Assembly: GCF_006345805.1 (NCBI RefSeq)
Contig: NC_043000.1
Span: 130,448,001 to 130,512,000, forward strand
Reading direction: 5' to 3'
Source: Octopus sinensis
Taxonomy: Eukaryota
Length of the DNA stretch: 64,000 nucleotides
Below the pieces are notes generated by a model. The model was not told where the DNA came from. It ran no database searches and saw only the letters and a list, made by a program, of their open reading frames with translations. Shown here in pieces: positions 1-64,000 of this stretch. Every line of letters starts with the position of its first letter. Positions within the stretch are counted from its first letter, which is position 1. The translations under genes were made by a program, and so were the position numbers.

Positions 1-162
1 GACGGGCTTCTTTCAATTTCTGTCCACCAAATCCACTCACAAGGCTTTGGTCGGCCCGAGGCTATAGTAGAAGACACTTGCCCAAGGTGCCACACAGTGG
101 GACTAAACCCGGAACCATGTGGTTGGTAAACAAGCTACTTATCACTCAGCCACTCCTGCGCC
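1..162 (-). mobile_element. tRNA-derived SINE head, family A (octopus OK-like)
   Basis: Reverse complement reads GGCGCAGGAGTGGCTGAGTGATAAGTAGCTTG...GGTTCCGGGTTTAGTCCCACTG (A/B-box-like) then GGCACCTTGGGCAAGTGTCTTCTACTATAGCC. The same sequence recurs at ~12850-13070, 17099-17250, 27375-27538 and 41786-41945. Confidence 0.85.
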
Positions 163-719
163 AATATATATATATATATGGATGGACGTGTCTGTGCTGC
201 GCGTGCGTGTGTATAAAAGTAATATTTTATATATATTACGTTTAGAGATTCCCCTTAATCAAATTGTCGTGATTTTCGTGCTGTTTTCGAATCATGCAAA
301 ATCACAACAAATTGTGAAGTGTATTTCTGACAAAATATTTGAACGATACTTTCGAAACAGTTATGTTAAGTAGTCAATAGATATTCTAAGAATATTAAAG
401 GGTGTAACTGGCTGAGTCACCAATGTAAGTTGGGGGGAGTGTCTCCTATATGTAACGTGTTCGTGTTGTAACATAATGCATAGTTTGCATTTTTACAAGG
501 CCGTTCATAGAAAGAATCCGTTTTCAGTGATTTCTTAAAGAGGCGTGAATAAAGAATATTCAGAAGGCAAGTTTATACAACAAAAACATTGAAATTTATT
601 CATTTGCGTAATGAGTGCTAGCAAGTGATAACAAGGATTATTCTTGACTATGAATGGGAAACAGATATATGCATATGCGAGACAGGAAAAATCGCATGAC
701 TTACTATATACCCTGAGGT

Positions 720-3400
720 TTATATGAAGCAGAGTTGAAGTTGATATTAATCAAATGAGTCGCATGTAAGTTGGAGCTGGATAGAGAAAATGTGATATGC
801 CGAAGAAAACGATGTTGCTTCTATGCCGTCAACTCTGCAACCGATTTGAAACTGCCGATTCTCTTCTGTAGCGAGTGCTGCTGCTAAGGCAGATCACTGC
901 TGTTTTATTCATACGCCTCCAGGTTCGATTGGCTGGGATCTGTCAAAGCACAACTGAACAATGCCACGGTGACGTAATAGATCTTTCCAGACTCGCTAAA
1001 GGGGTTTCAAAATTAAGTAAGAACGTATGGAGTCTACTAGTCACAAATAAATTGTTTAAAGTGTGGTTTAGGAACGAGGAAAGTTACCATAAAACAGCTT
1101 CTGAATTTCTTTGTACGTGAAATTACATTAAATTCAGCAATAATTTGCATTTCCAGAGAATATGTAAATAGCAAACCAGTCATACATCTTAACAGTACAA
1201 ATGCAGACACCATCTAGGTATTGCAGTGATGAAGGAGTGGAGAAATTCTATAAAACCTAGGACAAGAACAAAGATGACCGTAAGGTAAACTTTGATTCAG
1301 ATACTAAAGAAGGTTTGGTAAAAATTTTACGACAGGCGAATAAGATTATTAGAACTGAAAAATCAACACAGGCTAAATATAGTAAATTCTGTTTCAAGTC
1401 TTCTCAGAGTATTTATCCAATCTTCTAAGCTGTTTTCACTGCTATTCTGTGTTCAAGGATGCCTTAATTTTCTGTAGTGTAAATACAGTACATCATCACA
1501 AACCGCAAAGGAGAATCATATGGCATTCATCTCAAGAGTTACCGAGATATCTAACATCAGAATCGATTGTATTGTTCGATCAAATTGAGTATAAATGGAG
1601 CGTAAATGTCTTTAAGACTTAACATTTCCAGCTGCTGATATAGGTAGCGTTTGCGAATTTTGAGGATGACGTATAAAAGTTAAACTCAAGTCAATCATGC
1701 AGAATGAAAATCAAGAGTGGTCTTGAAATGTTTAAAGAACGGAGCGTAACAGATATTAATGTACAAACAGAAGGAAAATTCGTATTTTGTTATTAGATAG
1801 AAACGTGTAAGAATTAACAAGATACTTTGAAGAAATAATAACAACTGTGGCCGACAGAATTCTTGGCAATAGGAAGAAAGTTAAGAATCCTTTGATAAAT
1901 AAAGGTGTTTTTAATCAATTGTGATGAAAGGGAAGATCTGAAACAGAAACGATTCGAAAATGAGACAGAAGGAATCGAATATCGATTGGCCAATCGAATA
2001 GTAAACAGGAAATTAGGGCAATCTACGATACAGGGATTTACGAAAGTTGTGAAGGAAAAGAAATCAGTCAGAAAGCAAATAACTCGAGTAAATTATATGC
2101 AATGCTCAGAGATCTAACCAATGAACGGATACTTAAATGTGAAGTCGTTGAAGATAAATACGGCAATCTGCTAACGAAAACAAATAATTTAGCTAAACGG
2201 TGGAGAGGATATTGTGAGAGACTTTGCAGCCAGAAAGCTGAGGTAGATAATAACGGGCTAAGAAATGAAGAAAGGAAATTCCATTTGAGAAATAGTCAAG
2301 AGCCAGCATTCACTTCAGTATTTGCACAAGAAATTAAGAAGCTAAAGCTTAATAAATCACTTGGATGACATAATGCTGGGAGGTAAATATGTTACAGAGA
2401 TTGTAAAATTTGCGAGAGTTTCACGTATTGTATAATGAATGACCCAATAAATTGATGGAATTAATTGCTATACTCCCGCCAATGAAGAGAAGTTTCAGAA
2501 TGTGCTTAAATATCTGCACAATTAATATAATTACCTATCAGTGGGCGATTTTGTTCAATGTTTTACTTACTCGATTGAAATCAACATTAAAAATGTTATC
2601 CATTGTAGTACAAGCTAATTTCCAAGATGGAGGAAACACTTTTATTCAGATTTGTAATGTTATCAGAACTTAGAAACCAGTCATTTATCACTGACGCATA
2701 AAAATCACCCTTGACCGTTTGCGGCATAAAGTATTACTGTTTCTTATGAGAAAGTGTAAAAGAGTTTACCAAATTCATATAAAAATGAACAAATTTCGAT
2801 TTTGATTGACATTAGTTACAAAAAGAAAGTTGGTGTCTAAAATCGAGTGCCTTTCACCATCCTACGTCAATATTTTAATGATGGGATTCAGTGAATCTAT
2901 TGAAGGAGATGAAGAAGTAGGGGACAATGGAATCGGTAATTTCAATCTTTTGCATTCATGTTGTTCTATAACAGTTATAATAACTAGAAATTCTAAATCT
3001 TCAAATGTCTTAATACATCTGCAAAAAGATAAAGATTAGAAGTACGAGCAGGACGAAAAAGAAAAAAATACCGATAAATGATGAAAGCACAAAGAAAAGC
3101 AACCCAACCAAACTAGCAATAATGCCAATCAAACAATTTGCTGAACATAATACGTTAAGGAAGAACAATTTGTTGAAAATCTGAGAACGAAGTAGTAAAA
3201 CGTTGGAATGTGCCAGAAACAATGTCTTCAGCGGCATTAAAGATGTTTGGAAACATAAGTGCAAATTATAAACGTAAGATACTGAATGAGATGAAAGACA
3301 TCGTGGAGTTTGAAATAAAGATATATTTAAAGATATATCAGTTGCATTCCATATTCTGACACTCTAAAAAGTATTAAAAGATATATTGCCGAGAAATCTG
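720..3400 (+). mobile_element. Heavily decayed RTE-like LINE (APE/RT relic)
   Basis: ORF 2102-2368 (EVVEDKYGNLLTKTNNLAKRWRGYCERL) resembles the IKDxxGxxLT...RWxEY linker of RTE ORFs. The 2452 ORF (IAILPPMKRSFRMCLNICTINII) resembles IPIPKKG..C.NYRTI.LI. Many stops and frameshifts; limits approximate. Confidence 0.5.
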
Positions 3401-6400
3401 TGTAGTACGGATTTTTCCTGTCAATTGTTAAAAGATGAGAATCGAGAGTTCAAAACGGAATTATGTCCGTAGCTTTCACCAGTTGGCTTAATATCAAGTC
3501 ATTTCCAATGGTGCATTTTTAGTATGTTCCAAAATATTAGCTAATTGATTTTATTAGATATACCTTCCTTCCTCTTATATTTTTCTTATAGTTTAAATGT
3601 ACCTAGAGGAATAACAACTTTTATGGAGTTATAAGTGAATGAATGAAATTATCGCTCCTTTTCTAATTCTATTTTATTTGCAAAACTAATTGCGATGCCC
3701 CAGAATGGACAATACCTCTTGTTGAAACCGATTATAGAATAATAAACAGTGAGTTGTAAATTAATACTACATTGACATTATGCCTCGATACGTTGCATTT
3801 GACTAGCGTATTTGTAATATATCATAATACAGTATATGGTGTAATTCACTACAATTTTACAGCATTGTACAATATGGCAGAGCTACATTTTTCCCGTGGC
3901 ATTTCATAATATAACACACTTTGCAATTAAAGATTGTATTTACATTTTATAGCATTATACATGTAACTGTATTCACCGAAGTTTACATTTCACATTATGA
4001 AACAGTTTGCAGTATGCAATATTACATTTCATCATGATACAGCTGCTTTGTGTTTTGTAAAATGCAATTTACAACAACATTTACATGTTTCCGCAATATG
4101 ATACAGGCTGTAGTTCACAGAAATATTTTAAACATACACCATGCAGAATACATTTTAGATGAAATATTCATTTCTCCAACTATGTTATAGTTTGCAGTGG
4201 CCAGACAATATCATACTACAGTTTGAGATGTATACTAAATACATATTTAATCGAAACTTTCACTAAAAGGAAGACATTTCGTACATAACTTAGGAGAAAA
4301 TACCATACATGACATTTTCTTTTATTATTTAGTAACGTTAAGTATCTAAAGTTCTACTTCTATGTAAATCTATATAAAGTTGACGGTAAGTAAATACAGG
4401 TTTCGGTAAATATATTTTAAATTAAATGCAAGACTTTGACACTTGTTAATATTCATAACAAATGGAAAAGTAATGCGTAGCTGTTTCCTTTACAAATAAG
4501 AGTTAGTACTGAATCACTTGGAACAACATTCACTCTTTATATTAACACATTATCTCCTATTTTACTGCCAGAAAAAAATTATAGAGATGGGTGTAGGCAA
4601 ACTGTAAATAAACTGAGTTTTGGAAGAGCTTTTACTATTTCAGAATTAACTTCTCATCGGCCAAAGCTGAAATATGATTATATTACGACAGTCATAATAT
4701 AATGCTTATTTAAATTTACCAGTTGTTTCAGCATTAATGTGTAGCCTCATCTCTGTATCTTACTTATAAAATACCTCAAGCATAGCAGCTAAAATATGAA
4801 TGAATTTTCTTCACGTTCAGAAAATATGTTCATTATTTTGTAATGATTCTGCAAATTCTAAATATTTAGGAAACATTAAAAATGAAATATTTAGTAGCAT
4901 TCAGGGAATCGCAGCACTCTGTTAGTGAGTTACACCATATATTTCTCTTTTGGATTTAGGACCCATTTCTTCCAGACGTATTCAATGCAATCCTTTTTTT
5001 CTTTTTTTTTTCATAGGATTTACAAACCTCCCTGTCTGGTTTGCAATATATTTACATTTGAACTTTACTCGTGATATTTCGATGGTATTCCTAACTAAAC
5101 TGGCGTAATTATCATCAATTTATATTTTGCTTGGAATCTTATAAGATAATGTTGAAGATTGATAATGAAGTTTCAAAAAAAGTTCAGGAATGGCACTCAT
5201 TGTAAAATATGTGTCATCTTTCCTCAGATTCACACTGACGCTATTTAAAAAGCTGTATAGCATATTCCTGCAGCATACTTTACAATATGCTATACAGGTT
5301 TGTTTTATCTGAACCTTCAGGGCTAATATGAAAATGAAACTTGTTTACTCCACCATATCATTATAAATTTAATCTCACTCAGTAACATGCGCGCACTTGC
5401 AGTTCATTTCAAGCATTGGTTTTACTATGAAAAGAGCAATATTTCGGACACGAATTTTATTGAAACCACCATTGAAAATTGACAAATATTCAAGTAATCC
5501 TAAGTCGTAATATATTTTAGGTATATATTTTAGGTTACCTTTATTGCAGCATTTAGTAAATAAATCATCAATGATTTCCTCAGCAAGAGAGTGATAGAAA
5601 AATGTCAAATATATTAACTTCCCCACAGGATTGTGGCTCTGTATTTGTTTCAGAAAATATTAAATCACTTTATCTTGTCATGTCGTGTTAGCCTCAGATT
5701 CTAAACATTAAGATATCTTCTGATATTTCAGTCATCTCTTTCATTGTTTGTTCATTCCGCGACTATGTGAGAAAAAGAAAGATAGATAAATAGATAGATA
5801 GAGAGAGAGAACAGAAGAGAAAGTGAACGGAAGAAAGAAGTAGCTGGAGAGGGAGAGCGCGGAAGAGAGATATTGAGGCAGAGATTTAGGGACATGGAGA
5901 TTATATTATCTATTATGTACACTTTTCGTGCTCCTGTTTCTACCGCAGATTTTGTGAAATCGCGATATCCTACCCAAACAGAAAAATCCAATATCTATCC
6001 TCAATCCCTGTATTGTCTTACCTTATTGCAAACACTTCCCATTGTTCTTAATTCCTTCCTTCGTGGCCTTTCTTCTCTTACACATTCAAATTAAGTTTCT
6101 TCTGTTTATATGATATAACACCGAAATTTTACGTCACAGGATTCTTGAATTCGTGATATCCCAAATTTCCCAGAGCTCAAAGCATGTTTCACATTGACAA
6201 TCAGATAAATCACTCAACAGTGGACTATCAACTGTTGTTGCCGAACGAAAATGTTGCGTCCAGTTGTGATTCGTTATTTTAGCCAAATAATTATCTTCTT
6301 TCAGTCTTGAGAGAGAAACTATGGCTTACGTTAGATAGCAATAAATTCCTAAAATTTCTATAGAAGTGTTCTCGAGCAAATAACAGTGGACCCCAGTTTC

Positions 6401-8770
6401 TTCAGCGTCTGTAAAAGGTCCTGCACCTCTAAAATTTCACCTTCATCACTGTCCAATTCAGCCACTTTATAAGCTTGACTGTTATTCAGAAAAATTGATA
6501 TAGGCTGGATACATAATCTTAATTGTGTTCTTTGCGGAAATCTCACGTTAAAACAATTAGTGTGATAATCTTTTTGTTCTCTCCGCAGCAAAAGACATCC
6601 ACATGACAATGTAGTGCAACCAATCATTTATTTCAATTAAATAAGCAGCGTTGACTCAATGAAATGTATTTTATTTGTTTTGATCGCCTATATGACAAAT
6701 AATGTATAACTGGCATATATTCAGACGATCCATGTGATCATACACCACGATGTCTTGGTTGTAAAAGTACATCAAACATAGCAGGTAAAGTGCTGATGAC
6801 GTTTCATTTACATTCAGGGAAAATGTTGACTAATTGGTGATGAGCGGAGCAAATACTCTCAAGCTACAAAATATTTGAAAAATAGTTATGAAAATAAAAC
6901 AAAAACTAAATATTTGGTACCATCTCAAAACCTATAGTGCAACTGAAAAACCAAATACTCATTTTGAATTAATATCGAACAGTGCGTGTTTTACTGAGAT
7001 AGAGTAATTGGTGGATAGAATTGGTACAATACCGAATAAGCTCTTCTATCTAATAATCCACCAAAGATAACATTTGTTCTTTGTTTATCTTTACAGGGTT
7101 GATGAAAAATTGGTATTTTTATCACTCTTACCAACTATAGCAGTCTTCAAAATTGGTGCTATTAGGCTTTTATTTGCAACTAATCATTCTTATACTCCAG
7201 TTTATTTAATTTTCATTATTCTATGCTCCAATATGTGTATACCAATCCGGCAGTGTAGATTCCACTTGTTAATCAAAGAAACATTGCATATCAGAAATGA
7301 TCCCATGTTTTCGAGAGTCAATAAAATATCTTCCTGTAGGTGCTGCGTTGGTTCAATGGAATATGTCTTCTATCTAAATTTTAACTTTGACCAGTGTCCA
7401 AGTATCAGGAAACAAGCATTGGAATTCCTCTCAGCATATACTGTACAGATCACAAAAAGCACAAGATGAACGGACACAGTGAATACAAATGGCAGATACA
7501 GAAATACAAGCTGCCCTGTAATCTGTACAGGGTGCTGGTAATCGAGTTCTATACTCTAGACTGTAAAGCGGAGTAAATGTGTGATATAGTAACACGTACA
7601 TTAGAAGTTTCACATCACTGATATTATTTTTTATATATAATTGCTGAGCTTTTTAAACAATTAGTTCTATGTTTCTCCTTAGACAAAATGGATTGTGCAC
7701 GGTTTCCGAAGAAGAATTCAATTACAGGCGTAGGTAGAGCCTGGATACTGCAAGGTTTTGTAGTATATTCAGTTTCCCACGGGGGCACAGCCGTCTATTA
7801 CAATATTCAAGTTTGTAATGAGGAGTTCCTGTCAACGATACGTTCATGTGACGGTTGGAAAGCTGTACGCTCCATCCAGAGATTTTGAGATAAAGCGGTA
7901 AATAAAAGAAGAGTTTTAATTGTTCCTACACCTGAATGATATCATTGGTTGCATAAACATTACCTTAAAATTATTGGCTATTGTGTCCGTGTAGTGTCTC
8001 GTTTTGGCATCAGATTTTGTGAGAATGGTTTTGTTGACCACAAACTTTTAGAAGCAGGAATCTTTCGGTGGCTAATTTGAAAAGTTTAGATTAATTAATA
8101 CAGCTATAATGTAATTCATGGATTATTGCCATGTTTCTAGTGTAACTAATTATAATTAGATAAATATGAATATACGCAGACATGTAGCTGAATTTCGGTC
8201 CTTACATATCCAAATAAAATTATAGAGACAATGCATTTAACCGAATAAGCAGTTTAAAATTACTTAAAAAAAGGGCTTCTAACATCAACGCTAACTTCGA
8301 TTTCTCTTTGACTTACGCCTTGTGACGAATTGAACTGATATTATTCATAAACCCAAAATAGCACAACTCCATAGATATATAAAAAGAAACCTATTTAGGC
8401 GCAAGAAAAATTTCACTAACACAAGCTCTAACTTAAATATTACACATCATACCTTCACTCCACTAATATGTCTGACTGAATACAAACAATGACAAACTTT
8501 ACCTATGAAAGCACTATTGCAAACCCCATCTCCCACACCACGATCTATAAACAGATATTTCCTCCTGCTCTACTCCAGTCTTTCACCCTACACAACTTCT
8601 TCCGTCCTCCTATACCAATTGTAATTCACATTAAATCACCTACCAAATGACACTGTCAAAATTTATATAATGCCAGAAAACCCAAAGTAAATCTCTGTCA
8701 ACATTTTCCTTGCAAATGTGTACTCTGCATAAGACTTTTGAGTGCGAAGGCATTTTAAGTGTGAACATAC

Positions 8771-9003
8771 CTATTTCTTTACTACCCACAAGGGGCTAAA
8801 CACAGAGAGGACAAACAAGGCCAGACAAACGGATTAAGTCGATTATATCGACCCCAGTGCGTAATTGGTACTTATTTAATCGACCCCGAAAGGATGAAAG
8901 GCAAAGTCGACCTCGGCGGAATTTGAACCTAGAACGTAACGGCAGACGAAATACGGCTACGCATTTCGTCCGGCGTGCTAACGTTTCTGCCAGCTCGCCG
9001 CCT
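8771..9003 (-). mobile_element. tRNA-derived SINE, family B, with 16-bp TSD
   Basis: Reverse complement AGGCGGCGAGCTGGCAGAAACGTTAGC...GTTCAAATTCCGCCGAGGTCGAC...GGGTAGTAAAGAAATAG. Direct repeat TAAGTGTGAACATACC at 8756-8771 and 9006-9021. Confidence 0.9.
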
Positions 9004-10610
9004 TCTAAGTGTGAACATACCGTCGGACATAGTGTCTCAAGTTTCTACATTATCCGACATAGAGGTAAGTTTCCGAAGACGATATATTATGATTCGACGG
9101 ATAGTTGATTGCTATTTCTAACATGAAACACTGTCACATAAAATTTCCCTTGTTGGCCTCGAAGTAAATGCATTACATAAGGTGTCATACCTAATTGGAA
9201 ATCAATATTTATTTAAATGTTATTTTAAGTTATAAATACATTTCAGTAAGATTTATTATCTCAGTAGATTTCATCAATTTTTAATTCAGTGTTGTATGGG
9301 AAATGTGATCTTAATGCTTTCTTTCAAGCGTCTTGATTAAACACCAATGATGTCCCATTTATTTTTAATTTTTAATGAAAAATCAATAATTATTTGACCG
9401 AAACCACGCCACTGATATTCTTGAACAAATATGATTTAAAATATTGAAACAGAACATAATGAAAATAGAAAGAGATTCATATTTAATACTCTGATCTTTT
9501 CCTTAAACACTGCTTAATCACTTCAAGAGAAAAGATGAAATTACTTGAATGCTGAGTGAAAAAAATACAAAAAATTCTGAAGAGATATGAAACTATGTCA
9601 TCAGACCCCAGAACTTGCCAGCCATTAATCCTCGTTCTTGGTTACACACTACATTGATTAGTCAATAATAATTGGTTAGCTACTGTGATAAACGACGCCA
9701 TCAACCATAAACAAACTAGTTACTTCATATTTAAATTCAACTTTCAAAGATCCATCAATATTTACTTCTTAGATTTTTTTCCTCCTTGCAGCCCATTTGT
9801 TTGGTTAAATTTCCTTTTAATTTAGTTTTTTTAATGAAACATATTTTTTAATATTTTTATGAAGGTGATGTTCCTTATGACATTTAATCAATCTGTGTTA
9901 AACTATGAATAAATCTAAACGGATTTTAATTTCTTTGTATTGTTTCATCTTTTAAGGCAATCATTGGTTTGATGTACATTAAAAGAAACCGAGGGATAAA
10001 TGGATTATCTATTAATACTTCATGTTTTCATCGATTTCCATCCGTAATTTTCGTTAAGGGGGCTTTAGATGAACTCCGTTGTCTAATAATAACAAATTTT
10101 CTTATAGCTTGTAGAATTTCTGCTTGAGTTGAGCCGGTGAATAAGATGATTAAGGTTAGAGAGGTTAATCTCCAGTTTCCTGCATTACAAGATTAACAAT
10201 GAGAATGCATAACAACTAAGAAGATTGTTCTAAAACTATGCTTAGTCAACGGAGATATTTTCCAATTTTAACACGGAGTAAAAGCTGAATATAAATCCAT
10301 AGCTTATATTCTTTTTCTTGTTAAATATGATTGTGGACTTGATTAATTTGTTGAACATTCTGGTCATAAAGACAAACTAAATGATTTGAATACTAAGCAC
10401 ATACAACACCAGTTATTGACGGGTGGTATCATCAAGGTACTAGCTCATCATTTCAATTACTCGGCCGATCGGAATGTGCCACAGGCAAGCGTCAGTTCAC
10501 ATAGCTGTTAAGAGAATAACCCACTGTGCAATCGATTAATTTCTAGTTATTCTGCAGGAATGATATGAAATGCCTCCCATATGGCATTATTGTCTCCACC
10601 ACCGCTACCA

Positions 10611-10664
<54 letters not shown>

Positions 10665-10687
10665 TATTATTATTATTATTATTATTA

Positions 10688-10769
<82 letters not shown>
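10611..10769. repeat. Compound (CAT)n(TAT)n microsatellite
   Basis: Direct inspection. Confidence 0.95.
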
Positions 10770-10772
<3 letters not shown>

Positions 10773-11275
10773 CAAGTCACAATGAACTTGACACCTGACA
10801 ACTCGTCATGGGGTTGTCGGAGCAAGCAATAAATCAATATCATCTTTATACTGGCGTGTAGAGAATGGTAAATAGAGATGAACAACAGTATAAGATAAGA
10901 AGCATGGCTGTGAAATTAATTATAGTTTATATCTATATACATGTCATGTGTGTGTGCGCGCAGTAGTAGTTCCAGCTGGGAATTACAAACTAACACACAC
11001 TCACACATACATGCACATATACACACTCACACATTTACACACATGCACATTCACACATTTACACGCATACGCAGATGTATTTATGTTTCTTACTTTCTTC
11101 TTGTGCGAATATCTTCTGAAGAAAATATAGTAACATGATATACTACAGTTATCTGAATACAGTTATGTGAAAAGTTATTGCAATAAAATTATATGAAAAT
11201 ACCTTACTACTGTTAATGATGAGGAATTCTGAATAATTCGAAATGCACTTTCGTTGCCAGGTTTGGAGGAAGGTA

Positions 11276-11493
11276 TACGATGGGGTGCTGAAAAGTTCCT
11301 GGCTTTAAGGGTATCGTGAAAGGCCTGATTGGAAGCCTAGCTTTCTGAATTATTTTTCAGGGCTCAGATAAAACTAAAGGACAGCTACAATAAGTGTGTG
11401 AATCTGAGAAGGGAATACGTTGAATGATATCATAATTAACTGGTCCTCGCGTATTTTCTACCTAAGCAATGAAGTTTCCAGAAACCTCTCGTA
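11276..11493 (+). mobile_element. Mariner-derived MITE
   Basis: TA-CGATGGGGTGCTGAAAAGTTCCTGGCTTTA at the left end and the degenerate inverse TAAGCAATGAAGTTTCCAGAAACCTCTCG-TA at the right. Internal AATAAGTGTGTGAATCTGAGAAGGGAATACGTTGAA encodes NKCVNLRREYVE, resembling the mariner transposase C-terminus. Confidence 0.7.
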
Positions 11494-12587
11494 TTGCCCA
11501 TGCTTTTAACAGGAGTTTTGAGACTGATGAGATTGATACTCGCGAGGTTCCTTTTGAATTAAAGTAATCCAAATCAACCTCAGCAAACAAAACTATGAAG
11601 AAAGTTTATTTTAGAGGGCTGATGTTCATGGTAGGAAGGACTAATGCTTACTGCAGAACGTGGGGAGATTAAACGTAGTAAGGGTAATATTTGGAGAAGA
11701 GACGAACGCGTTCGAAATGCCTGAGGAGAATGAATACAATCTCGGTCAAATCCAAATAATAAATGTCATTTTAGTAGCAACTCTAAAATATTAAACAGTA
11801 AATTGGTTACTTGAAATAATCATTGATTTACCGACCCATAGATTTATACTTGCGCATGTTGAAAATCGTTGCAAAAGACAAGCGAATTTTAATTGTGTAG
11901 TAGATCGACTCCGTCATCCAATTTAACACCAAACCCTGGCACTAGGGCGGAGCTTACTCAGTTGCAAGTATTGTGACTATTCTCCTATCTCAAGATAAAC
12001 GCACCCCTTTCCTAGGTGCCATGCAAAACGCCAGTTGTCGGTCCCTTTTCATATCTGCTCTTCTATAAAATATGAACAAACTAAAATGTTTGCTTCAAGC
12101 TGGAACTTCGGTTCATAATCAACTTTCTTTCTTGTTACGTCAAGTCGACGTTGTATGTAAATCATTATTGCTTTGGCGTATGTGCAGAAATGTTGCGTTG
12201 ATCAATAATAAGTGCAGATACTTGAGTTTTATGGAACAATTTGTTATCTTCATAACAAACTTGTATTTTAACGGCTCCCTGTTTTCTCTGTACTTTATAT
12301 TAAGTTGTATTTTATATACATATATGCTAAGCATTAGAATGCCTTTCATGGCTTTTCCTTGATCAAACATGTTTATTGCCCATTTATCATAAGAAAAATA
12401 TCGAAGTTGAAAGAGTGTCTTTACAAGGCTCAAGAGTGACCCATATTGGACTTTAACACGCGTATCTTGGAGAGAGCATTCTAGATAGCAACAAAAAGTG
12501 GTTGATTTACGAAGAAGCACTCACCAACACACGTTACAACTAGTTCAGGTGTAAACCATTCGTTTTATTATCCATTATATATACATG

Positions 12588-12634
<47 letters not shown>

Positions 12635-12844
12635 TATATATATACATATATGAACTCAGATAAACTTAGATATGTTTCGACCAAAGATTGATACAGGCTA
12701 TGTCTAACTTAATAGCATCACCTGATACAATTAGCTAAATCCCTTTAAGTCAACTTTTGTTTTATCATCGTGCATTCAAGTAGGGATTTCTTGTTGAGTG
12801 AGTTGTATCCAAGTATAGGTAGCTTGTCAGGTATTCATTGAAGA

Positions 12845-13200
12845 AATTTGTCTACCAAATTCACTCACAAGTCTTTTGCGGGCCCGAGGCTATAGTAGAA
12901 GAACCTTGCTGGAGTTGACATGCAGTGGGACTGAACCCGAAACCATGTGGTTGAGAAGCAAGCTTCTTACCGAGGCTATAGTACAAGACACTTGCCCAAG
13001 TTACCAGGCAGTAGGACTGAACACAGAACCATGTGGTTGAGAAGCAAGCTTCTTACCACACAGCTATGACTGAGCCTATGTATATATATTATATTTGTTA
13101 TATATATAAGCTTTCATAGTTTATGCCTGCCAAATTCACTTAAAAACCATTGGTTGGCCCAGGATTGTGTCAGAAGACATTGGCTCAAGGTAGCACAATG
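12845..13200 (-). mobile_element. Cluster of tandem family A SINE fragments
   Basis: Repeated GAGGCTATAGTA..AGA..CTTG..CAAG..GGACTGAAC..AACCATGTGGTTGAGAAGCAAGCTTCTTACC blocks. Confidence 0.75.
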
Positions 13201-13489
13201 GTGGACAGAACATGAAACCACGTAATAGTAAAGCCATATTGTTTCATTAATTGATTCTTATATGTGTTTGTGAGTGTGTGTGTGTATGTATGTATGTATT
13301 ATTTTATTTTTTTTACACTGTTACCTGTTGCTGGTATGTGACTGCAGCCATACTAGAGCACAACCTGTAAGTCGAACAAATTGACTCCAGGACTTTTTTT
13401 AAAGCCTGGTACTTAATCTCTCGGATGTCTTTTACTGAACCGCTATGGTACGGGACATAAACACACCAACACCGTTTGTGGAGTGGTGA

Positions 13490-14212
13490 ATTTTTAAATA
13501 TATCGTCGTTTTTTTCACACGTGTTTCCCATTACAAAATATATAATTATGGTGAAATAAATAATTCGAGAGCGAGATAAATAATGATAATCTTAAAACTG
13601 AAAAGTTGCATCCTGAAATATAGATTTGTTTTAAACTCAAACTTACGAATATTTTAATATGTTTAGAAGACAATTGCTATAAATATTGAATCACCAGAGG
13701 GAAATTTATTGTATTCATGCGTTGGTTGTAAGAAATAAATAGAAAATTATCTGATTTTATCTATATGTAATAGTTTGTTTTATGCTTAAAATTTAGTTGT
13801 CTATAGTAATAATTCCCACCAAATGATACTGTGCTTATATGCATATATACATATATGCACAAGAAATAACCACTAAATCTTCCTCACACCCTTATTTGTG
13901 GTCTGAAAGATGGCATGGCTACATTGAACAATGTCTCAAATATATGTGACACGAATAATTCTATGCATAGATTCATTTCTTGCTTGTAGCTATTACAATT
14001 AGGTTAACTTACAAATAAATTTCCGAGAAATACAAGAATAAAAGAATGTAGCCAGGTTTAGGTTTTTGATCGTTTTGCGATTACGTTGTTTCATATTCAG
14101 TGCAGCAACGCGATACCTTGAGCAAATATCATCTGACATAATCCTGGGCCAACCAGTGGTTTGTAAGTGAATTTGGTAGACATAAATTATGAAAGCTTAT
14201 ATATAATATATA

Positions 14213-14265
<53 letters not shown>

Positions 14266-14385
14266 TACATATATCTTTAATATATATACATAGGCTCAGG
14301 CGTAAGAAGCTTGCTTCCGAACAACATGGTTCCGGGTTCAGTCCCACAGCGTGGCAGCTTCGGCAAGTATCATGAAGCCCGTCGT
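13490..14385 (+). repeat. Left arm of ~900-bp inverted duplication (partner 17099-17995)
   Basis: For example, TAAAACTGAAAAGTTGCATCCTGAAATATAGATTTGTTTTAAAC here is the reverse complement of GTTTAAAACAAATCTATATTTCAGGATGCAACTTTTCAGTTTTA at ~17850-17895. The match is colinear along the whole arm. Confidence 0.9.
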
Positions 14386-14386
14386 C

Positions 14387-14438
<52 letters not shown>

Positions 14439-14439
<1 letters not shown>

Positions 14440-16496
14440 GCAAGGAAAAATTGTAAAAATGCAGAATGCTAAATTGAAAGAAAATTTTAATGCAAATGGG
14501 TGTATGGAAAAAGTTTTTGAAAAATTGATAAAAAATATAAATATACATTAATTCAAACCGGTTTTCGTCATAATGTGACTTTTCAAGAATTGTAAAGGGA
14601 AAAAAGAAAATTATATTGTTTTTTGCCAAAAAATAATAATAAATATGTACAGAAATTAAAAAATAAGTACTCCGATACATTGTGAAGTCTTTGTGTATCT
14701 GGAGTTTAATGATTGTTCACGAAAAAATTACCTTGAAGTATTAGGATCCAATGGGATTAAAGCCATGTGTTGTTTAGTTTAATTAAGGGTGTTGGCAAAG
14801 CAGGAAGTAGTAGTAATTGTAGTTCTTCAGTTCCTGTGTTGTGAATAAGGGGAGACAACTCTATGGGTTTTGAGCTCTTCAATTTGTGTTTATCAATTTT
14901 TTGTGATAAAGGGTGTTAATAAACCTTAAATTATAAAATTATCATTTTAGCTTCATTTGCATTATCTTTTTTATATAATTGTTTGTTAACTTAACATTCA
15001 GATTTTAACACTTTATTTATATTATTTTCTAATTATGTAAGTTTGCATAAACCAATTTATAATTACATTTCAGATTGTTATGTCATATATAATAAAAATG
15101 ATAGTAATAATAACAACAATAATAATAATGATATTTAAAGAATATAAGTTTTAGCTTGAAGTGATGAATGCATGGTATCCTTATATATTTGTGTTAGTCC
15201 ATCCATGAAGAATGAGTTAGAAAAAGGAAGTATGATCAACGAAGAGTTTGCATATTAAGTTGCGTTTTGAATTTTTCAATAAAGAGATTCTCCTTGTTAA
15301 TTCTCTCCTGTGTGGTGATCCCGTCTTTACATTGGTAGAAGGGGAATATGTAGAATTTGGGATTTATGTCTTTAGCGCATGAGTCTATGTGGTCATTCAG
15401 TGGAATTTGTCGGTATTCCGGGAGATTTATTTGTTCTTTATGCACCGCTACTCGTTTACGTAACGGGAGACTCGTTTGCCCAACATAATTATGTTGGCAA
15501 CCAGAGCATGTGAGAACGTAGATAAGGTTTTCGGAGGAACAGGAGAAGTTAGTCTTGATTTTAAACTTCGTTCCTTGTTTGAAGATAAATTCAGAGCCTT
15601 CAGGTAGGAAGGGGCAGGTGCCACAGTTTGGGCGTGCACATTTTTTGACTGCTGGGGGTGGATGTGGTGTGTGAAGTTTGGCATTTGTCAAGAGTTTTTT
15701 TAAAGATTTGTGTTGCCTTTTACATTTGAGGATTTTGTGTTTATTTATAATGTTTTTCATTTTTGGGTCTGTTGACAGTAGACTGAGGTTTTGTATGATT
15801 GTGGTGTATGCTTCGATATTTTTGGGGTTGTGGGTGGAAAAGTATGGAAGTATTTTGGGGTTGTGTGTGGTGTTAGGTTGGGTGGTTTTCTGTGTAATGT
15901 TGTCTAGTTCTTTGGCGCGTTTTATTCCATACTCTATAAGGGTGGAGGGATATTGGCGTTGTAATAGCGTTTTTTATTTGAGGTCTTGAAGGCGTATTTC
16001 TCGTGTTTTTGGATCCGAGACAATGGTGCATACCCTTTTAGCTAAGTTGAAAGGGATATTTGTCTTGGTGTGTATTGGGTGGCATGAACTAAAGAGGAGG
16101 TATTGTTGTGAGTCTGTAGGTTTGTGGTAGATGTCTGTTATGATTTGGTTCTTAGGTGTTTTTATAATTAGGAGATCAAGGAAAGGGAGATGATGTTTGC
16201 TTAATTCCATAGTGAATTGGATGTTGGGATGTATGTTGTTCAGTATGGTTTTGAATTCCAGAAGTTTTTCATAAGGTTCTTTCCATATGATGAAACAATC
16301 ATCCAAATACCTTTTCCAGTTTTCCATTAGGTAGGTGTGGAAAACATGTCCAAATTTCTGGCGTGATATTTCATAGAGTGATAGTTCGAAGAAACCCATT
16401 ATGAGGTTCGAAAGGACTGATGCAGCCTTGGTACCCATCGCAATACCACATTTTCCTTCAATTTAGCATTCTGCATTTTTACAATTTTTCCTTGCT
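14439..16496 (-). mobile_element. 5'-truncated Penelope-like retroelement (Neptune-like): RT C-terminal half, GIY-YIG endonuclease and 3' UTR/pLTR
   Basis: RT motifs GIAMGTK, WKRYLDDCFIIW, LNNIHPNIQFT, LPFLD, DIYHKPTD (16438-15974). The 15760-15236 ORF has CARPNCGTC...NLIYVLTCSGCQHNYVGQT...RKRVAVH (GIY-YIG with Cys/His linker). The frame is broken between the two ORFs. (TA)n lies on both sides. Confidence 0.9.
14551..14590 (-). ncRNA. Minimal hammerhead ribozyme (PLE type) with U3-A8 core variant
   Basis: Sense RNA AUUC-UUGAAAA-GUCA(CAUUA)UGAC-GAA-AACCGGUU-U-GAAU: stem I AUUC/GAAU, stem II GUCA/UGAC, palindromic stem III AACCGGUU, cleavage triplet UUU. Confidence 0.7.
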
Positions 16497-16538
16497 TATC
16501 ATTTCTCCACGTGCGGTTAACACAACCCTACCATTTAT

Positions 16539-16601
<63 letters not shown>

Positions 16602-17098
16602 AACTTATAAAGAAGGGCAAAAGAAAAAATATTTCCATGCCAATATGCTGATAACAGACTTTAACTCGTAAATTTCCACATATTATACACGTCGTGCTGA
16701 AATCGGGGAAGCTAGCCAACAGAGTTTTTAAAAACAAGTTCGTTATTTCTATATTGAATCAATTTCGGAATTAATTCTATGGACTTTTTCCACTTCAGTA
16801 GAAAATACGATAAGAAAAAATTGAAATACGTACACGCACCCATGGATACAAACAGAAGCAAAAGTCAGGATGTGTACACAAAAGTACCCGTTATATATAA
16901 ATATAAATCATTTTGCTAGCTTCAGCACGCGTGTGAACTATTCCAGACCACAGCTTATAGTGGTTACCAGTCCTTAAGTGAATGGTAATAAATCTATTAT
17001 CAATATAGGATGAAATTTTCTTCAGAAAAAAAATTAATCAAAATGTGGCAGCTTATTAAAATACCTTTAAAGGTTAAAATTATAAACAACTTATATAC

Positions 17099-17995
17099 AC
17101 GACGGGCGTCTTTCAGTTTCCGTCTACCAAATTCACCATAAGTCTTTGGCCGGCCCGCGACTATATTAGAAGACATTTGCCCAAGCTTCCACGCAGTGGG
17201 ACTGAACACGGAACCGTATTGTTCGGAAGCAAGCTTCTTACGCCTGAGCCTATGTATATATATTAAAGATATTTGTTATATATATAAGCTTTCATAGTTT
17301 ATGTCTACCAAATTCACTTACAAACCACTGGTTGGCCCAGGATTATGTCAGATAACATTTGCTCAAGGTATCGCGTTGCTGAACTGAATATGAAACAAAC
17401 CTAATCGCAAAACGATCAAAAACCTGAACCTGGCTACATTCTTTTATTCTTGTATTTCTCGGAAATGTATTTGTAAGTTAACATAATTGTAATAGTTACA
17501 AGCAAGAAATGAAACTATGCATAGAATTATTCGTGTCACATAATATATTTGAGACATTATTCAATGTAGCCTTGCCATTTTTCAGACCACAAATATGGGT
17601 ATGAGGAAGATTTAGTGGTTATTTCCTGTGCATATATGTATATATGCATATAAGCGCAGTGTCATTTGGTGGGAATTATTACTTTAGACAACTAAATTTT
17701 AAGCATAGAACAAACGATTCATATAGATAAAATCAGATAATTTTCTATTTATTTCTTACAACCAATGCATGAATACAGTAAATTTTCCTCTGGTGATTCA
17801 ATATTTATAGCAATTGTCTTCTAAACATACTAAAATATTCGTAAGTTTGTGTTTAAAACAAATCTATATTTCAGGATGCAACTTTTCAGTTTTAAGATTA
17901 TCATTATTTATCCTGCTCTAGAATTATCTATTTCACCATAATTATATATTTTATAATGCGAGACACGTGTGAAAAAACAACGCTATATTTCAAAA
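17099..17995 (-). repeat. Right arm of ~900-bp inverted duplication (partner 13490-14385)
   Basis: Colinear reverse complement of 13490-14385, including the same SINE fragments. Confidence 0.9.
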
Positions 17996-20630
17996 AAGAG
18001 ATATATCTTTTCTATTTGGTTTCGCTTCCAAATTAGTTGTATCATTTATGCTACTGCATAAATTCTTTTTCCTTTTTGATATTTACTTTATGGATTCCAC
18101 GACAGATTGTGTTTCCCTCTCATCTCCATATTACACTTTATTGATGTCTGCTTACTACTTCCTCGTCTGTGGTCACCATTTAGATTCTGAATTCTGTTTT
18201 AGTTTTTTTGTTTTTCTTTTTGTTTTATATTATCTTTCAAACTATGTATTCGACTATACTTTTATTCAGGTTATGAAAGGGGCATTTGGTATTAAATAAT
18301 ACAGCAAACAAGCCGCAGCATTCCCATTTACATTGGCCACCATGCCAATTTCCATACTGAATCGATTCTGATTAGCGAGAAGAAAGGATTACTCTTCCAG
18401 CTACTACTTATTCAGTAACCAACAAGAAAAATTAAACTCAGTTACATCAATATCAACAACAACAACAGCAGCAACGACAACAGCAACAGATTTTCGTTGG
18501 GCGCCTACTGTTATTCTATCAGCTGCATTGTTTTTGGTTCGTATTTACATTTGTTCTGATAATATGAATCGTTGTTCTTTCTCTACCTTATTCAATGCAA
18601 TACAACTTTTTATACTATTTCTTTTAATATTTAATTTTCATTTATTTCAAAAAAACAGTTGTATTTTATTGGATTTCGCATAACTTTCTGACTACAAAAG
18701 AATAGAAAACATTTCTGTAAATATCAACAAAGTACAAAAAAATAGCAACAATTCATTCTTCATCTTGAAATAAACTTGAATTAAAAGTACAAATTACATT
18801 AAACTTCATTCAGTGATTACCCTCAATATTGAATGTAATTTTGCTGTTGAGCGTGTAGGAATGATGGTGAAAGTAGAGTAAAGAGCGAATAGAAGATGGA
18901 TCAATAGTTTGGAGTGTTGTTTAGTCTACTCTTCCTCAGTGGAGAATTTAGTCCAATGAAAATAAAATCCGTAAAGCAAATGCAAATAATAAATAATAAA
19001 TCTATAAAAACATATTATGGTTGTATTGTAATTATCATCATCATCTCATGTCCGCCTGTTTTGTATTCTTCCTTTTTATATTATTCTCCTCGTCTTTTCA
19101 TTTTTCTGTTATTCATACAATACGCTACCAAACAAAGAAAGTTCACCCTCCAATTGAACAGGAAGTTCTCTCACATTTACATCCGGTGCAACTCATAAAA
19201 GAGCAAACAATCCAACGAACGAGCGATCAAACGTGCATACCACGCGGGCGCTCATGAAAGAAGTTTACAAACAAACCAACGAAAATTATATAGTGGCACG
19301 TAAAATAATAAAGCAACCATAAAACGAAGTCCTTTTTATGATATTTGTCTGCTACACATTGTTATGCACAAAAATTCCAGTTTTCTTTTAAACCAAGATT
19401 CCATATCTGTAGCTATTAATCGCAACCAAATAAGCTATAATATGCTGGAGCTATTTTTGACGAATTATGAAACCACATTGTAAACTATGTTTACAGGTAC
19501 GTAATATTCCCAGCAGCCGAGGAGATAAATCTTTCTCTGTTAAACATGCGAATTACGAGTTGAGCTATCACAGTTATTGCACTTAATTCATATTTCGCGT
19601 GACCTAACTGGCTGATAAGATAGAAGTAACTGTATTTTGATCTGCCAGTGAGGTTTAACCAATTCCTTCAAGTACCCCGAATGTTTGTCTCGGCAGGATC
19701 ACATGGCAGAATTGTTAAAAATGAAATTTAATGATAAAAATATTTAAAAACTCCACCACATGTTGAATAACTCAAATGACCAACAAAACGTTTTTTAAGG
19801 ATAAAAAGACTTAACTAAGGCACTGGATGTTTTAGGCATAAAATTAGGAATTTTTGAATATGCTGAGACTATAATTGTTATAATCATTAAATCACAAAAG
19901 AAAAATTAACTAGAATTAACAGGGCGCTATTAAATTTTAGCACTATGTAATCATTTAATTATACCTAAAATTCGATCGTCTAACGTAATGGTAACTACAA
20001 AATGACAGTGTGTACATGTGCATGGATGTACTAGAAATAGTAACCCAATCTTCCTCAGATCACGAATGTCCCCCAATCCCCGGGGAGTATCATCCAAATG
20101 CACCTTAATCATATCGTGTCGTCTTGAGATGAAATAAAAAAAAGCATAGCGGATAATGACATCCATATATCCTATACCTAGAGACAAAAACAAAGTGCAA
20201 GAAAAAACGAAATGATCAAGGCTGTTCTAATTCTCTGCGTATTACCCGGGGTTAAATAAAAGTCAACATGGTAACTTTAACATGGTTCTTCATCACGTCT
20301 CGTTTTTCTTATACCTCGATGTAGAGATAATTCTACTGACTACTTCAGACAACACATGATTTCGTTGCAATCTCTTCACAGTAAACAAGCTTATTACACT
20401 TTAAATTTGATACGAGTTCCGTTTACTTCACCAGACTTCGACTCCATTTCATCATCTGCCTCTTGGATTTTAAGTTTTCTGCACAAATCTTTCCAGCGCA
20501 AGTTGAACTGACAAATACTGTGAAAACTAATATACATCTAAGTTTGATTGTACATAATACATACACGAAGATAGACTGACAGCCAGATAGGCACGCAGAC
20601 AGACATGCAGACACATAGGTAGATAGATAA

Positions 20631-20699
<69 letters not shown>

Positions 20700-21007
20700 C
20701 AGACAGACATACGCTCTGTCTCCAAACGAAACTCACAGGGAACCATTCATTTAACTCCAAATCTGCAAACTTTTGAAATTGCCTTCCTGCCACTCGAACT
20801 GCTGCAGTCGGTTATCTAATAGCTCAAAGGCTTGAAATTATATTTATCTTACTAGTCTCAGAGGACCTAGGCAGTCCATACCGTCTTCAATCCCGCTCGA
20901 ACAAAACATAAAATTTAAAAAGAAACTATTCGATGAAAATTTACTCAACTAAATTCAATACTATTTATCTCGATTGTAAGGACTCACTCATAGATACAAA
21001 GAATATC

Positions 21008-21233
21008 TATATCTTTACTACCCACAAGGGGCTAAACACAGAGAGGAAAAACAAGGACAGACAAACATCGATTATATCGACCCCAGTGCGTAACTGGTAC
21101 TTATTTAATCGACCCTGAAAGGATGAAAGGCAAAGGCGACCTCGGCGGAATTTGAACTCAGAACGTAACGGCGGACGAATTACGGCTACGCATTTCGCCC
21201 GTCGTGCTAACGTTTCTGCCAGCTCGCCGCCTT
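21008..21233 (-). mobile_element. tRNA-derived SINE, family B, with 15-bp TSD
   Basis: Near-identical to 8771-9003. Direct repeat GATACAAAGAATATC at 20993-21007 and 21237-21251. Confidence 0.9.
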
Positions 21234-22227
21234 ATTGATACAAAGAATATCATTAAAAAAAAACTTTTGTTGGTCATTTGATATATTCAACAAAAGAAAA
21301 ATCAGTCTTCTCTCATGCTGTGAATATTTTTGACGAAAGATATGATGGAGACTACTTTTCCTGAAGGTTTAACAAATATCCATTTCATAAAACTTTCCAC
21401 AAATAGACTAAAGTGAATTAAAATCAAAGATAAAATCATGTACCTCCTGAGGTGGAAATCCATAACTGATGACTTAACGAAAGAAATTTTAATTACTCTT
21501 CCATTGTTAAATTTCAAAAAGTTATGATTGATAGCGCCCATACACATACTTACCGGTTATCTGACCCTTCCCAAATATAACAATATTGATTTCAACACTT
21601 GATGTCACTTGAAAATTCTAGCCAAAAAATAAAAATTCAAAATCTCAACTATTATTTAATAGTATTGTGTTGCTGTGACTGGAGTCCACAAAACAGTTTG
21701 GAGTAAGACACATTCCGAAGCAGTTATTTAATTTTACCAAGTATAGTTTGTATTTTATATGTTGCTAGATACCTAAACTTTACGTCATTTCCATATCTTG
21801 GGAAGAATATTTTTTGAGCGTGGGCCTAATTTTATATCGAGACCAAATACATATGAATACGTGCGCTCTATTGATTTTCAAGTCAGTTAATTGTAATCAT
21901 TGGAAACAGTTAAAAAAAATTTTAAAGGCAACAGAAATTGTGTAAGGAAATAGAGAGTTAAGCATTGTGCAGTCAAGGAACGTATCTGGCTTACCTGGGC
22001 CAACGTTACGTTAGTTGTTATTTAATCAGTTCAGTCCAGATGCGACAACTGTTAGAGACAGACATTTTCTAGAATTAGGCTATTTACGCATTCATGTATA
22101 TGTGCTTGTTGTGTTAGTCGCTTATTGATATATGTCGCCACTACTTTCTATATTTGCATAAATGTATGAGTAAATATGCTAAGATTATTTTCTAATGAAA
22201 TCACACGTATTTCAACATGTCTAAATA

Positions 22228-22883
<656 letters not shown>

Positions 22884-24639
22884 TCCTGAAGATGAACATA
22901 TCTGAAAAATCTGCTCTTGAAGAGAACGTGCAAGATAAACACGAACCAGGAGTTAAAGCAAACTTTACTGTGGCATGGTATTTAACAAAAGAGAAACTCA
23001 CACATAGGCTTTTAGCGCAGAAAGTACGCTTGGTTGTTTATATTTCCAGTGGGGTGATAACTCCCCACAGAATGCAGCACCGAGACCACCGGATTTTGAT
23101 TTTGATTTTGATTGATTTTCGACCACTACAGATACCAGCGACTCATCTCTCTACTAGCAATATCTAGAAACTCAGTGCCAGAACATGCATTGGTGTCACA
23201 ATTAGCCAGTTAGCTTGTTAAAAATATATATGTATAAGTGACAAAGGTGGTTTTAAAACCGAGAGTTAATATTTATTCTCTCTTACACGCGGCTGTTCGC
23301 TAGAACAAACTTTACTGCGGTATTTACCATATATGTTTTTCTCATAATCAACAACTCCATCAGTTAACAGTCTTATACTTCTGCGTAAGACCAATACGCT
23401 AGAGATCACTGTAGACCTGGTAAAGTCAAGAAGGACTCTAATATTCTTATCTAAATTCCAATAATGATGCTATGTTCCCTAATTAGATATCAGCTCCTTA
23501 TTTGTATGAAAAATTCAAAGGAGTAAGAGACATGCATACATACACACGCACATACATGTATGCATGCATGCATACATACATACATGCATATATATATACA
23601 TACACACATATATACATGCATACATATATACATGCATACATTCATACATACAATAAAAAACGAAGTCAGTTCCAGCAAGAATTAAAATATAAACTTAAAG
23701 CAACATTACTAATTACTGCAAGACATTTCATCCGGCGTTCTACTAATTATGCCATCAACAGCAATTATTGGAAAAATAATTATGATTCATTCCGACAATT
23801 CACTCTGTATCTATTAAGATGAGGCGAAAAATAGAGGACTGCATCGATGTCAGTATATTTTAGAATTATTTCTTCGCCCACGTATTGATGAAGAATAATT
23901 CGAATATTCTGAGGAGAAAATATGATACGGTAATGTATTAAATGTGATAATTAACTCTTTCTAAAGCAAAAAACAAAAAGAAGAGAAAAAAATTAGAATT
24001 CTGTATAATAATCGTGTAACATTTAATAAACAAAGAATATTGATTGCAGATATTGCATTTGTATATTGCTACTCATGTGAGTAACGTGGGGAGAATTTCA
24101 GTCCTGACAACTCAACCGAGGCCTTCTTCGAGGAAGAACGTTTGGAAATGCTGAAAAGGATGTGAGAGGAATCAGGATAATTGGGAGGAGGCGAGGTTGA
24201 GGAGGTGCGGTGAATAAACGGTAGATGAAAGTTCTATGTGACAAAGCGAAACAAGAGTAAAAGGAAAATAATTAAAATCTCTTAACGTATCACATACAAA
24301 AACAACAGCACGTACGTGTGTATACATAATTGCATATGCAAGCGGGAAGAAAAGTAAAAAGTTAAGCGGATTACGAAACAGGAAGTAGTTAATTTTAGTC
24401 GAAGGCACAACACTCGAAATGCTACTGTAGATTCAAATACACAGATACACACACATATACGCACAGAGATTTATTTCGCGAATCTATAGAAGTAATGGTA
24501 TTGCTTCCTTTCATTTTAATCCAAAGTCATGTAATCCAATTGATTTAATCAAAACTCCCTGAAAGCAGAATCTCATTTATTTGAGTTTGGCATACGCAAT
24601 ACTTGTGGCTTCTCGTGTACAATTAACATTATTATAACG

Positions 24640-25080
24640 AGTATGAGAAAAGCACGAGAAATCATGAATTTAACATTTCTACAACTACAGTGGTTTCACT
24701 ACGTCGGAACTGTATGGTCGTGTGCTACATCTATTCACTTACAGATTTCTCCTTATCAACTCCCAGCTCCTCTATCCCTCTTCTCTTCTCTCTTTCTCGC
24801 CTCAACCATATTATTCTCCAGCCTACATATCCTACCTTAAACATTACCCACAATCTTTCATTTCCAGAATATCACCCTGCACCCACGCCACTGGAATTCA
24901 CTTGCTGTCTATGTTATTCCTACAGTCGCCACAGCGATACACTTCAAGAGAACTTCAACCACGTAGAGTTCACAAACCTTCGATGGCCTACATTAGTCAT
25001 TTCTACTTCTTCTGTCAAATCAAACCATTTAGAAACTACAGTTTATAGAAAATCTCAATCCCAAACTACTTATACATAGA
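24640..25080 (+). mobile_element. Very decayed PLE reverse-transcriptase fragment
   Basis: The peptides WFHYVGTVW, SSIPLL, TYPTLNITH and SNHLETTVYRKSQSQTTY resemble the PLE RT motifs WxRYVDD, SLPFLD, HPxIKFT and L.T.VYRKPT. Confidence 0.35.
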
Positions 25081-25489
25081 TAGATGTAATTTTCAGTTAG
25101 TTTTGCTCCCTTCCTTTCACACAATCATACATGCAATTTATACTTTTATTATAAACTTTATTTTTCAGGGTTTCTTTTCAAAACCATTCAAGTTTTGGCA
25201 AATGTTGTACTAATATTCCCTATTACCGTTTCTATTTCTGTTTCTATCACCGTTCATGTGTGGAATGTACCTATATCTAATTTTTTGTTGGTTTGTTTGT
25301 GTTATTTCGTCCCTTAAATTCTGAGATACATGTTCTTTGACATTTCCTTATAAACTACTTAACAAATTTATCGATACATAATATTATATATTCAAGCGGG
25401 CTGGACGGTATAAGCGTCGGAATAAATAGCTGGCATTATTTTTTCCTCTGTGACTGATTGAAATGAATGGTTAATATATATTCTGTAAC

Positions 25490-25670
25490 CAAGCAGTGAG
25501 CTAGCAGAGTCATTCGCATTTCGGCCGCTTTTATGTTCTGAGTCCAAACTCCGGAGAGGTGGACCCTTGCCTTTCGGCGTCAAAAATATGAGTATCAGTT
25601 GAACACTAGGGGTGATATAATCGACTTAATCCCTCCCCAGAAAATTGTCGGCCTTGTGGCAAAATCTAAA
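25490..25670 (+). mobile_element. Diverged family B-like SINE
   Basis: GTGAGCTAGCAGAG...GTTCTGAGTCCAAACTCCG...GATATAATCGACTTAATCCCTCCCC matches family B segments. Confidence 0.65.
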
Positions 25671-25684
25671 AATAAAATACATTC

Positions 25685-25880
25685 TCTTTTACACTTTTAC
25701 TTGCTTCAGTCATTTGACAGTGGCAATGCTGGAGCAAATCGATCCCAGGACTTATTCTTTGTAAGCCTAGTACTTATTCCATTGGCCTCTTTTGTCGAAC
25801 CGCTATGTTACGGGGACGTAAACACACCAGCATCGGTTGTCAAGTGATGCTGGAGGGCAAATACAGACACACGCACACAC

Positions 25881-25975
<95 letters not shown>

Positions 25976-27538
25976 AGGGAATGGAAAAGGTCAGTTTTCA
26001 TCCCAATACCAAAGAAAAGAGATACCAAGGACTGCACAAACTACCGTACCATCACCCTGATCCCCCATGTAAGCAAAATTCTCCTTAAAATCATCCAGAA
26101 GCGCATGGACACAACTATTGAGAGAGAATTGCTAGAGCTGCAAGTTGGCTTCATAAAGAGAAGAGGCACCCGCGATTACATCGCCAACCTACGGTAGATT
26201 ATGGAAAAGGCAAGAGAATACCAAAAGAAGCTGTACATGTGTTTCATCGATTACTCCAAAGCCTTTGACAGCATTGATCATGACAAATTATGGAAATGTC
26301 TGGAGGAAATGGGAACACCTTGTCCAGTTTATTAGATCACTCTATCAAAACCAAGAGGCTACAGTACGGGCACCATATGGCGACACTGATTAATTTGAGA
26401 TTGGAAAAGGCACTCGGCAAGGTTGCATCCTGTCACCAGCAGCCTTCAACATGTACGCTGAAAAAGTCATGAGGAATGCAGGCTTGGGGGATAGCAGCAT
26501 TGGAGTGAGGTTTGGAGGAAGAAATATTAATAATCTTCGCTATGCAGATGATACAACCCTGCTGGCGGAGAGTGGTAAGGATCTGGAGGATCTTGTCCTG
26601 CTGGAGAGTAAGAAATTTCGCTGTACCTCAATGTTAAGAAAACGAAGATCATGTCAACAGCAGCTACAACAAACATCAGCTTCATGATCGATAGTGAAGA
26701 GATCGAAGCGGTTGATGATTTCATCTCCCTTGGCTCCAAAATAAATCGAGATGGTGACTGCACTCCAGAAATAAGACGGCGGATAGTACTAGGCAGAGAG
26801 GCAATGGTCAGCATGAGCAGGGTCTGGAAGAGTAGAGACATCAGACTCGCTACCAAATGCAGATTGGTGAATGCAATTGTCTTCACAATAGCAACATATG
26901 AATACGAGACCTGGACACTAAAGAAAGCTGACCAAAAGAGAATTAATGCATTCGAGCTTTGGTGTTGGAGAAGACTTTTACGGATTCCATGGACAGCGAG
27001 GCTCACCAATGGAGAAGTTCTTAAGCAGATCAGGCCGAAACTGTCGGTAGAAGCTAGGATCACCAAGCATAGATTGGCATATTTTGGTCATATTATGCGG
27101 AGAAAATCCCTGGAGAAGGAGATCATGCTCGGAATGGTCAGTGGCAAGAGAGGAAGAGGCCGACCAAGAATCCGCTGGCTTGATACCATCAAGAGTGATA
27201 CCGGAATGGACATAGCCAATCTGAAAGAAGCGGCCCAGGATAGAACTGACTGGAGGACACTGATTCATTGACTAACCGAGAGTAGACATCGACAGAGCGG
27301 ATAGATACATACATACATACATACATACATACATACATACATACATACATACATACATACATACATACATACATACGACGGGCTTATTTCAGTTTCCACC
27401 TACCAAATCCACTCACTAGGCTTTGGTTGGCCCGAGGCTATGGTAGAAGACACCTGCCCAAGGTGCCAAGTAGTGGGACTGTACCCAGAAACATGTGGTT
27501 GGTAAGCACGCTACTTACCACGCAGTCATTCCTACGCC
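25685..27538 (-). mobile_element. Composite family A SINE (head 27375-27538, tail 25685-25868) split by an RTE LINE insertion
   Basis: Head and tail match the two halves of the intact copy at 41786-42190 in the correct order and strand. The RTE sits in the internal microsatellite. Confidence 0.75.
25974..27301 (+). mobile_element. 5'-truncated RTE-clade LINE (RT pseudogene)
   Basis: WKRSVFIPIPKKRDTKDCTNYRTITLI, FIDYSKAFDSIDH, GTRQGCILSP, NNLRYADD (26541-26552), ELWCWRRLLRIPWTAR, RGRGRPRIRWLD. There is a TAG at 26195-26197 where W is expected, plus frameshifts. It ends in (TACA)n, and the 5' end abuts (TA)n. Confidence 0.95.
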
Positions 27539-27854
27539 TATATTCTATATTTCTACAGCATGGGGAGAAGTCTTGATGAATCCAGTATATGTTTTCTCTA
27601 ACAAACTTTTCCCGTAGTTATTCAATGGAACACTTCCGCAATGATATATGCAGGAAATTATTTGTAAGCATTAGTTGAAACTCATGCACAGCAAAGTGTG
27701 ATCACGTCTTTGTATTTTGGTGTATTTCAGTTGATAGACAACCTAATAACATATAATCGCCAATGAGAATTTGTATGTGTTCAACATTTTGTTGACGTTT
27801 TAATAACGGAATAGAGATAGTCTCAACCTGACTTATTAAAATCTACTTACTCAG

Positions 27855-27856
27855 TC

Positions 27857-27935
<79 letters not shown>

Positions 27936-27936
27936 T

Positions 27937-27976
<40 letters not shown>

Positions 27977-27990
27977 TGATAGATAGATAT

Positions 27991-28032
<42 letters not shown>

Positions 28033-28060
28033 GGGTAGATAGATATAGACATACATATTA

Positions 28061-28091
<31 letters not shown>

Positions 28092-28556
28092 GAGTGTGTG
28101 TGTATATATATACATATATATATATACCATATATATAAATATATATATATATATATAAATATATATATATACACACACACATATATATATATACATACAT
28201 ACTTGCATATATATATACATGTTTGTGTGTGTTCGCGTGTATGTGTGTGTATATGTATATGTATATGCATATGTATGTATATGTATGTATATATGTGTTT
28301 GTGTATGTGTATGTGGAACACTTTTCTGGTAATTTCTGAAGTATCCGAGAATTTTATTCTAATGAATGCTTTAGAAAACTCCAGTTAATCTCTAGGTAAA
28401 TTAATAAACTTAAAATGATGAAAAATATTGTTGAAAGATATGACAGGAAAGAAAAATATTCGTGACATATAACTGAATTAAGTGAAGTGATTCAATATTT
28501 GACTTTGTATGATCGTATTATCAATAGCGACAAACACACGCACGCACACACACACA

Positions 28557-28600
<44 letters not shown>

Positions 28601-28948
28601 ACACAAAGACACACACACACACACAGACACACACACACACAAAGACACACACACACGCACACATGCACACATAAAATCCACGTATACAATTATGTGGATG
28701 TGTATATATACTTCAATAACAAGTATATGTATACATGTTTGTGAATCTCTCTCTCTCTCTCTCTCTCTGTATATATATATATATATAATATATATATATA
28801 TAGACATATTCATACTACATACATCCCCGACTTCTGATGCTATGTATATATATATATATATATATAGATTTCTACACGCTAGGCCACTGGAAGTGAAAAT
28901 GTCTATTAATTTCCATTTCCATTCGATATGATTAAGTATATATAATAT

Positions 28949-28982
<34 letters not shown>
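27855..28982. repeat. Large compound microsatellite field (TA, GA, TAGA, CA)
   Basis: Direct inspection. Confidence 0.9.
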
Positions 28983-31562
28983 AGATGGCTCATTTTCTTC
29001 CACGAGAACGTAGATCTAAAATCGAACCGGACAACAGCATCGTCCGAATACGGCCGGCTTTTTAAAACATTGGATACGCCGCCACCTAACCCAAGACTGA
29101 AGAAGTTTGAGGACGACTTGTGGGACATAGTTAGAAAGATTAAGTTCAGGAAGTCACCCAGGAGAAATGCCCACCTCAGATACCTAGATAAAATTACCAA
29201 GGACATTAATAGAACGGACGGAGTCCTGGTCCAGTCCGACAAGACCAGGAACACATACAAGATGCCCATTAAGCAGTACCTAGATTTACTCGGTAAAGAG
29301 ATCAAGAAAAATTATAGAAAAACCAATTGGAGTATCCTGAGGAAGGTAAACTTGGAAATTAAGGAAATAATATTTAAACACCGAATTCAAATGAGAACTC
29401 AGCCGCTTAGCCCTAAGCAACCCAGATTTATAGTGAAGGACCATAAACCGAACTTCCACACCAACCCAGCGCTAAGACTCATATGCCCCGCTAGATCTGA
29501 TATCGGGATAATCAGTAAGTACATTTTAGATAAATATATCCCTAGTTTAGTAAACAAGCTGAAGCTCAGCCTCTGGGCCAACTCCTCGCAGGTAGTGAAG
29601 TGGTTCTCTTCCATCCCCAATAAGAACCGTACTAGGTTCATTCAGTTTGATATCGCCAGCTTCTACCCCTCGATTAACCCTAGTGTGCTAAATAAGGCCC
29701 TCTGGCATGCTCACAACAAGGCTGGCCTCACCAGAGAAGAGATAGATATCATTTTAGTTGCCAGGAAATCGTTTATTAAGTTCGATAATAAGTTGTGGAT
29801 CCGTAAAGATACTCCCAATGAATTTGATGTGCCTATGGGTAGTTCGGATAGTGCGCAGATAGCCGATTTGGTCGGAATATATATTCTCTACGAATTGTCC
29901 GACCAATTCCCGGAGATCGCGGGCGGCCTGTATCGTGACGATTGTCTGTTTTACCTGCAAAACACCACGAACAGAATAGTGCAGAAAACTAAGAGCAGGT
30001 TAGCTAGGTTTTTTAATAGAATGGGCATGAGTATAGTTTTTGATAATGAACTCACCAAGGCTAATTTCCTAGATGTTACACTTAACCTTAATAGCGACTC
30101 ATACTGCCCTTACCATAAGCCTTCCACTAATTTGAAGTATGTCAGTGTTTTCTCAAATCATGCCAAAACCGTAACAGACAATTTGGTTAAAAACAACTCT
30201 CTAAGATTGTCTGGCTTGTCCGCCAGTGCCGATATTTTTATGCAGAAAGCGGAATTTTATAACGCCGCACTATCCAAGGCCGGTTATAGGCAGAAGGTAA
30301 TTTATATTGATCCGGCCCTTCCGATGCCATCATTCGGTCATCAGGATAGGGCCGTATATAACAACATTAACATTTTAAGTAAGGACGGGAGCGCGGCGGA
30401 TGCCGGGGTAGTCGATCCCGCATTTAATTTAGCGAACAAGGATAATTATCGGTCCGGGAGGTCTCACACTAACCCAAGACCCGTTATTCATCCGAGAATC
30501 ACCCACCCGAACGCGAGAGCTGGCGTCCCGACCCATCACACTGATAGGAATAAGCATATATGGTTTGTAATCCCCTTTGGTAAGCAGATTAGAACTAACC
30601 TCCCCCTCATGTTTAGACAAGCCATCGCCAATAACTTCCCCAGAAATTCCAAATATTACTCCACGGTTAACTCGCATAAAGTTAGGATAGCTTTCTCCAA
30701 CACTAAAAACCTCGCCCAGATAATCGCCTCCCATAATAATAGGCTACTTACTAAGACCCTATCACCTTTTTCCGGAGGCACAGCCTCTTCCGCTCCCGGT
30801 TTAATGCTCAGTAGGAATAATTATAGTAGTAATAATGATATGAGAGCCAGTACAGTGACACATAATCTCAGCTCCAGCCAGGGAGTACCCACTAGGGGTA
30901 TAGTTATAAATAGGGGTGTCGTGGTTGACGGTAACAATGGGAGTAGGGTAGAGAGCCCCAATAGCATCCCCAGCATCATTTCCCGCAATAGCAGCACCAC
31001 GGGCAGTAGCAATGACAGCACTCTGATAGATAGTGGAGAATCAGGGGTTATTCCTATAGTTAATAGTGATGTAGTAGAAAATAGAGTAGTAAGCGGCTGC
31101 AGGTCTCGGAACGAATATAGTGACAGGAACGCAGTTCTAATTTCAGAAACTAATCCTAGCAGAATAAGATTCACGTCAGCGAACTCCAAGATCAAAAACG
31201 CCGTCTACCAATGCAAGGTTTACACGGACTCAGATGTCTTCACTTATGTAGGGGCCTCATCCTCAAGATTGTCTTTGCGTGTCTCCAACCATTACGCAAC
31301 TTTTCGGGACATGAACAAGCGCCAGACCACGGGACTCAGTAAGCTAATATGGCGACTGAAGGATACGAACTTAAGCTACAGGCTGGAATGGTCAATTTTG
31401 TCGGTGGCCCTCCCATTTGATAGGGGCAGAAGGCAGTGCAACCTTTGTGTCTCCGAACTCTTCCATATTTTGTTTGCCAGAGGCCGGATGGTAACCGGGC
31501 TTTTACAGTCGGCTTTTCGATGCCCCCATTGGCGGCGTTACACTTATCTGGCCTTTAAATAG
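28983..31562 (+). CDS. PLE polyprotein: reverse transcriptase plus C-terminal GIY-YIG endonuclease (frame open from 28983; the annotated TTG start at 29070 is not a real start)
   Basis: RWLIFFHEN (N-terminal PLE motif), QSDKTRNTY, KDHKPNF..RLICPARSDIGIISKYILD, FDIASFYPSI, DVPMGSSDSAQIADLVG, YRDD (29931-29942), FLDVTLNL, PYHKP, IWFVIPFGK, SHNNRLL, AVYQCKV...TYVG....RVSNH, CNLCVSE, CPH. No stop until TAG 31560-31562. Confidence 0.9.
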   Translation, partial: RWLIFFHENVDLKSNRTTASSEYGRLFKTLDTPPPNPRLKKFEDDLWDIVRKIKFRKSPRRNAHLRYLDKITKDINRTDGVLVQSDKTRNTYKMPIKQYLDLLGKEIKKNYRKTNWSILRKVNLEIKEIIFKHRIQMRTQPLSPKQPRFIVKDHKPNFHTNPALRLICPARSDIGIISKYILDKYIPSLVNKLKLSLWANSSQVVKWFSSIPNKNRTRFIQFDIASFYPSINPSVLNKALWHAHNKAGLTREEIDIILVARKSFIKFDNKLWIRKDTPNEFDVPMGSSDSAQIADLVGIYILYELSDQFPEIAGGLYRDDCLFYLQNTTNRIVQKTKSRLARFFNRMGMSIVFDNELTKANFLDVTLNLNSDSYCPYHKPSTNLKYVSVFSNHAKTVTDNLVKNNSLRLSGLSASADIFMQKAEFYNAALSKAGYRQKVIYIDPALPMPSFGHQDRAVYNNINILSKDGSAADAGVVDPAFNLANKDNYRSGRSHTNPRPVIHPRITHPNARAGVPTHHTDRNKHIWFVIPFGKQIRTNLPLMFRQAIANNFPRNSKYYSTVNSHKVRIAFSNTKNLAQIIASHNNRLLTKTLSPFSGGTASSAPGLMLSRNNYSSNNDMRASTVTHNLSSSQGVPTRGIVINRGVVVDGNNGSRVESPNSIPSIISRNSSTTGSSNDSTLIDSGESGVIPIVNSDVVENRVVSGCRSRNEYSDRNAVLISETNPSRIRFTSANSKIKNAVYQCKVYTDSDVFTYVGASSSRLSLRVSNHYATFRDMNKRQTTGLSKLIWRLKDTNLSYRLEWSILSVALPFDRGRRQCNLCVSELFHILFARGRMVTGLLQSAFRCPHWRRYTYLAFK

Positions 31563-32164
31563 CGTTTATAAATAATACCGGCACCCATAGCCCTTGGTAA
31601 CAAATTCTGAAATAGCCTTTAAGATATCTACGATTGACCACTGCAAGGGGAATTACTCCTGTAAGACAAACGGGGCTTGGTTTTTTCACAGCGGGGGGTT
31701 TCCTTGACAAGGTAGGCTTAGATGAACACACACACACATAAAACATAATATATATATATAATTTTTTTATTTTTTTCTTTCTGCCACCCAACGGTTCTCG
31801 CGGCAGTAGCCACTGACAGCCGAACGATCAAACGCACACACGTACACAAAAAATGTTTTCTACCCCTACGCCAACACACACATATATAGAACAGTATACA
31901 CACACACACGTCTCTAAGTAGATTTTTTCTCGCCCCTTATAAAACATCTAATATTCCTTAAATAGTCAGAACTTTATTCTCGGTCACAAAGAACACCCAC
32001 ACACCCTCACCCACATGATTGACCGATGCCTGACCCGTTAAATTCTTCAGCCACCGGTTCTCAACATACACTGATAAACAGTTTCGCCATGGGCTCTTAG
32101 GAGCATAGTTCGATTTGTTTTTGCTCCGCCTCTGTTCTGTTTTTGTTTTTCCAACGGATTTCCT

Positions 32165-32256
32165 ATTTTCTTTCTGAAGAGAAAGACACAATATGGTCCC
32201 ATTATTCAATCGGATTTTGGTAATTTGTGCCTTTCGAAACACGTGTAGAATGAAAT
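32165..32256 (+). ncRNA. Hammerhead ribozyme with palindromic stem III and extended stem II
   Basis: CUGAAGA (32174-32180); stem II GAAAGACACAA...UUGUGCCUUUC (32181-32235); GAA then ACACGUGU (32239-32246); A17 at 32247 (GUA triplet); stem I AUUUUCUUU pairs with GAAUGAAAU (one mismatch, two G-U). Confidence 0.8.
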
Positions 32257-32466
32257 AAAACGATTTCTGTTCAATCTGCGTTCAGCTCCATTTCTTCAAT
32301 TCACCAATAATGTTTTAATTTCAATTATCCGCACCAACGCACGGTTGCAACACCATATGGTTGTACCTCCAACCGTGCTGTTTACTGCTGTGATTTTTGC
32401 TACTAAGGTATCGGTTAAACTTTTGATTAATCTACTACAAGATTATTCATCTTTCTATTTCACATA

Positions 32467-32507
<41 letters not shown>

Positions 32508-32510
32508 CAC

Positions 32511-32576
<66 letters not shown>

Positions 32577-32577
<1 letters not shown>

Positions 32578-32912
32578 GTATAAAGGATCGTGGGTAAAGC
32601 CAAAGCAATGCGAAGCAAATGCAAGGTAAATCAAAAGAAAGCAAATATGTGAATTGATGCATACTTACTTTGTATTCAATATTCCGGGATTATGACCCCA
32701 TTTTGAAGAAAATGACGATTGTTGCCGATGTGCGCGTTTGTGAGTTCACACACACTCACATCGGCAAGAAGTGTCAATTTCGGGAAAACGGGGTTATAAC
32801 ACAGAAATATTGAATACAAGTTAAGTCTACATTAATTCACATATTTGTTTTCTTGTGATTTACCTTGCATTTACTTCGCATTGTTTTCGCCTTACCCACA
32901 ATATTTTATACA
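32577..32912. mobile_element. Fold-back element / MITE-like palindrome (~336 bp)
   Basis: The left half is an imperfect reverse complement of the right half along its whole length, e.g. CAATGCGAAGCAAATGCAAGGTAAATC vs GATTTACCTTGCATTTACTTCGCATTG. The core is TTGCCGATGTG...CACATCGGCAA. Confidence 0.8.
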
Positions 32913-33124
32913 ATATATTCAACACACTGCTTCATAGTAATTATATATACACCTATACATATAAATTTGACATGGGCGATTCTTTCTTGTATATTTTCTT
33001 GTCTTGAGATTCACGGTCAAACGGCTGGGTTGAATTGCACGAAAAATTACACAGATGTGTAGAATGATCAGCTAGTGTTGCTGGGCGTTGTATTTTTTCA
33101 CAGCTCTCGTGGTTACCGAGATAA

Positions 33125-33690
33125 TCTACTATAATAATACTCTTGTATTTATGAATGAGAAAGGAAGGGGTGATAGATGAATAAGAAAGGAAGGGTTGAT
33201 GTATGACTTGGTAGTGGGATGATGAAAATTGTACGGTGAAAAAATAAATCAAACAGCGTTTCAACTCTGTGTATTTGGTATTTACTTACCAGCTCTTGCA
33301 TTTATTCACATTTATGTGGCCTGAAGTCGGATAAAAAGGAAGGAAATTTTTTTAATTCTTTTGAAGGAAACAGGCAGTCAAAGGATGTTAGTTGACGATA
33401 ACTAAAAACTTGGTTTTGTACCTTATCTACTATAATAATATTCTTGTGTTTTTCTCCCTCACAACATATAAATGAGAAAGGAAGTAGTGATGGCAAACTT
33501 CGTAATGGTATGATGGAAACTGTACGCTGAAAAAGATAAATAAAACCTGAAAATTCTGTTAAAGGAAACAAGCAGTCAAAGGATGTTAATTGCGGGTAGA
33601 TTTTTCACAAAACAATTTAGTAATAAATGTACCTTATTTATATATAAAATACTACAATCAGCCGTCATCTTCGACGGCACGGGGACCTGC

Positions 33691-33693
<3 letters not shown>
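33125..33693 (+). mobile_element. Non-autonomous Helitron with duplicated 5' unit
   Basis: A|TCTACTATAATAATA 5' ends at 33125 and 33426. 3' hairpin GCCGTC-ATCTTC-GACGGC (33661-33678), then CTAG|T ending at 33693. Confidence 0.75.
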
Positions 33694-33731
<38 letters not shown>

Positions 33732-34004
33732 AGTAAATGTGATAAGTCGAATTGCACAGAATATTAAATAGATTTAATAGAAAAAAAATGTACATCTGTA
33801 TGGATATAAAATAGTCCGACTTACAGAATATAAATGATATCAGGAGTTAAATGAGTAGAGTTTTACGAGTCGAACAGCTGATTTTGGGAGCTTGGTGGTC
33901 TAGAGTAATGATAGTTACTTGAATCCATTATCAGATAACACCGCCCCCTTCTTCAGGGGAGAATTTTACATTTGAGGTGTTGACAGGAGGAATGCATATG
34001 TATA

Positions 34005-34040
<36 letters not shown>

Positions 34041-35149
34041 TGTATGTATGTATGTATATATACAACTATATATATATGTATATATATATAATATACGGAT
34101 GTTTGTACGTAAGTATGTATATATGCATGCATTTACGTATGGATGTACGTGTACAATATTCGTCAGTACTCAAGTATAAGGTAACACTAATGTTACGTCA
34201 TATTTAGTATGGCCGACAGTTCATCTCTAACAGGTAGAACATGACGATAAGCACAAACGATATTCGCCGAACCTTTGTATATATTTTTTCATACCTGAAT
34301 ATATCTGATTAAAGTATGTTTTCTTGAAAAGGTTATGTATTAGCAGAAAACAATTTTATTGATTTGATTCGTTTATTTTTCGGCTTTTAACAAACGCTTG
34401 CTTTTATTTGAAACTGCTTAGACTTCAGATGATTTTCAGCTGAAGAACGATAAGCTGAACAATATGTGAAATAATACCTACAAGCTGTACTAAATGTATA
34501 CAGTTTTAGTCTAAATCTTCACTGACAAAAATAACTGTTCTTATCTAATGTCGACGGTTCGTCTTTTTCCACTTGTTAATATTTGATTTAATTTTTCCTT
34601 TAGAGAAATAATTTTATGTATATTTATTTTCTATTAGATGTATATGTATATCACAACAGTTTAGATCAATAATACCTTCAGTTTACAGACGCATTTAGTT
34701 CCGCATTTGCCTTGATAACTACTGTGCTTTTCTTGCTGTTTTTATCTATTTTTTAATCTGGTGTTAAATTCGTTCACATACATTACTCACCGGTGTGTTT
34801 ACTCTAGTATTGATTCACTCATACGTTGCGTTCTCAGCTTTTGAAAGTGAATAATTTAGAAATGCACGACGGATAGCGTTTCAATTCCATATATGAATAT
34901 TTGAACTAAAAAGCAGGTTTTTGAAAAACACACCATGCCTAATTTTATTGGTATACGCATTAGGATATTGAACACTAGGACATATTCTCATTTTATGAGT
35001 GGGCGGTCGGTTAACTTTATTTGGTTCGACAGTAAACGGGGTTATATCTTTAAGGAAGCATGCACATAGAACTGAACCCACTTCCTATGATAATACATGG
35101 TCTGCACTTATTTTCATTAAATTAAAAATCCACTTGTTGGTATTCTTAC

Positions 35150-35383
35150 CTATTTCTTTACTACTCACAAGGGGCTAAACACAGAGAGGACAAACAAGGA
35201 CAGACACACGGATTAAGTCGATTATATCGACCCCAGTGCGTAACTGGTCCTTATTTAATCGACCCGAAAAGATGAAAGGCCAAGTCGACCTCGGCGGAAT
35301 TTGAACTCAGAACGTAACGGCAGACGAAATACTGCTAAGTATTTCGCCCGGCGTGCTTAACGTTTCTGCCAGCTCACCGCCTT
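35150..35383 (-). mobile_element. tRNA-derived SINE, family B, with ~20-bp TSD
   Basis: Family B sequence; ACTTGTT(G/A)GTATTCTTACCT at 35132-35151 and 35392-35411. Confidence 0.9.
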
Positions 35384-36279
35384 ACAAGAATACTTGTTAG
35401 TATTCTTACCTTTGAAGCGTCAAAATAAATCTACGCTCCCATTCAGGGAAGCAATTTTATGAAAATTGTTATCGAATGAACTTATGAAGTTCAATTGGTC
35501 TCTTTTTGATATCTTGCTCTTTGTCCCATAACGAAGGATTTGAAATATGTGGATGTTTCCAATGTTCATGTTTCTGTTGCCTTTTGAAAGATGGCTTACG
35601 AACCTGGCAAAGAAACGCTGCTTTTGGAATAATGTTATTTTACATTCATTTTGTCTTCATACACAACCTTGATAAATATATTTTATTTATGAAATTCGTT
35701 TGTGAGGTTGTAAATAATTTTCGATAAAGCTTGTCTCGTGGATCAACTTTGGATTTACTCAAATGACAATAAAATTATTTTTCAGCTTCTCTCATTTTTT
35801 TCTCCCTATTGATTCATCAAAACTTTGTCTCTCAACGTTTACAGGTGTTGATGACGCATTTCATGTTGTTACTCTATATCAAGCATTGCAATTAAATTAA
35901 CAGAAAGGAATGTACCATAATATTATACAAGAAGATTAAATAGCGAAATTTATGTGCTATTCTAATAAAGATAACTCCAACGGCAACAACTTTCATTGTA
36001 AACTTACATAAATAAAGGAATGCGGGCATAATTGTGTGCGTTTATGTGTGTGAGAGAGAGAGAGAGATAGAGAATGAGTGTGGGTGTTTGTGTGTGCGTG
36101 TGTGTGTGTGGGTATGGATGTTTGTGTGATGCGTGCGTGTGTCCGTGTGTGTGTGTTTATGTGAGTGTGTTTGTGTATATAAACACACACATCCATACAT
36201 GCAAACATCTTTCTCCGCCTGTCTCTGAAATATATAGAATGAGTTGGTGTTTATATTTCCTTGGTTATTGCTTCTTCTT

Positions 36280-39240
36280 CCACAGTTGACCATCATATCA
36301 CTAACTGACATACCTGAGCAATAGCTAGTCTCTTCAGTCATCCTGCTTCTAATTTCTCAGCATTCATCAAATTGTCTCGCTTTTCTCGAATATAATATTT
36401 TAATGGTTAGTTTACTGAAATACCCAAGTGTAATTACTGCGACATGAAACTGCAGTTGACAATTTTCCGTGTAGTTTTAGTATCCATCTTCTGCTTTGCA
36501 GATTTGGAGTTGGTCCCATTCTAATAATATTGACTTCTTCAACAGATTTCCCAGTTGCTGTTAACTATACTTTCTTCAATGAAATTATATTCTGCTTTCG
36601 TCAGTATTCTACCATTCTGAATGTCAGAAAGAACATTAGTTGTGGTAAAGTCTTGAAGAATTGTGTCTTTAGTTTAAAGATTAGGAAAGTGAAACATCAC
36701 ATCAAAATAAGAGTAAAGTTTTGGTTTTTCCATGGACAGTTGGTTTTAGAGACACCGTCTTTGTGACTTAGATTTGGAAAGATGTAATTGATGTCGTTTC
36801 ATCCATATTACTTTTTTTCAGAATCTATATCCCCACTCAACTTGATCACATATTTATGGAAATTCAATAGGTCTTTCAACACTCGTCAAATATCTATGAA
36901 ACCCCGTGGAGCATGTAAGCATCCCTCTGTATGAAATAGTTGCTAGGATCTGTGCACCTACTCGTATGGCTCTTCTTTCTTCAAATCGTCTTGTCTCGCA
37001 TATTATCATCTCTGTTGAGACTTTATACTATTACACTTCATTAAGTGAGTTTCTTTGCATCATACTTTCATCTACTTATGAGAATTTTCGAGTCATGATG
37101 AAGCCCATGTTTCCTCCTTCCCGTTCTGTATATGACACTTATTTACTGCATTCTAGAATACTCTTTTTGTTTTACTAGTCCATGCAGTTGTTCAGGTATC
37201 TGATTGCCGCTACGTCTGTCTTCTCTGCTATTATGTAGAGACATAGAAAGGTATTGTCAGCTGAATAACCGAACTGACAGCTAAAATATGCTGTTACTTT
37301 TTCCTGCTTAAATATGTCGTGTAAGACATTATTATTGTCTCTTACCATAAATCAAACAAAAGAAATAGTTTTCTGTAGCCAGTACCTATTAATCTTTGTA
37401 AACTTTTCTCTAGTTACCATCAATACAGTACAAAACAAAACAGTATGTCAGTCATTATACAGTGATATATTTATTACGAGAGATTAGTATATGTAAATTT
37501 ATATTACAAGACTGGGGTTCGAGTAAACACGAAAAACTTGCTAGCAAATTTTAACCTATTGATTTATTGATAAAGAACAAGATTACTTCTGGGGATTTTT
37601 TTCGACAAAATTACATTTAATGAGCTGAAAAATACATAATTGTTTGTTGTATTGCACCTATCAGAGAGTCGTCTTTTTCAGGTAATCTAGTGTAGTATCT
37701 TCCAAGTTATAGCACTATGTACACTTTCAAAAGCTTCGCAAAATCTACAAAGCCATTATCAAAGATTGTCTAAAGTGGTTACATTGTTGTATATCTAAGT
37801 GAAAATATATTCCTAATGCGAACTTGCATTTACTGGAAATCTACTTGCTTATCTCTTAATAAACTTTCCAAGTAAGCTACCTCTTATTCATAATAACTAA
37901 ACTGAACACAATCTATATTATGCTATTCAGGTTTGTACTTCTTCAGTTGCCATACTATCTGAGATATCACTTCTCTTTTATTATTCTGTTAACTATACTA
38001 ATTTCCCAATCTTCAGGTAACGATTCAATATGCCATATAATACAAAGCTGCTTTAAGAGTGCCCTTGTAGTCTCGTGCTTATCTGTTCTTAATAATCTTT
38101 CAATAATCTTTCAGTAATTGCGCCTAATACAGGAGCCTATCATTTCTTTAATTGTTCGGTGGCTCTTCGTGTTCAACAGATAATTCATACAAGACTTTCA
38201 GCTACTCTCGTAGTTTAGGAATTATCAGAGCATTTCTCCTATTAAACGCCATGTTCATGATCATATTAAAAGCTCTAACCATCTCTCTTAGATGTTTATA
38301 TGAGATGTTATTATTTCCCCATCATTACTAAATACAGGTAGTCCTTTTGATCTCTTTAGTGTCCCTATAATCTCATTTATTATTTCATAAGCTTTTCTAA
38401 TTCCTCTGTTCTACCTGCTTTATTGGTTTTCATTTCTAAGAACCTCCTTTTATCTCTTTTTCAACAAATTTTCACCTTTCTGTTGAGGCTCCAATGTTTA
38501 GCTATTTCCGATTTAAGACCCTTATTATTTTCTTTCCGATTTTTACTAAGTTATTTTTGTTATCTTCACGCGTCAGTGACCTCCTATGTTTCACCTGAAA
38601 TCCACATCCGTTTTTTTCATTTTCTTTCTGCCCTTTCATATATTTCGTTTAAATTCTTACACGGATCATATATTTCTTCATTATTTTCATCGACAAAATC
38701 CGGTACTACAAATCGATTCCAAAGTTCAGTTACGAATTCTTTATTAACCGCCTGATCTTACGTCTTTTATTCTGTTGATTTTCGTTTTTCTATTTATAAT
38801 CTTTTTTCTTTTGTAGGGTTTCTTAGCTTTGATTTTTCATTGAATTCTTTCTAATATTAACTGACGGCTACTTCCAGTATCTCTATCAAGATATTGTAAC
38901 ATTTAGCAACGAATCTTTGACGATTTATCAAAATAAAATCTATTTAATTATGATATGCTTTCATTTGGAGGTATGAAATTATATTTATGAATATATCTGC
39001 GTTTAAAGAAAACATCTCCAATGATAAGATTATGGACTGCACAGAAACTGATAAGTTTTTCGTAAGCATTTCGAAGCCATTGTATACCCCTCGTCAGTTC
39101 CATACTCTTGCAACAATTATTATAAAGAATCTTTGTCTTAATTGGTTGCATTATGTACAAATCCATAACAAGCAATAATACTGATGTTGCATTTAAATTT
39201 CAATGGAAGCATCTATTATTAGCTGAAGGTTTCCATCGAA
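36280..39240 (-). mobile_element. Decayed RTE-like LINE (APE endonuclease + RT relic)
   Basis: Minus strand encodes LISFCAVHNLIIGDVFFKRRYIHKYNFIPP (end of APE domain, ORF 38948-39175), LPEDWEISIV (~37960-38010) and GFVDFAK-AFESVH with an indel (~37715-37755). Confidence 0.65.
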
Positions 39241-39319
39241 ATAATTCTCTTGAAGCATTTTGGTTTTAAAACAGAATCGAACCTACTCCATCCCGCTCTA
39301 CAATTACTCCTCTTCGAGG

Positions 39320-39430
39320 AGCTCAGGTGTTTTTGCTCAATAAACACTCACAATGCCCGGTCTGGGAATCGAAACCGCCCTCTTACTACCGCGAGTCCGC
39401 TGCCCTAACCACTGGGCCATTGCGCCTCCA
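39320..39430 (-). mobile_element. tRNA-derived SINE head, family C
   Basis: Reverse complement TGGAGGCGCAATGGCCCAGTGGTTAGGGCAGCGGACTCGCGG...GGTTTCGATTCCCAGACCGGGC matches 49889-50160. Confidence 0.8.
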
Positions 39431-39879
39431 CTGCTACAGTTGTTGTGTTTATTGTTCATCTTTATCATATACTTCAAATATATGATACTTAAAATATGGA
39501 GACTTAAATATGGAAACTTAAATGTAAACAGGTTTTCAAAAAATAAGTAGAGAAAAAAATGGTAAATAGAAGTGACATACAATGAAAGCACCGAGGAGGA
39601 GGAATAGAAAATAAAGAGTAGTATCAGAGAAGTAAAATCAGGAAGAGGAGAAGGATGTGTAGAGGGATATATGGGAGGGAACAGTGATAACAGCGCAAAA
39701 AAGGAATAAGGAGGACATAAACACGAAGAATTAAAGAACTAAAGAAAAACCAAAGAACAGAAAAGAAAAGGGTAACGAGTCAGAAGTAGAAGAATAAAAG
39801 AAAGAGGTCGGGGAATCGTAAAATGAATGAAAGAAAAGGATAGCAGAAGGAAAATGAACGTGGAGAAGATACACTGCAG

Positions 39880-40163
39880 ACTTAGGACGATAAAGAATAG
39901 AATTTCGTCTGTCTTTACGTTCTGAGTTCAAATTCCGCTGAGGCCGACTTTGTCATTCATTCTTTCAGGGTTGATTAAATAAGTACCGGTTACGTACTGG
40001 GGTCGATGTAACCGACTTAATTTCTTGCCCCAAACTTAAGGCCTTGTACTTCCTGTAGAAAGATTCATTATAATTATTATTATTATTATTATTATTATCA
40101 TTATTATTATTATTATTATTATTATCATTATTATCATTATTATTATTATTATTATTATTATCA

Positions 40164-40233
<70 letters not shown>

Positions 40234-40400
40234 CGTCACCATATCTTAAGGCGGCGTGCTGGCAGGATCGTTAGCAGAGCGGACACCACGCTTAGCGGCA
40301 TTTTGTCCTTCTTGAGGTCGACTTTGTCTTTCATCCTTTCGGAGGTCGATAAAAAAAGTATCAGCTGCGACTATCCCCATCCCCCAAATTCCAGACCTTA
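39880..40400 (+). mobile_element. Two partial family B SINEs separated by (TAT)n
   Basis: TTACGTTCTGAGTTCAAATTCCGCTGAGG... (39915-40055) and AAGGCGGCGTGCTGGCAGG... (40248-40400). Confidence 0.7.
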
Positions 40401-40449
40401 TGGCATTATCGGAAAGGATTATTATTATCATTTATTGAAGTGGAAGTAG

Positions 40450-40537
40450 CATCAGAAGCAGCAGTAGTACAAGTAATAGTAGTAGTAGTGGTAGCAGCAG
40501 TAGTAGTAGTAGTAGTAGTAGTTAGTAGTAGTAGTAT

Positions 40538-40616
<79 letters not shown>

Positions 40617-40629
40617 CAGCAGTAGCAGC

Positions 40630-40670
<41 letters not shown>

Positions 40671-40946
40671 GATGATGCTTGGAATAACATTGAGAATCAA
40701 ATAAACATTTCATCATTATACCAATAATCATCATCAGCTTCGTCGACATGATGATGATGATGAGGAGGAGGAGGAGGAGGAGGGGAGGATGATGGTGTCG
40801 ATCATTGTCGACAATCCAACCCATAAATATCAATAACTACAGCATCTTGTGTGGAGTGTCGCTACGAGGAGCTATGAATGTAGTGACAGTCACACACAAA
40901 GCCTCAACAGCAATGGTAACAATAACCGAATGAATAGATAAGAACA

Positions 40947-40986
<40 letters not shown>

Positions 40987-41093
40987 GCTTGTGTGTGTGT
41001 GTGTGCGTGTGTGTGTGTTTGTGTTTGTGTTTGTGTGTGTGTGTGCGTATATATGTATATATATACATATATATATGTATGTATGCATATATG

Positions 41094-41139
<46 letters not shown>

Positions 41140-41145
41140 ATATGC

Positions 41146-41234
<89 letters not shown>

Positions 41235-41240
41235 GACTGT
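40450..41240. repeat. Mosaic trinucleotide (AGT/AGC/GAT/GAG) and dinucleotide (TG/TA) microsatellites
   Basis: Direct inspection. Confidence 0.9.
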
Positions 41241-41719
41241 ATGGCTGCATCAGTAAGTAACTAATGCGTTGTTATTGATTAAAGAAATTTAGAAAGAGCT
41301 GACAGTTGGTGAGTCTCTGCAAAAGAACTACAATGCTACAATATAAAATAATGATATTAGTTGAAGACAGTAGGTTATTAGCAATGATAAAAATGCCTGG
41401 AAAAGATAGACGCACACGATCACACACACGCGCAGATGCACACAAGCACACACGCGTAGAAGCACACACTGACACACAAACACGCAGACACCCTCCACAC
41501 ACGGACACACATACATGCACGCACCACGCAAATAAACACACATTCACACGTACAGACGTACACTTAAAGACATGCGAGTATGCGTCTGTGCGTATGATTG
41601 TAAGTATTCCTAGGTATACGAGCCTGAATGCAGACGGATGAATACGTGCGCGCGCACACAGCACACACATATATATACAAAGATGTGTATATAGTTATGG
41701 ATACATCTATGTATCTCTC

Positions 41720-41764
<45 letters not shown>

Positions 41765-41785
41765 GCATACATACATACATACATA

Positions 41786-42190
41786 TGCGCATGAGCGGCT
41801 GTGTGTTAAGTAGCTTGTTTACCAACCACATGGTTCCGGGTTCAGTCCCACTGCATGGCACCTTGGGCAAGTGTCTTCTACTATAGCCTCGGGCCCACCA
41901 AAGCCTTGTGAGTGGATTTCGTAGACGGAAACTGAAAGAAGCCCGTTATATATATGTATATATATATGTGCGTGTGTGTGCTTGTGTGTTTGTGTTTGTC
42001 CCCCTAGCATTGCTTGACAACCGATGCTGGTGTGTTTATGTCCCCGTTACTTAGCGGTTCGGCAAAAAGAGAACGATAGAATAAGTTACTGGGCTTACAA
42101 AAGAATAAGTTCCGGGGTCGAGTTCCTCGATTAAAGGCGGTGCTCCATCATGGCCGCAGTCAAATGACTGAAACAAGTAAAAGAGTAAAA
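41786..42190 (+). mobile_element. Full-length composite family A SINE (tRNA head + TA/TG microsatellite + tail)
   Basis: Head ...GGTTCCGGGTTCAGTCCCACTG...AAGAAGCCCGT, internal TA/TG repeats, tail TTGCTTGACAACCGATGCTGGTGTGTTTATGTCCCCG...AATGACTGAAACAAGTAAAAGAGTAAAA. Confidence 0.85.
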
Positions 42191-42351
42191 AAGACTAAAG
42201 AGTATATATATATATATATATATATATGCATATATGGGTACAGAATGTCACCAAATGTGTAAACAATATGAAGTATGAAAACAAACGACTTAAATATGCA
42301 AACGGTACATAAATACAAAGTATGTGTGTGTGTGTATTCCTATACATATAT

Positions 42352-42675
42352 CCGGGACCCCCTTCGGTCACGACACTGACCATGGGATTGCACCTAGAAA
42401 GTTACCCTCCTAGTCACAAGTCTGGGCATGGTTGTTTATGGAAGACCAGCAGTCGCCCATGCATACCGGGTCCCCTCTCCACGCCACCAGTGTTATCCAA
42501 GGGAAAGGCAAAGGCCGATACAGCTTGGCACTCGTGACGTCGCATTTCTACAGCTGAGTGAACTGGAGCAACGTGAAATAAAGTGTCTTGCTCAAGAACA
42601 CAACACGCAGCCCGGTCCGGGATTCGAGCTCCCAACCTCACGATCGTAAGCTCGACGCTCTCACCACTGAGCCAT
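42352..42675 (-). mobile_element. tRNA-derived SINE, family D (CORE-like central domain)
   Basis: Reverse complement TGGCTCAGTGGTGAGAGCGTCG...CTCGAATCCCGGACCGG, then GTGTTCTTGAGCAAGACACTTTATTTCACGTTGCTCCAG. Confidence 0.75.
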
Positions 42676-43301
42676 ACATATAAATACATACATAAATACA
42701 TATAAATACACTCACAGACGATTGATTGATTGTTTGAAGTGTTGTACAGATTTTATAAAGGAAAAGAAAGCATTCAGGATTTGAATAAAAATCATATACC
42801 CTAAAAGCGCTTTCGCCCCTTTCAAGATTTCATCGTGAATGATTGCACACACACACACACACACTCACACACATAAACATACACACACGCACACATGTGT
42901 GCGTGTGTGTGTGCGTGTGTATATATGCATATATGTCTATATATGAGTGTGTGAGCATGTGTCTGCGTGTATGTGTGTGTATGCGTGTGTGTGTGTCTGA
43001 GTGTCTGTGTTTGTCGTTCACCACCGCTGCACAACTGGTATTGGTATATTTATATCCACGTAGTATAAGGCTTTGACAAAAGCGACGAAATGGAATGAAT
43101 ACCAGGCTTTAAAAACCAAGAACTGGGGTCGATTAGTTATACTAAAAATTTTCAAGGTGTTGCTTAAATATCAATCGAATGACTGAAAGAAGTAAAGGAC
43201 ATACGTGCATAAACACACACACACACACACGCACACGCAGACACGCACTCACACACACGCACACACGCATGCACACATACACACACATATAACATAAATA
43301 A

Positions 43302-43700
43302 TCTTTATATATAAAAGTGAAGTTGTGTGTCTGTCTCCTACGATTTAGATTCCTAACTACTCCCACATTTTGCGGTGCAGTTTAACCAAAAGCGGGTATC
43401 TTATAGTCGTGATTCATAACGAGCCATTCGGGGTAATAGCGTGCGCCTACGATGAGTCTACAATTAAAAAAAAAATTACTATTATTTTTTCCCATTTTTA
43501 TTGCATTTTTTTTGTTGCTATTATATAAGGGAAGTAATTCTCTAAAAATGTATTATTAAATCTCAGAACGTAAAAAGCTACAGTAACATACACCCTTTTG
43601 TGGTTAGCCATATTGAGATGACTATTATACTTTACATCTCTAAAATGCTTATATAGTTATTTCCCTTACAAACCCGAGCAACGCCGGGCGATACTGCTAG
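43302..43700 (+). mobile_element. Non-autonomous Helitron (~400 bp)
   Basis: A|TCTTTATATATAAAA 5' end; subterminal hairpin CCCGAGCAACGCCGGG; CTAG|T 3' end; inserted in an A|T site. Confidence 0.8.
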
Positions 43701-43936
43701 TTATATATAAATATATAATTATTTTAAGGGAGTAAGTCAAAATAAGATTTTTCTCCACCATACTGAATTAATGGCCAAGTATTACGAAGCTACCGAAAAA
43801 GTTCCATAAATACATGCGACTGAAAGCGGGCTAGTGGGGAGATATTTAAAAGGACTCCACATTAATTGCAAATTAGCCAATTTCGAGATTGAAATCTTAA
43901 ATAGATTTTCTTCTATCTTCAGCGCAATATACGAAA

Positions 43937-43978
<42 letters not shown>

Positions 43979-44072
43979 GAATGAGTATTAAAACCGTGTT
44001 TGCACGTCTATACACAAACACTTGCAAGTGTAGATTGGAGGAGATAAGTCTTGATTTTTCCCTTAAAATGAC

Positions 44073-44103
<31 letters not shown>

Positions 44104-44148
44104 TATATATAAAATCATTGATTTAATATAAATTGATATAATTGTATG

Positions 44149-44179
<31 letters not shown>

Positions 44180-44339
44180 GATAGATATATATATATATAA
44201 TATATATATATATAGATAGATAGATAGATAGATAGATATATATATATATAGATAGATAGATAGATAGATGATAGATAGATAGATAGAGAGATAGATATTT
44301 GGACAGACATATAGACATATATGTATGTATATTAGTAAA

Positions 44340-44900
44340 GGGATGTTCTATAAAGAGACCATAGAATGGATCAATTCCTCCAAACGCACACCATAATAAA
44401 GAGCAAAAGACAACCCAAGTCAATGAAAACTCTTCTAACACAGGCCCAGTACATTTGTCAACAGCTTCGATACCAACAGTGAAAAATACGTAAGACCTAA
44501 CTGTGGTATATGTGTCAACCTAATTGAAGGATCGGAATTCTCCTTCAAACAGGGTCAACGCTTTACAGTGAAAAATAAATTCACATGTACTTCGGAAAAC
44601 CTACTATATGTATTACCTTGATCAGAGAGTCGAGAACAATATATTGGTCAATCTAGAAACAGTCTACGCAAGAGGATGACTACGCAAGAGGATGACTGTA
44701 CGTAGATCCCAGATTAAAATACGAGAATACAAAAAATAGGATTAAGGGAGCGCATCAATATTTGCGCCACTAACGAACAACCGAACTTTTGAATTTCTCC
44801 CCTCTATAAATTCATGGAGAATGCAACTTACAAGCAGCGCATTAGCAAAGAAGCATATATTATCGCCAAATATAAGCCTATTTTGAATGCCGCCTTCACC
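44340..44900 (+). mobile_element. Decayed Neptune-like PLE GIY-YIG fragment (relative of 15236-15760)
   Basis: RPNCGICVNLIEGSEFSFKQGQRFTVKNKFTCTSENLLYVL (from 44493) aligns with RPNCGTCPFLPEGSEFIFKQGTKFKIKTNFSCSSENLIYVL. It continues as QYIGQSRNSLRKRM, then decays. Confidence 0.85.
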
Positions 44901-45289
44901 ACAAATGAAATTACTGCAAGAATTTAGAACAATTCAACCACTACTATATATATATGTGTGTGTATGTGTGGGGGTGTATACACAAACATACATTTATGTA
45001 TGTATATGTATGTATATGTATAAACATACATACATGCATCCTTCCATCCAGCCATACATACATACATAATGACTGCTCCCTCGTTATCGAGTATGGCCAT
45101 TGCACGAAGCTTAACTGTTATTGGTGCTGAGATTGAATGTGACTTTTATTTGCTTTTCAAGGTTACAGCCAGCTATTCAGTTGAGACTCACAGCACTATC
45201 AACAATTATGAACAATGTTGCTATCGTGCAATGCCTGAGCAAGAGAATTTTTTTAAAGTGAGGAAAGTGAATCCCACTCACTAACCAAC

Positions 45290-45712
45290 AGCAGCCATAA
45301 TCTGAAAAGAAGAACAAGTCAACCTCATCGGTAACCACTGAGCTGCAGGTTTTATGTCGGAGTTATCCCAGTTACCCGAGTTACCTTCTCCTAGAAGGAT
45401 GCCCTAAGAAAGGCTAGGAGTCCTTCACTCCCAATGGTTTAACCGCGCGATCGGGTATTCATTATTTCTATGCCCCCGCTCATGATACAGCCTTAAGCCT
45501 TAAAAAAGAATACACATTTATTAAATGGCCGTTGACTCTCAAGAGTTCCTCCGCCCTTTGACGGGTTTTGTTTTTCATCCCGCATGGTGTCCAATAAACA
45601 CCCTCCTCACCAAGCAAGCTTGGTGGGGTTGCCGATTTAGACGCCGACGGCCCGATCATGCAACAGGTTGTACTGGGTTACATGTTACCAGTAGCACTCG
45701 AAAGTGACCTGA
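45290..45712 (-). mobile_element. Probable 5' UTR region of an RTE-like LINE
   Basis: Minus strand GGGCATCCTTCTAGGAGAAGGTAACTC resembles a motif I recall from RTE 5' UTRs; GC-rich and hairpin-rich; adjacent to (TACA)n. Confidence 0.4.
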
Positions 45713-46282
45713 CATACATAAATGCACACATACATACATACATACATACTACATACATACATACATAATACATACATACATACATACATACATACGTGCA
45801 GTCAAAGTCCTTACGAGCCATAGGCTCATGAATCCAACATTTCGGATTCTGTGGTGTACCTTTTCCCCACCCTGACGGGGCAACCAGCCTTCGTAAGAAT
45901 ACACATTTTTGCAAACTGAGTAGACTAAGCAACGTACCGCTCGTTTCAGGAATAGAATCATTAGTATGATGATTATGAGTGTAACACTCTAACGGTTGAC
46001 CCACACACCTCCACCAAAATGTTTGACCTGGGTCAGAGCTTATACGTACGCTTAAGTGCATATGCATTTATGTTGGTTTGTATAAAACTCAGATGAAAGC
46101 ATTTCGTAGCAAGCGTACATAGGTATAAACACATTTACATTTATAGGCGTGCAAACGTACATACGTGGATGTGTCATGTGTGAATGTATACATATATATA
46201 TATATATATATACATGCATATGTATATATGTATATTTCGGTTTTTCTTATATATCTATCTAAGTAGAGAGATAGATAGACAG

Positions 46283-46333
<51 letters not shown>

Positions 46334-46368
46334 ATATAAGTGTGTGTGCGTGTGTGTGTATGTATATT

Positions 46369-46456
<88 letters not shown>

Positions 46457-47207
46457 TACAGACAGACAGAAAGACAGACAGGCATATTAGTATGCCAGAT
46501 GGTTTAGGTTAAAGAACATTTTTCGATTGCTCTGTATCTTAATTTGCAGATATATTTAGACAGGGAAGTAGGCGTAATTCTTTCTCTGGATGTGTAGGAA
46601 TGTACGTGCTGCATATATCTAATCGCAATTCCATTATCCTTAAGTCTCGTGTAACCTCTTCCTGTATGGTCAGCATGATTTATAGTTACTCTGTACGCCA
46701 TACACCATATGTTGTATATTTATCATATTTTCGCTTCCTTTGTATTTCACAAATTCATGGCAGCAAATTTCTGTGGCGATGCCTCAGCTGTGTTTTGAAC
46801 CATGACTCTCCGAATTCTCCTTGTCAGCACTCCGACAATTTATACCATCATATTAGGGTTTAATTACTACGCGACCGTGGCTCGACCGATCAGTATTGGC
46901 TGGCTTGTTATGGTTGATGCATTGAATTCACAACAGGTGTGCGAGTTTTTCCGCAAAATAGACTGATCATTATGGAAAAACTGACGGATCCAACCTAACA
47001 ACAGAGCAACCAGATATCCAAGCAGAACTGCATAGTTTTGCTCAGTGAAGTGGTCTCTCACCCTCTTCCACATTTTCTTACGTAACATGCTTAGATCGTA
47101 TCTGTCAAAATGTACCAACTTTGATTTGTAGTGTCTAATTACTTATATATTGCTTAGATGCAGCAGTTTTAACTCTACTTATTTCGTTTTCAGTACTATT
47201 ATACAGC

Positions 47208-48304
47208 GCAAAGGGTTTTCATTAAAGATTTCCCCTGACCCATTTCTCAAGGACTTGGATAAACGAAACTAAGCTTAATTATTAGTCCTTCGCTATTTAG
47301 CCACCAGCAATGGTAACACATTGCGTCTGGAGCCATGACTTTATGGTTGGAAAGAAGCGAAAGTCAGAAGTGCGAGGTCGAGAGAGTAAGGAGGATGAGG
47401 AAGGGTGCTTTCATCTGGACAACATGCGCATTGTGAACTGGAGCTTTGTGTTGGAGAAGGCGAGCTCCTTTGGTCAGCGTGGCACGCCCCTCTGCTTTGA
47501 TGGCGTCTGCAGCAGAGAAACATATGTCCCGTTAATTGTGGTGTCCTTTGCCAGAAAATCCATCATTACTACTCCGTGCTGGTCCCAAAATACTGTGAGC
47601 ATCACCTTGCCTGCTGAGAGTTGGTTGGACACGAGCCTTCCTTAGTCACAAAATCATAGTGATGGATCCATGTTTCATTCTGTGTCATAAATCTGCCAAA
47701 AGTCCTCCCCGTTTTTTTTTTTTCGGCGCATTGCCAAAAGAACCTGAGAGCAATTGACTCGTTCCTGCCTCTGAAAAGGTGTGAGAATCCGGGGAATCCA
47801 TCGGGTAGACAAGTTCCTCATGTGCAAATAGTAGTGAAAGATTTGTTTCACAGACTCTACACTTATCTTCACTTCTTGAGCTGTTTGCCGAATAGTTATG
47901 CGGTTGTCCTCCAAAATGGCGGCTTCTACTTTATGGATGGTGTCGGCATAAATGGCGGAATGTGTTCGTCTAAGAGCCGTTTCCACCATTGTCCGACCAT
48001 ATTTGAACTGGTGATGCCAGTGCTTATCTACGTCATATGATGGTGCGGCGTCACCATAAACTTCTTTCATCTCATTGAATGTCATTTTTGGAGTATAAGA
48101 ACCTGTTTACTGATCTGCGTTCAACCACCTCCATTATAATTCCTTAGTCCACTTCAGCAGCTGTAAAAGACAAACAAATGCTAGTGGAAAGCTGCAATTT
48201 ACAATGCGATATGTAGAGACATGTATAATTATAGCTGTACAGGTTTCCTTTCCTGCAATAAAAGGAGGTGGGCTAGAGGAAATCTTTAATAAGCAGCGTT
48301 TGTA
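47208..48304 (-). mobile_element. Mariner transposon relic with degenerate TIRs
   Basis: Transposase peptides VYGDAAPSY, EDNRITIRQ, RWIPRILT (WVPR-like), DTETWIHHYD and HPPYSLDLA (YSPDL-like). TIR cores ATTAAAGATTTCC (47221-47233) and GGAAATCTTTAAT (48278-48290). Confidence 0.85.
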
Positions 48305-49351
48305 TGTTGTATTACAAAAGTTACCTAACAGTTATATTCCTTGTCTTTTAAATTTTGTTCGTAAATTAAGCAAAAGTCGAATGGAAAACTGTCCAGTGAA
48401 TGTTAACATTGCAGACACAGCTACCTTGTGAATAAGACAAAAATTTGTACTTTATGTCTGTCTGAAAAACACTACAACAGAAATGATCTCACAGATACTT
48501 GAGTAATTTTAAAGTTATCATTATCATTATTTTTATTTACCGTCGTGTACTGAAAATGGTATTATCATTATTAATAATCCAGCAAGGGTAGTGTAACATA
48601 CACTACAATTTATTTGTATTTAGCCGTTGTCTTAACAATCGTTTTCCCTACCGCATATACCAAACACACAGAGGTAACTCCTAATGACAAATGAGGTAGC
48701 CAGAACCCACTGAAGACCTCGTCTGACCGCTATCACCAATGAATATCATGTTTTGTAACTCTTTACCAATTTCTCCATATCATCCTTTCAAGTATAAAAA
48801 TTGACTGTCCTTTTTTACACAACTGCACGATTCATGTTCGATGCCGTTGCATTTCATCTTGGAGCTATTGCGCCTTATGAGGGAATTGGGGTAGAAAAAA
48901 CACTGTGGAAGCTGATCAGAGAGGTTGTTATAATGTGAGATATTATTCTTCCCACACCCATTTTAACACCATCAACTGCATCTTTAGCTACTTTAAGTGA
49001 ATTCCATTCTTTTGAAGATCTCCTTTCTTTTACCAGACTGAAACCAAAACGAAGTCATAAGCGCTGTCATTCTTCTTTGGAATAAGCAGGGAATATATAT
49101 ATCACTACGTTTTCAATCTATAAAATAGATTACACAACTTAGTTGGAATGCTTTTTTATCGATCCAGAGAAAATGAAAGATAAAGCAGACGTCTAAGGAA
49201 TTTTGAACTTAGAAAGTAAAATTTCATAGCAAAATATACCGAGATAATTTGTCTGGTGCCTTACCTATTCTGATAACCCACTGCCTTTTATTATCAACAC
49301 CGAAGCAACGAGTAACAGCAGTAGCTGTATTGTTGTTGCTGTTATTATAAT

Positions 49352-49444
<93 letters not shown>

Positions 49445-49888
49445 CGTAGTAGTAGTAGTAGTGTAGTAGTAGTAGTAGTAGGAGGAGGAGGAGGAGGAGA
49501 GGAGGAAGAGGAGGAGGAGGAGGAGTATCTTTTTGCCGTAGTGTGGTTATGAAAGATGAGGTTGGAATCAGACATATATATGTTATCTAACCTTTAAATA
49601 TTTATTGAGAACAATTATAGCCGAGATATAATTCTGCCCTAACTTGTCTAAGCATAAAATATTCGCTGGAAACAGTTATGATGGAGGAGGTAATAATTCA
49701 GCGATTGTGTATGCAGGAACCAGGCGAAGACAATAAAGATTATTATGCAGAAATACAATTAGGTGTAAATGTGGGTATTTATAGTGAAACTATATCCAAT
49801 CACTAGTCTAAGACCTGTCCAAGGTTTTCAATACCATATACATAAAAAGTTCACAGTTAGGTTAATTTCAGTCGTTTATTTTGTTGTC

Positions 49889-50160
49889 TGGAGGCGCAAT
49901 GGCCCAGTGCTTAGGGCAGCGGACTCGCGGCCGGAGGATCGCGGTTTCGATTCCCAGACCGGGCGTTGTGTGTGTTTATTGAGCGAAAGGGGTTGTGGCG
50001 ACCCCTGTTGTACTCTTTCGCCACAACTTTCTCTCACTCTCTCTTCCTGTTTCTTGAGTAACGCTGCGATGGACTGGCGTCCCGACCAGCTGGGGGGAAC
50101 ACAAACGCCACAGTAACTGGGAAACCGGGCCCATGAGCATGGCTAGGCTTGAAAAGGGCG
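49889..50160 (+). mobile_element. tRNA-derived SINE, family C
   Basis: TGGAGGCGCAATGGCCCAGTG (A box)...GGTTTCGATTCCCAGACC (B box)...GCGATGGACTGGCGTCCCGACCAG. Confidence 0.8.
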
Positions 50161-51039
50161 AAAAATATATTATTGTCTATATTGGTGAAAGAAGAAAAGA
50201 AAAACATCCATAAAGCACGCCAACACTAATTGAGAAATACCAGCAGTCAGAAAATGGGGATGTATGAAGGAGATAGTTTCTTTTGCCTCAGACGAATGGT
50301 CACTCCCAAAATGACATAATTTATCCTGTATTATACAAAAGTTATCTAAATTCACGATTTTCACTGTGCCACTTGTGATTAGTATCTGATCCAGATTAAT
50401 GTCAAACGTCGAAATAGAAGGTATTTAAAGCAAAAGTACACCGTGATTAGAGAGATAAGGGAAAACAGGGAATGATGAAATGTTGTATAATTGTGAAATA
50501 GCGTTCAGCTTTGACCTTTTCTTTCTTACAGATTTAAAGAGCATTTGTTAGGATATCGTCTTCGGTCATCAATGGTATTAACAATTTTTACGCTTATAAG
50601 ACACAACAAGTAACTTGAGGGTTTTTAATAACAACAGCAAGGTAATTCGTGACTTTTATAGACAAAAGAAATAGTTACATATGAAGTAGCAATGCCGATT
50701 CATAATGCGGTTCGGCTATAACTTGTCTTTGGAATATGATATTCGCAATAAAATAAGCATAAGTTTAAAAGTTTGGTTCGCTGCCTTCGAAGTTAAGAAG
50801 GAAAATGAGTCAAATCAATAATATCAAGAAGAAATTAGGAATTGTAGTGCAACGTAAAAATACGTATATAAATGTTAAGTAAACATACACATATACACAC
50901 CTGTACAACCACACATATGTATTTATATGTATATAAATGAATGTAAGTATTATGTATGTACTATGTAAGTATACATATATATATGTAAGTATACATATAT
51001 ATATATGTAAGTATACATATATATATATGTACGTATATA

Positions 51040-51057
51040 TGCCCTTTTAATTGTATT

Positions 51058-51136
<79 letters not shown>

Positions 51137-51154
51137 AATACAATTAAAAGGGCA
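51040..51154. repeat. Perfect 21-bp inverted repeat enclosing (TA)n
   Basis: TGCCCTTTTAATTGTATTTAC (51040-51060) and GTAAATACAATTAAAAGGGCA (51134-51154). Confidence 0.9.
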
Positions 51155-51369
51155 GGCAACAGATTGCTCCGCCGCATAGCGAAGGAATTAGAGATGGCAG
51201 TCAAAGACTGTTTATTTCCATTTTCTACAAGTGGAGGTTCCATATACGACAAACCCTGCGATTCACACACGCAAAATCGGAGTAGTAAATAAACGGAAAC
51301 AATCTCTTACCGTTAATGATGAACATGTCTCTAGATCGTAGGCTAGAAATTGCCTAATTTCTTTCAACA

Positions 51370-51406
<37 letters not shown>

Positions 51407-52899
51407 GTTAATCCAAACATGAAAACACAAAAAACACAACAACGCGAGGACGTGGAACAATTATAGTGTTATTGGACGCTCAGGAAAGGAAAGAAAGAAG
51501 GAGGATTTAACGTTATATATATGTATATATATGCAAGTATACACACTGACGCAGGCGCATACACACACACACACCATACACATTGGTTATAATGGTGTCA
51601 GCTATAAAAACAAAAGTAAGTTGTGAAAATGTAAGTTCATTATGAGTGAATAAAATATTAAGTTATCACTTGATTTAAATAAGGTTGAGTATAACGAATT
51701 AAGATAACATGAAACTAAATTAAGTAAAATAAATGGATACATTATATGAAGTAAATATATTAATTTTATTTAACAAATGTTTAATATGTAATATATTAAT
51801 TATAAAGCTAGGGGATAAGTGGAAATATAGGTGGTCGCTATAAGAATTAAGTGCTACATAACGAGTGAAGAGAGAAGAATAATATAAAATAAAATAAAAG
51901 AAGGTAAATGTGTTAATTTAATTAAATAAGCTTTTTTGGGTATCACAACTATGTTTAAGGGAGAGTAATGTGTAAGAAAATTAATTATGCAGAGAGATTT
52001 GTCTTAATGCATCTAGATTTCTCTTGAAATTGAAAGGTCTTAAAATATTTAGGAACACAATAGGAGAACGCTTTATGTTGTTTGTTTGATAATTGTGTTA
52101 GGTTATGAGATATTAGTGTAACGAAACAGTTTAACCCTGGTATAGAGGACCCGAATCGATAATGAATCATGTTATATCGAATGATTTATTGTTTTCTGTA
52201 AGGTTGTGCATGAGGTCGACTCGAGAAGTAGCGTTACTGCCTTTCATATTTGAAAGACCTCAAATGAGCTGAGTATCGTTTCTTAAAATTTACAGTTGCT
52301 TTAATGTAAACCAAACCCTGGTTGAGTATTGCTGGTTATCTAGGACCGAGCACTTATATATTACGTTAAATCTTCAGCAGTTGCTTTGTAATGATACCTA
52401 TTAAGGACTTTGAGATCGCAACTGGAGTTATTTCTATTTGATAGATTATTATTGGTGATGATAAAAATCTATAATGGATTTAGTTTGGTCCGTATGATTC
52501 CTCTTCGCTGTAAAGTACAGGAATGTTACGCATGTATACATAAATCAGAAATTTTATTTCAAAAATCAATGAATTGGATATATAAAATAATAGCTTCTCA
52601 AGAATCGCCATACATCAAGTATTTTATATAGTCACGGTGCCAATGCATGCCTTAACCACAGACCATTCTCCTTTTCAGGAAGTTTACTTCTGCCTGATAT
52701 ATTTACTAGCAACATTGTAAAATCTCCTTTAATTGCATATTTCTTTCTATAAAAATGATAGACGACGTGTATTGGAAACCGTTACTTTTTTTCTGTCTAT
52801 CTAATCGGTGCGGAAATGATGGTGCTCATCTCTAGTTGCAACATCTATAGAGATCAGTGTGTGTAGGAAACTGGGTGTGGTGAAAACCTATTCTTTTGC

Positions 52900-53470
52900 T
52901 GATAATACTCAAACTAATTGTAAGGGTTTTTGTACGAGAAGTAAAAACTAAAATTATTCTCAACTCTTTCTTTGGTTCCCACCTCTTTCATCCTGGTCAA
53001 AGAGTCAACAAAGAAAATCTCCACTGGTATTCCATCGACCCCATAGAGGATTGGAGAGCAACATTTTCTCTAGAATGAGTTTTCTACAATGTCAATTAAA
53101 AGCCAATTTCTCCGTACACTTGTACTACATCATAGGATCGCATTTGTGCTATCCTCAGCCATTAAACAAATACAATTTCATTGTTTTGGACTTCAAAGAG
53201 CAAAGGGTCACAAGACAAGTTCTGATATTATGCTAGTCTGCAAAGAAAGCAATGAATGCTTCATAGCTGATTCTAATACAATTTGAAACCATAAATTTCC
53301 CATTATATTTTAATGAGTGCTCATAACTTAGCTTAGCGATATCAGGAATATAACGGACAATTGTAATATTAGACGATACAGTATCATGCCCTAACCTTAA
53401 ATTCGAAACTTTATCGAAAAATTCTACAAATAAAATAAATTCCATTCAAAATTCTGCAATACCTGGAACT
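52900..53470 (-). mobile_element. Possible very decayed non-LTR RT (L1/Tx1-like) relic
   Basis: Minus-strand LFVEFFDKV and KYNGKFMVSNCIR weakly echo LDFEKAFDKV and INGxxSxxFxIxRG. Confidence 0.3.
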
Positions 53471-53627
53471 ACGAGTTTCTACAGAAAAATAGTTCATCTA
53501 AAATCGTTACAGCTCATTGAAGGAAAACATAGATTTAACATATTCTCGTTGTCAAGGTATACAATGTATATATTTATAGTGATAATCAATAAAAAATAAT
53601 GTTGAAAATAATTTTATTAATAATTGC

Positions 53628-53661
<34 letters not shown>

Positions 53662-53718
53662 AATAATAAAACAAATATTTCTTTCGCATTAAAATATTAA
53701 GGAAATCTAATAATTATA

Positions 53719-53760
<42 letters not shown>

Positions 53761-54971
53761 GTGGTTGTGGTGGTGGTGCTGGTGGTGCTGGTGGTGCTGG
53801 TGGTGCTGGTGGTGGTGGTTTTGATGATGATGGGGGGATGAGGATGATGATGAGAGAAATAAGGAGGGAGAAGAGGACAATTGATGAAGATCGTTAAGTA
53901 CTGAAACAAATGACTTGTACACAGCGGACGATAGAAAGAAAATTCATTTAGAAAAATAACATGCGTGCATGATTGTATGCGTGTGTGTGTGCCTCTGTTT
54001 GTTTGACTACATGTTTGTCAGTCTGCATGTCTGTCTATCTAAACGTGTGTGTGTGTGTGTGTGTGTGGATGAGTAGGTATGGGCACATCCCTTTGTGTGT
54101 GTGTGTGTGTTTAGACGTGGGCGTTCGCTTTTTGGTACAGCAATTATGCATGTGCATACGTATGTATTCAAAAGCACACTCTATATTAGATATGGTTGTC
54201 CGAATTTTGCAGGCAACTGTGTTCTTTTATGTGAACACGAATATCTCGGAATAATTACATGCATCTTTGTATATCAATCAACTCATATGTTTTGAATGTA
54301 TTTGCGTGGTCACATTTATCATTTTAGTTCGTGTTCGTTTTCTTTGTTGCTCAAACGAGATTAGAAGAATGTAAGTGAATACGTGAAACATGCGTGTCAT
54401 GCTTCGCCATTTTAAATCCCACTTGGTAGGCGGTATGAAATTTCAAGTTTCACTTTCGAACCCGTGTTTTTTTTTATGGCGAATAATACGTTTTTGCTAG
54501 ATCACGATATATTTCGTTCTGAACGTAGAATTCAATTCAATAGGTTTTTGTAGTTCAATATAAAAACGAACCACCCAGGCATACGTACGTGCACGCATGC
54601 ACACACACATACACACACATACAACCGAACAAGCAAACAAACACTTATGCAACAGAAAACAGTATGAATTTTTAAAATGTATTTCGGGTTCTTTTTCCTT
54701 TCTAATACACGTCATAATTTTTCCTCTTCAGAAAGCAACTAATGTATTGACAAGATAACAAAATTAAGGCTTAATGCAAAAGATATTTTGGCAGAATCGT
54801 TTAGATAATATTTGCATTATAATGTTAATAAGAAAAAGTGAATATATATGTATGTATGTATGCATGCATGCATGTATATATATATATATATTATATATAT
54901 ATATATATATTTAAGTATGTATGCATGTATGTATGTATGTATGTATGTATGTATGTATGTGTGTATATATA

Positions 54972-55027
<56 letters not shown>

Positions 55028-55453
55028 TTAAATATATACACAACTATGTATGTAGATAGGCTGGTGGGTAGGTTAGTGTACATATACGTGTGTATGAGTG
55101 CACATATGTACGCATAGATGTATGCATGTGTGTATGTATATTCCAAAATGGCGGTGACATTTTTGAAAGTAGATTAGCTAAATTTTGCATAGGAAAACAA
55201 ATTTTGCAGGAGTTCATAGACAAAAATGTTTTCCTTCTTTTTTCTAAAAATGAGAAAAATATTTTCTGATCAAAAACTAAATTGGAGTAATTATGTAAAT
55301 TAGAAAAGTATTGGGAAAAGAACCAATGTTTCTCCACGAAAGATATAAAAGCAAATTTAAAAAAAAACAACATATTTTTGATTTTATATTAGTTTAAATA
55401 TGTCTCTATACGTATATATATGTATATATGTATCTATTTCTCTATCTCTCTAT

Positions 55454-55499
<46 letters not shown>

Positions 55500-56013
55500 A
55501 CATGCACGTGTGTGTGTCTGTGTCTGTGTACGCATGTGCGCGAGTGTGCATATGTGTATATGCCACATGGTCAGAAATTCCGCTGACAACGAACTTTACA
55601 GTAAAATACATACGTTCAGCAAAATGTGATTTTCCTTTTTTTGCAAAATACGTTTTGTGAAAACCTCACTTCATTGAAATCACAGCTCTTACACTTCAAG
55701 TAATGGAAAAAGATGCATCTTTTTGTTTATTACTAAAACAGTTTTCAATAAAACTCTTATATTGCAAATAACAAACACTATTATTTTTCCTGTGTATATT
55801 CATATGAAAACATAACCCTTGTATATAACGTAATACATGAAATAAACTTATTTATCTTCTATTTAAAAGAGACAGCTTGTTTTATTTGACAAATAATTCA
55901 AATATATAACACTTATTTAGCGGACTTTCAAACTTTCCTGCTTATTTGCAATGCGCACACATATGTAAAAAGGGAGAGCACAAGAGAGAGAGAACACAAC
56001 AGAGAGTTTAAAA

Positions 56014-56076
<63 letters not shown>

Positions 56077-56247
56077 CATGCATACATACATACATACATA
56101 CATACATACATACATACATACATACATACATAAATCAGCAGAATATATATAAATCCTTTCTATACAAAGATAGTTTTGTAGTCTACTGATTCGTATTTTG
56201 TGACCAGTCAGTTAATATCTGTCTGCTTTTCTTTGACTGAATAACCG

Positions 56248-56341
<94 letters not shown>

Positions 56342-56519
56342 CATGGAGTACTATGAGTGTGTTATCTCATGGTATACATGTGGGTGCTACCGCATAGTAG
56401 AATGAAACTATAAAATCTAACATTAGCAATCAAAATTTTAGAAAGGGGATTCCAAAATATTAATACGAATAAATCGTTCATAAATAAACTGAGAATAGTA
56501 TATATATTTATTGCCTACA

Positions 56520-56718
56520 GAGGGGACAAACAAGGACAGACAAACGAATTAAGTCATTTACATCGACCCCAGTGCGTAAATGGTACTTTATTTATCGACC
56601 CCGAAAGGATGTAAGGTAAAGTCGACCTCGACAGAATTTGAACTCAGAACGTAACGGCAGACGAAATATCGCTAAGCATTTCGCCCGGCGCGATAACGTT
56701 TCTGCCAGCTCGCCGCCT
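56520..56718 (-). mobile_element. tRNA-derived SINE, family B
   Basis: Matches 8771-9003. Confidence 0.85.
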
Positions 56719-56935
56719 TAGGTGGAGTTGTATAAGCGTGATCACTACCGCTAACAGAATAGCGTGGCAGTTTTCTTCATATTTTCTTCTCTCTGCAGAA
56801 AAATAAGACTGGTAATAGCAAAAAAGAAATACACCTCATTCTGAGCCAGAAAATAATTGCATGAACAGTACCATCTTTAGTCTGAAGTGTCATTGGCTGT
56901 AGCAGAGAGATGGTAGTTAGCCATACGGGAGGATA

Positions 56936-57345
56936 GTTAGTTAGTTAGTTAATTTTTGGCTCAAAAAACAAAACGCAAGGCCATGTAAGGGGGCATGGAG
57001 TTATGTACAGGGTAGTGTTCATGTAAAGAGTTCAGGCCACTTGTGGCCAAGGGAGACTTTGAACGGAGCGGTCGTCGGCATCTTCACCATCTCGTCCGGC
57101 AGCTTATTCCAGGGATCCGCAACCCGGACGGAGAAAGCCCCTTTCCTTCGATTGAGACGAAATCGTCGCAGATAGAGCTTTTCGGAGTGACCCCGCAGCC
57201 GACGCTCTGGAGCAGGAGTGAAGAACAGCTCTTTGGAGAGGTTACACTTTCCGCTTATGATTTTGTGAGCAAGAATGAGATCACCACGGCGTCGTCATTT
57301 TTCTAGAGAATAAAGGTCGAGCGTCTTCAGCCTTCCTTCATAAGA
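56936..57345 (-). mobile_element. 3' end of CR1-clade LINE with (TAAC)n tail
   Basis: YEGRLKTLDLYSLEK*RRRGDLILAHKI...RLRGHSEKL...RKGAFSVRVADPWNKLP, then a short 3' UTR and a TAAC repeat tail. Confidence 0.9.
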
Positions 57346-57899
57346 TAAATTCTTGAGGCCAAGAAACATGCGGGTTCATGCTATCCTGAATAGAACTCGC
57401 GATTGGTGGTAAAACAATCTCTCAGATGGAGAAATACATTTAAATCTTACAGGGTAGGTCTCCCTTGATGGAATAAAGATTAAGTTGCTTAATTCAATTT
57501 TATTTTGCTTCATGTTATCATGTAAATTATGTTTTAGCACAATTACAGATATATTTAAAATCCTAAACTTTGATGCAAATTGTCCACGAAGATATAATAA
57601 TGATATATAAATATTGAAGCATATCTGGCTGCCGATGATGGAAAGAACTATTTTCGTGAATTGCAATATGGAATATTTCATCTTAATTTTAGCTATTCAA
57701 TTTGTATCTGACATTGAACATTAATTGCCTCTAATCCTGAGGAAAGAAAACGGATTAACTACTGTTGCTGGAAGCAAGGTAAAAGGAAAGGATAGGAGTT
57801 TCAGTGATGTATAGGCTTGATGTATATATGTGTGCGTGCATGCATGGGTGCGTATGTATGTTCGTTTGTATTTGTGTGAGTGCGTGCGTGCGTGTGTGT

Positions 57900-59000
57900 G
57901 TATTGTAAAAATTCAGTTAAAGTATAAAACTTATAGATTCTGCCAAAATGATGTATTTTAAAGAAATTTTATGCAAATAGCAATCCATTTTCAAGTGACA
58001 TGTTAATAAATATTCCTCTGTAACACATGAATGTGTGATATAACTGCAGAGTAAGTGAAATAACATGTCAGAGACGAGTTACCTAAAGGATGTATTGATG
58101 CTTTCGTAAAAAGTTTACTTCCACGAACAGCCAGCTATAGTAGATGAAAATATTGGTTTAGTTCCGAGTTGTGTTTCTGGTTCTATAAAATTCGTGGTTA
58201 GCGATAGTTATATATTATTGAAACAAGCAGCTTGAGTGTCTGTGATGTGTTTTATTTGATATTCGATAGCTGTAGATGAGACAACAGATAAATAAAGAAC
58301 ATTTGGCTATATTTGTCAGTACAATAATGGATAAGACAATCTGCTTGCTTTAAAATCGATGCATGGGAATAACGGAGATGAAGATATTTTTTTCTGAGGC
58401 CTAATTAACGATAAACGCTTTCAATTTACCCTTTGCAAATGATAGTGGTATAGATACGAATGGTGCACCGTCTAAAATAGAATCCCAAGTAGAACTTGTC
58501 TTAATCAAGGAAATATTGGATTAAATGGTATCATTACAAGTAAATTGTGTGTAATTGTATTTCTTATTCACTGACAAAATTTATGTTATTATTTTTAGAA
58601 TGAACAAGTAAAAAAAACAGAGCTGAAATACGAAGGGAAACTTTGTATACCTATGTTTGTTAAAGGCATTCCAATTATATTGTAAAAGGACACAAAGTTG
58701 TAAGATAATTTGGAATTACAGACCGCCATCACTTATCACAAATTATTTACAATGGATATTATAAGACTTTAATCGGGTTATCTTATTTTTTGCAAATAGA
58801 AGTATATTTAGATCAATGCTAAATTTCTACATAATTCAACTGCCAAAATACTACGTAGTATTTTCTCTAGGCTGAAAGAACCAAACGTGATATCAATCGT
58901 GGAGTATGCTACAGGGAGGTTCAACATCTTGGAACAAGTTCAGAAGGTTGTTTTGAAGCATATAAAGTCATAGAAAGCTTACTAGAAATATGTGAAACTC
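57900..59000 (+). mobile_element. Decayed hAT (Charlie/GTF2IRD2-like) transposase relic
   Basis: IAVDETTD (58266-58289), HLAIFV, HGNNGDEDIF (58362-58391) and GIDTNGAP (58447-58470) occur in the order of the DESTD / GEDIF / TDGAP motifs. Confidence 0.6.
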
Positions 59001-59689
59001 CTTTCGATGCAATGCCAAATGAAAAATCATGATTCGTTGCCGCTCAAAGTAATTCTTTTGCTACTGCATAAGTCTGGTATCCAAATCTAACAGTTTTTCT
59101 ATTTGAAAGAATATAATTACTATATGGCAGTTTTAAAAATATTAATTTTTGAGGAAACAAGAATTGGAAATTGCATCATTGTGTTCTACCACAAATCTAT
59201 TTTAGCAATAATCACTTTCATGCTAGACTTACGGATGAGAATCATACAATTCACTAATTCCATTCAGCATCTCCGGGCTTTTTAAACTAAACAGAACAAA
59301 ACTTCTAACGAAAAAACAAATACTCTTCGTTAAATTATAATGTCTTCGGTGTATCTACGTTTAAAGAATGAAAATGATTAATTAACTTCTTATAGCATCG
59401 TAATCAATGATGTGCTGCTTAGTGTAATTAGCTCGTATCCAGCTTCTTTGATAAATGCTTGATCTCTCTGTCTGATATGTCTGAAGCTAATAAAAGCTTG
59501 CAAGTTTTTATTTAATTTAAATTTTAATAGATAAAATCTCAAAATGCCAATTGCTTTTGTTTCTCAAAATATTTCTTTATATTTGAATGGTATTTAAGCA
59601 TCCCAGTTGGGAGAGATATTAGTTATCCGAAAAACGAAATGTAATAGGAATGCCCTCGCAAGAGTGTGGGTTTGTTATTTATTTTCCGG

Positions 59690-59880
59690 TGGAAGGTAGC
59701 GAGCTGCCAGAACGGTTAACACGCCGAGAAAAATGCTTAGCGACATTTCGTCCGATTTTATGCTCTTCGCCTTTCATCCTTTTGGGGGTCAATAAATTAA
59801 GTATCATTGAAACAGTGGGGTCAGTCAACTAGTACCCTACCGCAAAATTTCAGACATTGTGACTTTGGTTGAAAGAATTA
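59690..59880 (+). mobile_element. Diverged family B SINE
   Basis: AAGGTAGCGAGCTGCCAGAACGGTTAACACGCCGAG...GCCTTTCATCCTTTTGGGGTCAATAAATTAAGTA. Confidence 0.75.
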
Positions 59881-61729
59881 TTTAGCGCCAGGTCAGGCCT
59901 GATCGAGTATACGTTTCATTGAAAGTTTTCCAAGCGTAATCTTCTTAGTTATTTCAGGGACTACATTATTCAATATTTATTTTCCCTTTGTTTTTAGACT
60001 GTTGGGTGTAAACTACAGAAAAAAATGGTGAATGCAAAAGATATTCGGCTGGTGTCGGTTGAATGTTAACTAGGTTTTATGTGACTGAAAACCAACCAGT
60101 ACATGAAGCTAAGTATCAGAACGAGAGTCCTAATCCATGATTAATGTGTGAGAAGATGAAATCTCTAATACTGGGGAGATTCTTTAAGTTGAATACAGCA
60201 CTCCATGTTAATGAATTTCATTGTTTCTACCTATAGGTGTCTATTATCACTTTCACGGCTGAGCTACTTGATAATAAATGATCTGGACTGAGCGGTGCTC
60301 ATATTTAGAGCTAACAATGCTTTTTATTCACATACAGATTTGTTGCACGTTGGTTATAGTTCTTCATATGAAATATATCTGTGTATGTAAACTGTCTTTA
60401 GTTTATAATCAGAAACCCTGCCGTATTTACGTTCTCTGTCCATCGAGAAAGCTTCTATTACTTTGTAGCCGCCAAATTTCCATTAAGTATCTTAAAAATA
60501 GGATACATTTTGTTTTTTACGTACACTATCATTGGGTAGCAAAAATGCAAATAACAGTCAATGCTAGAATTCGATTAACCACGTGTTTGTTTAATCAAAA
60601 ATGAAATGGGGTTAATAACCACATCCACAGTCCGTTAACTAGTTTAAGAGCAAAATGTTAATTTTCTGCTGAAGCAATTATTTGTGTCTGTTAATTCGCT
60701 TCAAAGTATAATTACGAAAATTATTTGAGTAAAACACTTTTAAATTCTTATATCATTAAAGCTATGTTTATTATAGTTTCTATAGCTATACAATGATGGG
60801 TTTTTTTTTTATTTAACATGTCGTTAGTTAGATTAACATTCTCGCGAATATACTTATGCATAATTATATAAGAACATTGGCCTGTTGGGTGGAAGCTGTT
60901 CCATGACCTTAGCCGGCCAAGTTGATCACCTCTAACAATGAGTAGAAGAGAGAACACAATGCTTTTGAGGTGTATAATATAATATCGAACTCTAACATAA
61001 TCTGATGACCAGAAGTTTGGTAGGTGGGACAATCAAGTGATTATTTCGATCCCACTATTTGGCTAGTATTTATTTTATCAACTCCTAGCAATGTTAGGCA
61101 AAGTCAACCTTTAGAAATACAAAGTCATAACTGAATACTGCAAATGAGTTGAGCTGTTACAATTTAATATTAAAGCCATTTTCAAAATCAAGCGAAATCC
61201 GCAGGAAATCCTTTCAGCAACGTTTTTGTAGACATGAACAAATTACTAGCTGCTCTCATAGGAATACACAAAATAGATTGTGCTGAAAGATATAAACAGA
61301 CTAAAGAAAGAGCGGTAACTTTCCATGTTACGCTGAACAAAAGAATAAAGCTATAGCGTATTATTTCATACACTATGTGTGGACAAAATGCATATAACTT
61401 GTTTTTATTTACAAGATATTCGTAAACATGAAAAAGAGCTGAGCTGAACTATTTTAAGATTTCATCAGATACTGAGAATCCCCTTCAACTCTCTACGGAG
61501 AGTTGCATATTACTGAGGGCAAATTATTATACACACTATTACTAAGACCATAACAATTTCCATATATTAGGTACTCTCGGTAGCTAGTTCGATTAGTGAG
61601 CAATTTTGCGTCAATCCTATATTATACTAAACACATTTTCTTTATATATAATATTTTCATGAATAGAGAAGTTGCACAGCGAAACAATTCAGTCTCTGCC
61701 CCATAAACATAATCCAATGCCACGCTATT

Positions 61730-61750
61730 ACTCTCTCTTTCTTTCTCTCT

Positions 61751-61790
<40 letters not shown>

Positions 61791-61959
61791 CGTATCTTCG
61801 TCTTTTCTACTCATATTACAGTAGCTAACATAAAAAATACATACATACATGCATACACACACATACATATATGCATGCATACATGCACACATACATATGT
61901 ACATACATACATACGTACGTATATACACACATACATACATACATACATACATACATACA

Positions 61960-61990
<31 letters not shown>
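61730..61990. repeat. (CT)n and (TACA)n microsatellites
   Basis: Direct inspection. Confidence 0.9.
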
Positions 61991-63520
61991 GCAAAAGAGT
62001 GTCTAATTGTTTTCAGGCAGAGAACAAATAAGGACAAATGATTTACACTTCATCAACACGCCCTAGTCTATCTGCTTGTTAATTAGTTGCAATTACGTAA
62101 CTTATGCAATTATTAGAATCTACATTGCGTGGAAAGTTTTCTTTTAAATTCTAATATCTGCTTATACTTCTGAAAAAACAAAGGTTACCCAATTATTTGC
62201 ACCCTCACATTCTACAAATCGTAAGTTTAATTCAGCGTCAGCCAAATTATTTTGATTCCAGTATCCTTTCATATCTTCAACAACACATACAAGGGTGTTG
62301 ATGAAGAAACAGAAAACGGAATAAGAAAAGGAATTTTAATTTACTTTCGTCAGTTTGGCATCATTACAGAAGATGCCCCTCCTCCGATTTTGTTTCCACA
62401 TAACTTTCTTAAAAAATGGTTATTTTTAATCACATTTCCAGCAAATACGTTTTTAATTGCATATGTTATGTTTATTTTGGAATTTGTCGTGAAAACAATT
62501 TCCACAGTTTTTGGGGGCGAGGATTTTCGAATAATTCATAGGTCTCGAATTTCTTTCCTTGTAACTTGCAGAAAAATGGGTATTTTTAAATAAAATTATC
62601 TATAAATACTATGAGATGGTGTAAATTACAATTATATGTTTTTAGCGTGGAAAAAATGTGAAGGTAGTCGATATTTCATGCATGTTTGCGTTGGTTTCCA
62701 GATATATGTTGATTTAACTGTTATGCTGTGGGAGGAAAGTTAAATTTAAGGACTATTTCAGTCTTTCGTGAAAAGCTCCCGAAAGGAATCTTTGTAGAAA
62801 GGTGAGTGCAACGCTAGCACTTATCATTGAATATATATTACTTCAATTATTTTACCACAATCTTCATCTTTATTTTCTAAACAAATTGAAAGGTGGTCCG
62901 TCTTCTATGTGTCTGTTTAATATGTACGAAGAAGGAGGGATCACACGGGTCTCAAAAGTATTTTTTTCAACAGGATTGTAATTAGAACGTATCAGGAAAA
63001 CAAGGTGACAATACGTGAAATACCCGCCACCCAGCACTTTTCCACATTAATTTCCTATATAACTGTTATCTAAATGACTTGAGAGTTATTTGTTGAAAAT
63101 TTCATTATAAAAATACTCATTTTTCTGAAAGCGTTAAGGAAACAAAATTGGGGTGTGTGAAGAATTTTTCACAACAAATTCCATTATGATCGTAATCCAC
63201 ACCACCTGGAACGTGTTCGTGGAGAGTTGCATTAATGAATATTCATTTATGAGAAACTCGTCTTGAAACGAAATCGGCGGGCTCAGTTCTATAGCTATGC
63301 CCTACAATCACTGCAGAAGAACAATTAGACGATACAAAGGAAAATTAGAGGAAACTATCAGAAAAATTACACATATCAAATGTGTAAATAATAGTCTCCA
63401 ACCAGTCGAAAGCTGTCTGCGTGGCGGCCTTTTTGCTGGTGTACGAGATATGTTGATTGCACTACATGGACTACGCAATAAGTAGTTCATTTATTTAAAA
63501 TTTCTCTCTTTCACGCCCCC

Positions 63521-63571
<51 letters not shown>

Positions 63572-63812
63572 CTATCTATCTATCTGTATATATATATCGT
63601 GTTATGACGTACACGATCTAACATGAAACTGAAAAATTTCTCCATTCATTTTGTAGACGAACCCATAAGTACCACAGTCCGAGGAAGATTCACAGTCCAC
63701 AACTTCGAAGTCACAGGGAGATCCTCAATAGGGCCGCCCCGCCCACACACAACAATGATGATTTAGCTAAGATTGGGATGACAAAGAAGCCTACATATAT
63801 GGAGTACTTCAT

Positions 63813-63879
<67 letters not shown>

Positions 63880-64000
63880 TAAGCATACATAGGTAAAACA
63901 GAAAGCTTAAGAATCAAGTATATAAACGATAGCAACAGTTGAAAAACAAGAAGAAGAAGAAGAAGAAGAAGAAGAAGAAAGAAGAAGAAGAAGAAGAAAG

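What the first reader, a model, noticed from the sequence alone, without database searches (positions are those of the whole stretch)
28983..31562. Uninterrupted Naiad-like Penelope polyprotein with two long disordered insertions replacing the usual linker
Seen: about 860 stop-free codons in a window where every other retroelement is broken. RT (YRDD) and GIY-YIG motifs are intact. There is a ~78-aa Pro/His/Asn insert (~30312-30545) and a ~115-aa Ser/Asn/Gly/Val insert (~30750-31095). Established knowledge, from memory: PLEs of this motif type normally have only short linkers after the RT thumb and after the SHN motif, followed by a CxCR..CP...C knuckle. Here only GCR remains (31095-31103). 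Inference: a recently active or selectively maintained, structurally novel PLE subfamily. The second insert's DNA is rich in AGT/AAT/AGC triplets and may be an old microsatellite that became coding.
Basis: partly seen in the sequence, partly recalled or inferred. Interest (0 to 1): 0.8.

Follow-up and report, generated by a model that had tools for sequence, protein, structure and literature searches.

The report
Octopus Hydra-clade Penelope retrotransposon, truncated copy
This is a young, 5'-truncated copy of a Penelope-like retrotransposon of the "Hydra" clade (not Naiad) from an octopus-type genome; its lineage carries two long disordered linkers and has lost a zinc knuckle, yet it still lands in (TA)n repeats.

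Summary
Window 28983-31562 (+) is an 859-codon stop-free frame, the longest in the window (876 vs 277 codons stop to stop). It has an intact YRDD and GIY-YIG core and two in-frame insertions predicted to be disordered. The clade call is wrong. Naiads have an N-terminal endonuclease. This protein has the diagnostic motifs of the C-terminal-EN Hydra clade (Craig et al. 2021): RW(K), DKT, no CCHH, CxxC..E and CxH. It also has (TA)n at both ends and a type I hammerhead in the 3' UTR. The copy starts at profile position 35, has no start codon and abuts (TA)24, so it cannot be autonomous. The inserts are not private. Octopus sinensis copies share both, and a third octopus lineage has even longer ones. 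Between the window copy and an O. sinensis copy, dS is about 1 while omega is 0.06 (RT), 0.13 (SHN block), about 0.05-0.19 (EN) and 0.44 (inserts). So the lineage stayed active with the inserts, and they evolve as weakly constrained spacers. The CxCX5C knuckle is lost in both copies. A microsatellite origin for insert 2 is not supported. Verdict: derived variant of a known clade, moderate interest.

The parts
28937..28982 (.). (TA)24 microsatellite abutting the 5' end of the copy (target or junction)
   Evidence: Tandem Repeats Finder; junction sequence. Only 3.35% of window positions lie within 10 nt of a (TA)>=6 run.
28980..32466 (+). The whole retrotransposon copy as present here: 5'-truncated, ORF plus 3' UTR, about 3.49 kb
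   Evidence: blastn and tblastn to the O. sinensis locus L003 start at 28980/28983. The conserved 3' block ends at the (TA)n run at 32466/32467.
28983..31562 (+). Single RT-EN open reading frame, 859 codons plus stop. No start codon; the first in-frame ATG is aa 94 (nt 29262), downstream of DKT
28983..29636 (+). Pre-RT N-terminal region. It begins at the RWK-motif position (RWL here, 28983-28991). DKT motif at 29238-29246
   Evidence: Alignment A1; HMM match from profile position 35; coordinates; motif definitions from PMC8557442 section 11
29637..30314 (+). RT core and thumb/HTH region: RT3(A) FIQFDIASFYPSI 29637-29675, divergent RT4(B) 29823-29876, YRDD within 29925-29948, FLD 30063-30083, SNHAK 30153-30167
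   Evidence: AF2 pLDDT above 90. Foldseek top hits are telomerase RTs, E=8e-9. omega 0.06.
30315..30545 (+). Insert 1: disordered Ala/Pro/Asn/Arg-rich linker, about 66 residues more than the family median
   Evidence: HMM gap 30315-30530; pLDDT below 50 at aa 452-521, nt 30336-30545; same length with no gaps in the O. sinensis copy, 49% aa identity, omega 0.61 [0.29-1.23]
30546..30758 (+). 'SHN' block: small folded alpha/beta module (HIWFVIPF ... RIAFSN ... IIASHNNRLL)
   Evidence: HMM block 30531-30758; pLDDT 73-94; omega 0.13. The lineage-specific substitutions WFVIPF and RIAFSN are shared with O. sinensis.
30759..31184 (+). Insert 2: disordered Ser/Asn/Val/Gly-rich linker, about 120 extra residues. 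It contains the dead knuckle (SGCRSRNE, 31092-31115) and a block conserved within the lineage (NAVLISETNPSRIRF, 31128-31172)
   Evidence: HMM gap; pLDDT below 50 at aa 598-728; 0 in-frame stops against 15 and 26 in the other two frames, with 8.2 expected; shared with the O. sinensis copy, 39% aa identity, omega 0.35 [0.17-0.57]
31185..31559 (+). C-terminal GIY-YIG-type endonuclease: AVY, YVG, R, H, CNLC..E and RCPH kept. The conserved Asn is Thr in this copy (aa 838, ACC, nt 31494-31496)
   Evidence: AF2 domain model pLDDT 87. Top structural neighbours are T4 EndoII, Hpy188I and I-TevI, below significance. omega bootstrap range 0.05-0.19.
31563..32466 (+). 3' UTR. The first ~600 nt cannot be aligned with the octopus copy; the last ~300 nt (32160-32466) are conserved at 74% identity
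32164..32257 (+). Type I hammerhead ribozyme motif: helix I 32164-32173/32248-32257, CUGAAGA 32174-32180, long helix II 32181-32235, GAAA 32236-32239, helix III plus palindromic loop CACGUG 32240-32245, predicted cleavage after A32247
   Evidence: One motif match in 64 kb against 0.04 expected. Same motif at the homologous site of L003, with loop AUAU. The MFE fold has the hammerhead topology. Three double-sided compensatory pairs; 82% of cells paired in register against 41-52% when slid. Rfam Hammerhead_1 is the best hit on the short stretch: full model, 17.1 bits, below the gathering score of 34.
32467..32575 (.). (TA)~54 microsatellite at the 3' end of the copy (target or tail)

Best explanation
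What it is. The region is one copy of a Penelope-like retrotransposon (PLE). By descent it belongs to the C-terminal-endonuclease 'Hydra' clade, in a lineage so far seen only in octopods.

How a full unit is built. As seen in Octopus sinensis, the unit is about 3.6 kb: a short 5' UTR, one ORF (N-terminal RW(K)/DKT region, telomerase-like RT, a small 'SHN' module, a GIY-YIG endonuclease), and a ~0.9-kb 3' UTR with a type I hammerhead ribozyme.

How it most likely works (inferred from what is known of PLEs). The endonuclease nicks (TA)n DNA. The RT copies the element RNA by target-primed reverse transcription that starts internally near the 3' end. Incomplete copying gives 5'-truncated insertions.

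The window copy. It is such an insertion. It sits between two (TA)n runs, starts at the RW motif, and lacks the first ~35 codons, the ATG and the 5' UTR. It also has Thr in place of the conserved endonuclease Asn. It therefore cannot be autonomous. Its frame is uninterrupted because it is young, not because this locus is under selection.

The two long linkers. They are features of the lineage, not of this copy. They lie at the two points of the protein where length varies across the whole family. They are predicted to be disordered, evolve several times faster than the domains, and behave as tolerated, weakly constrained spacers.

The zinc knuckle. The CxCX5C knuckle that normally precedes the endonuclease was lost before the window copy and the O. 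sinensis copy diverged. RT and EN stayed under strong purifying selection afterwards, and copies still sit in (TA)n.
For: SHOWN

Homology:
- 438 relatives, best E=2e-119.
- 8002 cluster representatives at E<=1e-3.

Hydra-clade motifs (definitions from PMC8557442):
- RMRWKA, ADKT, CNCRxKxxC, RCxLCLTEK and CxH are in the family consensus.
- RWL, DKT, CNLC..E and RCPH are in the window copy.

Folds:
- Telomerase RTs are the best structural matches.
- GIY-YIG nucleases are the top-ranked neighbours of the EN model.

Element ends and truncation:
- (TA)n lies at both ends here and at the L003 junctions. Only 3.4-5.3% of positions are that close to a (TA)n run by chance.
- The window copy starts at profile position 35. 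The O. sinensis copies start at MELFEINASLKDIPIPP, 35 codons upstream.
- L003 holds two copies head to tail.

Hammerhead.

Inserts are shared:
- P0135/L003 is collinear through both inserts.
- L005 has linkers of about 150 and 125 aa in a 785-codon open frame.
- P0185 from O. bimaculoides also has a long linker 1.

Selection:
- omega is 0.06 (RT), 0.13 (SHN block), 0.05-0.19 (EN) and 0.44 (inserts), with dS about 1.
- The window copy's own branch has 54 synonymous and 28 nonsynonymous changes.

Age: P(no stop) falls below 0.05 once post-insertion neutral divergence exceeds 3%, or 0.8% if indels are counted.

Disorder: pLDDT below 50 only in the two inserts.

Knuckle: absent in both the window copy and L003; 3 of 4 Cys kept in L005.

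INFERRED
Nicking at (TA)n, target-primed reverse transcription with internal initiation, and the role of the hammerhead come from PMC11167929, PMC4209133 and PMC8557442. None was tested here.
Against: - No RT tree against reference PLE clades could be built, because no Repbase references were available. Clade placement rests on diagnostic motifs and on homology to proteins that carry them.
- One diagnostic Hydra feature (CxCX5C) is absent. The unit is also longer than the '<3 kb' typical of the clade.
- Pfam RVT_1 and GIY-YIG barely detect the family (1 and 5 of 66 members).
- The EN fold matches are below significance (best E=0.09).
- The hammerhead is below Rfam's gathering score (17 against 34 bits). 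It is supported by only two homologous sequences, and the O. sinensis copy has a G-G mismatch at positions 10.1-11.1.
- No pseudo-LTR is present in the window itself.
- The source species of the window was not identified. Copy number and the age distribution in that genome are unknown.
- The 5' loss could be a later (TA)n-mediated deletion rather than truncation at insertion. A 14-nt tail-like match lies upstream of the (TA)24.
Confidence: 0.8

Rival explanations
1. One reading: a Naiad-like PLE subfamily whose usual short linkers were replaced by two novel disordered insertions.
For: It is a PLE, and the linkers are much longer than the family medians.
Against: Naiads are defined by an N-terminal GIY-YIG EN, a CxC motif between EN and RT, DKA, and no canonical hammerhead (PMC8557442). 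Here the EN is C-terminal, the motif is DKT, there is no CxC domain upstream of the RT, and a hammerhead is present. In cephalopods, Naiads are reported only as ancient remnants.
Confidence: 0.02
2. The inserts are private expansions, or frameshift artefacts, in a dead copy. The open frame would then be a compositional accident.
For: The copy lacks a start codon and has the poorest retention of family-conserved residues in the SHN block (10 of 20). Insert 1 alone has only 3 expected stops per frame.
Against: Both inserts are collinear in O. sinensis copies at a different locus, and a third lineage has them too. No homology is hidden in other frames. Insert 2 has 0 in-frame stops against 15 and 26 out of frame. 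The 'odd' substitutions are shared with the sister copy. The window copy's own branch is dominated by synonymous change.
Confidence: 0.02
3. A domesticated, host-maintained gene derived from a PLE. The frame would be kept open at this locus by host-level selection.
For: Long intact frame, omega well below 1. NCBI annotates related octopus fragments as genes, named 'myb-like protein I' and 'GATA zinc finger domain-containing protein 4-like/14-like'.
Against: There is no start codon, and the first ATG lies after DKT. The copy keeps the transposon's 3' UTR with hammerhead and sits between (TA)n runs. Paralogues at other loci are broken or independently truncated. omega was measured between paralogous transposon copies, so it reflects selection on transposition. 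The NCBI names are artefacts of low-complexity sequence.
Confidence: 0.04
4. A knuckle-less lineage that is partly defective and is mobilised in trans by co-resident Hydra-type PLEs that still have the knuckle (such as the L005 lineage). It would ride on their (TA)n targeting.
For: The knuckle is lost in both window and L003 copies. This copy also has Thr at the conserved Asn. A lineage with 3 of 4 knuckle cysteines and an open frame coexists in O. sinensis. The conserved 3'-terminal ~300 nt with hammerhead could be the shared recognition module.
Against: EN (omega about 0.05-0.19) and RT (0.06) remained under strong purifying selection after the knuckle loss. That is not expected if the lineage's own proteins were dispensable. 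The 3' blocks of the window copy and L005 share no detectable DNA similarity.
Confidence: 0.12

Closest known systems
Hydra clade of C-terminal EN+ Penelope-like elements (Craig, Yushenova, Rodriguez & Arkhipova 2021, PMC8557442)
   Same: Single ORF with a C-terminal GIY-YIG EN. RW(K) and DKT motifs, divergent RT4(B), no CCHH, CxxC and CxH around the conserved E. (TA)n insertion sites. Hammerhead near the 3' end. Reported from aquatic invertebrates, including Mollusca.
   Different: The CxCX5C knuckle is lost (1 of 4 Cys here, 0 of 4 in the O. sinensis sister copy). Both linkers are expanded to 95 and 154 aa against medians of 29 and 34. The unit is about 3.6 kb rather than under 3 kb. The hammerhead has an unusually long helix II (55 nt between CUGANGA and GAAA). 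RWK is RWL. This copy has Thr at the conserved Asn.
Octopus sinensis XP_029650703.1 'myb-like protein I' and its locus (CM016882.1, L003)
   Same: Same lineage: 74% aa identity over 699 residues and 77% nt identity. Both inserts are collinear. Same SNHAK, WFVIPF and RIAFSN substitutions, same knuckle loss, homologous hammerhead, (TA)n junctions.
   Different: That copy keeps the 5' end (ATG, MELFEINASLKDIPIPP) and the conserved Asn. It has an in-frame stop, a one-codon deletion and a frameshift before the EN. It is followed head to tail by a second partial copy.
Naiad (N-terminal EN+ PLE clade)
   Same: A PLE with a telomerase-like RT plus a GIY-YIG EN. Microsatellite, often (TA)n, insertion bias. 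Frequent 5' truncation.
   Different: Permuted domain order (EN at the N-terminus), a CxC motif, DKA, usually an IFD, CCHH present, no canonical hammerhead. None of these fits the window element.
Penelope/Poseidon clade
   Same: C-terminal GIY-YIG EN without an upstream Zn-finger linker. Hammerhead with a short palindromic helix III.
   Different: Penelope/Poseidon have DKG, GxKF/Y and the internal CCHH motif, which this family lacks. Here the missing knuckle is a secondary loss within a knuckle-bearing clade.

Membership tests
Penelope-like elements (general) | Telomerase-like reverse transcriptase | tested here: met
   The AF2 model (pLDDT above 90 over the RT) has TERT structures as best Foldseek hits (6zdq_A E=8e-9, 3du5_A), ahead of DRT, group II intron and retron RTs. 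YRDD is intact. Pfam RVT_1 does not detect it.
Penelope-like elements (general) | GIY-YIG endonuclease fused to the RT | tested here: inconclusive
   The GIY/YIG/R/H/E motifs align with the family. Pfam GIY-YIG gives weak hits in 5 of 66 relatives. The top structural neighbours are T4 EndoII, Hpy188I and I-TevI, but the best E is 0.09. All lines agree; no single test is significant.
Penelope-like elements (general) | Hammerhead ribozyme motif near the 3' end or in the pLTR | tested here: met
   Type I core with a 1-bp helix III and a palindromic loop at 32164-32257. One match against 0.04 expected; conserved in L003. Rfam Hammerhead_1 is the top hit but below its gathering score. Criteria from PMC4209133. 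Cleavage was not tested.
Penelope-like elements (general) | Partial tandem or pseudo-LTR arrangement, 5' truncation, 30-40 bp 'tail' | tested here: inconclusive
   5' truncation: yes. There is no pLTR or second copy in the window. L003 shows a head-to-tail pair, and its 5' UTR repeats 13 nt of the 3' end. The tail-like 14-mer upstream of the window's (TA)24 is only suggestive.
Hydra clade (PLE) | C-terminal EN; no CxC domain between EN and RT | tested here: met
   Block order is RT, then SHN, then EN in one frame.
Hydra clade (PLE) | RWK motif in place of GxKF/Y; DKT in place of DKG | tested here: met
   The family consensus has RMRWKA and ADKT. The window copy has RWL (28983-28991) and SDKTRN (29235-29252). 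K is replaced by L in this lineage.
Hydra clade (PLE) | [quoted passage not shown] | tested here: met
   CNLCVSE (in 31434-31463) and RCPH (31518-31529) are present. The invariant columns in A5 are C91, C94, E97, C119 and H121. The conserved Asn is Thr in this copy but Asn in L003 and L005.
Hydra clade (PLE) | Linker with a CxCX5C zinc-finger-like motif upstream of GIY | tested here: not met
   The window has SGCRSRNE..RF..S, so 1 of 4 Cys remains. L003 has no Cys. Relatives have CNCRxKxxCPLxGxCL, and L005 has 3 of 4 Cys. This is a secondary loss within the clade, which is why I call it a derived variant and not a typical member.
Hydra clade (PLE) | Insertion into (TA)n | tested here: met
   (TA)24 and (TA)54 abut the two ends here. 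(TA)n also lies at the L003 copy 1 5' end and at the copy 1/copy 2 junction. Background is 3.4-5.3% of positions.
Hydra clade (PLE) | Short unit (generally under 3 kb) | tested here: not met
   The truncated copy is already 3.49 kb, and the full unit in L003 is about 3.6 kb. The excess comes from about 0.55 kb of inserts and a 0.9-kb 3' UTR.
Hydra clade (PLE) | RT groups with Hydra reference families in a phylogeny | not testable with these tools
   No Repbase or Craig et al. reference sequences were available. The paper's supplement is not held.
Naiad clade (PLE) | N-terminal GIY-YIG EN linked to the RT by a CxC motif; DKA | tested here: not met
   The EN is C-terminal, there is no EN or CxC upstream of the RT in full-length relatives or in L003, and the motif is DKT.
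Naiad clade (PLE) | Insertion-in-fingers domain between RT3(A) and RT4(B) | not tested
   The A-to-B spacing is about 60 aa, but I had no reference PLE alignment to compare it with.
Naiad clade (PLE) | No canonical hammerhead | tested here: not met
   A hammerhead core with all three helices is present.

The most novel reading that the evidence does not exclude
In this octopod lineage of Hydra-clade PLEs, (TA)n targeting does not depend on the CxCX5C zinc knuckle. The knuckle was lost, yet RT and EN stayed under strong purifying selection and copies kept landing in (TA)n. Target choice would then lie elsewhere. Candidates are the EN core with its CxxC/CxH motifs, the lineage-specific block NAVLISE(T/A)NP(S/N)RIRF that replaced the knuckle, or pairing of a (UA)n-ending template with nicked (TA)n DNA. 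The expanded disordered linkers may be what makes this re-wiring tolerable. This would be a natural loss-of-function test of the proposed link between the linker Zn-finger and microsatellite targeting in PLEs.
Probability: 0.3. Interest if true: 0.55.

Novelty: new variant of a known kind. Interest (0 to 1): 0.36.

Why it matters
- **Clade assignment.** The report moves the finding from Naiad to Hydra. It shows the Hydra clade has diversified in octopods into at least three lineages with open or nearly open frames, while Naiads are only relics in cephalopods.
- **Targeting hypothesis.** Craig et al. proposed that the linker Zn-finger mediates microsatellite targeting. A lineage that lost the knuckle but keeps (TA)n junctions and selected RT/EN makes that idea directly testable.
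- **Protein evolution.** Two inter-domain points of a retrotransposon polyprotein tolerate more than 100 residues of fast-evolving, low-complexity disorder. This is a useful case of linker expansion in an AT-rich, microsatellite-prone genome.
- **Annotation.** Octopus RefSeq proteins named 'myb-like protein I' and 'GATA zinc finger domain-containing protein 4-like/14-like' are fragments of this transposon's ORF, named after their Asn-rich inserts.
- **Ribozyme detection.** The hammerhead has a helix II long enough to escape Rfam's threshold and the usual descriptors, so such variants may be under-counted.

Tried and rejected
- **Pfam and NCBIfam on the ORF:** no RT or GIY-YIG hit. Pfam on 66 relatives gave only weak hits.
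- **PDB sequence searches** with the protein and with a family profile: nothing useful.
- **Frameshift hypothesis for the inserts:** a six-frame HMM scan found no off-frame homology. Alternative frames at the knuckle and the C-terminus are full of stops.
- **Neutral decay as the cause of the poor motif retention:** rejected. The changes are shared with L003, the window branch is mainly synonymous, and 6-7% neutral divergence would give P(no stop) of about 1e-3.
- **Rfam on the whole window and on 27200-33800:** no hammerhead, only microsatellite-driven miRNA false positives. The motif was found by eye and by pattern. It appeared as Rfam's top hit only when the short stretch was searched alone.
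- **Rfam on the closest non-octopus contigs L001 and L002:** nothing. Little or no 3' UTR is present there.
- **Microsatellite origin of insert 2:** Tandem Repeats Finder at minimum score 30 finds one 15-nt repeat of 2.1 copies.
- **Host identification** through the neighbouring RTE/BovB-like ORF: the distribution is too broad to be informative.
- **Other copies in the window:** none by blastn or tblastn.
- **Palindrome at 32571-32918:** unrelated to the element.
- **Supplement of Craig et al.:** not held, so I could not check whether octopus Hydra families are already listed.
- **Covariation statistics for the hammerhead:** not significant with two sequences, 70 of 500 shuffles.


Full report
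**1. The observation**

Window 28983-31562 (+) is 859 sense codons followed by a stop. Counted stop to stop the run is 876 codons, because the upstream (TA)n also reads open. The next longest run in any of the six frames of the 64-kb window is 277 codons. The other two sense frames of the same DNA contain 60 and 106 stops. YRDD lies at nt 29931-29942, and GIY-YIG-like motifs lie at 31197-31463.

I built a profile HMM from 114 relatives of about 700 aa and scanned all six frames of the window. It matches three collinear blocks in a single frame: 28977-30314, 30531-30758 and 31185-31535. Nothing matches in other frames inside the gaps. The two inserts are therefore real in-frame insertions. Measured between fixed profile positions, linker 1 is 95 aa against a family median of 29. 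Linker 2 is 154 aa against a median of 34. AlphaFold2, run with a 66-sequence alignment, gives mean pLDDT 77.8 and pTM 0.75. It places 504 residues at pLDDT 90 or above. Only two long segments fall below 50: aa 452-521 (nt 30336-30545) and aa 598-728 (nt 30774-31166). The one adjustment is that insert 2 runs about 70-90 nt further than stated.

**2. Which element it is**

Pfam and NCBIfam do not recognise the protein, so I used homology searches. There are 438 hits, the best at E=2e-119 and 30-44% identity. An exhaustive scan finds 8002 cluster representatives at E<=1e-3. The family consensus reads: M..YS.KNIPIP...RMRWKA.FF; ADKT.N; FDI..FYPSI; FDVTMGS.DGAE; GLYRDDGL; NFLDVTL; SNHPP; IIWFNPP...SYSC...HN.K.L; CNCRxKxxCPLxGxCL; VVY...YIGLT..FK.RY..H; RCxLCLTEK; LNKR.EL.S.C.H.

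Craig et al. 2021 (PMC8557442) define Naiad by an N-terminal EN, a CxC motif, DKA, usually an IFD, and no canonical hammerhead. They define a separate C-terminal-EN clade, Hydra. Its features are an RWK motif, DKT, a divergent RT4(B), no CCHH, a CxCX5C linker, CxxC and CxH flanking the conserved E and N, short single-ORF units, hammerheads, and (TA)n insertion sites. The family found here matches the Hydra description motif for motif and does not match Naiad.

Structure gives independent support. The best Foldseek matches of the model are telomerase RTs (E=8e-9), ahead of DRT, group II intron and retron RTs. This fits the known sister relationship of PLE RTs and TERT. A separate model of the C-terminal domain (pLDDT 87) has T4 EndoII, R.Hpy188I and I-TevI as its top-ranked neighbours. 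All three are GIY-YIG nucleases, but their scores are below significance (best E=0.09). I could not build an RT tree because no reference PLE sequences were available.

**3. Boundaries and state of this copy**

A (TA)24 run (28937-28982) touches the first codon, and a (TA)~54 run starts at 32467. The closest relative is a locus on Octopus sinensis chromosome CM016882.1, held here as L003. It contains a copy with 74% aa identity over 699 residues and 77% nt identity. In that copy the ORF begins 35 codons further upstream, at MELFEINASLKDIPIPP...RIRWL, after a short 5' UTR. That 5' UTR is itself preceded by (TA)n. The window copy is cut exactly at '...AGATGGCTC'. It therefore lacks the ATG, the first ~35 codons and the 5' UTR. 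Its first in-frame ATG is aa 94, downstream of the DKT motif.

About 600 nt downstream of the stop, a ~300-nt block (32160-32466) is 74% identical to the corresponding part of L003, and in both it ends in (TA)n. The copy as present here therefore spans 28980-32466. In L003 a second, partial copy follows the first head to tail across a (TA)n run. This arrangement is typical of PLEs. Only 3.4% of window positions and 5.3% of L003 positions lie within 10 nt of a (TA)>=6 run, so the repeated junctions with (TA)n are not chance.

**4. Hammerhead**

Rfam found nothing at gathering threshold, nor at E<=10 over 6.6 kb. Reading the conserved 3' block, I saw CUGAAGAG...CUUUCGAAAC-ACGU-GUA. I then searched with a pattern for CUGANGA, 8-90 nt, GAAA, a 1-bp helix III with a palindromic tetraloop, and UH. 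It matches once in the window (32174-32247, sense strand), against 0.04 matches expected from shuffles. It also matches once at the homologous position of L003, where the loop is AUAU.

The unconstrained MFE fold has the hammerhead topology. Between the two copies there are three double-sided compensatory changes. In the proposed register 82% of cells are paired, against 41-52% when the register is slid. With two sequences the shuffle control is not significant, at 70 of 500. When the 141-nt stretch is searched alone, Rfam's Hammerhead_1 is the top hit over the full model, with a 51-nt insertion in helix II. It scores 17.1 bits against a gathering score of 34. The short palindromic helix III, the large helix II and the G10.1-C11.1 pair are the features Cervera and de la Pena describe for metazoan and PLE hammerheads that act as dimers (PMC4209133). 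Cleavage was not tested.

**5. Are the inserts private?**

No. A search with only the insert-bearing half returned one protein among 5.8 billion: XP_029650703.1, 'myb-like protein I' of O. sinensis. It aligns through insert 1 without a gap and through insert 2 with small gaps. It also shares the unusual substitutions SNHAK, WFVIPF and RIAFSN. These made the window copy look degenerate against the whole family, where it keeps 10 of 20 conserved SHN-block residues and 1 of 6 knuckle residues.

Further octopus fragments have long Asn-rich insertions at linker 1. They are annotated 'GATA zinc finger domain-containing protein 4-like' (O. bimaculoides) and '14-like' (O. sinensis). The locus of the latter, L005, holds a third lineage at about 39% identity. 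It is also 5'-truncated. It has a 785-codon open frame, linkers of about 150 and 125 aa, 3 of 4 knuckle cysteines (CNFRNKNKCVFGNQCL) and the conserved Asn. Outside octopods, several relatives also have long linkers at the same two sites: P0054 74 aa, P0001 65 aa, and P0062 127 aa, the last with a duplicated knuckle. Both sites are therefore hot spots for length variation across the family. The octopod lineages are the extreme, and linker expansion preceded the knuckle loss.

**6. Selection and age**

Results for the window copy against L003 copy 1, by the Nei-Gojobori method with bootstrap:

| Region | aa identity | dN | dS | omega [95% bootstrap] |
|---|---|---|---|---|
| RT | 0.88 | 0.058 | 0.93 | 0.06 [0.04-0.09] |
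| SHN block | 0.80 | 0.104 | 0.78 | 0.13 [0.05-0.29] |
| EN | 0.68 | 0.212 | saturated | range 0.05-0.19 |
| Insert 1 | 0.49 | 0.370 | 0.61 | 0.61 [0.29-1.23] |
| Insert 2 | 0.39 | 0.492 | 1.41 | 0.35 [0.17-0.57] |
| All domains | 0.83 | 0.091 | 1.08 | 0.08 [0.06-0.11] |
| All inserts | 0.42 | 0.447 | 1.02 | 0.44 [0.28-0.65] |

The two copies are separated by near-saturating synonymous divergence. That divergence accrued under strong purifying selection on the RT and EN, so it happened in transposing lineages. The inserts persisted throughout and evolved about five times faster at the protein level.

Using L003 copy 2 as outgroup, the window copy's own branch has 54 synonymous and 28 nonsynonymous changes. 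Its private replacements at conserved sites are few and conservative. 3.8% of possible point substitutions in this ORF create a stop. The absence of any stop therefore bounds post-insertion neutral divergence at about 3% at the 5% level, or about 0.8% if indels are counted at 10% of substitutions. The copy is young, and its unusual features were inherited from its source element.

One difference may be private. The conserved EN Asn, which is N in L003, L005 and the family, is Thr here (ACC, 31494-31496).

**7. Knuckle**

The window copy has SGCRSRNE...RF...S where relatives have CNCRxKxECPLxGxCL. Both copies instead share a block, NAVLISE(T/A)NP(S/N)RIRF, just before the GIY strand. The loss predates their split, and the EN stayed under purifying selection afterwards. 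The lineage therefore evidently transposed without the knuckle while keeping (TA)n junctions. [quoted passage not shown] An alternative is mobilisation in trans by lineages that still have the knuckle. I rate this lower because of the low omega of the EN.

**8. Origin of the inserts**

Its GC3 of 0.42 is lower than that of the domains, at 0.53-0.60. Tandem Repeats Finder detects only one 15-nt repeat of 2.1 copies, even at minimum score 30. A slippage origin is plausible for low-complexity Asn/Ser tracts in this microsatellite-rich genome, but the DNA no longer shows it. I leave that unproven.

**9. Mechanism, with the inferred parts marked**

- Shown here: the anatomy, the flanks, the shared inserts, the selection pattern, the predicted disorder and the hammerhead motif.
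- Inferred from the literature on PLEs (PMC8557442, PMC11167929, PMC4209133): the GIY-YIG EN nicks the target, and the RT performs target-primed reverse transcription that initiates internally near the 3' end of the RNA. The hammerhead may process multimeric transcripts. 5' truncation results from incomplete reverse transcription.
- Unresolved: the loss of the 5' end in this copy could instead be a later (TA)n-associated deletion. A 14-nt match to the 5' UTR/tail motif of L003 lies upstream of the (TA)24.

**10. Verdict**

The element is a derived octopod variant of the known Hydra clade, not a Naiad. The window copy is a young, dead-on-arrival, 5'-truncated insertion. The host species was not identified. 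An octopod is inferred from the closest relatives. Interest is moderate. The knuckle-independent (TA)n association and the heritable disordered linkers are the points worth following up.

Noticed in passing
window 32571-32918: Near-perfect hairpin palindrome (173-nt arms, 82% complementary, 2-nt spacer) immediately 3' of the (TA)n that ends the PLE. It has no similarity to the PLE and no other copy in the window. It may be a foldback or MITE-like element.
   Followed up: partly
window ~15236-16438 (-): A second, broken PLE-type remnant from a different family. Two ORF pieces (15236-15760, 15974-16438); weak Pfam GIY-YIG hit (E=3.5e-4); family HMM E=8.5e-8 over profile positions 346-636.
   Followed up: partly
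window 7889-8071 (-), 46498-46701 (-), 52137-52406 (-): Very weak matches (E=3e-4 to 7e-3) of the EN part of the family HMM. They may be further decayed GIY-YIG/PLE fragments, or chance.
   Followed up: no
window 26612-27271 (+): RTE/BovB-type non-LTR RT C-terminal fragment (219 open codons). The best database hit is 80% identical. The family is too widely distributed to reveal the host.
   Followed up: yes
L005 9029-9132 (+) (O. sinensis CM016888.1): Hammerhead-like motif with the same unusual architecture as the window's: CUGAAGAG, an 85-nt helix II region, CGAAAC-AGCU-GUC. It lies 2.1 kb downstream of the stop of the L005 PLE copy. Rfam does not recognise it, and it is unclear whether it belongs to that copy.
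   Followed up: partly
O. sinensis XP_029650703.1 and XP_029653623.1; O. bimaculoides XP_014779971.1: RefSeq models named 'myb-like protein I' and 'GATA zinc finger domain-containing protein 14-like/4-like' are fragments of this PLE's ORF. The names evidently come from the Asn/Ser-rich inserts.
   Followed up: yes
window 28909-28922: ATTTCCATTTCCAT, just upstream of the (TA)24, matches the L003 copy 1 5' UTR motif ATTTCCATTTCAAT (0 of 300 shuffles score as high). That motif in turn repeats 13 nt of the L003 element's 3' end. It may be a PLE 'tail' or the remnant of a deleted 5' region.
   Followed up: partly
window 27301-28982: A dense block of microsatellites upstream of the element: (ATAC)19, (AT)~177 with (AG)n and (GATA)n, (AC)~71, (TC)n and several (TA)n runs. 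It produces many sub-threshold miRNA false positives in Rfam.
   Followed up: no
P0062 (ENA contig, L002): A non-octopus relative whose long linker 2 contains a tandem duplication of the knuckle (KRCNCGNPHESLIAGSCL followed by KGCNCRNPLECPLAGSCL). This shows one way this linker grows.
   Followed up: no
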